A stretch of DNA of 64,000 nt from an uncultured Catenibacterium sp. GTDB taxonomy: Bacteria; Bacillota_I; Bacilli_A; Erysipelotrichales; Coprobacillaceae. The notes beneath the pieces were generated by a model, which did not search any database, was not told the DNA's origin, and was given only the letters and a program-made list of their open reading frames with translations. Where the stretch lies: NCBI RefSeq assembly GCF_934754625.1, contig NZ_CAKVIU010000001.1; one strand, given 5' to 3'. Position 1 is the first letter of the stretch. Each line of letters opens with the position of its first letter. This document shows, in pieces, positions 1-64,000 of this stretch. Made by a program: the position numbers and the translations under genes.

Positions 1-613
1 TTACAACAGATAAGATATCTACCCCAGGATCATTCTTATGACCAATAATCTTAACAATATCACCCTTTAAATAAGGCTTGTACTTCTTAATCTCTACAAC
101 AACCTTATGTCCAGGCATAGCACCATGTGCATGGGCTTCATCTACATAAATCCAATCAGTAAACTTAGGATCATCAGGCATGATGATGAGTTCTTTTCTG
201 CCTTTTCTAACTAATCCTACAAGTCTTGTCATACCACGTTTAATGATCTTTACAACACGTCCTTCAGGTTTTCCTCTATAGACAGTTGTTTCAATCATAA
301 CCTCATCCTGGTCAAAAGCACCATTGAGGTTCTTACTATTAATATAGTATTCAGTCTCTTCATCAACCTTTACAAAACCAAATCCCTTTTTATTTAAACT
401 CAAAACACCTTTTAAATAATGGAAATCATCAATCAAATGATAGTTATTATGATTATCTCTAATCACTTCACCATCTTCTTCTAATCTATTCATAAGCTTT
501 ACAAATGCGATATATTCTTCAGTAGAATCATAATGTAGTGCACCTGCAAGAGCATCTATTCTTCTATCTTTTAAGTCTTTATTCTTTAATAATTCTAAAA
601 CATCTTCTCTCAT
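1..613 (-). CDS. rnr: Ribonuclease R, N-terminal part (gene continues beyond window start)
   Basis: Minus-strand ORF from ATG at 613-611 running off the window start. The translation has the RNase R N-terminal HTH and cold-shock/OB motifs (GFGFV, LVGLV). GAGGTG RBS upstream. Adjacent to secG as in the Bacillus secG-rnr arrangement. Confidence 0.75.
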   Translation of the reverse strand, partial: MREDVLELLKNKDLKDRRIDALAGALHYDSTEEYIAFVKLMNRLEEDGEVIRDNHNNYHLIDDFHYLKGVLSLNKKGFGFVKVDEETEYYINSKNLNGAFDQDEVMIETTVYRGKPEGRVVKIIKRGMTRLVGLVRKGRKELIIMPDDPKFTDWIYVDEAHAHGAMPGHKVVVEIKKYKPYLKGDIVKIIGHKNDPGVDILSVV

Positions 614-664
614 ATATTCACCTCCAGCAAAAGAAAAGAGGCACTCATAAGTGCCCCTTTATTA

Positions 665-886
665 TTATCCTGCCATTTTAATAAGAATTGCGATAACAAA
701 GAATGCAATACCTAGTCCTACAGTAATACGTGTAAGAACTAAATCCACACCTCTTTCTTTTTGCTGTGCAAAAAGATTAGAGCTCTGGCCAGTTAATGCA
801 TTAACAATACCATCAGTTTTTCCCGTTTGTAAAAGACACACAATAATTAGGGCTATAGAAACAATGATCAAAAGTACTTCTAACAT
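665..886 (-). CDS. secG: Preprotein translocase subunit SecG
   Basis: 73-aa two-TM protein with an LLQ.GK.DG...LTG central motif typical of SecG. Sits next to rnr. Confidence 0.8.
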   Translation of the reverse strand: MLEVLLIIVSIALIIVCLLQTGKTDGIVNALTGQSSNLFAQQKERGVDLVLTRITVGLGIAFFVIAILIKMAG

Positions 887-968
887 TTTTCCTGCCTCCT
901 TCTCTTTTAGACTTTTTTCTACATTAGCGAATAAATAATATCATAAAAATATATCGATTACAACACCT

Positions 969-2678
969 TTATTCGTTCGCACCATTGTTGTAATCAAGTG
1001 AAACAACACTAAAGCGGTTATTCTTTTCTATAAGTGTTACTTTCACGTTAATAGTTTGATAATTGTAATAGAAATTCTTTTTATTAAATGTAATCTCTAA
1101 TCCTACATCAGTATATTCATAATCCTCTAAACCACTTAATGTAACATCAGAAGCTCTTGTGTAGTTTACTTCATATGTTGTGACTTCATCTAGATTGGTC
1201 TTACTTGCGATCATATCATTCACATTCGCATAATAGCTAGACTTCGCAAACTCTTCAAAGTTATCTACACGATCATTATAGAAATACTGTGCACCACCAA
1301 TTTCATCTTTCTTCTTATTAGAGATAGTAAAGAAATCAATCGCAAATAATGCTGCAACATTCTGACAAGTATTTCTTTTAGTATGAGATGCTTTAATATC
1401 TTCATGTACTGACTTCATCAAAGAAGTAGGATGATTAGGTAAAGCATAACTAATCACTGGAGTATTCACGACTGGCTTTTTATCATTATGCTTGTAATAA
1501 ATAAATCCACCACTTATCGCAATTACAGCACATAAGAAACCAATAAGAATATATTTCACATGATGTCTTTGAGCTATCATCAAGTATGTCTTAGATTCTT
1601 TAATCTTAGGTAAATCATCTCTTTTTAAGAATATATTGATTATTGTAAGAAGAGGTTTATATTTACGTGAAATCATATTCGTATATTCTACGAATATTTC
1701 AAATACAAGTAGTAATAATGCGAATAATAGAAGTGATGCAGTGACACTATATATATGGATAAATGAACAGATAGAGAATAATGCAGTCGCAATATATAGA
1801 ATAAGAACACTCTTGGTTTGTCCTAGTTCTAGAGAGAACATCAATTTATGATGTAAATGTCCTTTATCTGCTTCATCAAAACGTTGATGATGTACTTTAC
1901 GTCTAATAATCGCAATGAGTGTATCCATAATAGGTACTGCAAGTACGACAATAGGTGCCCCTAAAGTAAAGAAGGTAGAGGTCTTAAAACCAAAACCTAA
2001 TAAAGAAATCACAGATAACATGAAACCGATAAATAAAGCGCCACAGTCACCCATGAATATTTTTGCAGGATGGAAGTTAAATACCAAGAATCCTCCAATA
2101 GATCCTGCAAGTAAGAGTGTTAATGAAGTGATATCTGTACGTCCATAATGAATAGAGATGAGTCCTGTCGTAATCAATACAATCATGGATATACCACCAC
2201 ATAAACCATCTAATCCATCAATGAGGTTTACTGCATTCGTAATACCTACAATCCATCCTAATGTTACTATTAAGGCAATAGAATAAGAAAGAATACTAGG
2301 AATATAAGGAATAGTAAATCCCTTTAAAGATATACCACCATAAAATATGACTATAAGAGCTGCAGCAACCTGTCCAAGAACCTTCATCTTTGGAGGAAGA
2401 TCATGAATATCATCATATAAGCCAAATAAGAATACAATCAAACCACCTATTAATATAGAGTTGATCTGATTATCTGTCTTAAGAAAGATCATTGCCCCTA
2501 ATAAGAATGCCACATAGATGGCATATCCACCTGTACGAGGAATAATACCATGATGTACAGTTCTATTATTAGTATGGGCTATTATACCCATTTCCTTTGT
2601 GATTTTACCGATAAAAGGGGTTAAGATGACAGATATAATGAATGTCACACAGAACGCTAATATATTATTGAGTGTCAT
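969..2678 (-). CDS. MraY/WecA-family (GT4) undecaprenyl-phosphate sugar-1-phosphate transferase with C-terminal extracytoplasmic extension
   Basis: Polytopic membrane protein with DD..D and NAVN.IDGLDGL motifs of the polyprenyl-phosphate N-acetylhexosamine-1-P transferase family. Start set at the internal ATG (MTLNNIL), which has an AGGAGG RBS; the upstream ORF extension has none. Confidence 0.7.
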   Translation of the reverse strand: MTLNNILAFCVTFIISVILTPFIGKITKEMGIIAHTNNRTVHHGIIPRTGGYAIYVAFLLGAMIFLKTDNQINSILIGGLIVFLFGLYDDIHDLPPKMKVLGQVAAALIVIFYGGISLKGFTIPYIPSILSYSIALIVTLGWIVGITNAVNLIDGLDGLCGGISMIVLITTGLISIHYGRTDITSLTLLLAGSIGGFLVFNFHPAKIFMGDCGALFIGFMLSVISLLGFGFKTSTFFTLGAPIVVLAVPIMDTLIAIIRRKVHHQRFDEADKGHLHHKLMFSLELGQTKSVLILYIATALFSICSFIHIYSVTASLLLFALLLLVFEIFVEYTNMISRKYKPLLTIINIFLKRDDLPKIKESKTYLMIAQRHHVKYILIGFLCAVIAISGGFIYYKHNDKKPVVNTPVISYALPNHPTSLMKSVHEDIKASHTKRNTCQNVAALFAIDFFTISNKKKDEIGGAQYFYNDRVDNFEEFAKSSYYANVNDMIASKTNLDEVTTYEVNYTRASDVTLSGLEDYEYTDVGLEITFNKKNFYYNYQTINVKVTLIEKNNRFSVVSLDYNNGANE

Positions 2679-2866
2679 AGATACCTCCTTATTATGCTCA
2701 TTATATATCAAATAGAAAGTATGTGCAAAACAATGAAATCTACCGCAATTCAAATCAATTACTGTATAATATAGATAGAGCGGATTTATACCAATTAAAA
2801 TATGTATTGTTTTTATTGGCATAAATGATATAATGTTATCGAAAAATAAAAATAGGAGGATTTATT

Positions 2867-3958
2867 ATGCATCGCTTAGGAATTTCAGTTTATCCTGAAA
2901 AATCAACTCAGAAAGAAGTCTATGATTACTTAGAACTTGCTGCTAAGTATGGCTTCTCAAGAATCTTTACTTGTTTATTATCAGTGAATGATCCAAAAGA
3001 AAAGATCATGAAGGACTTTGGAGAATTCATGGATAAAGCACATTCTTTAGGTTATGTTGTTGCAGTAGATACTAACCCAGAAGTATTTAAACATTTAGGG
3101 GCTACTTATAGTGATTTAAAACCATTCCATGATATGGGCGTAGATATCATCCGTCTTGATGGTTCATTTGGTACTACAGGAGATATCCAGGTTACTAGAA
3201 ACCCATATAATATTCAGATTGAATTCAACGGTTCTATGGACCAGGGTGTTGAATTATTACTTACAAATGGTGGAAACAAAGATCAGGTTATTATCTGTCA
3301 TAACTTCTTCCCAGAAAGATATTCTGGTTTAGACTGGAACTATTTCGTTAACTTCAATGCTTATTGGAAATCTTTAAATCTTCATACAGCAGCATTCGTA
3401 TCAAGTAATGAACCACATACACATGGTCCTTGGAATGTATTCTGTGGATTACCAACAGTAGAAATCTTAAGAGGTCTTCCAATTGATTTACAGGCTCGTT
3501 TAATGCTTGCAACTGGAGATGTAGATGATATTATCATTGGTAATGCTTATGCTTCAGAAGAAGAATTAAAAGCTTTATCAGAAGTTGATTACCAGAACAT
3601 CTGCTTCAAGATTGATGAAGTAGAAGGTTTATCAGATATCGAAAAGGAAATCATTTATGATTACTATCCACATTGGGACCGTTATGATCATTCTTCATTC
3701 TTCTTACGTTCATCTGGAAGCAGAGTAAAGTATAAGAATGAAAGCATCCCACATCGTGAAACAGAACAGAAGATGTTCCATCGTGGTGATGTATTAATCG
3801 TTAATGACAACTTAGCTCATTATCGTGGTGAATTAGAAATCGCATTAAGAGATATTCCAAATGATGGTGAAAGAAACCTTTGTGGTCATGTTAAGGAAGA
3901 AGAAATGATGTTCTTAGACATGATTGAACCAGGTCACTATTTCAAGATTATTAAATAA
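2867..3958 (+). CDS. DUF871 (MupG-like) family 6-phospho-sugar hydrolase
   Basis: 363-aa protein whose overall pattern matches the DUF871/MupG 6-phospho-N-acetylmuramidase-like family. Lies immediately upstream of a PTS EIICB gene. Recognition is from memory of the family, not from a search. Confidence 0.5.
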   Translation: MHRLGISVYPEKSTQKEVYDYLELAAKYGFSRIFTCLLSVNDPKEKIMKDFGEFMDKAHSLGYVVAVDTNPEVFKHLGATYSDLKPFHDMGVDIIRLDGSFGTTGDIQVTRNPYNIQIEFNGSMDQGVELLLTNGGNKDQVIICHNFFPERYSGLDWNYFVNFNAYWKSLNLHTAAFVSSNEPHTHGPWNVFCGLPTVEILRGLPIDLQARLMLATGDVDDIIIGNAYASEEELKALSEVDYQNICFKIDEVEGLSDIEKEIIYDYYPHWDRYDHSSFFLRSSGSRVKYKNESIPHRETEQKMFHRGDVLIVNDNLAHYRGELEIALRDIPNDGERNLCGHVKEEEMMFLDMIEPGHYFKIIK

Positions 3959-3964
3959 TAGTTG

Positions 3965-4008
3965 AGGATATATGCCGTGAATTTCACGGGACATATCCTT
4001 TTTTTTTG
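3965..4008 (+). terminator. Rho-independent terminator after the DUF871 gene
   Basis: Imperfect hairpin ggatatatgccgtgaa / ttcacgggacatatcc followed by a T9 run. Confidence 0.6.
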
Positions 4009-4194
4009 TGCCTATAAATCTATATGAAATTAAAATTATGTAGTATATATCGATGTAAATTAAATGCGTGAAAATTCACGGGTAAAGTGATAAATCATAG
4101 CCTATAGTCCCTCGTCCCTAACATCGGCCAAAGTATTGTGCAACCGCTTTCTCACGAGTAGTATGTAGGTAACAAAGGAAACGGAGGAAAAGAT

Positions 4195-5751
4195 ATGTTA
4201 CAAAAAATCCAGCGTTTCGGTGGTGCAATGTTCACACCAGTCATGTTATTTGCCTTTGCAGGTATAACAGTTGGTATTGGTACATTGTTTACTACTGAAG
4301 CTATTATGGGCGGTCTAGCTGATCCAAATGCATTATGGTATCAGGTTTGGAACGTTGTTCTTCAGGGAGGATGGACAGTATTCAACCAGTTACCATTACT
4401 CTTTGTAGTTGGCTTACCAATCGGACTTGCTAAAAAGCAGCAGGCTAGATGCTGTATGGAAGCTCTAGTACTTTATTTAACATTCCAGTACTTTCTCAAT
4501 ACTATCTTAAGTCAGTGGGGATCAACATTTGGTGTTGATTTCGCTGCCAAGATTGGAGGGACAAGTGGTCTTACAACGATCGCTAGTATCAAGACTTTAG
4601 ATATGGGGATGATTGGTGCGTTATTAATCTCATGTATCGTTGTTTATTTACATAATAAATTCTTCGATACTAAACTACCTGAATGGTTAGGAACATTTAG
4701 TGGTTCATCATTTGTTGTTATTGTTGGGTTCTTCGCTTTAATCCCAGTTGCATTCCTTGCTGCATGGTTATGGCCAATGATTCAGAATGGTATGCGTGCA
4801 TTCCAGGGATTTGTTATTGGTGCAGGATCAATAGGTGTTTGGATCTTTATCTTTATGGAACGTGTGCTTATTCCATTTGGATTACATCACTTATTATACT
4901 TCCCATTCTTCTATGATTCAGCCATTGTCAATGGTGGTGTTATCTCAGCATGGGCAAAGTTATTACCTCAGATGGCAGCATCTACTGCTTCATTAAAATC
5001 AATGGCACCTTGGGCATGGCCAAACCTTACAGGTTTATCAAAAATCTTTGGTTGTCCAGGTATCGCTCTTGCATTCTATGCAACAGCTAAGAAAGAAAAG
5101 AAAAAACAGATTGCTGGTTTATTAATTCCAATTACTTTAACTGCAATCTTCTGTGGTATTACAGAACCAATTGAATTTACATTCTTATTTGTTGCTCCAG
5201 TACTATTTGTTGTACATGCAGTACTTGCTGCAACACTAGCAACTACAGCTTATGCATTAGGTGTTGTTGGGGTATTATCTGGTGGTTTAATTGAAATGTC
5301 AGCTCTTAACTTTATTCCATTAATGGCTGCACATTGGCCAACATACTTAACATTATTAATTGTTGGTCTAGCATTTACAGGAATTTACTTCGTTGTATTT
5401 AGATTCTTAATTCTAAAATTTGATTTTAAGACTCCAGGACGTGAGGATGATGAAGAAATCAAATTCCACAGCAAGAAAGAGTTTAGAGAAAAACAGGCTG
5501 CAAGTAGTGCAGAAAAGTCAAGCTTAGCTGCTGCAATATTAGAAGGATTAGGTGGCAAAGATAACATCGTTGATGTCACTAACTGTGCAACACGTTTAAG
5601 AGTTAACGTAAAAGATGAAACATTAGTTCAATCTGATGCATACTTTAAGTCTGTTGGTGCGCATGGCTTAAAGGCTACTAAGAAGAATATCCAGGTTATT
5701 GTTGGATTATCAGTACCAAGTGTAAGAGAAGAATTTGAATCATTACTATAA
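4195..5751 (+). CDS. PTS glucose-family EIICB component (alpha-glucoside type)
   Basis: Polytopic EIIC domain followed by a C-terminal EIIB domain with the CATRLR phosphocysteine motif. Followed by a GH4 phospho-alpha-glucosidase and an EIIA-Glc gene. Confidence 0.8.
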   Translation: MLQKIQRFGGAMFTPVMLFAFAGITVGIGTLFTTEAIMGGLADPNALWYQVWNVVLQGGWTVFNQLPLLFVVGLPIGLAKKQQARCCMEALVLYLTFQYFLNTILSQWGSTFGVDFAAKIGGTSGLTTIASIKTLDMGMIGALLISCIVVYLHNKFFDTKLPEWLGTFSGSSFVVIVGFFALIPVAFLAAWLWPMIQNGMRAFQGFVIGAGSIGVWIFIFMERVLIPFGLHHLLYFPFFYDSAIVNGGVISAWAKLLPQMAASTASLKSMAPWAWPNLTGLSKIFGCPGIALAFYATAKKEKKKQIAGLLIPITLTAIFCGITEPIEFTFLFVAPVLFVVHAVLAATLATTAYALGVVGVLSGGLIEMSALNFIPLMAAHWPTYLTLLIVGLAFTGIYFVVFRFLILKFDFKTPGREDDEEIKFHSKKEFREKQAASSAEKSSLAAAILEGLGGKDNIVDVTNCATRLRVNVKDETLVQSDAYFKSVGAHGLKATKKNIQVIVGLSVPSVREEFESLL

Positions 5752-5775
5752 ATAAGAGAGAGGAGGCTGAATACA

Positions 5776-7597
<1,822 letters not shown>

Positions 7598-7598
7598 G

Positions 7599-8081
7599 AT
7601 GTTTAACTTATTTAAAAAGAAAAAGAACAGTGTACTTTATTCAATCGCAAATGGCAGAAGCGTTGCCATTGAAGATGTACCTGATGAAGTCTTTGCGACT
7701 AAAATGATGGGTGATGGCATTGCTGTAATTCCTGATGAAGGTAAGATTTATGCACCATGTAATGGGACTATATCTATGGTTATGGACAATACAAAACATG
7801 CTTTAGGTATTAAGACTGAAGATGGGTTAGAAATGTTGATTCATGTAGGATTAGATACTGTTAATTTACTTGGTGAGGGTTTTGAAACACATGTAGCTAC
7901 TGGTGATCAGGTAGAAACAGGTGAACTATTGATTACTTATAATAAAGAAAAACTAGAAAAAGAAGGAATCAATGATATTACGATGCTGGTTATTGTAAAA
8001 CCAGGTGATCACAAAATAATTAATTACCATACTAATAAAAGCGTTCGTATCATCGACACTCCCTTAATAGAATACGAATAA
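7599..8081 (+). CDS. PTS EIIA-Glc component
   Basis: 160-aa protein with the GDG(I/V)A..P....AP..G and IHVGLDTV (EIIA-Glc active-site His) motifs. Confidence 0.8.
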   Translation: MFNLFKKKKNSVLYSIANGRSVAIEDVPDEVFATKMMGDGIAVIPDEGKIYAPCNGTISMVMDNTKHALGIKTEDGLEMLIHVGLDTVNLLGEGFETHVATGDQVETGELLITYNKEKLEKEGINDITMLVIVKPGDHKIINYHTNKSVRIIDTPLIEYE

Positions 8082-8116
8082 GTCACAATAGTGGGCAGAA
8101 GTGACATAGGATGTAC

Positions 8117-8146
8117 TGAGAAGTACATCCTATTTTAATAATTTTG
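8117..8146 (+). terminator. Rho-independent terminator after the EIIA gene
   Basis: Hairpin taggatgtact-gagaa-gtacatccta followed by TTTTAA. Confidence 0.6.
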
Positions 8147-8178
8147 ATAATGGTGTAAAATATCCCCAGAGGTGGCAT

Positions 8179-8934
8179 ATGAGACTAGAAGAATTAGTGA
8201 ATAAGAATTATCAATCACTGAATGATAATGATTTATATATATGGAATTACATTATTCATCATAAGAAGGAATGTGAACGTTTATCTATTGATGAGCTTGC
8301 TTCAAGATGTAATGTATCACGTAGTACCATTTTGCGTTTTTCTAAACGTTTAGGATTAAAGGGCTATACTGAATTAAAGGTCTTTTTACGTATAGATAAT
8401 CAGATGACAGATCAAAGTGCTGTCGCTGATAATATGTATAATGCCTATGTGGATACTTTGAAGCAGTATAGAGAATATAATTATCGTGGTATTGTAGAAA
8501 GTATTTATAATGCGAAGAATCTCTATGTATATGGAACAGGTGTTCTTCAAAGTACAACTGCATCACATTTAAAGCGTGCCTTTTCATTGGCAGGGAAATT
8601 ATTTCTAGATATTGACCGATCTGCTGATTTTAGTGCTTATACAAGCTTACTTGAAAAAGGTGATGTTTTTGTCGCTATCTCTTATTCAGGGGAGAATAAA
8701 CACTTATTAGACTATATCAATCAGTTGAAATTAAAGGGTGTTATTATCGTGGCTATTACTTCTAATAAAGAAAATACATTATCTCATGTAGCTGATTATA
8801 GTCTACAGGCAAAACATTATTCAATTATGTCAAATAGAGGAAGAATAGAAGATTTACCAGGAAACTATTATGTTTTAATAGATTTTCTTGTGGCTTATTA
8901 TATTGAATATGCGAAAAGAAGAGGTAATCGATAA
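8179..8934 (+). CDS. RpiR/MurR-family transcriptional regulator (HTH_6 + SIS)
   Basis: N-terminal HTH (STILRFSKRLG..GY.ELK) and a C-terminal SIS domain pattern. Confidence 0.75.
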   Translation: MRLEELVNKNYQSLNDNDLYIWNYIIHHKKECERLSIDELASRCNVSRSTILRFSKRLGLKGYTELKVFLRIDNQMTDQSAVADNMYNAYVDTLKQYREYNYRGIVESIYNAKNLYVYGTGVLQSTTASHLKRAFSLAGKLFLDIDRSADFSAYTSLLEKGDVFVAISYSGENKHLLDYINQLKLKGVIIVAITSNKENTLSHVADYSLQAKHYSIMSNRGRIEDLPGNYYVLIDFLVAYYIEYAKRRGNR

Positions 8935-9686
8935 TGTCATTGGATAAATTAGTAGAAAGCCATTATGACCAGCTTAATGAAATTGATCTCTATATCTGGC
9001 AATATATACTCCATCATAAAAGAGAATGTCAGAAGATTTCTATTCATGAATTAGCACAGGCATGTAATGTGTCTCATACAAGTATATTGCGTTTTACTAA
9101 GAAGATAGGACTAGATGGATTTAGTGAATTAAAGGTTTATATTAAATGGGATTTATCACAGAAGTCAGAATTTACACCACAGATTATAGATGATGCTTGC
9201 AAGGGACTTAATAAGACTATTGAAGATATGAAAAACACTGATTTTACATCTATTTTTGATAAGATTAATCAAGCAGAACATGTTTTTGTATATGGCACAG
9301 GTGCTGTACAGAATCATATGGCAAAAGAGCTTAAAAGACACTTTATTTTTGCGAATAAAGTCTTTCAGGTTGTAGGTGATGGGATAGAAATAGATACTAT
9401 CTTGAATACTGTGACTGAACATGATTTCTTTATTATTATTTCTTTATCAGGGGATAATGAAGAATCTGTCACTTTAGCCCGTGCATTAAAAGGATTAAAG
9501 GTTCCTAGAATTGGTATTGCGAAATCAAATCATTGTTTATTATCTCAATATTGTGATGATATGATTGCTTTTAAGTATGAGGATTTTAAACTAGATACAG
9601 CTGATTTACGATATGGTAGTACAGCACATTTCTTTATTATCGCAGATCTACTTTTCTTGAAATATCTAGAATATATACAAAATTAA
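8934..9686 (+). CDS. RpiR/MurR-family transcriptional regulator (HTH_6 + SIS), tandem paralog
   Basis: Same architecture as the preceding gene (SILRFTKKIGLDGFSELK). Its start overlaps the upstream stop (ATAATG). Confidence 0.75.
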   Translation: MSLDKLVESHYDQLNEIDLYIWQYILHHKRECQKISIHELAQACNVSHTSILRFTKKIGLDGFSELKVYIKWDLSQKSEFTPQIIDDACKGLNKTIEDMKNTDFTSIFDKINQAEHVFVYGTGAVQNHMAKELKRHFIFANKVFQVVGDGIEIDTILNTVTEHDFFIIISLSGDNEESVTLARALKGLKVPRIGIAKSNHCLLSQYCDDMIAFKYEDFKLDTADLRYGSTAHFFIIADLLFLKYLEYIQN

Positions 9687-12156
<2,470 letters not shown>

Positions 12157-12248
12157 ACAATCACCTCATCTCTATTGTAATCTTTCTATCATATGTATCG
12201 CAAGAAATCTTAATATTCTATATAATGAATAACGGAGGTTGATTTTAC

Positions 12249-13241
12249 ATGAATATAAATGAAGGAGCAAGAATAGTTGTAGAAGACTGGCTCCATCTTA
12301 CAAAAGATAATTTAGTATATTTTGTGACAGATGAAACAAAATTAAAAGAAGCAGATGCTTTCTTAAAAGCATGTGATCATGTGGGTGCTAATTGTAAAGT
12401 TGTACAATTAAAATCACATGAAATACAAAATGGTAAAAGCATAGATGCTTTAAAGTGGGAAATGGCGAAAGCAGATGCAATAGTAGGGGCAACCAACTAT
12501 TCATTTATTACCACAGATGCCGTCAACTTTGCATTATCTCGTGGTGCACAGTTCTTATCTATGCCTATGTCTACTAATAATGGTGAATCATTATTTGAAC
12601 AGGAATTCTTAAAAATGGATCCTGATGAAGCGACAATGTTAGGTATGCCAATGTTCTGGGAATTACGTGATGCAAAAACAATACATGTTACTACTAAACG
12701 TGGTACAGACTTAACATTCGATATCACAGATCGTTTTCCAGGTATCTTCCATGGATCATTATGGGAAGTAGGGAAATGTTCTTCTTCAAGTTTTGAAATC
12801 TATATACCACCAGTAGAATATCATACAAATGGAACATTAATATTAGATGGTTCAATGGGATATATAGGTATAGTAGATAATCCAGTAGAAATCAAAATAG
12901 AGAATGGTTATATTACTTATATAGAAGATACTGAAGATGGACGTAAACTGAAAGAATACTTAGAATCATTTGAAGATCTAGAAATGTACTGCGCGGCAGA
13001 ATTTGGGATTGGTTTAAATACAATATCTAAGTGTCGTGGAGCTAGCTATATTGAAGATGAATCTGCTTTTGGGACATTCCATATTGGTTTTGGTAGAAAT
13101 CTTGCCTTAGGAGGCAGTCATAATGCGCGTGGACATTTTGATTTAGTGACACACAATCCAACAATTATAGTAGATGATAAGGTCATCATGAAGGATGGTC
13201 ATGCTAAGGCGATTCAACCGATTGAATGGGGAGTATTATAG
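12249..13241 (+). CDS. Aminopeptidase-like protein (M29/AmpS-related family, tentative)
   Basis: 330-aa soluble protein with an HIGFG...ARGHFD-type motif reminiscent of thermophilic-metalloprotease-like aminopeptidases. The family assignment is from memory and uncertain. Confidence 0.4.
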   Translation: MNINEGARIVVEDWLHLTKDNLVYFVTDETKLKEADAFLKACDHVGANCKVVQLKSHEIQNGKSIDALKWEMAKADAIVGATNYSFITTDAVNFALSRGAQFLSMPMSTNNGESLFEQEFLKMDPDEATMLGMPMFWELRDAKTIHVTTKRGTDLTFDITDRFPGIFHGSLWEVGKCSSSSFEIYIPPVEYHTNGTLILDGSMGYIGIVDNPVEIKIENGYITYIEDTEDGRKLKEYLESFEDLEMYCAAEFGIGLNTISKCRGASYIEDESAFGTFHIGFGRNLALGGSHNARGHFDLVTHNPTIIVDDKVIMKDGHAKAIQPIEWGVL

Positions 13242-13385
13242 TACTCCTCTTTTGTTTGTTAAAATATCAAAAATGTAAGGGTATTCAATTTGTATTTTGA
13301 TGAAATTTTATGTTTATCAATTTGCATATAGCGACATTTATTGGTATAATTATTTCATCATTTTACGAAGGAAGAGGAAAAACAT

Positions 13386-14087
13386 ATGAATGATGCTATT
13401 AAACTTATCGGTATCGTAATTGTCGTTATTGGGTTCGTAATGAAATTCGATACTCTTGCAACAGTTGTTGTTGCTGGTTTAGTAACAGGTTTAATCAGTG
13501 GTATGTCTGTCATGGACATTTTAAATACACTAGGTACAGCCTTTTTAACTAACCGTACAGCAACTTTATTTATTTTAACTTTACCAGTTGTAGGTCTATG
13601 TGAACGTATGGGCTTACGTGATAAAGCGGTTGACTTGATTAAGAGTATTAAGAACGCTACTACAGGTCGCTTATTAGTGATCTGGGAAGGTGTGCGTACT
13701 CTTGCATCTGCTTTCTCATTAAGAATTGGTGGTCATCCACAGTTCATCCGTCCATTAATCAATCCAATGGCTCAGGCTGCTGCGATTGCGAAATATGGTG
13801 ATATTGATGAAGAAACAGAAGATCAGATCAAAGGTATGGCTGCAGCTTCTGAAAACTATGGTAACTTCTTTGCTCAGAACTGTTTCATGGGTGCTTCAGG
13901 AACATTACTTATCGTTTCAACTTTAAACGAATTATTTAAGTCACATGGTGTTGACCAGGTTGTTACTGCCAACCAGATTGCATTATGGTCTATCCCAATT
14001 GCAATTATTTCTGTATTTGTTGGTGGCGCTTATGCTTTATGGTTCGATAAGAAACTTAATAAGAAATATGGAAAGGGAGGCAAATAA
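13386..14087 (+). CDS. DUF969 family membrane protein
   Basis: 233-aa polytopic membrane protein. Occupies the conserved neighbourhood upstream of pcp together with the DUF979 partner. Confidence 0.6.
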   Translation: MNDAIKLIGIVIVVIGFVMKFDTLATVVVAGLVTGLISGMSVMDILNTLGTAFLTNRTATLFILTLPVVGLCERMGLRDKAVDLIKSIKNATTGRLLVIWEGVRTLASAFSLRIGGHPQFIRPLINPMAQAAAIAKYGDIDEETEDQIKGMAAASENYGNFFAQNCFMGASGTLLIVSTLNELFKSHGVDQVVTANQIALWSIPIAIISVFVGGAYALWFDKKLNKKYGKGGK

Positions 14088-14089
14088 CA

Positions 14090-15028
14090 ATGTTACAAAT
14101 TGAATGGAATACAGCTACTATTATCGCAGAAGTATTCTACTGCGTAATTGGTGCAATCTTTGCTGCAACAGGGTTTAATGCCTTAACTAATAAAGACTGT
14201 GAAAAGCCAGTAACTACTGCAATTTTCTGGTTCTTAATTGCTGCTTCATTTATGGTTGGACCATATATCCCAACTTGGATTACTGGTTTAATCGTAGTTC
14301 TTCTTGCTGTTTTATCTGGTTTAGGTTTAGTAAAACCAGCTGCAAGACATATCCCAACTGCTAAGGAAACTCGTGATAATGCAGACAAATATGGATATAA
14401 ATCATTTATCCCACCAGTATGCTTAGCTCTTGTTGCCGTATTAGTTGCAACTTTCTTACCAAATCTTGGTGCAAACAATGCGATTGGTATTAGTGCTGCT
14501 TGTGCATTAATCGTTGCATATATCATCTTCAAACCAAAACTATCTACACCTTTTAAAGATGGTGTGAGATTAAATGATAATGTTGGTTCTACAGGTATCT
14601 TACCTCAGGTATTATCTGCTTTAGGTTCATTATTTACTGCAGCTGGTGTAGGTGCTGTAATCGCTGCTGGCGTAGGTGCACTTATCCCTGAAGGAAATCA
14701 CTTAATTGCAGTAATCTTCTATTGTGTAGGTATGGCATTATTTACAATGATCATGGGTAATGGTTTTGCTGCCTTCGCTGTTATTACAGTAGGTATCGGT
14801 TATCCATTCTTAATTGCACAGGGTGCAAATCCACTTGTTGTTGGTGCTTTAGGTTTAACTGCAGGTTACTGTGGTACATTAATGACTCCTATGGCTGCAA
14901 ACTTCAACATCATGCCTGCTGCATTACTGGAAACTAAGAATAAATACAGAATTATTATGACTCAGGTTCCAGTTGCATTAATTATGTTAGTAATTCATAT
15001 TATCTTAATGTATGTTTTAGCATTCTAA
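14090..15028 (+). CDS. DUF979 family membrane protein
   Basis: 312-aa polytopic membrane protein, immediately downstream of the DUF969 gene and upstream of pcp. Confidence 0.6.
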   Translation: MLQIEWNTATIIAEVFYCVIGAIFAATGFNALTNKDCEKPVTTAIFWFLIAASFMVGPYIPTWITGLIVVLLAVLSGLGLVKPAARHIPTAKETRDNADKYGYKSFIPPVCLALVAVLVATFLPNLGANNAIGISAACALIVAYIIFKPKLSTPFKDGVRLNDNVGSTGILPQVLSALGSLFTAAGVGAVIAAGVGALIPEGNHLIAVIFYCVGMALFTMIMGNGFAAFAVITVGIGYPFLIAQGANPLVVGALGLTAGYCGTLMTPMAANFNIMPAALLETKNKYRIIMTQVPVALIMLVIHIILMYVLAF

Positions 15029-15040
15029 GGAGGCTTTTAA

Positions 15041-15685
15041 ATGAAATTATTATTAACTGGTTTCGACCCATTTGGTGGCGAACCAATCAATCCTGCCTGG
15101 GAAGCTGTAAAAAGAGTTTCTGACAAGGTAGGAGATGTAGAAGTTGTAAAACTTATGGTTCCTACAGTATTCTACAAATCTATCGATACAGTAGCTGCTG
15201 CAATCGAAAAAGAAAAACCAGATGCTGTATTATGTATTGGACAGGCTGGGGGACGTTTTGATTTAAACCCAGAACGTGTGGCAATCAATGTCAATGATGC
15301 ACGTATTCCTGATAATGAAGGAAATCAGCCTTTAGATGGTCCAGTATTCGAAGATGGTGAAACTGCTTATTTCGCAACATTACCTATTAAGGCAATGGCT
15401 GAAGAAATCCGTAAAGCAGGTGTTCCTGCAAGTGTTTCTAATACTGCTGGTACTTATGTATGTAACCATTTAATGTATGGTGTGCTTTATACACTTGCGA
15501 ATAAATATCCAGGTGTTCGTGGTGGATTCATGCATGTTCCATTCATTACTAGCCAGGTTATTAACCGTAAGCCAATTGCACCATCATTAAGTCTTGAACA
15601 GATTGTGACTGGTATTGAAGCAGCTGTTAAGGCTATTGGTGAAAACCAGGAAGATATTAAGACTGTTGAAGGTCAGACTCACTAA
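15041..15685 (+). CDS. pcp: Pyrrolidone-carboxylate peptidase (pyroglutamyl-peptidase I)
   Basis: N-terminal [13 protein letters not shown] motif plus the conserved Cys-His region (GTYVCNH) of peptidase family C15. Confidence 0.85.
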
Positions 15686-15712
15686 ACTCTGTATTTAATA
15701 CAGAGTTTTTTT
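15684..15712 (+). terminator. Rho-independent terminator after pcp
   Basis: Hairpin aaactctgtatt-taa-tacagagttt followed by T7. Confidence 0.7.
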
Positions 15713-15748
15713 CTTGCCCTTGAACCTTACTTTAGGGTTAAAATGAAT
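15706..15748. repeat. Copy 1 of a ~43-bp direct repeat (T-run + cttgccctt[g/a]aaccttactttagggttaaaatgaat)
   Basis: Matches copy 2 at 16334..16376 with a single mismatch. Both copies sit directly after a terminator hairpin and before an RBS/start codon. Confidence 0.8.
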
Positions 15749-15851
15749 CTACTGATACGATAAAATTACGCTATGTTAATATGTGTTGCTTGTGCAACGC
15801 AACTATTTACGGTATATATAAAGCAAACAAATGAAAGGAGGTAGCCATAAT

Positions 15852-16217
15852 ATGTTAAGCAAGAATTTGAAAATATTTAGAAAACGAAAAGACTTAACGC
15901 AAGAAAACGTTGCAGAAGCTTTGAACATTGTGCGACAAACTGTTTCGAAGTGGGAAAAAGGAATATCAGTTCCGGATGCCGACATGTTAATAAGATTAGC
16001 AGAAATATTAGATGTGTCTGTGAGCGAACTAATAGGATCAGATGTTGCCGATGAGAAAAATGAAGATATGATAGCAGTTGAACTGGCGAGAGTGGTAGAT
16101 CAGTTGGCAAGTAGAAATCATCGTTCAAAAAAAATTATAAAATGCGTTTTGATTTTTCTTATCATATTGTTGCTGTTTTTTGTTTTCTTAGGCGTAATTA
16201 ATTTTTGTGCTATGTAG
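15852..16217 (+). CDS. XRE-family HTH transcriptional regulator with C-terminal transmembrane anchor
   Basis: HTH_3 motif LTQENVAEALNIVRQTVSKWEKG and a C-terminal hydrophobic segment (CVLIFLIILLLFFVFLGVINF). AAAGGAGG RBS. Confidence 0.7.
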   Translation: MLSKNLKIFRKRKDLTQENVAEALNIVRQTVSKWEKGISVPDADMLIRLAEILDVSVSELIGSDVADEKNEDMIAVELARVVDQLASRNHRSKKIIKCVLIFLIILLLFFVFLGVINFCAM

Positions 16218-16333
16218 TATTTTAAATTATTATTCTTTATGGCAGCATTCATCATAGAATTCTTTATTCCTACACTTATTCAAATGATTATGAAAGATCA
16301 AAAGGTGCTGTAATGAATAGAGCGTTACAGCTC

Positions 16334-16376
16334 TTTTTTTCTTGCCCTTAAACCTTACTTTAGGGTTAAAATGAAT
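16334..16376. repeat. Copy 2 of the ~43-bp direct repeat
   Basis: See copy 1. Preceded by the hairpin gctgtaa..ttacagc. Confidence 0.8.
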
Positions 16377-16393
16377 GTAAGGAGGATATGTAT

Positions 16394-17512
16394 ATGAAGA
16401 AATTAGGATTTGGTTTAATGCGTCTACCATTACTAGATCAAAATGATGCCGGCAGCATTGATATTGAAGAAACTAAAAGAATGGTGGATACATTTCTAGA
16501 AAAAGGATTTACTTATTTTGATACAGCCTGGATGTATTGTGCCTTTAAGAGTGAAGAAGCGACTAAGACAGCTTTAGTAGAAAGACATCCAAGAGATTCA
16601 TTTACACTGGCTGATAAGCTTCATGCAGGCTTTATTGAGACAAAAGAAGATAGAGATAGAATCTTCAATGAACAGTTAAGAAAAACAGGTGCTGGATACT
16701 TTGATTATTATCTCTTACATGATGTAGGAACAGATCATTATAAGAAATATACAGAACTAGACTGTTTCACATGGTTGAAAGATAAGAAAGAAAAAGGATT
16801 AGTGAAACATATTGGTTTCTCTTTCCATGATAATGCTGATTTATTAGAACGTGTCTTATCTGAACATCCAGAAGTAGAATTTGTACAGCTTCAGTTGAAT
16901 TATCTAGATTGGGATAGTGAAGGTGTACAGTCTCATAAATGTTATGAAACTGCAGTAAGACATCATGTTCCTGTATTTGTAATGGAACCAGTCAAGGGTG
17001 GTACTCTCGCAAATGTACCTGATGAAGTAGAAGAGACATTCAAGTCTTATCATCCAGATATGTCTATTCCATCTTGGGCGATTCGTTTTGCGGCAAGTTT
17101 AGATAATGTTCAGGTGGTTTTATCTGGTATGAGTAATATGGAACAGCTATTAGATAATACAGGTTATATGGAAGACTTTAAGCCTTTAAATGATGAAGAA
17201 CAGGCACTAATCAAGAAGGCTGTTGATATTATTAATAGTAGTATTGAAATTCCTTGTACTGGTTGTTCTTATTGTACAGAAGGTTGTCCAATGCATATTG
17301 CGATTCCTAAATACTTCTCACTCTATAATGCTGATAAACAGGAAGTAGCGACTAAATCATGGAGACCTCAGGGAGAATACTATACACGTTTAACACATAC
17401 ATTTGGTAAAGCAAGTGAATGTATTGGATGTGGTCAGTGTGAAGCAGCATGTCCACAGCATCTTCCAATTATTGAGAACTTGCAGAAAGTCGCAGAATAC
17501 TTTGAAAAATAA
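16394..17512 (+). CDS. Aldo/keto reductase fused to a C-terminal ferredoxin-like 4Fe-4S Cys cluster domain
   Basis: AKR fold motifs ([19 protein letters not shown]) plus C-terminal [12 protein letters not shown] and [12 protein letters not shown] clusters. Confidence 0.7.
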
Positions 17513-17519
17513 CTTTTTC

Positions 17520-17558
17520 TTAAACATCATGGTAAAATAGTATCATGATGTTTTTTTA
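17520..17558 (+). terminator. Rho-independent terminator
   Basis: Hairpin aaacatcatg...catgatgttt followed by T7. Confidence 0.6.
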
Positions 17559-17570
17559 TAGGAGGAATTT

Positions 17571-18356
17571 ATGAAAACACTCTATGTAACAGATCTAGAT
17601 GGAACATTACTAGAACCAGATAAATCAATTAAACCAGATAATTTAAAACTAATAAATCAATTAATAGATGAAGATGTGAATATTACCTATGCCACTGCAC
17701 GTTCTCTTATTACTGCAAAACAGGTCATAGGTGATATTCACTTCAAACTTCCTATGATTGTACAGAATGGGACTTTTATACTCTCACCTAATGGAGATGT
17801 TATTCTAGGAAACTATTTAGATGATTCTATATTGGATACTGTAAAGAATTATGATATTTCACCTATTGTATATTCTCAAAGAGGAAAGAATACTTACTTC
17901 TCTTATATTAAGGATAAGATGAGTGCAGGAGTAAAAGCTTTTGTGGATGATCATTTAGATGATCCTAGAAATCATCCTGTGAATACTTATGAAGATCTCT
18001 ATGAGGGGGATATATTCTATTTATTATTGATAGATGATTATGATAAATTAAAGCCTCTCCACGATTTATTTAAAGAAGACTATTATGCTGTCTTTGATCA
18101 GGAAATGTATTCTCATGACTGGTGGTTAGAAGTGATGTCACCAGATGCTTCTAAAGCCAATGCTATCAAATACTTAAAACAGAAGCTGCAATGTGATGAA
18201 GTTGTTGTATTTGGGGATGGAAAGAATGATATAGAAATGTTTGAAGAAGCTGATTATAGCTGTGCTGTAGAGAATGCAAATGAAGAACTCATTAAATGTG
18301 CTGATGAAGTTATTCATATAAGTGTGCCTCAGTATATAAAACAGAGAGAAAAATAA
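17571..18356 (+). CDS. HAD-superfamily hydrolase, Cof-like (subfamily IIB)
   Basis: DLDGTLL motif I at the N-terminus and the GDG.ND.EM motif IV near the C-terminus. Confidence 0.75.
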   Translation: MKTLYVTDLDGTLLEPDKSIKPDNLKLINQLIDEDVNITYATARSLITAKQVIGDIHFKLPMIVQNGTFILSPNGDVILGNYLDDSILDTVKNYDISPIVYSQRGKNTYFSYIKDKMSAGVKAFVDDHLDDPRNHPVNTYEDLYEGDIFYLLLIDDYDKLKPLHDLFKEDYYAVFDQEMYSHDWWLEVMSPDASKANAIKYLKQKLQCDEVVVFGDGKNDIEMFEEADYSCAVENANEELIKCADEVIHISVPQYIKQREK

Positions 18357-18404
18357 AATGTTTTTTGAAACTCATAATCAATAATAGAAAGGATGGTGCT
18401 AATT

Positions 18405-18614
18405 ATGGCAACAAAAAGCGTAAATGTAACGGCTCGTGTACAGCCTGAAATTAAGCAACAGGCGGAGGTAGTATTGGAAAAGATAGGATTACTTGTTTCA
18501 GGTATGACGGACGCAGAGTTTAATACATTGATGGAAAAAGGGTATCATCAGGCAAAGACAGAAGAAGGAATTTCTGTTTATGAAGCCTTTGAAAAAATTC
18601 GTGATGGTATTTAA
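18405..18614 (+). CDS. RelB/DinJ-like antitoxin (ribbon-helix-helix), possibly degenerate
   Basis: N-terminal MATKSVNVTARVQPEIKQQAEVVLEKIGL resembles the MAT..N.NIRIDEELK.QAE..LGL pattern of RelB/DinJ antitoxins. The C-terminal half is divergent. Confidence 0.4.
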   Translation: MATKSVNVTARVQPEIKQQAEVVLEKIGLLVSGMTDAEFNTLMEKGYHQAKTEEGISVYEAFEKIRDGI

Positions 18615-18616
18615 GC

Positions 18617-18745
18617 ATGCGGTATGAAGTTGAGCTGACCTCACAAGCAATCGTGCAGTATATTTCTAAAGTACTGTTTGTACAGGAAACAGCACGCAAA
18701 TGGGCAGACACTCTGCAAAGTGAAATCGGTACTTATGAAATTTAA
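18617..18745 (+). pseudogene. 42-aa ORF 3 nt downstream of the antitoxin stop; possible truncated toxin remnant
   Basis: An ATG 3 nt downstream of the antitoxin stop (TTTAAGCATG arrangement) opens MRYEVELTSQAIVQYISK..., the only toxin-like resemblance is this MRYEVELT N-terminus; at 42 aa it is too short for an intact RelE/ParE/YafQ toxin. Confidence 0.25.
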
Positions 18746-18881
18746 TTTTTACTAGCCTGAGATTTGTGGGTTTTCTAAAAAATGTTTTTTTTAATTTTTT
18801 TCAAATCAAAAAAATGGCTTAGTTATCACAAAAAGTAAAGATACGTATTGTATTTTTCTAACTGTAAGCACCTTTGTAACA

Positions 18882-18910
18882 TTGACTAATGTAAGCGTTT
18901 ATGTTAATAT
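18882..18910 (+). promoter_or_regulatory. Sigma-A-type promoter for the alcohol dehydrogenase gene
   Basis: TTGACT, 17-nt spacer, TAATAT. Located about 55 nt upstream of the GGAGGA RBS. Confidence 0.5.
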
Positions 18911-18963
18911 TTTCACTAGATGAAAAGGAACTCATCAAAGGTATTGTATAGGAGGAATATAAT

Positions 18964-20178
18964 ATGAGATTTACATTACCAAGAGATTTATATCATGGCA
19001 AAGGTGCCTTAGAAAACCTTAAGAACTTAGAAGGTAAGAAAGCTATTATCTGCGTAGGTGGCGGAAGTATGAAGAGAAATGGCTTCCTAGACAGAGCTGT
19101 TAAATATCTTGAAGAAGCTGGTATGGAAGTTAAATTATATGAAGGTATCGAACCAGATCCATCAGTAACTACAGTTATGAAAGGTGCTGCAGTTATGGAA
19201 GAATTCCAGCCTGACTGGATTGTAGCTATGGGTGGAGGTTCACCTATCGATGCTGCAAAAGCTATGTGGATTAAGTATGAATATCCAGAAATCACATTCG
19301 AAGAAATGTGTAAAGTATTCGGTATTCCAAAGTTAAGAAAGAAAGCTCATTTCTGTGCTATCCCATCTACAAGTGGTACTGCAACTGAAGTAACAGCTTT
19401 CTCAATCATTACTGATTATGATAAGGGTATTAAATATCCAATCGCTGACTTTGAAATCACTCCAGATGTTGCTATCGTAGATCCTGACTTAGCTGAAACT
19501 ATGCCAGTTAAATTAGTGGCTCATACAGGTATGGATGCTATGACTCATGCTATTGAAGCATATGTATCTACTGCAAACTGTAACTACACTGATCCACTTG
19601 CTATTCATGCAATTGAAATGATCCAGGCTAACTTAGTTAAATCATATAATGGTGATATGAGCTGCAGAGATGATATGCATGATGCACAGTGCTTAGCAGG
19701 TATGTCATTCTCTAACGCATTATTAGGTATCGTACATTCTATGGCTCATAAGACTGGTGCTGCTTTCGTAGACCAGGGTGGACATATTATCCATGGTGCA
19801 GCTAATGCTATGTACTTACCAAAGGTTATTGCTTATAACGCTAAAGATGAAACAGCTAAGAAACGTTATGGTGTCATTGCTGATTACATGCACTTAGGTG
19901 GAGAAAATGATGATGAAAAGGTTGCATTATTAATTAAATACTTAAGAGGTATGAATGATGCATTAAATATCCCACATAGTATCAACCATTATGGTGCTGA
20001 TGGTTTACCAGCAGAAGTTGGATTTGTACCTGAAGAAGTATTCTTAGAAAGATTACCTGAAATCGCTAAGAACGCTATTGCTGATGCATGTACAGGTTCT
20101 AACCCACGTATTCCAACTCAGGAAGAAATGGAAAACTTATTAAAGGCTTGCTACTACGATACAGAAGTTGATTTCTAA
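18964..20178 (+). CDS. Iron-containing (group III) alcohol dehydrogenase
   Basis: Fe-ADH motifs GGGS.D.AK and the metal-binding His cluster (HAIEAY, HSMAHK, HG). Confidence 0.8.
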   Translation: MRFTLPRDLYHGKGALENLKNLEGKKAIICVGGGSMKRNGFLDRAVKYLEEAGMEVKLYEGIEPDPSVTTVMKGAAVMEEFQPDWIVAMGGGSPIDAAKAMWIKYEYPEITFEEMCKVFGIPKLRKKAHFCAIPSTSGTATEVTAFSIITDYDKGIKYPIADFEITPDVAIVDPDLAETMPVKLVAHTGMDAMTHAIEAYVSTANCNYTDPLAIHAIEMIQANLVKSYNGDMSCRDDMHDAQCLAGMSFSNALLGIVHSMAHKTGAAFVDQGGHIIHGAANAMYLPKVIAYNAKDETAKKRYGVIADYMHLGGENDDEKVALLIKYLRGMNDALNIPHSINHYGADGLPAEVGFVPEEVFLERLPEIAKNAIADACTGSNPRIPTQEEMENLLKACYYDTEVDF

Positions 20179-20687
20179 TGTGTAGAGATAAGAACGGTCT
20201 AACTGAAGAAGAATTTTTAAAAAGCTATAATCCTGATAAATATCCTAAACCTTCACTGACAGCTGATATTTGTATCTTTGCTCATTCTGATGTGACAGAG
20301 ATTCTATTGGTTAAACGTGGTGGACATCCTTATATAGGTAAATGGGCACTACCTGGTGGCTTCGCTAATAAGAATGAACCGATTGAAAAGACGGCTTCAA
20401 GAGAACTTAAAGAAGAAACGGGTATAGAAGGTGTGTCCATGAAGCTTGTAGGTGTTTATAGTCAGCCTGGAAGAGATCCTCGTGGATGGGTTGTATCTAC
20501 TGCATTTTATGCAGATGTAGATAAGAATCTTATACATCCAGAAGCTGGTGATGATGCCAAAGAAGCAAAATGGTTCACTATTGTCGATGAAACACATCTA
20601 AGATGTGGTGATATCAATATAGGTATGAATGATCTTGCCTTTGATCATGCTGATATTATTCATGATGCTATAGATAAGGGTCTGTAG
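20178..20687 (+). CDS. NUDIX hydrolase
   Basis: Nudix box GKWALPGGF...EKTASRELKEETG. Start overlaps the adh stop. Confidence 0.75.
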   Translation: MCRDKNGLTEEEFLKSYNPDKYPKPSLTADICIFAHSDVTEILLVKRGGHPYIGKWALPGGFANKNEPIEKTASRELKEETGIEGVSMKLVGVYSQPGRDPRGWVVSTAFYADVDKNLIHPEAGDDAKEAKWFTIVDETHLRCGDINIGMNDLAFDHADIIHDAIDKGL

Positions 20688-20790
20688 AAATACAGATCCT
20701 TTTTTTATGCTCTGATATAGTTTAAAACTATGGTACCCTATTTCATAAAACTATAATCCTACTAAAATAGTAGATTTTACTTATTTTGTG

Positions 20791-20819
20791 TTGACGTGCT
20801 TTTTATGTGGTGCTAAGAT
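20791..20819 (+). promoter_or_regulatory. Sigma-A-type promoter of the metNIQ leader
   Basis: TTGACG, 17-nt spacer, TAAGAT. Confidence 0.55.
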
Positions 20820-20825
20820 GAAACC

Positions 20826-21088
20826 ACATCAAGAAAAGACAGTGAAAAGAAGAGTACTGTAATGAAACTTATACAGAGAGTTCCGTGAGCTGAGAAGGGA
20901 CAAAGGGAAGTTATAGGAAGATGGTCTTGGAGTTGCATGGCTGAAATGTAAGTCATGACGGGAGCGCCCGTTACAGCGATAGAGTATGCATGTACTCGAA
21001 GAGGTTATTAAGGTGACTTAATAATGAATTTAGGTGGTAACACGAAACATTACGTTCTCGTCCTATTATATGGATGAGAACGTTTTTT
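20826..21088 (+). promoter_or_regulatory. T-box riboswitch leader (putative Met specifier) controlling metNIQ
   Basis: Conserved T-box sequence aatttaggtggtaacacg (21027..21044) overlaps the 5' arm of a terminator hairpin acgttctcgtcc...ggatgagaacgt + T6 (21052..21088). An AGAGA-like element and a candidate specifier loop gtaAUGAaac lie upstream. Confidence 0.65.
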
Positions 21089-21110
21089 ATTTAAGGGAAG
21101 GAGTGAAAAC

Positions 21111-22148
21111 ATGATCCACTTAGAACATGTTACAAAAACTTTTAAGACTAAAGATGGCGATGTCCATGCTGTCAAGGATGTCAGTCTGAATATTGAAGAA
21201 GGTGAAATCTACGGTATTATTGGTTTCTCAGGGGCTGGTAAATCTACATTAGTAAGATGTATCAACCTATTAGAAAAACCTGATAGTGGTGCTGTTGTAT
21301 TTGGGGATAAAGATTTATTAAAACTATCCGATGCAGATTTAAGAAAAGAAAGAGAAAAGATTGGAATGATCTTCCAGCACTTTAATCTTTACAACAGTCG
21401 TACTATTTATGACAATATCGCTTTTCCATTAAAACATCTAGGCTGGAGTAAGGATAAGATTCAAAAGAGAGTCTTAGAATTACTCGAACTTATCGATTTG
21501 GTAGAAAGAAAAGATTCTTATCCAAGTCAGTTATCTGGAGGACAGAAACAAAGAGTTGCAATCGCAAGAGCTCTTGCCAACAATCCTAAAGTACTTCTGT
21601 GTGATGAAGCCACAAGTGCTTTAGACCCTCAGACAACACAAAGTATTCTTCAGCTTATTAAGAAAGTTAATAAAGAACTTGGTTTAACAGTTATTCTGAT
21701 TACTCATGAAATGGCTGTTGTCAAGGAAGTATGTGATAAGGTGGCAGTAATGGAAGATGGCCGTGTAGTAGAACAGGGTAACATCGTTGATATCTTCTCT
21801 AATCCACAGCATCAGATTACTAAGAACTTTATCGCTACTACAAATAATCTTAATAAGATTGATGAATTGATCAAAGACAATCATCGTATTACACAGTTAA
21901 ATGAAAACCAACAGATGGTCAAATTACAGTATCAGAGTTCTAATACAGATGTCGCATTAATCTCAGTATTATCAAGAGATTACGGTGTTGATTGTTCTAT
22001 TATCTTTGGAAATGTAGAAATTATCCAGGGACAGCCAATTGGTACACTCATTACAATCTTTACTGGCGAAGATGCAGATATCAAGAAAGCATTAGAATTC
22101 ACAAAACAACAGGGAGTTAAAGTGGAGGTGATTAAACGTGGTAACTAA
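21111..22148 (+). CDS. metN: Methionine ABC transporter ATP-binding protein
   Basis: Walker A GFSGAGKST, signature LSGGQKQRVAIARAL, and a C-terminal NIL/MetN regulatory domain. Confidence 0.85.
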   Translation: MIHLEHVTKTFKTKDGDVHAVKDVSLNIEEGEIYGIIGFSGAGKSTLVRCINLLEKPDSGAVVFGDKDLLKLSDADLRKEREKIGMIFQHFNLYNSRTIYDNIAFPLKHLGWSKDKIQKRVLELLELIDLVERKDSYPSQLSGGQKQRVAIARALANNPKVLLCDEATSALDPQTTQSILQLIKKVNKELGLTVILITHEMAVVKEVCDKVAVMEDGRVVEQGNIVDIFSNPQHQITKNFIATTNNLNKIDELIKDNHRITQLNENQQMVKLQYQSSNTDVALISVLSRDYGVDCSIIFGNVEIIQGQPIGTLITIFTGEDADIKKALEFTKQQGVKVEVIKRGN

Positions 22149-22809
22149 GTTATTTCCAAACGTTATAGAGTTTGCATCAGATTTCCCACAGGCTATTATT
22201 GATACATTATTGATGTTAGTAATCAGTGGTTTAATCTCAGTGGTTATTGGAATCTTCTTAGCAGTTATTGTAGTAGTCACTAGAAAAGATGGGTTAAAAG
22301 AAAATCAACCTGTTTTCTGGATCCTAGATAAGATTATTAACTTATTTAGATCTATTCCATTTATTATCTTAATTCCTACTGTAGCTGTACTCTCACGTGC
22401 TCTATTTGGTACTACAATTGGTATTGAAGGCGCACTTGTTCCTTTAGTTATAGGAACAGCACCATTTGTCGCAAGACAGATGGAATCAGCTATTATGGAA
22501 ATTGATCCAGGTATCATTGAAGCAAGTATTGCGATGGGACTTAGTACAAAAGAAATCATCTTTGATGTTTATCTAAGAGAAAATATTCCAGGGATGATTA
22601 GAGGTCTTACAATTTCATTTATTGCGTTAGTTGGACAGATTGCGATTGTTGGTTCTGTTGGCGCAGGCGGACTTGGTGATATGGCGATCAGATATGGTCT
22701 ACAAAGATCAATGGGAGATATCACATTCGTCGTTATTATCTTAATTCTTATTTTAATTTCAATTGTTCAGGCAATTGGTGACAAACTAGTAGAAAAAACA
22801 ACACATTAA
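22138..22809 (+). CDS. metI: Methionine ABC transporter permease
   Basis: Five-TM ABC permease with an EAA-like loop. GTG start preceded by GGAGGTGA, overlapping the metN stop. Confidence 0.8.
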   Translation: MVTKLFPNVIEFASDFPQAIIDTLLMLVISGLISVVIGIFLAVIVVVTRKDGLKENQPVFWILDKIINLFRSIPFIILIPTVAVLSRALFGTTIGIEGALVPLVIGTAPFVARQMESAIMEIDPGIIEASIAMGLSTKEIIFDVYLRENIPGMIRGLTISFIALVGQIAIVGSVGAGGLGDMAIRYGLQRSMGDITFVVIILILILISIVQAIGDKLVEKTTH

Positions 22810-22832
22810 TTAATATATTGGAGGAAATGATT

Positions 22833-23654
22833 ATGAACAAAAACATTTTAAAGGTATTTACAGCAGGTCTTTTAGCTTTCTCATTAGCAGGATGTGGAAG
22901 TAAGTCAGATTCTAAAACTATTACAGTAGGGGCTACAACTTCACCTCATGCTATTATCTTAAAGCATATCCAGCCAGAATTTGAAAAAGCAGGATATACA
23001 TTAAAGATTAAGGAATTCTCAGACTATCCTAATATCAATCCATCTACTTCAGATGGTTCATTAGATGCAAACTATTTCCAGCATCAGCCATACTTAACTT
23101 CTTACAACAAAGATAAAGGTTATAAGAAGGGTGATGATGGATATTTAGTATCAGTTGGTGCTATCCACTTTGAACCTCTAGGATTATATTCAGCTAAATA
23201 TAAAGCAGTATCTGATATCAAAGATGGTTCAACTATCGCAATTCCTAATGATGCAACTAATGAAGCAAGAGCTTTATTATTACTTGCAGACAATGGTGTT
23301 ATTACATTAAATAAGGATGCTGGTGTTAATGCAACTAAGAAGGATATCACTTCTTACAATAAGAAAGTAGAAATCGTAGAAGTAGATGGCGCTCAGGTTG
23401 CTTCTAAATTACCTGATGTAGACTTCGGTATCATCAATGGTAACTATGCATTAGATGCAAAAGTAACTGATAAAGTCATCACTACAGAAGATGCAAGTTC
23501 TGAAGCTGCAAAGACTTACGAAAACATTGTTGCAGTTAAAGAATCAAATAAAGACAACAAAGCAGTTAAGAAGTTAGTTGAAATCTTAAAGAGTGAAAAG
23601 ACTAAGAAATGGATTGAAAAGAAATTCGGAGTATCTGTAAAACCTGCAGAATAG
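22833..23654 (+). CDS. metQ: Methionine-binding lipoprotein (NlpA/MetQ family)
   Basis: Lipoprotein signal with lipobox LAGC and the MetQ/NlpA fold pattern. Start set at the ATG 9 nt after the GGAGG RBS. Confidence 0.8.
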   Translation: MNKNILKVFTAGLLAFSLAGCGSKSDSKTITVGATTSPHAIILKHIQPEFEKAGYTLKIKEFSDYPNINPSTSDGSLDANYFQHQPYLTSYNKDKGYKKGDDGYLVSVGAIHFEPLGLYSAKYKAVSDIKDGSTIAIPNDATNEARALLLLADNGVITLNKDAGVNATKKDITSYNKKVEIVEVDGAQVASKLPDVDFGIINGNYALDAKVTDKVITTEDASSEAAKTYENIVAVKESNKDNKAVKKLVEILKSEKTKKWIEKKFGVSVKPAE

Positions 23655-23660
23655 TGAATT

Positions 23661-23690
23661 GAAGCGGTCATTCGACCGCTTTTTATTTAT
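23661..23690 (+). terminator. Rho-independent terminator after metQ
   Basis: Hairpin agcggtc-attc-gaccgct followed by T5. Confidence 0.65.
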
Positions 23691-23737
23691 CTAGAAGAGT
23701 ATTTCTTATATAATAGTTCTGTAAGGAGGTCAATTTT

Positions 23738-24265
23738 ATGGAATTTGATCAATTATTAGAAGAAAGATATTCTGTTAGAAAGTTTTCTAGTCAGAAAGTA
23801 GAAAAAGAAAAAATAGATAAAATATTAGAAGCTGCAAGAATAGCACCTACAGCTGTAAATTATCAGCCACAAAGAATACTTGTAGTAGAAGATCCAGATA
23901 ATCTTGCAAAACTAAAGGAATGTACTAGATATCATTTCCATGCACCTCTCGCAATGATTTTATGTTATGACAAGACTGTATCATGGAAGGATATGCATAA
24001 TAGAGAATGTGGGGAAGTAGATGTATCTATTGTGGCTACATATATGATGCTTAAACTCTTTGATTTAGGATTAGGTTCTACTTATGTAGGTTCTTTTGAT
24101 TATAAGGAGTTAATCAAACAGTTTAATATTCCTGAAAATTATGTACCAGTCATGATCTTACCTATTGGTTATCCTAGAGAAGATTGTGTACCAGGACCTA
24201 TGCATGATAAGAGAAAATCAATAGATGCGATTGTATCTTATGAAGAATATACACAGGGGGAGTAA
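23738..24265 (+). CDS. Nitroreductase-family protein
   Basis: RYSVRKF and PTA.N.QP motifs of the NADH/FMN nitroreductase fold. Confidence 0.75.
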   Translation: MEFDQLLEERYSVRKFSSQKVEKEKIDKILEAARIAPTAVNYQPQRILVVEDPDNLAKLKECTRYHFHAPLAMILCYDKTVSWKDMHNRECGEVDVSIVATYMMLKLFDLGLGSTYVGSFDYKELIKQFNIPENYVPVMILPIGYPREDCVPGPMHDKRKSIDAIVSYEEYTQGE

Positions 24266-24267
24266 TA

Positions 24268-24729
24268 ATGGAGCTATTAGTAAAACAATTAGAAGCGCTT
24301 ATTTCGCCAAATGAATGGTTTGTGACTAACTTTTCTAATGCGAGTGCTTTATTAATGGATGTGATTGATGATTTAAGCTGGGTAGGTTTCTATATGATGA
24401 GAGCAGGGGAACTTGTCTTAGGACCTTTCCAGGGTAAAGTCGCATGTACACATATTAAGGTAGGTAAGGGTGCTTGTGGTGTATGTGTACAAGGAGACCA
24501 GACAATTTTGATTGAAGATGTGTCTACATTCCCAGGTTATATTGCCTGTGATGCAGAAGCTAAATCAGAAATTGTAGTTCCTTTACATGATGAAGAAGGT
24601 AAAGTAATTGCGGTATTGGATGTAGATTCTAATAGTTTAGGTCGTTTTGGTGATCAGGAACAAGAATTATTTGAAGCATTAGGTAAGGTGTTAGAGAAAT
24701 CATTATGGAGCGAAAAAGCAGACGTTTAA
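24268..24729 (+). CDS. GAF-domain protein (free methionine-(R)-sulfoxide reductase-like)
   Basis: 153-aa single GAF domain with the W.GFY...G.L.LGPFQGK.AC..I..G.G.CG pattern typical of the fRMsr/YtsP family. Confidence 0.6.
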   Translation: MELLVKQLEALISPNEWFVTNFSNASALLMDVIDDLSWVGFYMMRAGELVLGPFQGKVACTHIKVGKGACGVCVQGDQTILIEDVSTFPGYIACDAEAKSEIVVPLHDEEGKVIAVLDVDSNSLGRFGDQEQELFEALGKVLEKSLWSEKADV

Positions 24730-25223
24730 GCTATATTCTCAGACATCATCCAGAAAGTATAGGCATTAAACTTGATGAACATGCTTATGGTGATGTTCAA
24801 AAGATATTAGAAGCGTTAAATATCACAATAGAAGATCTAGATACAATTGTGAGAGAAGATGAGAAACAGCGTTACTCTTATAACGAGGATCATACAGGAA
24901 TACGTGCGAATCAAGGACATTCTATTCCTGTCAATGTAGACTTAAAAGAAGTTGCTCCACCAGATATTCTTTATCATGGTACTGCCACTCGTTTTGTTTC
25001 TTCTATTCTAGAAGAAGGAATATTAAGTCAAACACGTGTTTATGTTCATTTATCTCAAGACAAAGAAACCGCAATGACAGTTGGTTCAAGACATGGTAAA
25101 CCTTATGTCTTTACTATTGATACAAAACAGATGTATGAAGATGGATACAAGTTCTATCTCTCAGAAAACAATATCTATCTTACAGAGATTATACCTACAA
25201 AATACTTAAAGGCTTCCACTTAG
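24705..25223 (+). CDS. kptA: RNA 2'-phosphotransferase (Tpt1/KptA family)
   Basis: LS..LSYILRHHPE, IRANQGHS and LYHGT motifs. Overlaps the preceding gene by 25 nt. Confidence 0.8.
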   Translation: MERKSRRLSYILRHHPESIGIKLDEHAYGDVQKILEALNITIEDLDTIVREDEKQRYSYNEDHTGIRANQGHSIPVNVDLKEVAPPDILYHGTATRFVSSILEEGILSQTRVYVHLSQDKETAMTVGSRHGKPYVFTIDTKQMYEDGYKFYLSENNIYLTEIIPTKYLKAST

Positions 25224-25273
25224 GGAGGCCTTTTGTGCTATACTTGTTGAGAGAATATGAAGGAGGGGTTTTT

Positions 25274-27619
25274 ATGACTCTAGATGAGTTAAAGATTGGC
25301 GAAAGTGCAACAGTTACTTATGTAGGTGGCTCTGGGTCATTAAGACAACATTTCCTAGATATGGGTTTAATACCAGGTTCTGTTGTAACATTGGAGAAAT
25401 TCGCCCCAATGGGTGATCCAATGGAATTACGTATTCATGGCTATGAGCTAACATTACGCTTAGATGATGCAAAAAAGATTGGAATAGATATGACTTCTAA
25501 AGGTGTAGAAGATCATACACCTATTCCACCTATTAAACACCATATTCACCCAGGACTAGGTGAAGGTGGTAAATATCATGATAAAGAGACTGAACATCCT
25601 TTATCAGAAGGAACACAGATTACCTTTGCGTTAGCTGGTAACCAGAACTGTGGTAAAACCACATTATTTAATCAGTTAACAGGTTCTAATCAACATGTAG
25701 GGAATTTCCCTGGTGTGACTGTTGATAGAAAGAGTGGTTCTATTAAAGGACACCCAGAAACACTCGTGACTGATTTACCAGGTATTTATTCTTTATCTCC
25801 TTATACAAGTGAAGAATTAGTATCTAGACAGTATATCTTAGATGAGAAACCTAAAGGAATTATCAACATCGTAGATGCAACAAACATAGAAAGAAACCTT
25901 TATCTCACTATGCAGTTAATGGAACTAGATGTGCCAATGGTTCTAGCATTAAACATGATGGATGAAGTAAGAGGTAATGGTGGTTATGTTCATCTAAATA
26001 AGATGGAAGAACTATTGGGTATCCCAGTTGTTCCTATTTCTGCAGCTAAGAATGAAGGTATTGATGAATTAGTCAATCATGCGATTCATGTAGCCAAATA
26101 TCAAGAAGCACCTTTAAGACAGGATTTCTGTGATGAAAATGATCAAGGTGGTGCAGTACATAGATGTTTACATGCCATCATGCATTTAATTGAAGACCAT
26201 GCAGTACGTGCAGGTATTCCAGTACGTTTTGCGGCTAATAAACTAGTAGAAGGTGATGCAAGAGTAGAAGCAGCCTTAGCACTAGATACAAATGAAAAAG
26301 AAATGATTGAACATATCATTTCACAGATGGAAGAAGAAAGAGGATTAGATCGTACAGCCGCTATTGCAGATATGCGTTTTACCTTTATTAATAAATTAGT
26401 TAAAGAAACAGTAGTTAAACCACATGAAAGTAAAGAAAGAGAAAGAAGCCGTAAGATTGATAAAATCTTAACTGGTAAATATACAGGTGTACCTGCCTTT
26501 ATCATTATCATGGCTTTAGTATTCTACTTAACTTTTAATGTATTTGGTGCCTGGGGGCAGACTTTAATGGAAATGGGTGTGGATGCATTAACTAAAATAG
26601 TTGATAAAGGACTTACTGCATGGGATATTAATCCAGTCCTACATTCATTAGTCATTGATGGTGTATTCCAGGGTGTTGGTTCTATTATTAGCTTCTTGCC
26701 TATTATCGTTATTCTGTTCTTCTTCTTATCATTATTAGAAGATACAGGATATATGGCACGTGTTGCCTTTGTAAGTGATAAGTTACTTAGAAAGATTGGT
26801 TTATCAGGAAGAAGTATTGTGCCAATGTTGATTGGATTTGGATGTTCAGTCCCAAGTGTTATGGCCAGTCGTACATTACCATCAGAACGTGACCGTAAAA
26901 TGACAATCATGCTCACACCATTTATGAGTTGTACTGCAAAACTTCCAATCTATGCATTCTTTGCGGCAGCATTCTTCCCTAAACAAGCAGGACTCGTTAT
27001 GGTAGGCTTATATATCTTTGGAATAGTAATGGGTATTATTACAGCCCTTATTTCTAAACAATTCTTATTTAAAGGTGAAGCTGTTCCATTTGTCATGGAA
27101 CTTCCTAACTACCGTATGCCTAGCGCAAAGACTACTTTCCAGTTACTATGGGAAAAAGCGAAGGACTTCTTACAAAGAGCGTTTGGTATTATCTTTATCG
27201 CTTCTATTGTTATCTGGTTCTTACAGAGCTTTAACTTAAGATTAGACTTAGTTACTAATTCACAGGATAGTATTCTCGCTATGGTGGCAGGATTCATTGC
27301 GCCTATATTTAAACCTTTAGGTTTTGGTGATTGGAGAATCTCTACATCACTTATTGCAGGATTTATGGCTAAAGAAAGTGTTGTTTCTACACTCTCAGTA
27401 TTATTCAAAGGAACAGAATCTTTAATGACAATACTTACACCTCTAGGTGCATTATCACTCTTAATATTCTGTTTATTATATACACCTTGTGTGGCAGCAA
27501 TTGCCTCTATTAAAAGAGAATTAGGTGGTGCCTGGGCTATGAAGATTGTATTGTTCCAGTGTGTGATTGCCTGGGTCTGTGCCTTTATCGTACATACTAT
27601 TGGATTACTCTTTATATAA
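25274..27619 (+). CDS. feoB: Ferrous iron transport protein FeoA-FeoB fusion
   Basis: N-terminal FeoA SH3-like domain, a His-rich linker, the FeoB G-domain (GNQNCGKTTLFN, DLPG) and a polytopic C-terminal membrane domain. AGGAGG RBS before MTLDEL. Confidence 0.85.
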   Translation: MTLDELKIGESATVTYVGGSGSLRQHFLDMGLIPGSVVTLEKFAPMGDPMELRIHGYELTLRLDDAKKIGIDMTSKGVEDHTPIPPIKHHIHPGLGEGGKYHDKETEHPLSEGTQITFALAGNQNCGKTTLFNQLTGSNQHVGNFPGVTVDRKSGSIKGHPETLVTDLPGIYSLSPYTSEELVSRQYILDEKPKGIINIVDATNIERNLYLTMQLMELDVPMVLALNMMDEVRGNGGYVHLNKMEELLGIPVVPISAAKNEGIDELVNHAIHVAKYQEAPLRQDFCDENDQGGAVHRCLHAIMHLIEDHAVRAGIPVRFAANKLVEGDARVEAALALDTNEKEMIEHIISQMEEERGLDRTAAIADMRFTFINKLVKETVVKPHESKERERSRKIDKILTGKYTGVPAFIIIMALVFYLTFNVFGAWGQTLMEMGVDALTKIVDKGLTAWDINPVLHSLVIDGVFQGVGSIISFLPIIVILFFFLSLLEDTGYMARVAFVSDKLLRKIGLSGRSIVPMLIGFGCSVPSVMASRTLPSERDRKMTIMLTPFMSCTAKLPIYAFFAAAFFPKQAGLVMVGLYIFGIVMGIITALISKQFLFKGEAVPFVMELPNYRMPSAKTTFQLLWEKAKDFLQRAFGIIFIASIVIWFLQSFNLRLDLVTNSQDSILAMVAGFIAPIFKPLGFGDWRISTSLIAGFMAKESVVSTLSVLFKGTESLMTILTPLGALSLLIFCLLYTPCVAAIASIKRELGGAWAMKIVLFQCVIAWVCAFIVHTIGLLFI

Positions 27620-27700
27620 TTATTTTTCTCAAAATAGTTGTAATGTTTGATACATTTATTGTGATTAATTATAATAAATGTATTGAAGGAGGTGTTCATC

Positions 27701-28141
27701 ATGAAATTATCTAAAATCATACTTTATTCAGATGCGAAAGGACGTGGAGTAAAACCGGATGCCTGCGTAGAAGTCAGTCAGCGTTTAACCATCATGTGTG
27801 ATGGACACATCTGGTTTACTGGATACAATTACGGAGATGGATTTAATTCTAGAAGAATTGTGAGAAGAAAAAGAGTCAATATAGGACAAGAAAAAGCAGA
27901 AACACTCTTAGAACTATTAAAAGAATTCTTTCTTGAAACATCTAATCATCCATCATCTACTAATCGTGATTGGTGGCGTATTCAGTTAATTGATGAAGAC
28001 GGAACTGTATACAACTATAATGTATCTATTGTAGGAGAAGTCATTCTTAAAGAAATTGATCTTACTCAATATATGAGAAATATTATTCCTATAGATGATA
28101 TGTATTTGTTTGGGAACAAGGATTCACATAATTTGACATAA
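27701..28141 (+). CDS. Hypothetical protein
   Basis: 146-aa ORF with an AGGAGG RBS. No recognisable motifs. Confidence 0.45.
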   Translation: MKLSKIILYSDAKGRGVKPDACVEVSQRLTIMCDGHIWFTGYNYGDGFNSRRIVRRKRVNIGQEKAETLLELLKEFFLETSNHPSSTNRDWWRIQLIDEDGTVYNYNVSIVGEVILKEIDLTQYMRNIIPIDDMYLFGNKDSHNLT

Positions 28142-28338
28142 TCAGATTATAATCTTAACACATTCATTAAGTATTATATAAACTGTAGTCAGACAATCCC
28201 TTCCCTTCGTTAGACTACAAAGTACAAGTGTAAATATAGAGAAGAAAGATAAGTGTTTCCCCATGCTTATCTTTTTTCTTTATCATATAGTTTGTATTAA
28301 CTAACTATATTATGTAATATGTGAAGGGAGGTATTCAT

Positions 28339-29085
28339 ATGGTTTTAATTATACCCTTTATAGGAACAACACTAGGTGCAGCCTGTGTGTTCTTTATGAA
28401 AAAAGAATTAAGTTTAAATATACAAAAAGCTTTAACTGGATTTGCGGCAGGTGTAATGGTAGCTGCCTCTATCTGGAGTTTAATTATTCCTTCACTTGAT
28501 CAATCTTCTACCTTTATTCCAGCTCTTATAGGGTTCTGGTTAGGTATATTATTTTTATTATTACTTGATCATTTGATTCCTCATATGCATTTAGATCATA
28601 GTCAGGAAGGACCACGTAGTCACTTATCTCAAACGATCAAGTTAGTACTTGCAGTAACGATTCACAATATTCCTGAAGGAATGGCAGTAGGTGTTGCCTA
28701 TGCATCTTATTTATCAGGTAATGAAGGAATAACTGCTATGGGAGCACTTGCTTTATCTATAGGTATCGCAATACAGAACTTTCCTGAAGGTGCTATTGTA
28801 TCCATGCCTTTAAGAAGTACAGGTGTATCTCGATTAAAATCTTTTATGTATGGGACTTTGTCAGGTATCGTAGAACCCATAGGCGGGTTACTCACAATAG
28901 TACTTGCACGATATATTATTTCAGTAATGCCTTATTTACTCAGTTTTGCGGCAGGAGCTATGATGTATGTTGTAGTAGAAGAATTAATTCCAGAAATGAG
29001 TCAGGGAGAACATTCACATTTAGGTGTATTATTATTCTCAGTAGGATTTACTTTGATGATGGTTCTAGATGTCGCATTAGGTTAA
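28339..29085 (+). CDS. zupT: ZIP-family zinc transporter
   Basis: Eight-TM protein with the HNIPEG and HE..HS metal-binding motifs of ZupT/ZIP. Confidence 0.75.
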   Translation: MVLIIPFIGTTLGAACVFFMKKELSLNIQKALTGFAAGVMVAASIWSLIIPSLDQSSTFIPALIGFWLGILFLLLLDHLIPHMHLDHSQEGPRSHLSQTIKLVLAVTIHNIPEGMAVGVAYASYLSGNEGITAMGALALSIGIAIQNFPEGAIVSMPLRSTGVSRLKSFMYGTLSGIVEPIGGLLTIVLARYIISVMPYLLSFAAGAMMYVVVEELIPEMSQGEHSHLGVLLFSVGFTLMMVLDVALG

Positions 29086-29149
29086 TTCGTAGTATTCATC
29101 TTTACTATTATTTGAATTAAGCATAAGATAGATATAAGAGGTGAAATAA

Positions 29150-30103
29150 ATGAGAAAGATATTCATAGTTTTATTGATGTCTTTGTTTTTTATAAGCCCA
29201 GTTTATGCAGAAAATCATGTAGTCAATGTCAGCTATGATGGTGAAGTGACAACTGCTTCAGGAGAAGCACCATCACTTCCATTAAAGGCAAAAGTAACCT
29301 TCTATGATGGTAGTGAGAAGGAATATAATATTGACTGGAATACATTTGATGAAAGCTTATATAAGACAAGAAATGCGAATCAATTTACTGTCACAGGTTC
29401 AATTGCGGATTTACAGGTAACAACTAGCTGTATAGTCAATGTAGAAGCAGCTAAAATTACACATATAGATGAACTATCTAATAAAACAGTCATTATAGGA
29501 GAAGCACTCTCTTTACCTGCCACTGCATCTGTGACATGGTCCAATGGAGACCAATCAAATGAAATCATACGCTGGGATAATTATGATGATAATGCCTTGA
29601 ATTATGTACATACTTTTTCTTTAAATGGTCATATTTATGATCAGACAATTACACAGACAGTTCATGTAAAGTATGCATCTATCACGAGTGTAAGTGTTCC
29701 TGCAGTTGTTTATACAACTACAGGAGTAGAGGCACAATTACCACAATATGCGACTGTTAGTTACTCTAATAAGACAAGTAAGAAGATTAAGATTAACTGG
29801 GATAATCAGGTCTTTAATGAAGCGGGTAAATATACAGTTTATGGTAAGTTATCTCAGTCTACACGTAAAGTATCTATACGAGTAGAAGTAAAGAAGAATG
29901 AAGACACTACGACAGAAACACCAAAACAGGAAGAACCTGTAAAAAAGACTAAGAAAAAGAATAAGAATAAGAAGGTTCAAAAAGAAGAGAAGTCATCTTT
30001 TTCTTATGTCATCGCATTAGTTGTATTCACAGCTATTTTATTTGGTTTTATCACATTAATTTCTTTTATTAAAAGAAAGATTAGAATCCAAGAGAATCGT
30101 TAA
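29150..30103 (+). CDS. Cell-surface protein with three Ig-like (Big-type) repeats and a C-terminal TM anchor
   Basis: Signal peptide (VYA-EN), three ~75-aa repeats with the LP..A.V.Y.....E..I.W pattern, a Lys-rich linker and a C-terminal hydrophobic anchor. Confidence 0.6.
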   Translation: MRKIFIVLLMSLFFISPVYAENHVVNVSYDGEVTTASGEAPSLPLKAKVTFYDGSEKEYNIDWNTFDESLYKTRNANQFTVTGSIADLQVTTSCIVNVEAAKITHIDELSNKTVIIGEALSLPATASVTWSNGDQSNEIIRWDNYDDNALNYVHTFSLNGHIYDQTITQTVHVKYASITSVSVPAVVYTTTGVEAQLPQYATVSYSNKTSKKIKINWDNQVFNEAGKYTVYGKLSQSTRKVSIRVEVKKNEDTTTETPKQEEPVKKTKKKNKNKKVQKEEKSSFSYVIALVVFTAILFGFITLISFIKRKIRIQENR

Positions 30104-30155
30104 GGATTCTCTTTCTATTTTGTTTATAAGGTAAGCGCTTACTGGAGGGTAGGAT

Positions 30156-31070
30156 ATGAATGAAATAAGGGGTGTAAGAAGAAAGAATGTAATTAAGATT
30201 ATTCAATCATTAGTAAAGCAAGGAGGGTGCACAAAGAATGAATTGGTATTCTATACTGGTTTATCTTTATCTACGATTGATAGTCTATTAGAAGAGATGT
30301 TGAAAAGTAATCTTGTAATCAAAGCAGGGTATAGAGAATCTACTGGTGGAAGACCAAGTATGTCCTATCAGGTCAATGGAGAGTTCTCACAAACGTTATG
30401 TATATATGCTTATAAACATGATAAGACAATAACAGTCATAGGACGTCTTTATAATCTTTATAGTGAGATGATTGATGAAAAGAGAAGAGATGTATCTAAA
30501 CTAAATCAAGAGATATTGTATTGTTTTATTGATGAAATGTTGAATGAACAGGTACATACAATCTGTTTGACTTTACCTGATTATGATATTGATATAAAGA
30601 ATCGTTATAAACAGCGTATATTAGTAGAGAATGATGTATATATGGGGGTTATAGGCGCTTATATTAAACATATGCAGTATGATTCTATTGTGTTGTTGGA
30701 ATCAAAGGGTGATTCACGTTTAGGAATTGTGATTAATGGACATCTTATTGAAGGTAAGAGTTCTATTGCAGGACAAACTTGTTTTATGCCTCTCACAAAT
30801 CATGAAGATTATAAGAATAGAAGATCTGTGAAAGGCAGAAGTAAAAGACTTGTTTTAGAATTACAGAATATTATTGGGATGTTGAATCCTGAAGCTATTG
30901 TAGTATGTGCTCAAGGTATTGATGAACATTATGTAGAAGAAGAACTATTGAAGATCTTTAAGATGAGTGATATGCCACATTTGATATATATTGATGATTT
31001 TATTGATGAAGCGATGTTAGGTATGGAGAGTATAAGTAAAGACAGTTTATTTGACAATCTTTCTAGATAA
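30156..31070 (+). CDS. ROK-family-like transcriptional regulator (shortened sugar-kinase-like domain)
   Basis: N-terminal winged HTH with the ROK-repressor-like TGGRPS..Y motif. At 304 aa it is shorter than canonical ROK proteins. Confidence 0.4.
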   Translation: MNEIRGVRRKNVIKIIQSLVKQGGCTKNELVFYTGLSLSTIDSLLEEMLKSNLVIKAGYRESTGGRPSMSYQVNGEFSQTLCIYAYKHDKTITVIGRLYNLYSEMIDEKRRDVSKLNQEILYCFIDEMLNEQVHTICLTLPDYDIDIKNRYKQRILVENDVYMGVIGAYIKHMQYDSIVLLESKGDSRLGIVINGHLIEGKSSIAGQTCFMPLTNHEDYKNRRSVKGRSKRLVLELQNIIGMLNPEAIVVCAQGIDEHYVEEELLKIFKMSDMPHLIYIDDFIDEAMLGMESISKDSLFDNLSR

Positions 31071-31098
31071 AGTATGATGGTAGAAAGGGGTGAAAAAG

Positions 31099-31881
31099 AT
31101 GTCACAGACAGTATTAATTACAGGAGCTTCTAATGGAATAGGGAAAGCATGTGCACGTGTGTTTGCGAGAAAAGGTTATGATTTAGTACTTGTAGCACGT
31201 CATAGAGAAAAACTAGAAGCAGTAAAAGCTGAATTATCTGAATATGATGTACATATTAAAGTAGTCGTAATGGATCTCACAGGAGAAGATGCGGCTGTAG
31301 ATCTATATAATGATTTAGTACTTGATGATATAAGTATTGATATTTTAGTGAATAATGCAGGTTTTGGAGATCATGGTGCTTTTCATGATTCATCATGGGA
31401 AAAACAGAAGAAGATGGTTTTATTGAATATAATGGCTTTGATGCAGATGACTTATGTATTTGGTCAGTCAATGAAACGTAGAAAGAAAGGCCGTATATTG
31501 AATGTGGCTTCTATTGCCGGTCTTTGTGCAGGACCTTATATGTCTACCTATTATGCGACTAAAGCTTTTGTATTATCTTTTAGTGAATCTATTGCGTATG
31601 AATTAAAGGATTATAATGTAGAAGTATCATGTTTATGTCCTGGTCCTACTAAAACTGGATTTATGGATGTAGCCAACTTAGGACAGTCTCCTATGTTTAA
31701 ATTATTTAAACCACAGTCTGCAGATGCAGTGGCAGAAATAGGTATACAAGGTTTATTTGATAATCATTTAGTTCAGTTCACAGGACTATCAGGACACTTA
31801 TTAAATCTTGCGGCAAGATTCTTACCTCGATCATTTTTAAGTACATGTACAGGATTTGTGAATGGTAAGAGAAAAGTATGA
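31099..31881 (+). CDS. Short-chain dehydrogenase/reductase (SDR)
   Basis: TGASNGIGKA Rossmann motif, NNAG, and the Y...K catalytic pair (YYATK). Confidence 0.8.
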   Translation: MSQTVLITGASNGIGKACARVFARKGYDLVLVARHREKLEAVKAELSEYDVHIKVVVMDLTGEDAAVDLYNDLVLDDISIDILVNNAGFGDHGAFHDSSWEKQKKMVLLNIMALMQMTYVFGQSMKRRKKGRILNVASIAGLCAGPYMSTYYATKAFVLSFSESIAYELKDYNVEVSCLCPGPTKTGFMDVANLGQSPMFKLFKPQSADAVAEIGIQGLFDNHLVQFTGLSGHLLNLAARFLPRSFLSTCTGFVNGKRKV

Positions 31882-32354
31882 TTGAACATCCATTAGAACC
31901 AATCATAGATGAACAATGTGAAGTATTAATATTAGGGAGTTTCCCTTCAGTTAAATCAAGGGAAATTTCTTTCTATTATGGACATCCTCAAAATAGATTT
32001 TGGAAGATCATTGGTATTATCACACAAACAGACTATGAAACAATAGAAGATAAGAAAAAGATGTTATTGGATCATCATATTGCGATATGGGATATTATTC
32101 ATTCATGTACAATTACAGGAAGTAGTGATGCATCTATTAAGGATGTTGTACCTAATGATATTAAAACATTAATACAGGGCACAAATATTAAAAGAATATA
32201 TTGTAATGGTGGAACTTCTTTAAAACTCTATAAGAAGTATCAAGAAAAAGAAACAGGGATTAAAGCTATACTATTACCTTCCTCTTCTCCTGCCAATGCC
32301 CGTTATAGATTAAGTGATTTAGTTGATATATGGAAGAAAAAATTGACTTTATAA
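31878..32354 (+). CDS. DNA-deoxyinosine (hypoxanthine) DNA glycosylase, UDG superfamily
   Basis: ILGSFPS near the N-terminus and the NRFW motif characteristic of the family-6 UDG/HDG enzymes. Confidence 0.55.
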   Translation: MIEHPLEPIIDEQCEVLILGSFPSVKSREISFYYGHPQNRFWKIIGIITQTDYETIEDKKKMLLDHHIAIWDIIHSCTITGSSDASIKDVVPNDIKTLIQGTNIKRIYCNGGTSLKLYKKYQEKETGIKAILLPSSSPANARYRLSDLVDIWKKKLTL

Positions 32355-32398
32355 TAACCTTTATGTATGATTAATCATGTTAATCAAGGAGGAATTAT

Positions 32399-32893
32399 AT
32401 GGAATCAATCGCATTATGGTTTGCAGGAACATTAGGTAAATACATTTCATCTGAACTAGCAGTATTTATAGTTTCTTTAGTTCCTATTCTTGAATGTCGT
32501 GGAGGTTTAATTGCATCTGCATTATTAAAGGTAGATATTCGTTATGCAGTTCCTCTATGTGTTCTAGGAAATATCTTACCAATTCCATTTATTTTATTAT
32601 TTATTAAACGTATATTTAAATGGCTTAAGAAGTTTAACTTCTTTAGACCATTAATTGAAAAACTAGAAAACAGAGCTATGAATAAGAGTAAGAATATGAG
32701 TAATGGTGAATTCTTAGGACTCTTATTATTCGTAGGGATCCCATTACCAGGTACTGGTGCATGGACAGGTTCTTTAGTTGCTGCATTACTTGATATGGAC
32801 TTTAAGAAGGCTATTACAGCAATCTTCTTAGGTATCCTACTTGCGACACTTATTGTAGGTTCATTATCATATGGCTTATTAGCTGCATTCTAA
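32399..32893 (+). CDS. COG2426-type small membrane protein (putative small multidrug export protein)
   Basis: 164-aa four-TM protein with P..ECRGG and G.PLPGTGAWTG motifs. Confidence 0.5.
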   Translation: MESIALWFAGTLGKYISSELAVFIVSLVPILECRGGLIASALLKVDIRYAVPLCVLGNILPIPFILLFIKRIFKWLKKFNFFRPLIEKLENRAMNKSKNMSNGEFLGLLLFVGIPLPGTGAWTGSLVAALLDMDFKKAITAIFLGILLATLIVGSLSYGLLAAF

Positions 32894-32920
32894 AAGAGAG
32901 ATTAGTCATCTCTCTTTTTA
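32891..32920. terminator. Bidirectional terminator hairpin
   Basis: aaaagagagat-tagtc-atctctcttttt, with A/T runs on both sides. Confidence 0.55.
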
Positions 32921-33045
32921 TAATCCTCTAAGATTTCCTGCATCTTTACAAGCCCTCTTTCACAACTAGGATGAAGTAAATCACAGCTTCTTGCACATCC
33001 TAAACAGAATTCATTTTCTAATATCTTTAGTTCTTCTTCTTTCAT
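32902..33045 (-). CDS. Small Cys-rich protein (47 aa, 4 Cys), hypothetical
   Basis: Not in the ORF track. ATG at 33045 follows a GAGGTGA RBS. Translation MKEEELKILENEFCLGCARSCDLLHPSCERGLVKMQEILEDYKKRDD. Ends at the bidirectional terminator. Confidence 0.35.
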   Translation of the reverse strand: MKEEELKILENEFCLGCARSCDLLHPSCERGLVKMQEILEDYKKRDD

Positions 33046-33085
33046 AATCTTCACCTCAACTTATTATAGGAATAACGTTCTATGA

Positions 33086-33113
33086 TTGACAAGTGATATG
33101 AATTTGGTAGAAT
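33086..33113 (+). promoter_or_regulatory. Sigma-A-type promoter for the Ca2+-ATPase gene
   Basis: TTGACA, 16-17-nt spacer, TGgTAGAAT (extended -10). Confidence 0.55.
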
Positions 33114-33252
33114 GATATTAATTAAAGGGGAGTAGCTCTTACAGAACTGTTCGTCAACACGTTATGTTTAACATAACCGGATTGTTTTGGTCATTTATGA
33201 TCAGCGAGACCTTTAATAAAACGATTGTTTTTATTAAAGGAGGAAAATACAA

Positions 33253-35832
33253 ATGTATAAAAAAACAATTGAAGAAGTAGTAAACTCTTTAGATACAAAT
33301 ATAGATAAAGGACTCACTTCTTCTGAAGCAAAGAAGAGACAAGGCATATATGGTACCAATGAACTAGAAAAGCCACAGAAAAGGTCTCTTCTTTTACGTT
33401 TTCTAGATCAGTTTAAGGATGCAATGATTATTATTTTAATTATTGCAGCAGTGGTGTCTATTATTGTAGAACCAGGAGAATGGATTGATTCTCTTATTAT
33501 TGTAATAGTTGTTATGATGAATGCGATTTTAGGTGTTGTATTAGAGAGTCATGCAGAAAAGAGTCTTGAATCATTACAGGAATTATCTGCACCACAATCT
33601 AAGGTATTAAGAGATGGTGTAAAACAGACTATTGCCTCTAAGGAATTAGTGCCTGGTGATATTATTATTCTTGAAACAGGGGATATGATTCCTAGTGATG
33701 CACGTTTAATTGAAGCTTATAACTTAAAGGTGGATGAATCTGCCTTAACAGGTGAATCTGTTCCTGTAGAAAAGACTACTGATCCTATTAGTCAAGATGT
33801 TGTGATTGGTGATCAGACTAATATGGTCTTCTCTTCTACAGTAGTGACTTATGGTCGTGGTGAAGCAATTGTCACATCTACTGGTATGAAGAATGAAGTA
33901 GGTAAGATTGCGGGCATGTTAAATGCGAGTGAAAAGGAATTAACACCTTTACAAGTTAAATTAAATGAAATAGGTAAAACAATTGGATTACTTTGTATTG
34001 TGATCTGTGTCATTGTATTTATTCTTGAATCAATGAGTGGTATTAGCTGGTTAGAATCATTTAAGACAGCTGTTGCCTTAGCTGTTGCAGCTGTACCAGA
34101 AGGACTTGCAGCTACTGTTACTATTGTCTTAGCTGTCAGTGTCACTAAGATGGTTAAACAGCATGCCATTATTCGTAAATTACCTGCAGTAGAAACATTA
34201 GGTAGTACTTCTATTGTATGTTCTGATAAGACAGGTACATTAACACAAAATAAGATGACTATCTTAAAGACTTACTTAGATGGTGATAAAGTTAAAGACT
34301 TAGAAGAAGCAGATTCTAAAACTATTGATATGTTGAATGCATTTACTCTATGTTCTGATGCATCTATTGATGATGGTAAGGTACTTGGTGATCCTACTGA
34401 AGTTGCATTAGTAGAAGCAAGTAAGAAGATGAACTTTGAAAAGAAAGCACTCATGGAAAAATATCCACGTGTAGGAGAATTGGCTTTTGATTCTGATCGT
34501 AAGATGATGAGTGTTATTGTGAAGGATGGAGATCATTATGTGTCTATTACAAAAGGTGGACCTGATGTAATTTTAAATAGATGTCGTGATGTAGATAGTG
34601 ATGAGGCAATGACTGCCAATGATGAAATGGCTAAAGATGCATTAAGAGTTTTAGCTGTGGCAGTAAAGACATATGATACAATGCCTACTGATATTACAGT
34701 AGAAGAAATAGAAAATGATATGGACTTTATTGGGTTTGTTGGAATGATTGACCCAGCTCGTCCAGAAGCAAAAGAAGCTATTAAAGTAGCTAAGCATGCA
34801 GGTGTGCGTACTATTATGATCACAGGTGACCATAAGACGACTGCGACTGCCATTGCGAAAGATTTAGGTATTTTAAGTGAAGGACAGGAAGTTATTTCTG
34901 GTGAAGAATTATCTCAGATGTCTCAGGAAGAACTAGAAAAGAATGTAGAAAAATATAGTGTTTATGCACGTGTGGCTCCTGAACATAAAGTGAATATCGT
35001 CAAAGCATGGAAATCAAAGAATAAGATTGTAGCGATGACAGGGGATGGTGTCAATGATGCACCAGCCTTAAAGACTGCAGATATTGGTTGTGCAATGGGT
35101 ATTACTGGTACTGATGTAGCTAAGAATGCGGCTACTATGATCTTAACAGATGATAATTTTGCGACTATTATTCAGTCTATTAAACAGGGTCGTGGTATTT
35201 TTGATAATATCCAGAAGGATGTACAGTTCTTATTATCAAGTAATATTGGTGAAGTATTGGCTATCTTCTTAGCTTCTATTATTGCGCTCATTAATCCTTC
35301 TTGGGGATTTGGTGTACCACTATTACCTATTCACTTATTATGGATCAACTTGATCACAGATGCTTTACCAGCATTTGCGATTGGCTTAGAACCAGTTGAA
35401 GATGATATCATGGATAGAAAACCTAGAGAAAAGGATGAAGGTTTCTTTGCGAATGGTTTAATGGTGAGAGTCATTTGGCAGGGTGTTATGGTAGGTCTAT
35501 TAACTCTTGCTTCTTATTCAATTGGTCAGTACTTCAGTACACATGAATATGCGATGACTATGGCTTTTATTACTATGTCAGGTGCTGAATTATGTCATTC
35601 ATTCAACGTAAAGAGTCATCATTCAGTATTTAATAAACAGGTATTTAATAATAAATATTTATGGGGTGCAACAGCTTTAGGTCTTGTATTACAGTTAATC
35701 ATTATCTTTACACCTCTTTCTCATTTATTTAGTTTAGTACCTCTTGATTCATCTCATTTTGCGATTGCAGCATTACTTGCATTCTCAGTGATCCCAATCG
35801 TAGAAATCTCTAAACGTTTCGATAAACGTTAA
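33253..35832 (+). CDS. P-type cation-transporting ATPase (Ca2+-ATPase, type IIA-like)
   Basis: DKTGTLT phosphorylation motif, TGDHKTTA, the TGDGVNDAPAL hinge, a ten-TM layout, and PEGL in TM4. Confidence 0.85.
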   Translation: MYKKTIEEVVNSLDTNIDKGLTSSEAKKRQGIYGTNELEKPQKRSLLLRFLDQFKDAMIIILIIAAVVSIIVEPGEWIDSLIIVIVVMMNAILGVVLESHAEKSLESLQELSAPQSKVLRDGVKQTIASKELVPGDIIILETGDMIPSDARLIEAYNLKVDESALTGESVPVEKTTDPISQDVVIGDQTNMVFSSTVVTYGRGEAIVTSTGMKNEVGKIAGMLNASEKELTPLQVKLNEIGKTIGLLCIVICVIVFILESMSGISWLESFKTAVALAVAAVPEGLAATVTIVLAVSVTKMVKQHAIIRKLPAVETLGSTSIVCSDKTGTLTQNKMTILKTYLDGDKVKDLEEADSKTIDMLNAFTLCSDASIDDGKVLGDPTEVALVEASKKMNFEKKALMEKYPRVGELAFDSDRKMMSVIVKDGDHYVSITKGGPDVILNRCRDVDSDEAMTANDEMAKDALRVLAVAVKTYDTMPTDITVEEIENDMDFIGFVGMIDPARPEAKEAIKVAKHAGVRTIMITGDHKTTATAIAKDLGILSEGQEVISGEELSQMSQEELEKNVEKYSVYARVAPEHKVNIVKAWKSKNKIVAMTGDGVNDAPALKTADIGCAMGITGTDVAKNAATMILTDDNFATIIQSIKQGRGIFDNIQKDVQFLLSSNIGEVLAIFLASIIALINPSWGFGVPLLPIHLLWINLITDALPAFAIGLEPVEDDIMDRKPREKDEGFFANGLMVRVIWQGVMVGLLTLASYSIGQYFSTHEYAMTMAFITMSGAELCHSFNVKSHHSVFNKQVFNNKYLWGATALGLVLQLIIIFTPLSHLFSLVPLDSSHFAIAALLAFSVIPIVEISKRFDKR

Positions 35833-35858
35833 CACCTGCATCGCAGGTGTTTTTTTTT
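35833..35858 (+). terminator. Rho-independent terminator after the ATPase gene
   Basis: acacctgcatcgcaggtgt followed by T9. Confidence 0.7.
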
Positions 35859-35974
35859 ATAATTTCTATTGCATTTATCTTAAATGAGTAGTACTATGTA
35901 GTTAGTAAAGGCTAACCCTTTACTAAACACAACATATCCTTTCATATTCTCAGTTCCTTAAAACAGAGGACATA

Positions 35975-36012
35975 AAAAAATCACAGGACGGCACACACCT
36001 GTGATTTTTTTA
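35975..36012. terminator. Bidirectional terminator downstream of dtxR
   Basis: aaaaaaatcacagg-acggcacac-cctgtgattttttt, with T/A runs on both sides. Confidence 0.6.
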
Positions 36013-36013
36013 T

Positions 36014-36385
36014 TTATACTTTGTCTTTAAAATAAGCTTTTAATGCTTCAAAAGTTTCTGGTGAAATATAATGTTCAATACGACAGGCATCCTGTGAAGC
36101 AGTAGATTCACTTACACCAATATGAACTAAGATATTTCTTAATTCAGTATGTCTTTCAAAAATCATATTCGCAATCTTAGCACCAGCTTCTGTTAATGTA
36201 ATAGCACCATCTTCATCCATGTTGATGAGTTCTTTCTCTTTTAATCTTTTCATCTGTTGTGAAATAGTTGGTTTAGAGAAATTCATTTCACGGGCGATAT
36301 CAATGGAACGCACATGTCCTTTCTTCTTCTGAATAACTAATATAGTTTCTAAGTACATTTCTGTTGATTCACTCATCTTATTCAC
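36014..36385 (-). CDS. DtxR/MntR-family metal-dependent transcriptional regulator
   Basis: N-terminal wHTH and the metal-binding helix pattern (EMYLE.I, ARIA; the His/Glu sites) of DtxR-type repressors. 123 aa, no SH3 domain. Confidence 0.7.
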   Translation of the reverse strand: MNKMSESTEMYLETILVIQKKKGHVRSIDIAREMNFSKPTISQQMKRLKEKELINMDEDGAITLTEAGAKIANMIFERHTELRNILVHIGVSESTASQDACRIEHYISPETFEALKAYFKDKV

Positions 36386-36504
36386 CTCATTTGTATCATT
36401 ATACCATAAAAATTCAAATAATGAAAAAGTTAGGCTTTACTAATATTTTTATTGACATATAAAAAGAGTAAGTCTATACTAACAGTGAAGTTAGAAAGGG
36501 CTAA

Positions 36505-36523
36505 TTAGAATAGCCTAATCATC
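36505..36523. promoter_or_regulatory. Candidate DtxR-family operator upstream of feoA
   Basis: ttagaatagcctaatcatc matches 13/19 positions of the IdeR/DtxR consensus TTAGGTTAGCCTAACCTAA. It is an imperfect palindrome just upstream of the feoA RBS and divergent from dtxR. Confidence 0.35.
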
Positions 36524-36539
36524 TGAGGAGGCGGAGTAT

Positions 36540-36749
36540 ATGCCAATTAGTATGGCAAACCCTGGAGATACAGTCATTATTAGACGTATTACAGGAACTG
36601 ATAAAGTAAAGAATCATCTTGCAGAGCTTGGTTTTGTGGTAGATGGTGAAGTGACTATTATCAGTAAAGTGGATAACGGAATTATTTGTAATGTGAAAGG
36701 CAGTAGGATTGCGCTTTCTGAACAGATGGCGAATCGTATATTGTTTTAA
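36540..36749 (+). CDS. feoA: FeoA family protein
   Basis: 69-aa SH3-like FeoA domain. Confidence 0.75.
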   Translation: MPISMANPGDTVIIRRITGTDKVKNHLAELGFVVDGEVTIISKVDNGIICNVKGSRIALSEQMANRILF

Positions 36750-36761
36750 GGGAGGAGTATC

Positions 36762-36983
36762 ATGAACTTAAAAGACGTTAAAGTGGGCGAAACAGTAACT
36801 ATTAAAAAAGTAACTGGTACAGGTCCAGTAAAAAGAAGAATTATGGATATGGGTTTAACTAAAGGACAAAGCGTTTATGTAAGAAAAGTAGCACCTTTAG
36901 GAGATCCAGTAGAAATCACAGTACGCGGTTATGAATTATCATTGCGTAAAGCAGATGCGCAGATGATTGAAGTGGAGGAATAG
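36762..36983 (+). CDS. feoA: FeoA family protein (second copy)
   Basis: 73-aa FeoA domain, closely similar to the FeoA part of the FeoAB fusion at 25274. Confidence 0.75.
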   Translation: MNLKDVKVGETVTIKKVTGTGPVKRRIMDMGLTKGQSVYVRKVAPLGDPVEITVRGYELSLRKADAQMIEVEE

Positions 36984-36985
36984 TT

Positions 36986-39109
36986 ATGAAGATAGCGTTA
37001 GCGGGTAACCCTAACTCTGGTAAGACTACATTATTCAACGCACTGACAGGGAGTACACAGTACGTTGGTAACTGGCCAGGGGTTACAGTTGAAAAGAAAG
37101 ATGGGAAACTAAAAGGTCATAAAGATGTGACTATCCAGGATTTACCTGGTATTTATTCATTATCTCCTTACACACTTGAAGAAGTTGTTACAAGAAGATA
37201 TTTAATTAATGAAACACCTGATGCAATCATTAATATTATTGATGGTACTAACCTAGAAAGAAACTTATATTTAACTACTCAGTTAGCTGAATTAGGTATT
37301 CCTATGGTTCTAGCAGTGAATATGTATGATATCATCGAAAAAAAAGGTGATAAGATTGACTTAGATCAGTTAGGTCAGTTATTTGGCTGTAAAGCAATGA
37401 CTTTATCTGCATTAAAGGATAAAGGTACACAGGAAGTGGCTGAAGAAGCAATCAAACTTGCACACAACCATAAGGTATCAGAACATCCTCATGTATTTGT
37501 TGGTTCTGTAGAACATGCTTTAGCACATATTGAAGAATCAATTGAAAACAAAGTAGATGCATCTAAGTTAAGATGGTTTGCGGTTAAAGTATTTGAAAGA
37601 GATGAAAAGGTATTGGCTGAACTTAAATTAGATCAGGCAGTATTAAATGAAATCGAAGGTCATATTGCGGATTGTGAAAAAGAAATGGATGATGATTCAG
37701 AATCTATTATCACAAACCAGAGATATACATTTATCAAGAACTCTATTGATAAGGTTCTTACAAAGAAGAATCCACATGAAACATTATCTACATCAGATAA
37801 GATTGATAAGATTGTGACTAACAGATTCTTAGCTTTACCAATCTTCGTATTAATTATGTGGCTTGTTTATTACATCTCAGTATCTACAGTAGGTGACTGG
37901 ATGACTAGCTGGGTAAACGATGTATTATTTGGAGAAATCATTCCACCTGCAGTAGAAACTTTCCTTAAATCAATTGGTTGTGCAGATGCATTAATCAGTT
38001 TAATTAATGATGGTATTATTGGTGGTGTTGGTACAGTATTAGGTTTCGTACCACAGATGGCACTCATCTTCTTATTCTTAGCTATTCTTGAAGATTCAGG
38101 ATATATGGCAAGAATTGCCTTCATCATGGATAGACTATTACGTAAATTCGGTTTATCTGGTAAATCATTCATCCCTATCTTAATCGGTACAGGATGTGGT
38201 GTTCCAGCTGTTATGGGTACACGTACTATTGAAAATGAAGCAGATAGAAGAATGACTATTCTATTATGTACATTTATTCCATGTGGTGCAAAGACTGTTA
38301 TTATTGGTATGATCACATCAGCATTCTTCCCAGGTAACACTTGGATTGCGCCAGCAATGTATTTCTTAAGTATTTTAGTTATTATTTTATCAGGTATCGC
38401 ATTAAAGAAAACTCGTTTCTTTGCAGGTGATCCAGCACCATTCGTTATGGAATTACCAGCATACCATGTTCCTACACTAAGAGGTGTATTCATCCATGTT
38501 TGGGAACGTGCAAAAGCATTTATGATTAAAGCAGGTACTATTATCTTTAGTATTTGTATTGTAGTATGGTTATTATCTACATTTAACTTCTCATTCCAGA
38601 TGGTTGATATTGAAAATTCTATGTTAGCGTCTATTGGTCATGTATTTGCGACATTATTCGCACCAGTAGGTATTGAAAACTGGAAAGGTTCAGTTGCAGT
38701 AATTTCAGCTCTTGCAGCTAAGGAACAGGCTGTTTCTACTATCTCTATCTTAAATCATATGGGTGATGCTGATTCAGGTGCTAAGGCTATTCATGCTATG
38801 GTGAATACTTTCTCTGCAATGGGTGGTTTCTCATTCATGGTCTTAAACTTATTCGATCCACCATGCTTTGCCGCTATTGGTACAATCATGAGAGAAATGG
38901 GTTCTAAGTTCTGGGGATGGTTCGCAGTATTATACCAGATGGTACTAGGTTATGTATTAGCTATGATCACTTATCAGTTAGGTTCATGGTTATTCTATGG
39001 TGCAGCATTCGGACTTGGTCAGATTCTATCAATCGTATGTATTTTAGTAATGATCTACTTCATTGTAAGACCAGCACCTAAACCAGAATTAAAGACACAG
39101 AGAGCTTAA
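36986..39109 (+). CDS. feoB: Ferrous iron transport protein B
   Basis: G-domain GNPNSGKTTLFN, DLPG, and a polytopic membrane domain. 707 aa. Confidence 0.85.
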   Translation: MKIALAGNPNSGKTTLFNALTGSTQYVGNWPGVTVEKKDGKLKGHKDVTIQDLPGIYSLSPYTLEEVVTRRYLINETPDAIINIIDGTNLERNLYLTTQLAELGIPMVLAVNMYDIIEKKGDKIDLDQLGQLFGCKAMTLSALKDKGTQEVAEEAIKLAHNHKVSEHPHVFVGSVEHALAHIEESIENKVDASKLRWFAVKVFERDEKVLAELKLDQAVLNEIEGHIADCEKEMDDDSESIITNQRYTFIKNSIDKVLTKKNPHETLSTSDKIDKIVTNRFLALPIFVLIMWLVYYISVSTVGDWMTSWVNDVLFGEIIPPAVETFLKSIGCADALISLINDGIIGGVGTVLGFVPQMALIFLFLAILEDSGYMARIAFIMDRLLRKFGLSGKSFIPILIGTGCGVPAVMGTRTIENEADRRMTILLCTFIPCGAKTVIIGMITSAFFPGNTWIAPAMYFLSILVIILSGIALKKTRFFAGDPAPFVMELPAYHVPTLRGVFIHVWERAKAFMIKAGTIIFSICIVVWLLSTFNFSFQMVDIENSMLASIGHVFATLFAPVGIENWKGSVAVISALAAKEQAVSTISILNHMGDADSGAKAIHAMVNTFSAMGGFSFMVLNLFDPPCFAAIGTIMREMGSKFWGWFAVLYQMVLGYVLAMITYQLGSWLFYGAAFGLGQILSIVCILVMIYFIVRPAPKPELKTQRA

Positions 39110-39115
39110 TCAATT

Positions 39116-39463
39116 ATGGGTAACATCATAGTTGCGGCTATTGTTGTTGTGTTGCTCATTATAGGTGTTCTTCACTACAAGAAGACTTTACAGTCAGGAT
39201 GTTGTGGTGAACACGATCAAATAAAGAAAATAGGCACGAGGGATAAGGATAAAAATCTTTATCCCTATCGTACTACTTTGTATATTGACGATATGTTCTG
39301 CAAGAATTGTGCAGCAACAATAGAAAACGCATTTAATCAACATAAAGAATATCTTGCATCAGTAAACATGAATAAGAAAGAAATCACTATTCTTTCTATG
39401 AATCAACCTGATCTAGAAACGTATAAACAGATGATCATCAAACTTGGTTATACGCCAAGATAA
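39116..39463 (+). CDS. FeoB-associated Cys-rich membrane protein fused to a heavy-metal-associated (HMA) domain
   Basis: N-terminal TM helix + KK + CCGEH resembles FeoB-associated Cys-rich peptides. The C-terminal ~70 aa carry the MxCxxC motif (MFCKNC) in the position of an HMA fold. Confidence 0.5.
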   Translation: MGNIIVAAIVVVLLIIGVLHYKKTLQSGCCGEHDQIKKIGTRDKDKNLYPYRTTLYIDDMFCKNCAATIENAFNQHKEYLASVNMNKKEITILSMNQPDLETYKQMIIKLGYTPR

Positions 39464-39492
39464 TTGTATAATAGAAGCAAGGAGGAGATAGT

Positions 39493-39684
39493 ATGGGTAC
39501 AATTGTAGTAAGTATTTTCTTAGTTATCTGGATTTGTCTTGTCCTTAGAACTATATATAAGAATAAGAAAAAAGGCATAGGTGTATGTGGTCATAATTGT
39601 AATACATGTGGCACAAATGATCTATGTCATGCTGATCTCTATAAAATGTATCGTGAAGAGATGCGTAAGGAAGGACACGCTTAG
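39493..39684 (+). CDS. FeoB-associated Cys-rich membrane protein
   Basis: 63 aa: N-terminal TM helix, Lys-rich stretch, then CGHNCNTCGTNDLC. Confidence 0.55.
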   Translation: MGTIVVSIFLVIWICLVLRTIYKNKKKGIGVCGHNCNTCGTNDLCHADLYKMYREEMRKEGHA

Positions 39685-39786
39685 TGTTCTTCTTTTTTTA
39701 GTTTGAGCATATTCATTGAATTATATCCTAAAAGGACTATACTATAAATAGTAATAATTACTATTTATAAAAAGGAGGAAACAAAT

Positions 39787-39903
39787 ATGAAATGGGTATG
39801 TAAAGTATGTGGATATGTATATGAAGGTGATGAATTACCTGAAGATTATGTATGTCCAGTATGTGGTGTAGGACCAGAAGAATTTGAAAAAGTAGAAGAA
39901 TAA
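39787..39903 (+). CDS. Rubredoxin-like mini-protein (38 aa)
   Basis: Not in the ORF track. AAAGGAGG RBS 7 nt upstream. Translation [38 protein letters not shown] has two CxxCG knuckles and the rubredoxin-like W/Y/F positions. Confidence 0.6.
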
Positions 39904-39976
39904 TATTCATTCTTCTAAATAAAAGAGGCTGTAACGTTTAAGGTTATCTATACGTTACAGCCTTTTTAGTAATAAT

Positions 39977-40372
39977 TTAAAAGAGTTCATTTGCTTTCAT
40001 ACGTTTCAACTCAATATGTGTATTTTTCTTATGTCTGCAATAGAAGTAAATACCTAGCATAACAAAATTTACAGCATTGATAGACACAATAGTATATACA
40101 ATGCTTGTTGTTGTAAGAGAGTGATCTACTAGTGCTACAGATGTTTTCTTATCTGAAGAACTTTCTACCACTTCACCTGTTTCTGTCATTACGGATTGAG
40201 TCGTTTCAATTTTATTATGAGTGGGTATGAATCCAAATGTGAATATGAGTGAACTTGCAAAAATAACGATTGGGATAATCAAACCAAATAACTTGTTATC
40301 CTTTTTCGATAAAAATATTTGTAGTCTTATAATTGCGATTATAATAATCACACCAATAATAGCTCTAACCAT
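39977..40372 (-). CDS. Hypothetical membrane protein (3 predicted TM)
   Basis: 131-aa hydrophobic ORF, overlapping the upstream DUF2089-like gene by 8 nt (operonic). Confidence 0.45.
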   Translation of the reverse strand: MVRAIIGVIIIIAIIRLQIFLSKKDNKLFGLIIPIVIFASSLIFTFGFIPTHNKIETTQSVMTETGEVVESSSDKKTSVALVDHSLTTTSIVYTIVSINAVNFVMLGIYFYCRHKKNTHIELKRMKANELF

Positions 40373-40670
40373 TTTTTGATTTCTCCTTTATTTTCTTATA
40401 CTCTGTAATTAAATTCTTAGCAACATCAAATTCTATATCTTCATCAATGACATATCTTTTGATCAACTCTACAAACTCATCATTGTCTGTTTTGTCTTCA
40501 GATAATTTGATCTTATCAATCAATTTATTCAATCTAACTCTTACTGTTGGATAAGTAACACCGTATAACTTAGCAACTTCTTTTAAAGAACCTGAAGCGA
40601 GTAAAAATCTTTTTATAAAAATCATATCTTCATCATCCAAATTTTTCATCCATATAGGAACAGTATCCAT
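40365..40670 (-). CDS. DUF2089-like HTH protein
   Basis: Start set at the internal ATG (MDTVPIW), which has an AGAGGTGA RBS. LKEVAKLYGVTYPTVRVRLNKLIDK matches the DUF2089 HTH region; no N-terminal zinc ribbon is present. Confidence 0.5.
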   Translation of the reverse strand: MDTVPIWMKNLDDEDMIFIKRFLLASGSLKEVAKLYGVTYPTVRVRLNKLIDKIKLSEDKTDNDEFVELIKRYVIDEDIEFDVAKNLITEYKKIKEKSKNG

Positions 40671-40870
40671 ATTTATCACCTCTATTTGTAATATAACATA
40701 TTTATATTTTAAATAAAAGATAAATATTTTAACAATATTAAAAAATAAATTTAATAAAAATAAAAACACTACTAGTTTTTTGATGAATATGGAAGTATTG
40801 TGTATTTTGATTAGGTTTGATTTATTTAGTTGTTTGATATGATATAGTAGTGTGGAATGGAGAGGTGAAT

Positions 40871-41299
40871 ATGAAGAAAATATTAATTTTATTAGTGACA
40901 ATGATGTTATGTGCCTGCTCATCTGCAGAACCTATGTCACTCAAAGACAGCTATGGACAGTACAAACAGGAAGAAATCGTCTATGTGAATAAGAAGGATT
41001 TCATAAAGAAGAAGGATGCTTATAATGCCTATCTTGTTTATGAAATGAGTAAAGATGCATGTACATTTGAAAGTGATTTAAAGTATCAGAATGTCCAATA
41101 TAAGAAGGTTGAATTATCAAAGGATGAGAAAGAAAAAGTACCTGAAGCTTTGATTAAATATAACCTTTATGAAGGTGATAAACAGTTAGGTATTGCGGTT
41201 TACTTAGGTGAAGAAACTGTTTATATTTCTAGCTATGATCAATATGATGGTAAGCCTGTCTATATTGCGAAAATGAAAAAAATCACAAAGAAGAGTTAA
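40871..41299 (+). CDS. Hypothetical lipoprotein
   Basis: Signal peptide with lipobox LCAC. 142 aa. Confidence 0.5.
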   Translation: MKKILILLVTMMLCACSSAEPMSLKDSYGQYKQEEIVYVNKKDFIKKKDAYNAYLVYEMSKDACTFESDLKYQNVQYKKVELSKDEKEKVPEALIKYNLYEGDKQLGIAVYLGEETVYISSYDQYDGKPVYIAKMKKITKKS

Positions 41300-41352
41300 A
41301 ATTTACGAAAAACAGAAAATAAATAATTTTGTTTATATTTAAAGAAAAATTA

Positions 41353-41381
41353 TTGACAAAGTAAAAAAGTGATTGTATTAT
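41353..41381 (+). promoter_or_regulatory. Sigma-A-type promoter of the arg leader
   Basis: TTGACA, 17-nt spacer, TATTAT. Confidence 0.6.
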
Positions 41382-41387
41382 AAACCC

Positions 41388-41626
41388 AAGTTAAATAAAC
41401 AAATCGATGAACGAGAAGAGTATCTTACAATCACCTACAGCGAGATGACATAGAGTGGAAGGTCATCAGGAAGATATAAGAGAAACGCACTCGGGAGAGT
41501 CTGTTGGAATTGAGTATAACAGAACGTGAATCTGCGTTAATGAAGAGGTGGTTTGTATGATACAAGCAACTAGAGTGGTACCGCGTTTATATACGTCTCT
41601 GGATTAATCCAGAGGCGTTTTTTGTT
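41388..41626 (+). promoter_or_regulatory. T-box riboswitch leader upstream of argG (putative Arg specifier)
   Basis: T-box sequence aactagagtggtaccgcg (41567..41585), then terminator cgtctctgg-attaat-ccagaggcg + T6 (41593..41626). GATGA K-turn-like and AGAGUA elements near the 5' end. Candidate specifier loop gaaCGUgaa at 41522..41530. Confidence 0.65.
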
Positions 41627-41718
41627 TATTAAAGGGGTGTTTGATATGAAGGAACGACGATCTAGTTAAGTAGTGGGGCATTAAAATAAAACATCAAACA
41701 TTAAAGGAGAAGAAAATT

Positions 41719-42942
41719 ATGGAAAAGAAAACATTTAAGAAAGTTGTATTAGCTTATAGTGGAGGATTAGATACTTCAATTATTATTTCTTGGTTAAAGG
41801 AAAATTATGGCTGTGAAGTTATTGCGGTCGCTGCTGATGTGGGACAGGGTGCTGGAGAACTTGATGGTCTTGATGAAAAGGCTGCAAAGACAGGTGCTTC
41901 TAAATATATTTGTGTAGACTGCAAACCTGAATTCGTTAAGGATTTCTGTTTTGAAGCAGTTAAAGCCAATGCATTATATGAAGGTAAGTATATGTTAGGT
42001 ACTTCTCTTGCAAGACCAATTATTGCGAAGAAGTTAGTAGATATCGCTTTAGAAGAAGGTGCAGATGCCATCTGTCATGGATGTACTGGTAAAGGTAATG
42101 ACCAGGTAAGATTTGAATTAGCTATTAAAGCATTCGCACCAGATATGCCTATTATTGCTCCTTGGAGAGAATGGGATATTAAATCAAGAGAAGAAGAAAT
42201 CGAATATGCTGAAGCAAGAAAGATTCCTTTAAAGATCAACAGAGAAACAAACTACTCTAAAGATAAGAACTTATGGCATTTATCACATGAAGGTTTAGAT
42301 CTTGAAAATCCAGCTAATGAACCTAAGTATGATGAAATTCTAGAAATGGGTGTTTCACCAGAAAAGGCACCAGATGTTCCAACATATATCACTTTAACTT
42401 TTGAAAAGGGTGTTGCAGTTGCATTAAATGGTGAAAAACTTGAACCAGTAGAAATGTTGACTAAGTTAAATGAAATCGGTGGTGCAAATGGTGTTGGTAT
42501 CGCAGATATGGTTGAAAACAGACTTGTTGGTATGAAATCAAGAGGTGTATATGAAACACCAGGTGGAACTATTTTATATGCAGCACATCAGAACCTAGAA
42601 GAAATTACTGTAGATAAAGAAACACAGCACTTTAAACAGCAGTTAAGCTTAAAGCTTGCTGATAATATCTATAATGGTCAGTGGTATACACCTCTTACTG
42701 AAGCATTACTTGCATTTGTAGATAAGACTCAGGAAAACGTAAATGGTGACGTTAAACTTAAATTATATAAGGGTAATATTGTAGGTGCTGGTGTAACATC
42801 TCCAGATACATTACATGATTTACAGACAGCATCATTTGATGAAGATGATGATTATGATCAGTATGATGCGAAAGGATTCATCACATTATATGGTTTACCA
42901 ATTAAGGTAAAAGCTAAGTTAGATCAGAAGAAAAAGAAATAG
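41719..42942 (+). CDS. argG: Argininosuccinate synthase
   Basis: [11 protein letters not shown]-loop motif. 407 aa, typical ArgG. Confidence 0.9.
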
Positions 42943-42953
42943 GAGTTTAAGAT

Positions 42954-44336
42954 ATGGTATTGTGGAAAGGTAGATTTTCTAAAGAATTAAATCATGAAGT
43001 GAATGCATTCAATTCATCTCTTTCATTCGATCATCGTATGTATAAGCAGGATATCAGAGGATCTCTTGCTCATGCAAAGATGTTATGTAAACAGAGTATT
43101 ATTGAAGAGAAAGATTATGAAGAGATTGTAGAAGGTTTAAATGCAATTTTAAAAGAGATTGAAGAGGGTACACTCCTCTTTGATCCTGAAGCTGAAGATA
43201 TTCATATGTTTGTGGAAAGTGAACTCACAAAGCGTTATCCAGTGGCTGGTAAAAAACTACATACAGGACGTTCTAGAAATGATCAGGTTGCATTAGATCT
43301 TCGTTTATATGCACATGATGAAATTCTAGAAATCAAGAAGATGTTAGTAAACCTGATTTATACATTAACAGGTTTAGCTGAACATAACCTTGATACAATC
43401 ATGCCAGGATACACACACCTACAAAGAGCGCAGCCTATTACTTTTGCGCATCATTTAATGGCTTATGCATCAATGTTCTTAAGAGATATTGATCGTTTAG
43501 AAGATGTTGATAAAAGACTTTATGTATCACCTCTAGGAAGTGGTGCACTTGCTACAACAACTTATCCATTAGATAGACCATTTGTGGCAGAAGAATTAGG
43601 TATGCATGATATTATGTATAACTCTTTAGATGGTGTCAGTGATCGTGATTATGCGATTGAGTTATCAAGTGCCTTAGCCACAATCATGATGCATTTATCA
43701 AGATTCTCAGAAGAAGTGATCCTATGGTGTTCATGGGAATTCAAGTTTATTGATTTGGATGATGCATATGCAACAGGTTCTTCTATTATGCCTCAGAAGA
43801 AGAATCCAGATATTGCAGAATTAGTAAGAGGTAAGAGTGCAAGAGTCATTGGTGATGTGAATACATTACTTACAATGATGAAGGGACTCCCTCTTGCTTA
43901 CAATAAAGACATGCAGGAAGATAAAGAAGCTTTATTTGATGCAATTGATGAAGTCAAGCTTTGTCTTCCAGTCTTTACAGATATGATGGCAACTATTACT
44001 GTACATAAAGATAAGATGAGAGATGCTGCTGCAAGAGGATTTATTAATGCGACTGATTGTGCAGATTATCTCACTAAGAAAGGTATGCCATTTAGAGATG
44101 CTTATAAGATTACTGGGGAACTTGTAAGATATTGTATTGAACATGGAGAAACATTAGAAACACTTCCTCTAGATGTTTATACAGGTTATACAGATATGTT
44201 TGGTGAAGATGTTTATCAGGCTATTTCATTAGAAACATGTCTTAACAACAGAGCTGTTGTTGGTGGACCTTCTCCTAAAATTGAGATGGAGAATATTCAT
44301 AGAATCAATCAGAAAGTGAGTGGATATTGTGATTAA
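42954..44336 (+). CDS. argH: Argininosuccinate lyase
   Basis: Fumarate-lyase signature GSSIMPQKKNPD. 460 aa. Confidence 0.9.
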   Translation: MVLWKGRFSKELNHEVNAFNSSLSFDHRMYKQDIRGSLAHAKMLCKQSIIEEKDYEEIVEGLNAILKEIEEGTLLFDPEAEDIHMFVESELTKRYPVAGKKLHTGRSRNDQVALDLRLYAHDEILEIKKMLVNLIYTLTGLAEHNLDTIMPGYTHLQRAQPITFAHHLMAYASMFLRDIDRLEDVDKRLYVSPLGSGALATTTYPLDRPFVAEELGMHDIMYNSLDGVSDRDYAIELSSALATIMMHLSRFSEEVILWCSWEFKFIDLDDAYATGSSIMPQKKNPDIAELVRGKSARVIGDVNTLLTMMKGLPLAYNKDMQEDKEALFDAIDEVKLCLPVFTDMMATITVHKDKMRDAAARGFINATDCADYLTKKGMPFRDAYKITGELVRYCIEHGETLETLPLDVYTGYTDMFGEDVYQAISLETCLNNRAVVGGPSPKIEMENIHRINQKVSGYCD

Positions 44337-45357
44337 AGCAGGTATTATTGGTGCAAGTGGTTATGCAGGATGTGAACTATTAAGAATCTTATTAATGCAT
44401 CCTGAAGCAGAAGTAACAGCTATTTCTTCACATAGCTATACTGGTAAGAAGATTTATGATCTTTATCCTAACTTCTATCAGGTATGTGATTTAGAGTTTA
44501 TTGAAGATACAGAAGTCATTGAGAAAGCAGATATTATTTTTGCATCTCTTCCTCATGGCTTATCTGAAAAGTATGCGAAGACATGTGTAGAAAAGGGTAA
44601 AAAGTTTATTGATTTAGGGGCTGACTTCAGACTTGATAAAGAAGAAGATTATCAGAAATGGTATGGTCTAGATTATAACCTACCTGAACTTCATAAGAAT
44701 CAGGTATATGGTTTACCTGAAGTCAATAGAGATAAGATCAAGGATGCGACTATTATTGGAAATCCTGGATGTTATCCTACAACTATTACTTTAGGTCTCT
44801 ATCCTTTATTAAAGAATAAACTTAATGTATCACAGAAAATCATTATTGATTCAGCATCAGGTACTACAGGTGCTGGTAAGAACTTAAGTGATGGTATGCA
44901 TTTCCCAAGATGTAATGAATCATTCCATCCTTATAAAGTAGGTGTACATAGACATACACCTGAAATTGAACAGGAATTAAGTAAGATGAATGAAAAAGAT
45001 GTACATATCACATTTGTACCTCATCTACTTCCTGTAGACCGTGGTATTGTATCTACTATTTATGTTCCTGTAGATAAATCTCTTGAAGAAATCTATGAAA
45101 CATATGTAGAGACTTATAAGGATGAACAGTTTGTAAGAGTATTACCTCTTGGACAGGTGGCAGACTTAAAGTTTGTGAAAGCATCTAACTATTGTGATAT
45201 TTCATTACATATGGATGAACGTGATCATACATTAATTGTAGTATCTACAATTGATAATATGGTTAAAGGTTCTGCTGGTCAGGCAGTACAGAATATGAAT
45301 ATTATGTATGGACTCGATGAGAATACAGGTTTAAATCTTGTCGCTCCATCATTCTAA
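44320..45357 (+). CDS. argC: N-acetyl-gamma-glutamyl-phosphate reductase
   Basis: GASGYAG NAD-binding motif and the catalytic Cys (GNPGCYPT). Confidence 0.85.
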   Translation: MDIVIKAGIIGASGYAGCELLRILLMHPEAEVTAISSHSYTGKKIYDLYPNFYQVCDLEFIEDTEVIEKADIIFASLPHGLSEKYAKTCVEKGKKFIDLGADFRLDKEEDYQKWYGLDYNLPELHKNQVYGLPEVNRDKIKDATIIGNPGCYPTTITLGLYPLLKNKLNVSQKIIIDSASGTTGAGKNLSDGMHFPRCNESFHPYKVGVHRHTPEIEQELSKMNEKDVHITFVPHLLPVDRGIVSTIYVPVDKSLEEIYETYVETYKDEQFVRVLPLGQVADLKFVKASNYCDISLHMDERDHTLIVVSTIDNMVKGSAGQAVQNMNIMYGLDENTGLNLVAPSF

Positions 45358-45367
45358 GGAGGAAGTC

Positions 45368-46582
45368 ATGAAAGATATACTTGGTGGTGTTTGTGCACCA
45401 ATAGGATTTAGCGCAAATGGTATTCATGCAGGAATGAGAAAGAATAAATCTAAGAAAGATTTATCTCTTATTGTGAGTGAAGAGTTATGTACAGCAGCTG
45501 CAACATATACACAAAATAAAGTTAAAGGTGCTCCTTTAACAGTTACAAAGCAGCATTTAAAGAATGGTCGTGCAAGAGCTATTATCTGTAATTCAGGTAA
45601 TGCGAATACATGTAATTCAAATGGTATTGAGCTTGCGAATGAAGTATGTGCTTTAGCTGCAAAGGAATTAGGTTTAAAGGAAGATGATATTATTGTCGCT
45701 TCTACTGGTGTTATTGGTCAGCCTATGTCTATTGATCCTTTTAGAGATCATATGAAAGAACTAGTAAAGGGATTAAATGTAGATGGGTCTCATGATGCTT
45801 GTTATGGAATCATGACAACTGATACACAGCCTAAAGAATATGCAGTAGAGTTTAAATTAGGGAATACAAAGTGTCATATTGGAGCTATCGCAAAAGGTTC
45901 TGGTATGATTCATCCAAATATGGCAACAATGCTTGCCTTTGTGACAAGTGATGTCGCTATCTCTAAAGAATGTCTAGAAGCAATGGTACATGAAGTTGTC
46001 GATGATACATTTAATATGGTCAGTGTTGATGGAGATACTTCTACAAATGATATGTTATGTGTATTATCAAATGGTATGGCACAGAATAATAAGATTGTCT
46101 TAAAAGATCAGTCTTATAATGTTATGAAGGATGCGTTATATCATATTTGTGAACAATTATCTCGTGGCATTGCGAAAGATGGTGAAGGAGCGACTAAGCT
46201 TCTTACATGCAATGTCAAGAATGCAAAGACACTTAAGGATGCCAAGATTGTCGCAAAGAGTGTTATCACTTCTACTTTATTTAAAGCAGCAATGTTTGGT
46301 AGAGATGCGAATTGGGGTCGTATCTTATGTGCTATTGGTTATTCTGATGCTGATTTAGACATCAATAAAGTATCCGTGACATTGGCTTCATCTGCAGGAG
46401 ATATCCATGTTTGTGAGAAGGGCATGGGTGTCATCTTTGATGAAAACAAAGCTTTAAAGGTCTTATCTGAAGATGAGATTGATATTAATATTGATTTAAA
46501 TGATGGTATGTGGGATGCCACAGCGTGGGGCTGTGATCTTACTTATGATTATGTAAAGATTAATGGGGAATATAGAACATAA
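45368..46582 (+). CDS. argJ: Bifunctional glutamate N-acetyltransferase / amino-acid acetyltransferase
   Basis: ArgJ family with the autoproteolysis site ATML. Start set at the ATG after a GGAGGA RBS. Confidence 0.85.
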   Translation: MKDILGGVCAPIGFSANGIHAGMRKNKSKKDLSLIVSEELCTAAATYTQNKVKGAPLTVTKQHLKNGRARAIICNSGNANTCNSNGIELANEVCALAAKELGLKEDDIIVASTGVIGQPMSIDPFRDHMKELVKGLNVDGSHDACYGIMTTDTQPKEYAVEFKLGNTKCHIGAIAKGSGMIHPNMATMLAFVTSDVAISKECLEAMVHEVVDDTFNMVSVDGDTSTNDMLCVLSNGMAQNNKIVLKDQSYNVMKDALYHICEQLSRGIAKDGEGATKLLTCNVKNAKTLKDAKIVAKSVITSTLFKAAMFGRDANWGRILCAIGYSDADLDINKVSVTLASSAGDIHVCEKGMGVIFDENKALKVLSEDEIDINIDLNDGMWDATAWGCDLTYDYVKINGEYRT

Positions 46583-47436
46583 TGGAAGAAAGAGAAATAT
46601 ATCGAGCAAAAATCTTATCTGAAGCTGTTCCTTATTTACAGGAATACAATGGTAAGACAGTAGTAGTAAAATATGGTGGAAATGCGATGATCAATGAAGA
46701 ATTGATGAACAATGTCATTTCTGATATATGTCTGATGACTTTAGTAGGTATTAATGTGGTATTGGTTCATGGTGGGGGCCCTGAAATCAATAAGGCATTA
46801 AAACGTTCTGGTATAGAATCAAAGTTTATTAATGGGTTACGTTATACTGATGAAGAAACAATTGATATTGTACAGGAAGTATTAGCTGGTAAAGTCAATA
46901 AGAATCTTGTAAAGCTAATAATGAATGGGGGAGGCCGTGCAGTAGGTCTTTGTGGTATTGATAATAAGTTGTTAGAGGCGAAGAAGATTAAAGACGAATT
47001 AGGTTATGTAGGCACTGTTACACAGGTGAACAATCAAATCATTAAGGATGCAATCAAGAGTGGTTATATTCCAGTTATTGCATCTATTGCGATGGATGAT
47101 GAAGGTAATAGCTATAATGTGAATGCGGATTATGCAGCAGCAGCTATTGCGGATAGTCTAGAAGCAGAAAACTTGATTGTAGTTAGTGATATTCCTGGTT
47201 TATTAAGAGATCCTCATGATGAAAATACATTGATTCCAGAGGTATCTATCCAGGATGTAGAAAACTTAAAAGCAGAAGGTATTATTGCAGGAGGTATGAT
47301 TCCTAAAGTGGATTGTATTACTCATGCATTAAAAGGCAATATGTCTAAAGCAGTCATTATTGATGGTCGTATTCCACATTCTATTCTTATTGAAATATTA
47401 TCTAAGGATGGTAGTGGTACACTATTCACAAGATAA
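46582..47436 (+). CDS. argB: Acetylglutamate kinase
   Basis: Amino-acid kinase family with VVKYGGNAM and VHGGGP motifs. Confidence 0.85.
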   Translation: MEEREIYRAKILSEAVPYLQEYNGKTVVVKYGGNAMINEELMNNVISDICLMTLVGINVVLVHGGGPEINKALKRSGIESKFINGLRYTDEETIDIVQEVLAGKVNKNLVKLIMNGGGRAVGLCGIDNKLLEAKKIKDELGYVGTVTQVNNQIIKDAIKSGYIPVIASIAMDDEGNSYNVNADYAAAAIADSLEAENLIVVSDIPGLLRDPHDENTLIPEVSIQDVENLKAEGIIAGGMIPKVDCITHALKGNMSKAVIIDGRIPHSILIEILSKDGSGTLFTR

Positions 47437-47460
47437 CAGAGTTACATCTGTTATCTTTTT
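47433..47460 (+). terminator. Rho-independent terminator after argB
   Basis: gataacagagttacatctgttatc followed by T8. Confidence 0.7.
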
Positions 47461-47507
47461 TTTACGTCTCAAATAGTATATTATTAAAGATAAGGAAGGG
47501 GAAGACG

Positions 47508-48458
47508 ATGAAAAGATTATTATGCTTATTATTATGTAGTATATTGTTTGTAGCATGTGGTACTACAAAAGAGACAAAAAAGAAAGATACTGCAGTAGTA
47601 GAGAAACAAAAGAAAAAGGAAGAAGAAGCTAAGAAACTAGAGGAACAAAAGAAAAAGGAAGAAGAAGCTAAGAAACTAGAAGAACAGAAGAAACAGGAAG
47701 AAGAAGCAAAGAAATTAGAAGAACAGAAGAAGTTAGAAGAACAGAAGAAATTAGAGGAACAGAAAAAAGCTGAGGAAGCTAAAAGACAGGAAGAATTAAA
47801 ACGACAACAGGCACCTGTTGCGACAAATAATAATGTTGTCGCAATTGATGCAGGACATCAGGCAAGAGGTAATTCACAATTAGAACCTATTGGTCCAGGT
47901 GCTTCAACACAAAAGGCTAAGGTGGCAAGTGGGGCAACAGGAACTGCCACACGTATTCCTGAATATCAGACAACACTTAATGTCAGCATGAAACTAAGAG
48001 ATGTATTACAGTCTAGAGGGTATAAGGTTGTGATGATCCGTACAACTAATGATGTGAATATTTCTAATAGAGAAAGAGCTGAAATGGCCAATAATGCAGG
48101 TGCTGGTGCTTTTATTAGATTACATTGTGATGGTATTGATAATAGCGGTGTGACAGGTGCAAGTGTACAGGAACCAGCCAATGGTAATCCTTATATGAGT
48201 GCAGGTAATGTATCTGCTTCACAATCTTTAGGAAGAACAGTACTGAATCATTATTGTAGTACAACAGGTATTAGAAATAGAGGAATGGCCACACGTAATG
48301 ATCTAAGTGGAATCAACTGGTGTAAGACACCTGTCTGTTTATTAGAGATGGGATTCATCTCTAATGGGGATGAAGATAGAAAGTTAAACAACAGTGATTT
48401 CCAACAGAAAATTGCGGAAGGCATTGCGAATGGTATTGATGCTTATTTTGGTCGATAA
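47508..48458 (+). CDS. Lipoprotein N-acetylmuramoyl-L-alanine amidase (Amidase_3) with Lys/Glu-rich repeat linker
   Basis: Lipobox VACG, tandem KKLEEQKK(K/Q)EEEA repeats, and a C-terminal Amidase_3 domain (AIDAGHQ...LEMGFISN). The order arg operon -> terminator -> amidase is read from the sequence. Confidence 0.75.
   Translation: MKRLLCLLLCSILFVACGTTKETKKKDTAVVEKQKKKEEEAKKLEEQKKKEEEAKKLEEQKKQEEEAKKLEEQKKLEEQKKLEEQKKAEEAKRQEELKRQQAPVATNNNVVAIDAGHQARGNSQLEPIGPGASTQKAKVASGATGTATRIPEYQTTLNVSMKLRDVLQSRGYKVVMIRTTNDVNISNRERAEMANNAGAGAFIRLHCDGIDNSGVTGASVQEPANGNPYMSAGNVSASQSLGRTVLNHYCSTTGIRNRGMATRNDLSGINWCKTPVCLLEMGFISNGDEDRKLNNSDFQQKIAEGIANGIDAYFGR
47590..47800 (+). repeat. Tandem ~36-bp coding repeats (KKLEEQKKKEEEA units)
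   Basis: gaacaaaagaaaaaggaagaagaagctaagaaactagag is repeated with variants. Seen directly in the sequence. Confidence 0.8.
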
Positions 48459-48500
48459 TAATTGCATTCATGCCTATTAACTGTTTATAATGGTTCTTGA

Positions 48501-48533
48501 TAAGGTTATCCTTATAGGATAACCTTGAATTTT
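48501..48533 (+). terminator. Rho-independent terminator
   Basis: aaggttatcc-ttatag-gataacctt followed by gaatttt. Confidence 0.55.
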
Positions 48534-48576
48534 AGAGTATATTCCTATTGGTTTAGTAGGAACAAGAGGTGAAATA

Positions 48577-49416
48577 ATGGATAACATAAAAGCGATAGAA
48601 CGTAGTATTATTACAAACTTTAGAAAACCTTTATGGCGTAGATTTATTAAGGGTATTCAGGATTATGAACTCATTGAACCTGGTGATAAGATTGCGGTAT
48701 GTATTTCAGGTGGTAAAGATTCAATGCTTCTTGCGAAGCTATTACAGGAATTACAGAGACATGGTAAGTTTCATTTTGATTTAGAGTTTATTTGTATGGA
48801 TCCAGGCTATAATCCTGCTAATAGAAAATTGATTGAAGAGAATGCAGAAAAGCTTGGTATTCCTATTCAGTTCTATGAATCAGATATATTCAATGTTGTA
48901 CATGGTATAGATAAGAACCCTTGTTATTTATGTGCAAGAATGCGTAGAGGGTTCTTATATAATAGAGCACAGGAGTTAGGATGTAATAAGATTGCGTTAG
49001 GACATCATTTTTCAGATGTAATAGAAACTATTTTAATGGGGATGATGTATGGGGCTCAGATCCAGACTATGATGCCTAAGCTTCATAGTAAGAACTTTGA
49101 AGGAATGGAATTAATCCGTCCTATGTATTTGATTCATGAAGAAGATATTATTGCCTGGGTTGATAAGTTTAATTTAAAGTTCTTACAGTGTGCATGTCGT
49201 TTTACAGAAGAATCAGAAGCACGTGGAGAAATAGAACATACATCTAAACGTGCAGAAACTAAGGCGTTGATTAAGAAACTAAGAGAGATCAATCCTAAAG
49301 TAGAACAGAATATTTTTAAGAGTGTAGAGAATGTAAATCTTAAGACAATTATTGCCTATACTGATTGGGATGAATCAAAGAAGAGTTTCTTGGATTTTTA
49401 TAAGGAGCAGGAATAA
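48577..49416 (+). CDS. PP-loop ATPase, TtcA-like tRNA 2-thiocytidine/thiolation family
   Basis: SGGKDS PP-loop, CYLC (CxxC) and a second Cys pair (CAC). Confidence 0.55.
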   Translation: MDNIKAIERSIITNFRKPLWRRFIKGIQDYELIEPGDKIAVCISGGKDSMLLAKLLQELQRHGKFHFDLEFICMDPGYNPANRKLIEENAEKLGIPIQFYESDIFNVVHGIDKNPCYLCARMRRGFLYNRAQELGCNKIALGHHFSDVIETILMGMMYGAQIQTMMPKLHSKNFEGMELIRPMYLIHEEDIIAWVDKFNLKFLQCACRFTEESEARGEIEHTSKRAETKALIKKLREINPKVEQNIFKSVENVNLKTIIAYTDWDESKKSFLDFYKEQE

Positions 49417-50099
49417 TGGATGATCAGTTTACAAGATTAAGATGGGTTGCAGGTGATAACTGTATTGATATTATGAAGACGAAACATGTTGCAGTATTTG
49501 GCTGTGGTGGTGTTGGAGGCTTTGTGGTAGAAGGTTTAGTTCGTTCTGGTGTAGGAACAATTGATGTATATGATCATGATACAGTGGATATCACAAACCT
49601 CAATAGACAGATTATAGCGTTACATTCTACAGTAGGTAAGAAAAAAGTAGATATCATTAAAGAACGTATGTTAGATATTAATCCAAATTTAAATATAAAT
49701 ACGTTTGATACATTTTATTTACCTGAAAATGCTGATACAATAGATTTATCTCAATATGATTATGTGATTGATGCAATTGATACAGTAACTGCAAAGATAG
49801 AATTGATTAAGAGATGTACTGAATTGAATGTACCTATTATCTCTTCTATGGGTACAGGAAATAAGCTTGATCCAACTCATTTACAGATTACTGATATATA
49901 TAAGACAAAGATTGATCCTCTTGCGAAAGTAATGAGAAGAGAATTAAAAGCAAGAAGAATTAAGAAGTGTTTAGTTGCTTATTCAGATGAGATTCCTGCA
50001 AAGACAGGACAGAGAACACCAGGTAGTAGTGTATTTGTGCCAGCAAGTGCAGGATTAATGATTGCAGGATATGTGTTTCAATCATTGATAGGAGGATAA
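49416..50099 (+). CDS. ThiF/MoeB-type E1-like enzyme, TcdA/CsdL-like (tRNA threonylcarbamoyladenosine dehydratase)
   Basis: Rossmann GCGGVGG and D.D.V..TNLNRQ motifs. At 227 aa it lacks the MoeB zinc ribbon. Confidence 0.55.
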   Translation: MDDQFTRLRWVAGDNCIDIMKTKHVAVFGCGGVGGFVVEGLVRSGVGTIDVYDHDTVDITNLNRQIIALHSTVGKKKVDIIKERMLDINPNLNINTFDTFYLPENADTIDLSQYDYVIDAIDTVTAKIELIKRCTELNVPIISSMGTGNKLDPTHLQITDIYKTKIDPLAKVMRRELKARRIKKCLVAYSDEIPAKTGQRTPGSSVFVPASAGLMIAGYVFQSLIGG

Positions 50100-50103
50100 C
50101 AGT

Positions 50104-50652
50104 ATGGCTAAAGTTGCAGTTTTAATGGCAGATGGTTTTGAAGAAGTAGAAGCCTTAGGTGTAGTAGATATCTTAAGACGCGCAGAAGTGGATGTAGACA
50201 CTGTTTCTATTAAAGAGGAGCAGGTTGTCATTTCTTCTAGAAACATTCCTGTACGTGCGGATAAGACGCTTACAGACATGGATTATTATGATATGATTGT
50301 GATTCCTGGAGGAGCAGGTGCATGGACCTTAAGAGATGATGATCGTATTATTTCACTCATTAAGAAATATGATCATGAAGAAAGATATATTGCCGCTATA
50401 TGTGCAGGACCTATGGCTTTAGGTAAAGCAGGTGTAATCACTAATAAGAAAGTCACTTCTTATCCAGGAGAAGAAATTGAAAGCTATTTAAAAGCAGGTA
50501 AATATGTTGAAGAAGAAGTGGTTGTAGATGGTCATATTATTACAAGTAGAGGACCAGCCACAGCATTTGCGTTTGCCTATAAGCTTTTAGATGTATTAGG
50601 TATTGATTCATCAAGCCTTAAGCATGGAATGTTGTATGATCTATACAGATAG
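50104..50652 (+). CDS. DJ-1/PfpI family protein
   Basis: 182 aa with the nucleophile elbow AAICAGP and the V.IPGG motif. Confidence 0.8.
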   Translation: MAKVAVLMADGFEEVEALGVVDILRRAEVDVDTVSIKEEQVVISSRNIPVRADKTLTDMDYYDMIVIPGGAGAWTLRDDDRIISLIKKYDHEERYIAAICAGPMALGKAGVITNKKVTSYPGEEIESYLKAGKYVEEEVVVDGHIITSRGPATAFAFAYKLLDVLGIDSSSLKHGMLYDLYR

Positions 50653-50668
50653 CCTTTGTGCTATCTTT
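50644..50668 (+). terminator. Rho-independent terminator after the DJ-1 gene
   Basis: gatagc-ctttgt-gctatc followed by T7. Confidence 0.6.
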
Positions 50669-50672
50669 TTTT

Positions 50673-50700
50673 AATGCGAAAAAAAACGATCCCGAAGGAT
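50673..50700 (-). terminator. Terminator downstream of tRNA-Glu (minus strand)
   Basis: On the minus strand: acgatcc-ttcg-ggatcgt followed by T8. Confidence 0.6.
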
Positions 50701-50711
50701 CGTAATATTTA

Positions 50712-50787
50712 ATATGGTGACCGGTACGGGATTCGAACCCGTGAATGCATGCGTGAAAGGCATGTGAGTTAACCGTTTCTCCAACCG
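50712..50787 (-). tRNA. tRNA-Glu (anticodon UUC)
   Basis: Reverse-complement folds by hand as GGCCGGT acceptor stem / D arm / anticodon stem CATGC-CTTTCAC-GCATG (anticodon TTC) / T arm ACGGG-TTCGAAT-CCCGT / ACCGGTC-A-CCA. Confidence 0.85.
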
Positions 50788-50838
50788 GCCAGCGGAATTG
50801 AGTATATCATAGGAGAAACAAATACGTCAATAGTTATT

Positions 50839-51237
50839 TTAATATTTTGATAAAGAAAATGCTGAAATTTTTTTGTCTTTAAAGGTAAACTTAATTTGTA
50901 TATTCTTCTCTTTATATTTATAGGTTATAGTACCTTTTCCGTTATTGTAATGGTTAGAAGTAGGAGAAGAATAAGTATGCTTTACTGTAGAGTAATCAGT
51001 TCCTACAGTAATATTATTCTTAAGTTTATACTTCTTAGTAAAGAGAGTGATTGTTTGGATTTTTCCATCCTTTTCTGAATATTGAATATTAGAATCAAAT
51101 AAAGCATCTGACATCTTTGATGCACTCATACCAGGATAGAGCTCTTTATTCTTATAAATGACTGTATAGTCCTTTATATCAGTTTGAGCACTACATGCAC
51201 ATAATAAGAGACATAGTAATAATAGTATCTTCTTCAT
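50839..51237 (-). CDS. Hypothetical lipoprotein
   Basis: Lipobox LCAC. 132 aa, Lys/Tyr-rich. Confidence 0.5.
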   Translation of the reverse strand: MKKILLLLCLLLCACSAQTDIKDYTVIYKNKELYPGMSASKMSDALFDSNIQYSEKDGKIQTITLFTKKYKLKNNITVGTDYSTVKHTYSSPTSNHYNNGKGTITYKYKEKNIQIKFTFKDKKISAFSLSKY

Positions 51238-51343
51238 ATATATACCTCCTTGTCTTTATATTAGAACTTTAATAAGAAATTGCAAGAAAAGTTTGACAGG
51301 GAGCAACTACCGTCTAGTAGAATAAATGTAGGAGGTAATTGTT

Positions 51344-52210
51344 ATGGAATATGTAAAATTAAATAATGGTGTAGAAATGCCGTTCATCAGTTTTGGAGTT
51401 TATCAGATTCCAAAAGAGGATACTAAGAGATGTGTATTAGATGCAATCAAGTCTGGATATAGAGGCATTGATACAGCACAGAGCTACTTCAATGAAAGTG
51501 AAGTAGGGGATGCGATTGTAGAGTGTGGTGTTCCTAGAGAAGAACTCTTTATCACTACTAAAGTCTGGATTGATCATTATGGTTATGAAGAATGTAAGGC
51601 ATCAGTAGAAGAATCTTTAAGAAAACTTAAAACAGACTATTTAGATCTATGTTTACTTCATCAGCCTTTTAGTGATTATTATGGTGCTTATCGTGCTTTA
51701 GAAGAGTTATATGCAGAAGGTAAAATAAAAGCAATTGGTGTTTCTAATTTCTATCCTGATCGTTTGACAGATATTTGTATGTTTGGTAGAAAGGTTATTC
51801 CTGCAGTTAACCAGGTAGAAGTCAATCCTTTTAATGCACAATGGTGTGCTCAGGAAAACATGGAAAAATATGGTGTAAAAATGGATGCATGGGCTCCATT
51901 TGGTGAAGGAAGAAATAATCTATTTACTAATGAAACATTAGTTTCTATTGGTAAGAAATATAATAAGAGTTCTGCTCAGGTTGTGTTGAGATGGCTTATT
52001 CAAAGAGGTGTTATTGTTGCCTGCAAGTCTACTCATATTGAAAGAATGCAGGAAAATATCAATGTCTTTGATTTTGAATTAACAGAAGAAGACATGAATT
52101 CTATTAAAACATTAGATACTAGTAATAGCTTATTCTTCTCTCATAATGATCCTAATATGGTTGAATGGTTCGACAAGATTGTGAAAGAAAGAAGAGTAAA
52201 TGAAGATTAG
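51344..52210 (+). CDS. Aldo/keto reductase (2,5-diketo-D-gluconate reductase-like)
   Basis: AKR motifs G.RGIDTA..Y.NE, LHQP, and a C-terminal IPKS-like region. Confidence 0.8.
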   Translation: MEYVKLNNGVEMPFISFGVYQIPKEDTKRCVLDAIKSGYRGIDTAQSYFNESEVGDAIVECGVPREELFITTKVWIDHYGYEECKASVEESLRKLKTDYLDLCLLHQPFSDYYGAYRALEELYAEGKIKAIGVSNFYPDRLTDICMFGRKVIPAVNQVEVNPFNAQWCAQENMEKYGVKMDAWAPFGEGRNNLFTNETLVSIGKKYNKSSAQVVLRWLIQRGVIVACKSTHIERMQENINVFDFELTEEDMNSIKTLDTSNSLFFSHNDPNMVEWFDKIVKERRVNED

Positions 52211-52212
52211 AT

Positions 52213-52240
52213 AAAAAGACTTCAATTGAAGTCTTTTTTA
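52213..52240. terminator. Bidirectional terminator between the AKR gene and the ABC operon
   Basis: aaaagacttcaattgaagtctttttt. Confidence 0.65.

Positions 52241-64000: not shown

Follow-up and report, generated by a model that had tools for sequence, protein, structure and literature searches.

Promoters of the MerR family are defined by a 19–20 bp spacer with a nested palindrome (PMC5001606, PMC9909328). The element described here, which lies in a 64-kb stretch of Catenibacterium DNA (64,000 nucleotides, hereafter the window), resembles MerR-dependent promoters such as PmerT, PcopA (CueR) and PadhC (NmlR/AdhR) in its over-long 19-nt spacer, which is free of indels in all variants compared, and in the perfect spacer-centred palindromes of the orthologous promoters in a sister lineage and in Coprobacillus. 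It differs from them in that the left half-site of the window copies is eroded to 3–4 of 7 positions, and in that the candidate regulator is encoded neither adjacent to its presumed target nor in divergent orientation. As in the NmlR/AdhR carbonyl-stress subgroup, the presumed targets are oxidoreductase genes and the genus encodes a sensor-less NmlR-like MerR protein; however, this protein scores below the NCBIfam NmlR equivalog cut-off (80 bits versus 175 for NF041849).

In its genomic setting, the locus is comparable to indel-polymorphic islets with direct repeats. One repeat pair (E1 and E2) brackets a cassette and another (R1 and R2) is internal to it, full, partial (the window) and empty alleles co-exist in the population, and the same site hosts either a pilus island or a bacteriocin-like gene with an ABC pair. 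Unlike such islets, the XRE-ABC cassette is not accompanied by an integrase or transposase, and the repeat has the look of a functional promoter, not that of a tRNA end or of a short target duplication. The cargo is reminiscent of lactococcin-972-type export/immunity ABC modules, since both cassette ABC proteins have TIGR03608 as their best match and since, in some strains and at a paralogous locus of the window, the ABC pair follows a small secreted protein and not XRE. The scores nevertheless lie under the family cut-off, the small protein is without a family match, and at this locus the ABC genes are gone from the window.

Here we describe the origin and probable role of a 46-nt element that is duplicated in the window. 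We consider it likely that its two copies are versions of the promoter of an aldo/keto reductase-ferredoxin (AKR-ferredoxin) gene which came to edge an inserted cassette, and that the ABC genes of this cassette were lost by recombination between R1 and R2; MerR-type control of the promoter is plausible.

Results

A 46-nt direct repeat in front of two consecutive genes

A repeat search of the 64-kb window identified a direct repeat in two copies of 46 nt, E1 and E2, which are identical at 44/46 positions (96%) and whose starts are 628 bp apart (Table 1). Even with up to 3 mismatches tolerated, the window has two occurrences of the 36-nt core and no others, against an expectation of 0.00 from 100 shuffles; base composition is unremarkable. 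These values bear out the near-identical duplication reported in a preliminary description of this DNA, as does the position of the copies, both of which start in the T-run of a terminator-like hairpin: T1, after pcp, for E1, and T2, after a gene remnant, for E2. In each case the T-run of the terminator forms the first 7 nt of the element. The same description had placed each copy ahead of a ribosome-binding site (RBS), which holds for E2, directly followed by the RBS of AKR, but not for E1, which lies ~90 nt upstream of the XRE RBS. It had also regarded the surrounding region as otherwise unique, which is not quite right, since the segment R is what remains of the 3' end of an ABC-transporter gene.

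The two copies have the structure T7-C-TTGCCC-(19 nt)-TAAAAT in common. A standard promoter scan, with spacers of 16–18 nt, missed the element because its hexamers are 19 nt apart.

Table 1. Features of the pcp-AKR region, with positions in the window.
Feature	Position	Strand	Description and evidence
pcp (pyroglutamyl peptidase)	15041..15685	+	Pfam Peptidase_C15, E 7e-79
T1, intrinsic-terminator hairpin of pcp	15684..15708	+	Terminator scan, 11-bp stem; RNA fold z = -3.5
E1 (copy 1, 46 nt)	15706..15751	+	T-run 15706-15712; predicted -35 TTGCCC 15714-15719, 19-nt spacer 15720-15738, -10 TAAAAT 15739-15744
Candidate proximal XRE promoter	15785..15818	+	TTGTGC 15790-15795, 17 nt, TATATA 15813-15818; from sequence
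Candidate XRE auto-operator	15785..15798	+	Perfect palindrome GTTGC-ttgt-GCAAC; overlaps the proximal XRE promoter candidate
XRE RBS	15835..15841		
XRE-family HTH regulator, 121 aa, hydrophobic C-terminal tail	15852..16217	+	Pfam HTH_3, E 6.5e-16
R, remnant of the last ~29 codons of a 700-aa ABC ATPase/permease gene (ABC2)	16226..16313	+	93% identity to the ABC2 3' end
T2, terminator hairpin and T-run, inherited from ABC2	16307..16340	+	Terminator scan (hairpin 16307-16331 or 16319-16334); fold z = -2.6
E2 (copy 2, 46 nt), predicted native AKR promoter region	16334..16379	+	-35 TTGCCC 16342-16347, 19-nt spacer 16348-16366, -10 TAAAAT 16367-16372
AKR RBS	16379..16385		AAGGAGG
Aldo/keto reductase fused to a 4Fe-4S dicluster domain (AKR-ferredoxin), served by E2 (predicted)	16394..17512	+	Pfam Aldo_ket_red, E 3e-43; Fer4_9
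Terminator after AKR	17522..17553		Terminator scan
Cof-type HAD hydrolase	17571..18356	+	Pfam Hydrolase_3; always downstream of AKR (synteny)

An exact scan for the 22-nt core in one genome per species returned C. mitsuokai DSM 15897, UMGS269 and UMGS270. Chance matches aside, the exact core is confined to Catenibacterium, with 1–2 copies per representative genome. The matches regarded as due to chance comprise one in a Saccharimonadales MAG (L006), in an unrelated context, and those at L035, L049 and L061, all in very AT-rich DNA and in unrelated contexts. A metagenome scan with the core yielded 46 loci.

The element as predicted promoter of the AKR-ferredoxin gene

The shared promoter/operator module proposed in the preliminary description is upheld by the comparison of relatives. 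E2, with its hexamers at the strict 19-nt spacing, stands directly before the AKR RBS in every Catenibacterium locus (40+ loci), empty-site alleles and outgroup among them. An unlinked gene for a second Fe-S oxidoreductase, DUF362-ferredoxin, is preceded by a third version, E3. Its sequence is T-run-AG-TTGACT-ATGAAC(C/T)TTACTTTAGGGT-TAAAAT, with 8 nt to the RBS, and its flanks differ while the 19-nt spacing and the core are the same. Twenty-one distinct variants were compared, all of them located directly 5' of genes. The TTG of the -35 hexamer, AA at spacer positions 4–5, ACTTTAGGG at positions 10–18, TAAAAT and the 19-nt spacing are invariant in this set; the rest of the -35 hexamer, spacer positions 1–3 and 6–9 and the downstream bases are variable. 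The element can be written as the pattern TTGNNN-N9-ACTTTAGGGNTAAAAT, and its spacing is preserved across three gene contexts, including TTGACT-19-TAAAAT.

The assignment of the element as the promoter region of the AKR-ferredoxin gene is thus well supported, promoter activity and start site being predictions. Short divergence times and exchange between strains by recombination, and not selection, could account for much of the core invariance. The AKR orthologue of C. butyricum was also considered for comparison; it lies inside a larE/ECF-transporter operon and has no promoter of its own, and is therefore uninformative.

A strain-variable cassette between pcp and AKR

pcp is the last gene of a NicX-DUF969-DUF979-pcp unit that forms the conserved left flank of a variable site, with the same synteny in all relatives. 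The full allele is NicX-DUF969-DUF979-pcp-[E1]-XRE-ABC1(605 aa)-ABC2(~700 aa)-[E2]-AKR, with XRE homologues at 81–88% identity, and in other species the ABC ATPase/permease gene ABC2 (~700 aa) is found directly upstream of T2-E2-AKR. The outgroup, in which synteny is complete and AKR is 91% identical at the amino acid level, has pcp and then AKR directly, with no cassette. The cassette is likewise absent from 6 of the 46 metagenomic loci (pcp-T1-E-AKR), ABC2 is located upstream in ~26, and in 7 an 11-kb island takes the place of the cassette, carrying an XRE HTH gene, a decayed tyrosine recombinase, PucR, a signal peptidase and a sortase-pilus cluster. At 2 metagenomic loci, a small secreted protein is encoded in the place of XRE.

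Judged by these alleles, the ancestral Catenibacterium arrangement is pcp-terminator-element-AKR, and the cassette consists of XRE and two bacteriocin-type ABC ATPase/permease genes, bracketed by E1 on the left and by the native E2 on the right. It is present in many strains between pcp and AKR, with its left E1 following the pcp terminator. The preliminary description had offered a small duplicated cassette boundary as an alternative to a promoter module. This reading is supported as well: between the copies lies the cassette of XRE and two ABC genes, which some strains have in full, some in part and some not at all.

A second repeat pair is visible in the undeleted locus L080, where R1 (10376-10487) follows the XRE stop codon and R2 (14354-14465) comprises the end of ABC2 and T2; both are 112 nt long, with 93% identity. 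The window has a single R, located between the stop codon of XRE and E2. This R is the counterpart of the R1/R2 repeat in undeleted alleles, and XRE is the sole cassette gene that survives in the window. The ABC genes of the window were probably lost by recombination between R1 and R2, which would delete both genes and leave XRE between E1 and E2, 628 bp apart. Given this deletion and the polymorphism among strains, the 628-bp spacing of the window would be derived and lineage-specific. The exact XRE and AKR proteins of the window are always found in the arrangement of the window, and an independent loss of ABC genes, in another background, is seen in L042.

The state of E1 differs among cassette carriers. 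Only the window lineage and the L014/L080 lineage carry an intact E1, and the element is disrupted in most carriers. In 9/9 metagenomic loci with a visible pcp-XRE junction, E1 is interrupted right after ...CTTGCCCTTAAACCTTAC, and in cassette alleles other than those of the window and L014/L080 lineages it is split after ...AACCTTAC. What intervenes is a ~135-nt block, alone or preceded by a decayed transposase-like gene end; an Rfam search with this block returned no match. A 'decayed right half of E1' beside this block was considered and dropped, being similar at only 9/15 positions once the shared XRE leader was excluded. In L080, E1 and E2 differ at ~9/46 positions, and therefore the near-identity seen in the window is not general; it could reflect shared ancestry, or restoration of E1 from E2 by gene conversion. 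E1 would be a by-product of the history of the cassette, which may add read-through transcription into XRE.

Spacer palindromes and a candidate MerR-type regulator

The AKR promoter of the outgroup, a sister lineage (ERZ15610113), reads TTGCCT-CTAAAGTGAACTTTAGGGA-TAAAAT, and its 19-nt spacer holds a perfect 7-2-7 palindrome, CTAAAGT-ga-ACTTTAG, with its centre at spacer position 8.5 (48/5000 shuffles as good). The promoter of the Coprobacillus AKR orthologue, TTGACT-TGGAGTTTACTCCAAGATG-TATGAT, also has a 19-nt spacer, in which a perfect 8-2-8 palindrome is found, CTTGGAGT-tt-ACTCCAAG (2/5000 shuffles as good). In the canonical MerR register, the arms thus match at 7/7 positions in the sister lineage and at 8/8 in Coprobacillus, versus 3/7 in E1 and 4/7 in E2; perfect arms in the window copies reach only 4 bp, which is no better than shuffled sequences (~40% match). 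A search of the literature gave no relevant match for the operator sequences CTTGGAGT/ACTCCAAG or CTAAAGT/ACTTTAG, and the main text of the NmlR structure paper does not print an operator sequence. The matches from a DUF362 homologue search for the sister-lineage promoter were all 99% identical.

A candidate regulator is a 132-aa sensor-less MerR of Catenibacterium (WP_418220657-type), a member of a 920-member Catenibacterium cluster, whose best family match is NmlR (NCBIfam NF041849, E 1.3e-22). It carries cysteines at positions 53, 57 and 71, and HiNmlR uses Cys54 and Cys71 (PMC5001606). A first pattern search had found no MerR gene because the protein carries LKYYC and not RYYE; in tblastn searches with the Catenibacterium MerR, the gene was found at L073, ~1.7 kb from the DUF362 gene, and neither in the window nor at any other locus.

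Activation of the AKR promoter element by a MerR protein is plausible, although we hold it with somewhat less than even confidence. In such a scheme, a sigma-A promoter with MerR-type geometry would be kept weak by its over-long 19-nt spacer, and binding of a MerR-family dimer in the spacer would untwist the DNA and turn the promoter on. The likeliest regulator would be the NmlR/AdhR-like sensor-less MerR encoded elsewhere in Catenibacterium genomes, which may co-regulate the AKR-ferredoxin and DUF362-ferredoxin genes.

Discussion

The preliminary description had suggested that the element is the binding site of the XRE regulator itself, in which case the membrane-anchored protein would regulate its own gene from E1 and AKR from E2. 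The location of E1 upstream of XRE and of E2 downstream of the cassette is compatible with this, as is an imperfect dyad in the spacer, AACCTTA-ctt-TAGGGTT (6/7), of a size typical for HTH_3 dimer sites. In this register the dyad is present in the main, cassette-bearing Catenibacterium lineage and not in the cassette-free sister lineage. We regard this role as quite improbable, however, and the suggestion does not survive the comparison of strains. The element is present without XRE in the outgroup and, with an identical core, at the 6 empty-site loci, and the identical core also precedes the unlinked DUF362 gene; XRE is intact at 9/9 visible junctions in metagenomic loci, all with E1 split after AACCTTAC, so E1 is dispensable for XRE. 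Moreover, upstream of XRE homologues at 56–61% identity the element is absent, its dyad not being found within 4 mismatches, and these homologues share another palindrome near the start, of the GTTGC-N4-GCAAC type (GCATTGC-ttgc-GCAATGC in L069/L070, GTTGCTTGT in L071). The palindrome of this type in the window, GTTGC-ttgt-GCAAC, is 100% conserved together with the promoter-like site in L014, L017 and L018, and is likelier than the 46-nt element to be the XRE auto-operator; with a proximal promoter and a palindrome of its own, both of them candidates, XRE would need no E1. Hardly any credence can be given to a generic dispersed intergenic repeat (REP/MITE-like) or a structured RNA element, even though the element contains a T-run and comes after terminator hairpins. 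The preliminary description had named hundreds of REP-like sites genome-wide as the finding that would speak against its proposal; with 2 copies in 64 kb and 1–2 exact cores per representative genome, the element is no such repeat, and each copy lies directly 5' of a gene. A structured-RNA reading of the core was dropped, as Rfam covariance models run against 15500-16600 gave a best match no better than E = 0.6, and the fold of the core alone was not significant (z = -0.79).

The dyad could also be the target of a repressor outside the MerR family, bound at the upstream edge of the -10 hexamer (AACCTTA-N3-TAGGGTT), the 19-nt spacing being incidental. The dyad register scores 5–6 of 7 in E1, E2 and E3, against 3–5 of 7 in the MerR register, and its right arm and the -10 hexamer are invariant. 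For the MerR mechanism, the centre of this dyad is displaced downstream by 3.5 bp too much. We nevertheless consider such a repressor unlikely, as the left arm, which varies among relatives, coincides with the variable part of the spacer (CCTT, CCAT, CTTT, GTGA), and as a 6/7 match in a 31-nt AT-rich stretch is not statistically significant, with ~40% of shuffles matching the 4-bp perfect arms. In addition, the 19-nt spacing is kept without any indel even with the near-consensus -35 hexamer TTGACT, and in the orthologous promoters of the sister lineage and of Coprobacillus the palindrome in the MerR register is perfect. Very improbable, in our opinion, is that E1 and E2 are attL/attR-like or target-duplication scars, with the dyad centre preferred for site-specific insertion and any promoter role secondary. 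This would account for the variety of sequences that start after ...CTTGCCCTTAAACCTTAC, namely the right half of the element itself, the ~135-nt block or the decayed transposase-like gene end, and for the presence at the same site, in 7 loci, of the 11-kb pilus island with its decayed tyrosine recombinase; direct repeats that bracket a cassette with presence/absence polymorphism would also be expected. But neither the window cassette nor the XRE-ABC cassette contains a recombinase or transposase, the cassette was not found on known plasmids (at most a weak HTH match in Listeria), and the right junction of the pilus island lies upstream of T2, outside the element. In L023, L024 and L041 the transposase remnant is succeeded by the 135-nt block, so the various left junctions may stem from a single insertion that later underwent internal deletions. 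The copy before the unlinked DUF362 gene is without sign of insertion.

We thus favour promoter copies at the two edges of a cassette, for which the comparison of strains suffices: it explains the striking intergenic duplication by a promoter at both cassette edges, and the 628-bp spacing by a later deletion. This is an ordinary rearrangement, in which promoter-bearing DNA was duplicated at the edges of a strain-variable cassette and a repeat-mediated deletion followed; the processes are familiar and the example is new, and the current understanding of gene regulation and genome dynamics is unchanged by it. What the locus offers is a testable prediction, that of a MerR-type promoter, probably responsive to carbonyl or redox stress, for two uncharacterised Fe-S oxidoreductases of a common human gut genus, together with a pcp-AKR interval that serves as a hotspot for bacteriocin-immunity and pilus cargo. 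A bolder proposal, unlikely when taken as a whole, is that ACTTTAGGG and TAAAAT at fixed 19-nt spacing mark an undescribed small NmlR-like MerR regulon of Fe-S oxidoreductases in Catenibacterium (AKR-ferredoxin and DUF362-ferredoxin), that the XRE copy represents promoter capture, and that the dyad centre is possibly a preferred insertion point for mobile DNA. If this were true, promoter capture would place XRE, and originally also the bacteriocin-immunity-type ABC transporter, under the same electrophile-stress signal.

Downstream of AKR, the gene for the Cof-type HAD hydrolase is probably co-transcribed with it. A Fe-ADH gene is also present in the neighbourhood, after that of the Cof-type HAD hydrolase.

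Further rearrangements at the pcp-AKR locus

The interval between the pyroglutamyl peptidase gene (pcp) and the aldo/keto reductase-ferredoxin fusion gene (AKR) is occupied by an 11-kb island in seven metagenomic loci. This island carries a sortase-dependent pilus cluster together with genes for an XRE HTH protein, a PucR regulator and a signal peptidase; its tyrosine-recombinase gene is a pseudogene with stops and frameshifts. At its left end, the split promoter-like element is adjoined by a decayed transposase-like C-terminus.

In most strains that carry the cassette (XRE regulator, ABC1 and ABC2), TTTAGGGTTAAAATG within E1, the first copy of the element, is exchanged for a block of ~135 nt that starts with the perfect palindrome AATCAAT-g-ATTGATT. 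The block had no match in Rfam, and no further copies were seen among the loci retrieved; an IS end, a MITE and a small RNA are all possible identities for it.

Further differences between strains lie around E2, the copy that forms the promoter region of AKR. In L059 and L063, E2 and the ribosome-binding site are followed by unrelated sequence (aagtataagtaactgaatacattgacc...) where the start of AKR is expected, and the gene appears to be replaced or interrupted just 3' of its ribosome-binding site. In L008 and L045 (UMGS269), the contig ends ~80 nt upstream of E2 in sequence unrelated to ABC2 (...cttgacaggggcggttcag/ttacagctc, the slash marking the junction). This junction, which falls within the T2 terminator hairpin inherited from ABC2, is another breakpoint at the locus; it may reflect a repeated mobile element at which the assembly breaks off.

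The 22-nt core of the element, either as such or in a perfectly palindromic variant (AACCCTA-ctt-TAGGGTT, then AAAAT), was also matched in three metagenomic loci (L035, L049 and L061) and in a Saccharimonadales MAG (L006). These matches lie in unrelated, very AT-rich DNA, and none has a gene context like that of the element; we judged them to be due to chance.

Coordinates of features at the pcp-AKR site and of related genes
Feature	Sequence	Coordinates	Strand	Also in
11-kb island	L053	2739-13660		L027, L034, L038, L044, L055, L058
~135-nt block inside E1	L017	3782-3921		L018, L025, L031, L042, L054, L064
RBS (AAGGAGG) of XRE	window	15835-15841		
RBS (AAGGAGG) of AKR	window	16379-16385		
ABC pair and preceding 127-aa protein gene	window	52238-56580	-	
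HAD-GNAT fusion gene	L065	6179-7360		
AKR orthologue locus	NZ_AP019717.1 (L082)	197720-204835		

Gene content and relatives of the cassette

For both XRE and AKR, the mechanically assigned ORF start (15831 and 16388, respectively) is probably incorrect. The positions of the ribosome-binding sites favour ATG 15852 for XRE (121 aa) and ATG 16394 for AKR (372 aa), and public gene calls are consistent with these starts.

The window also carries an ABC ATPase/permease gene pair paralogous to ABC1/ABC2 (71-73% nucleotide identity). The 127-aa protein encoded ahead of it has a signal peptide and no match in Pfam or NCBIfam, and in L026 and L033 a homologue takes the place of XRE upstream of ABC1-ABC2. 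Both ABC proteins match TIGR03608 best (lactococcin-972-type bacteriocin ABC subfamily), with scores under the cut-off; the small protein and ABC pair may constitute a bacteriocin plus immunity/export module.

On a Clostridium butyricum megaplasmid, a 75% identical orthologue of AKR is the final gene of a larE and ECF (CbiM/Q/O-type) transporter cluster, which hints that in some clostridia the family may be tied to metabolism of the nickel-pincer cofactor or lactate-racemase type. In the divergent, cassette-free sister lineage, the HAD hydrolase encoded 3' of AKR carries a fused GNAT acetyltransferase domain and is 393 aa long, versus 261 aa for the hydrolase in the window.
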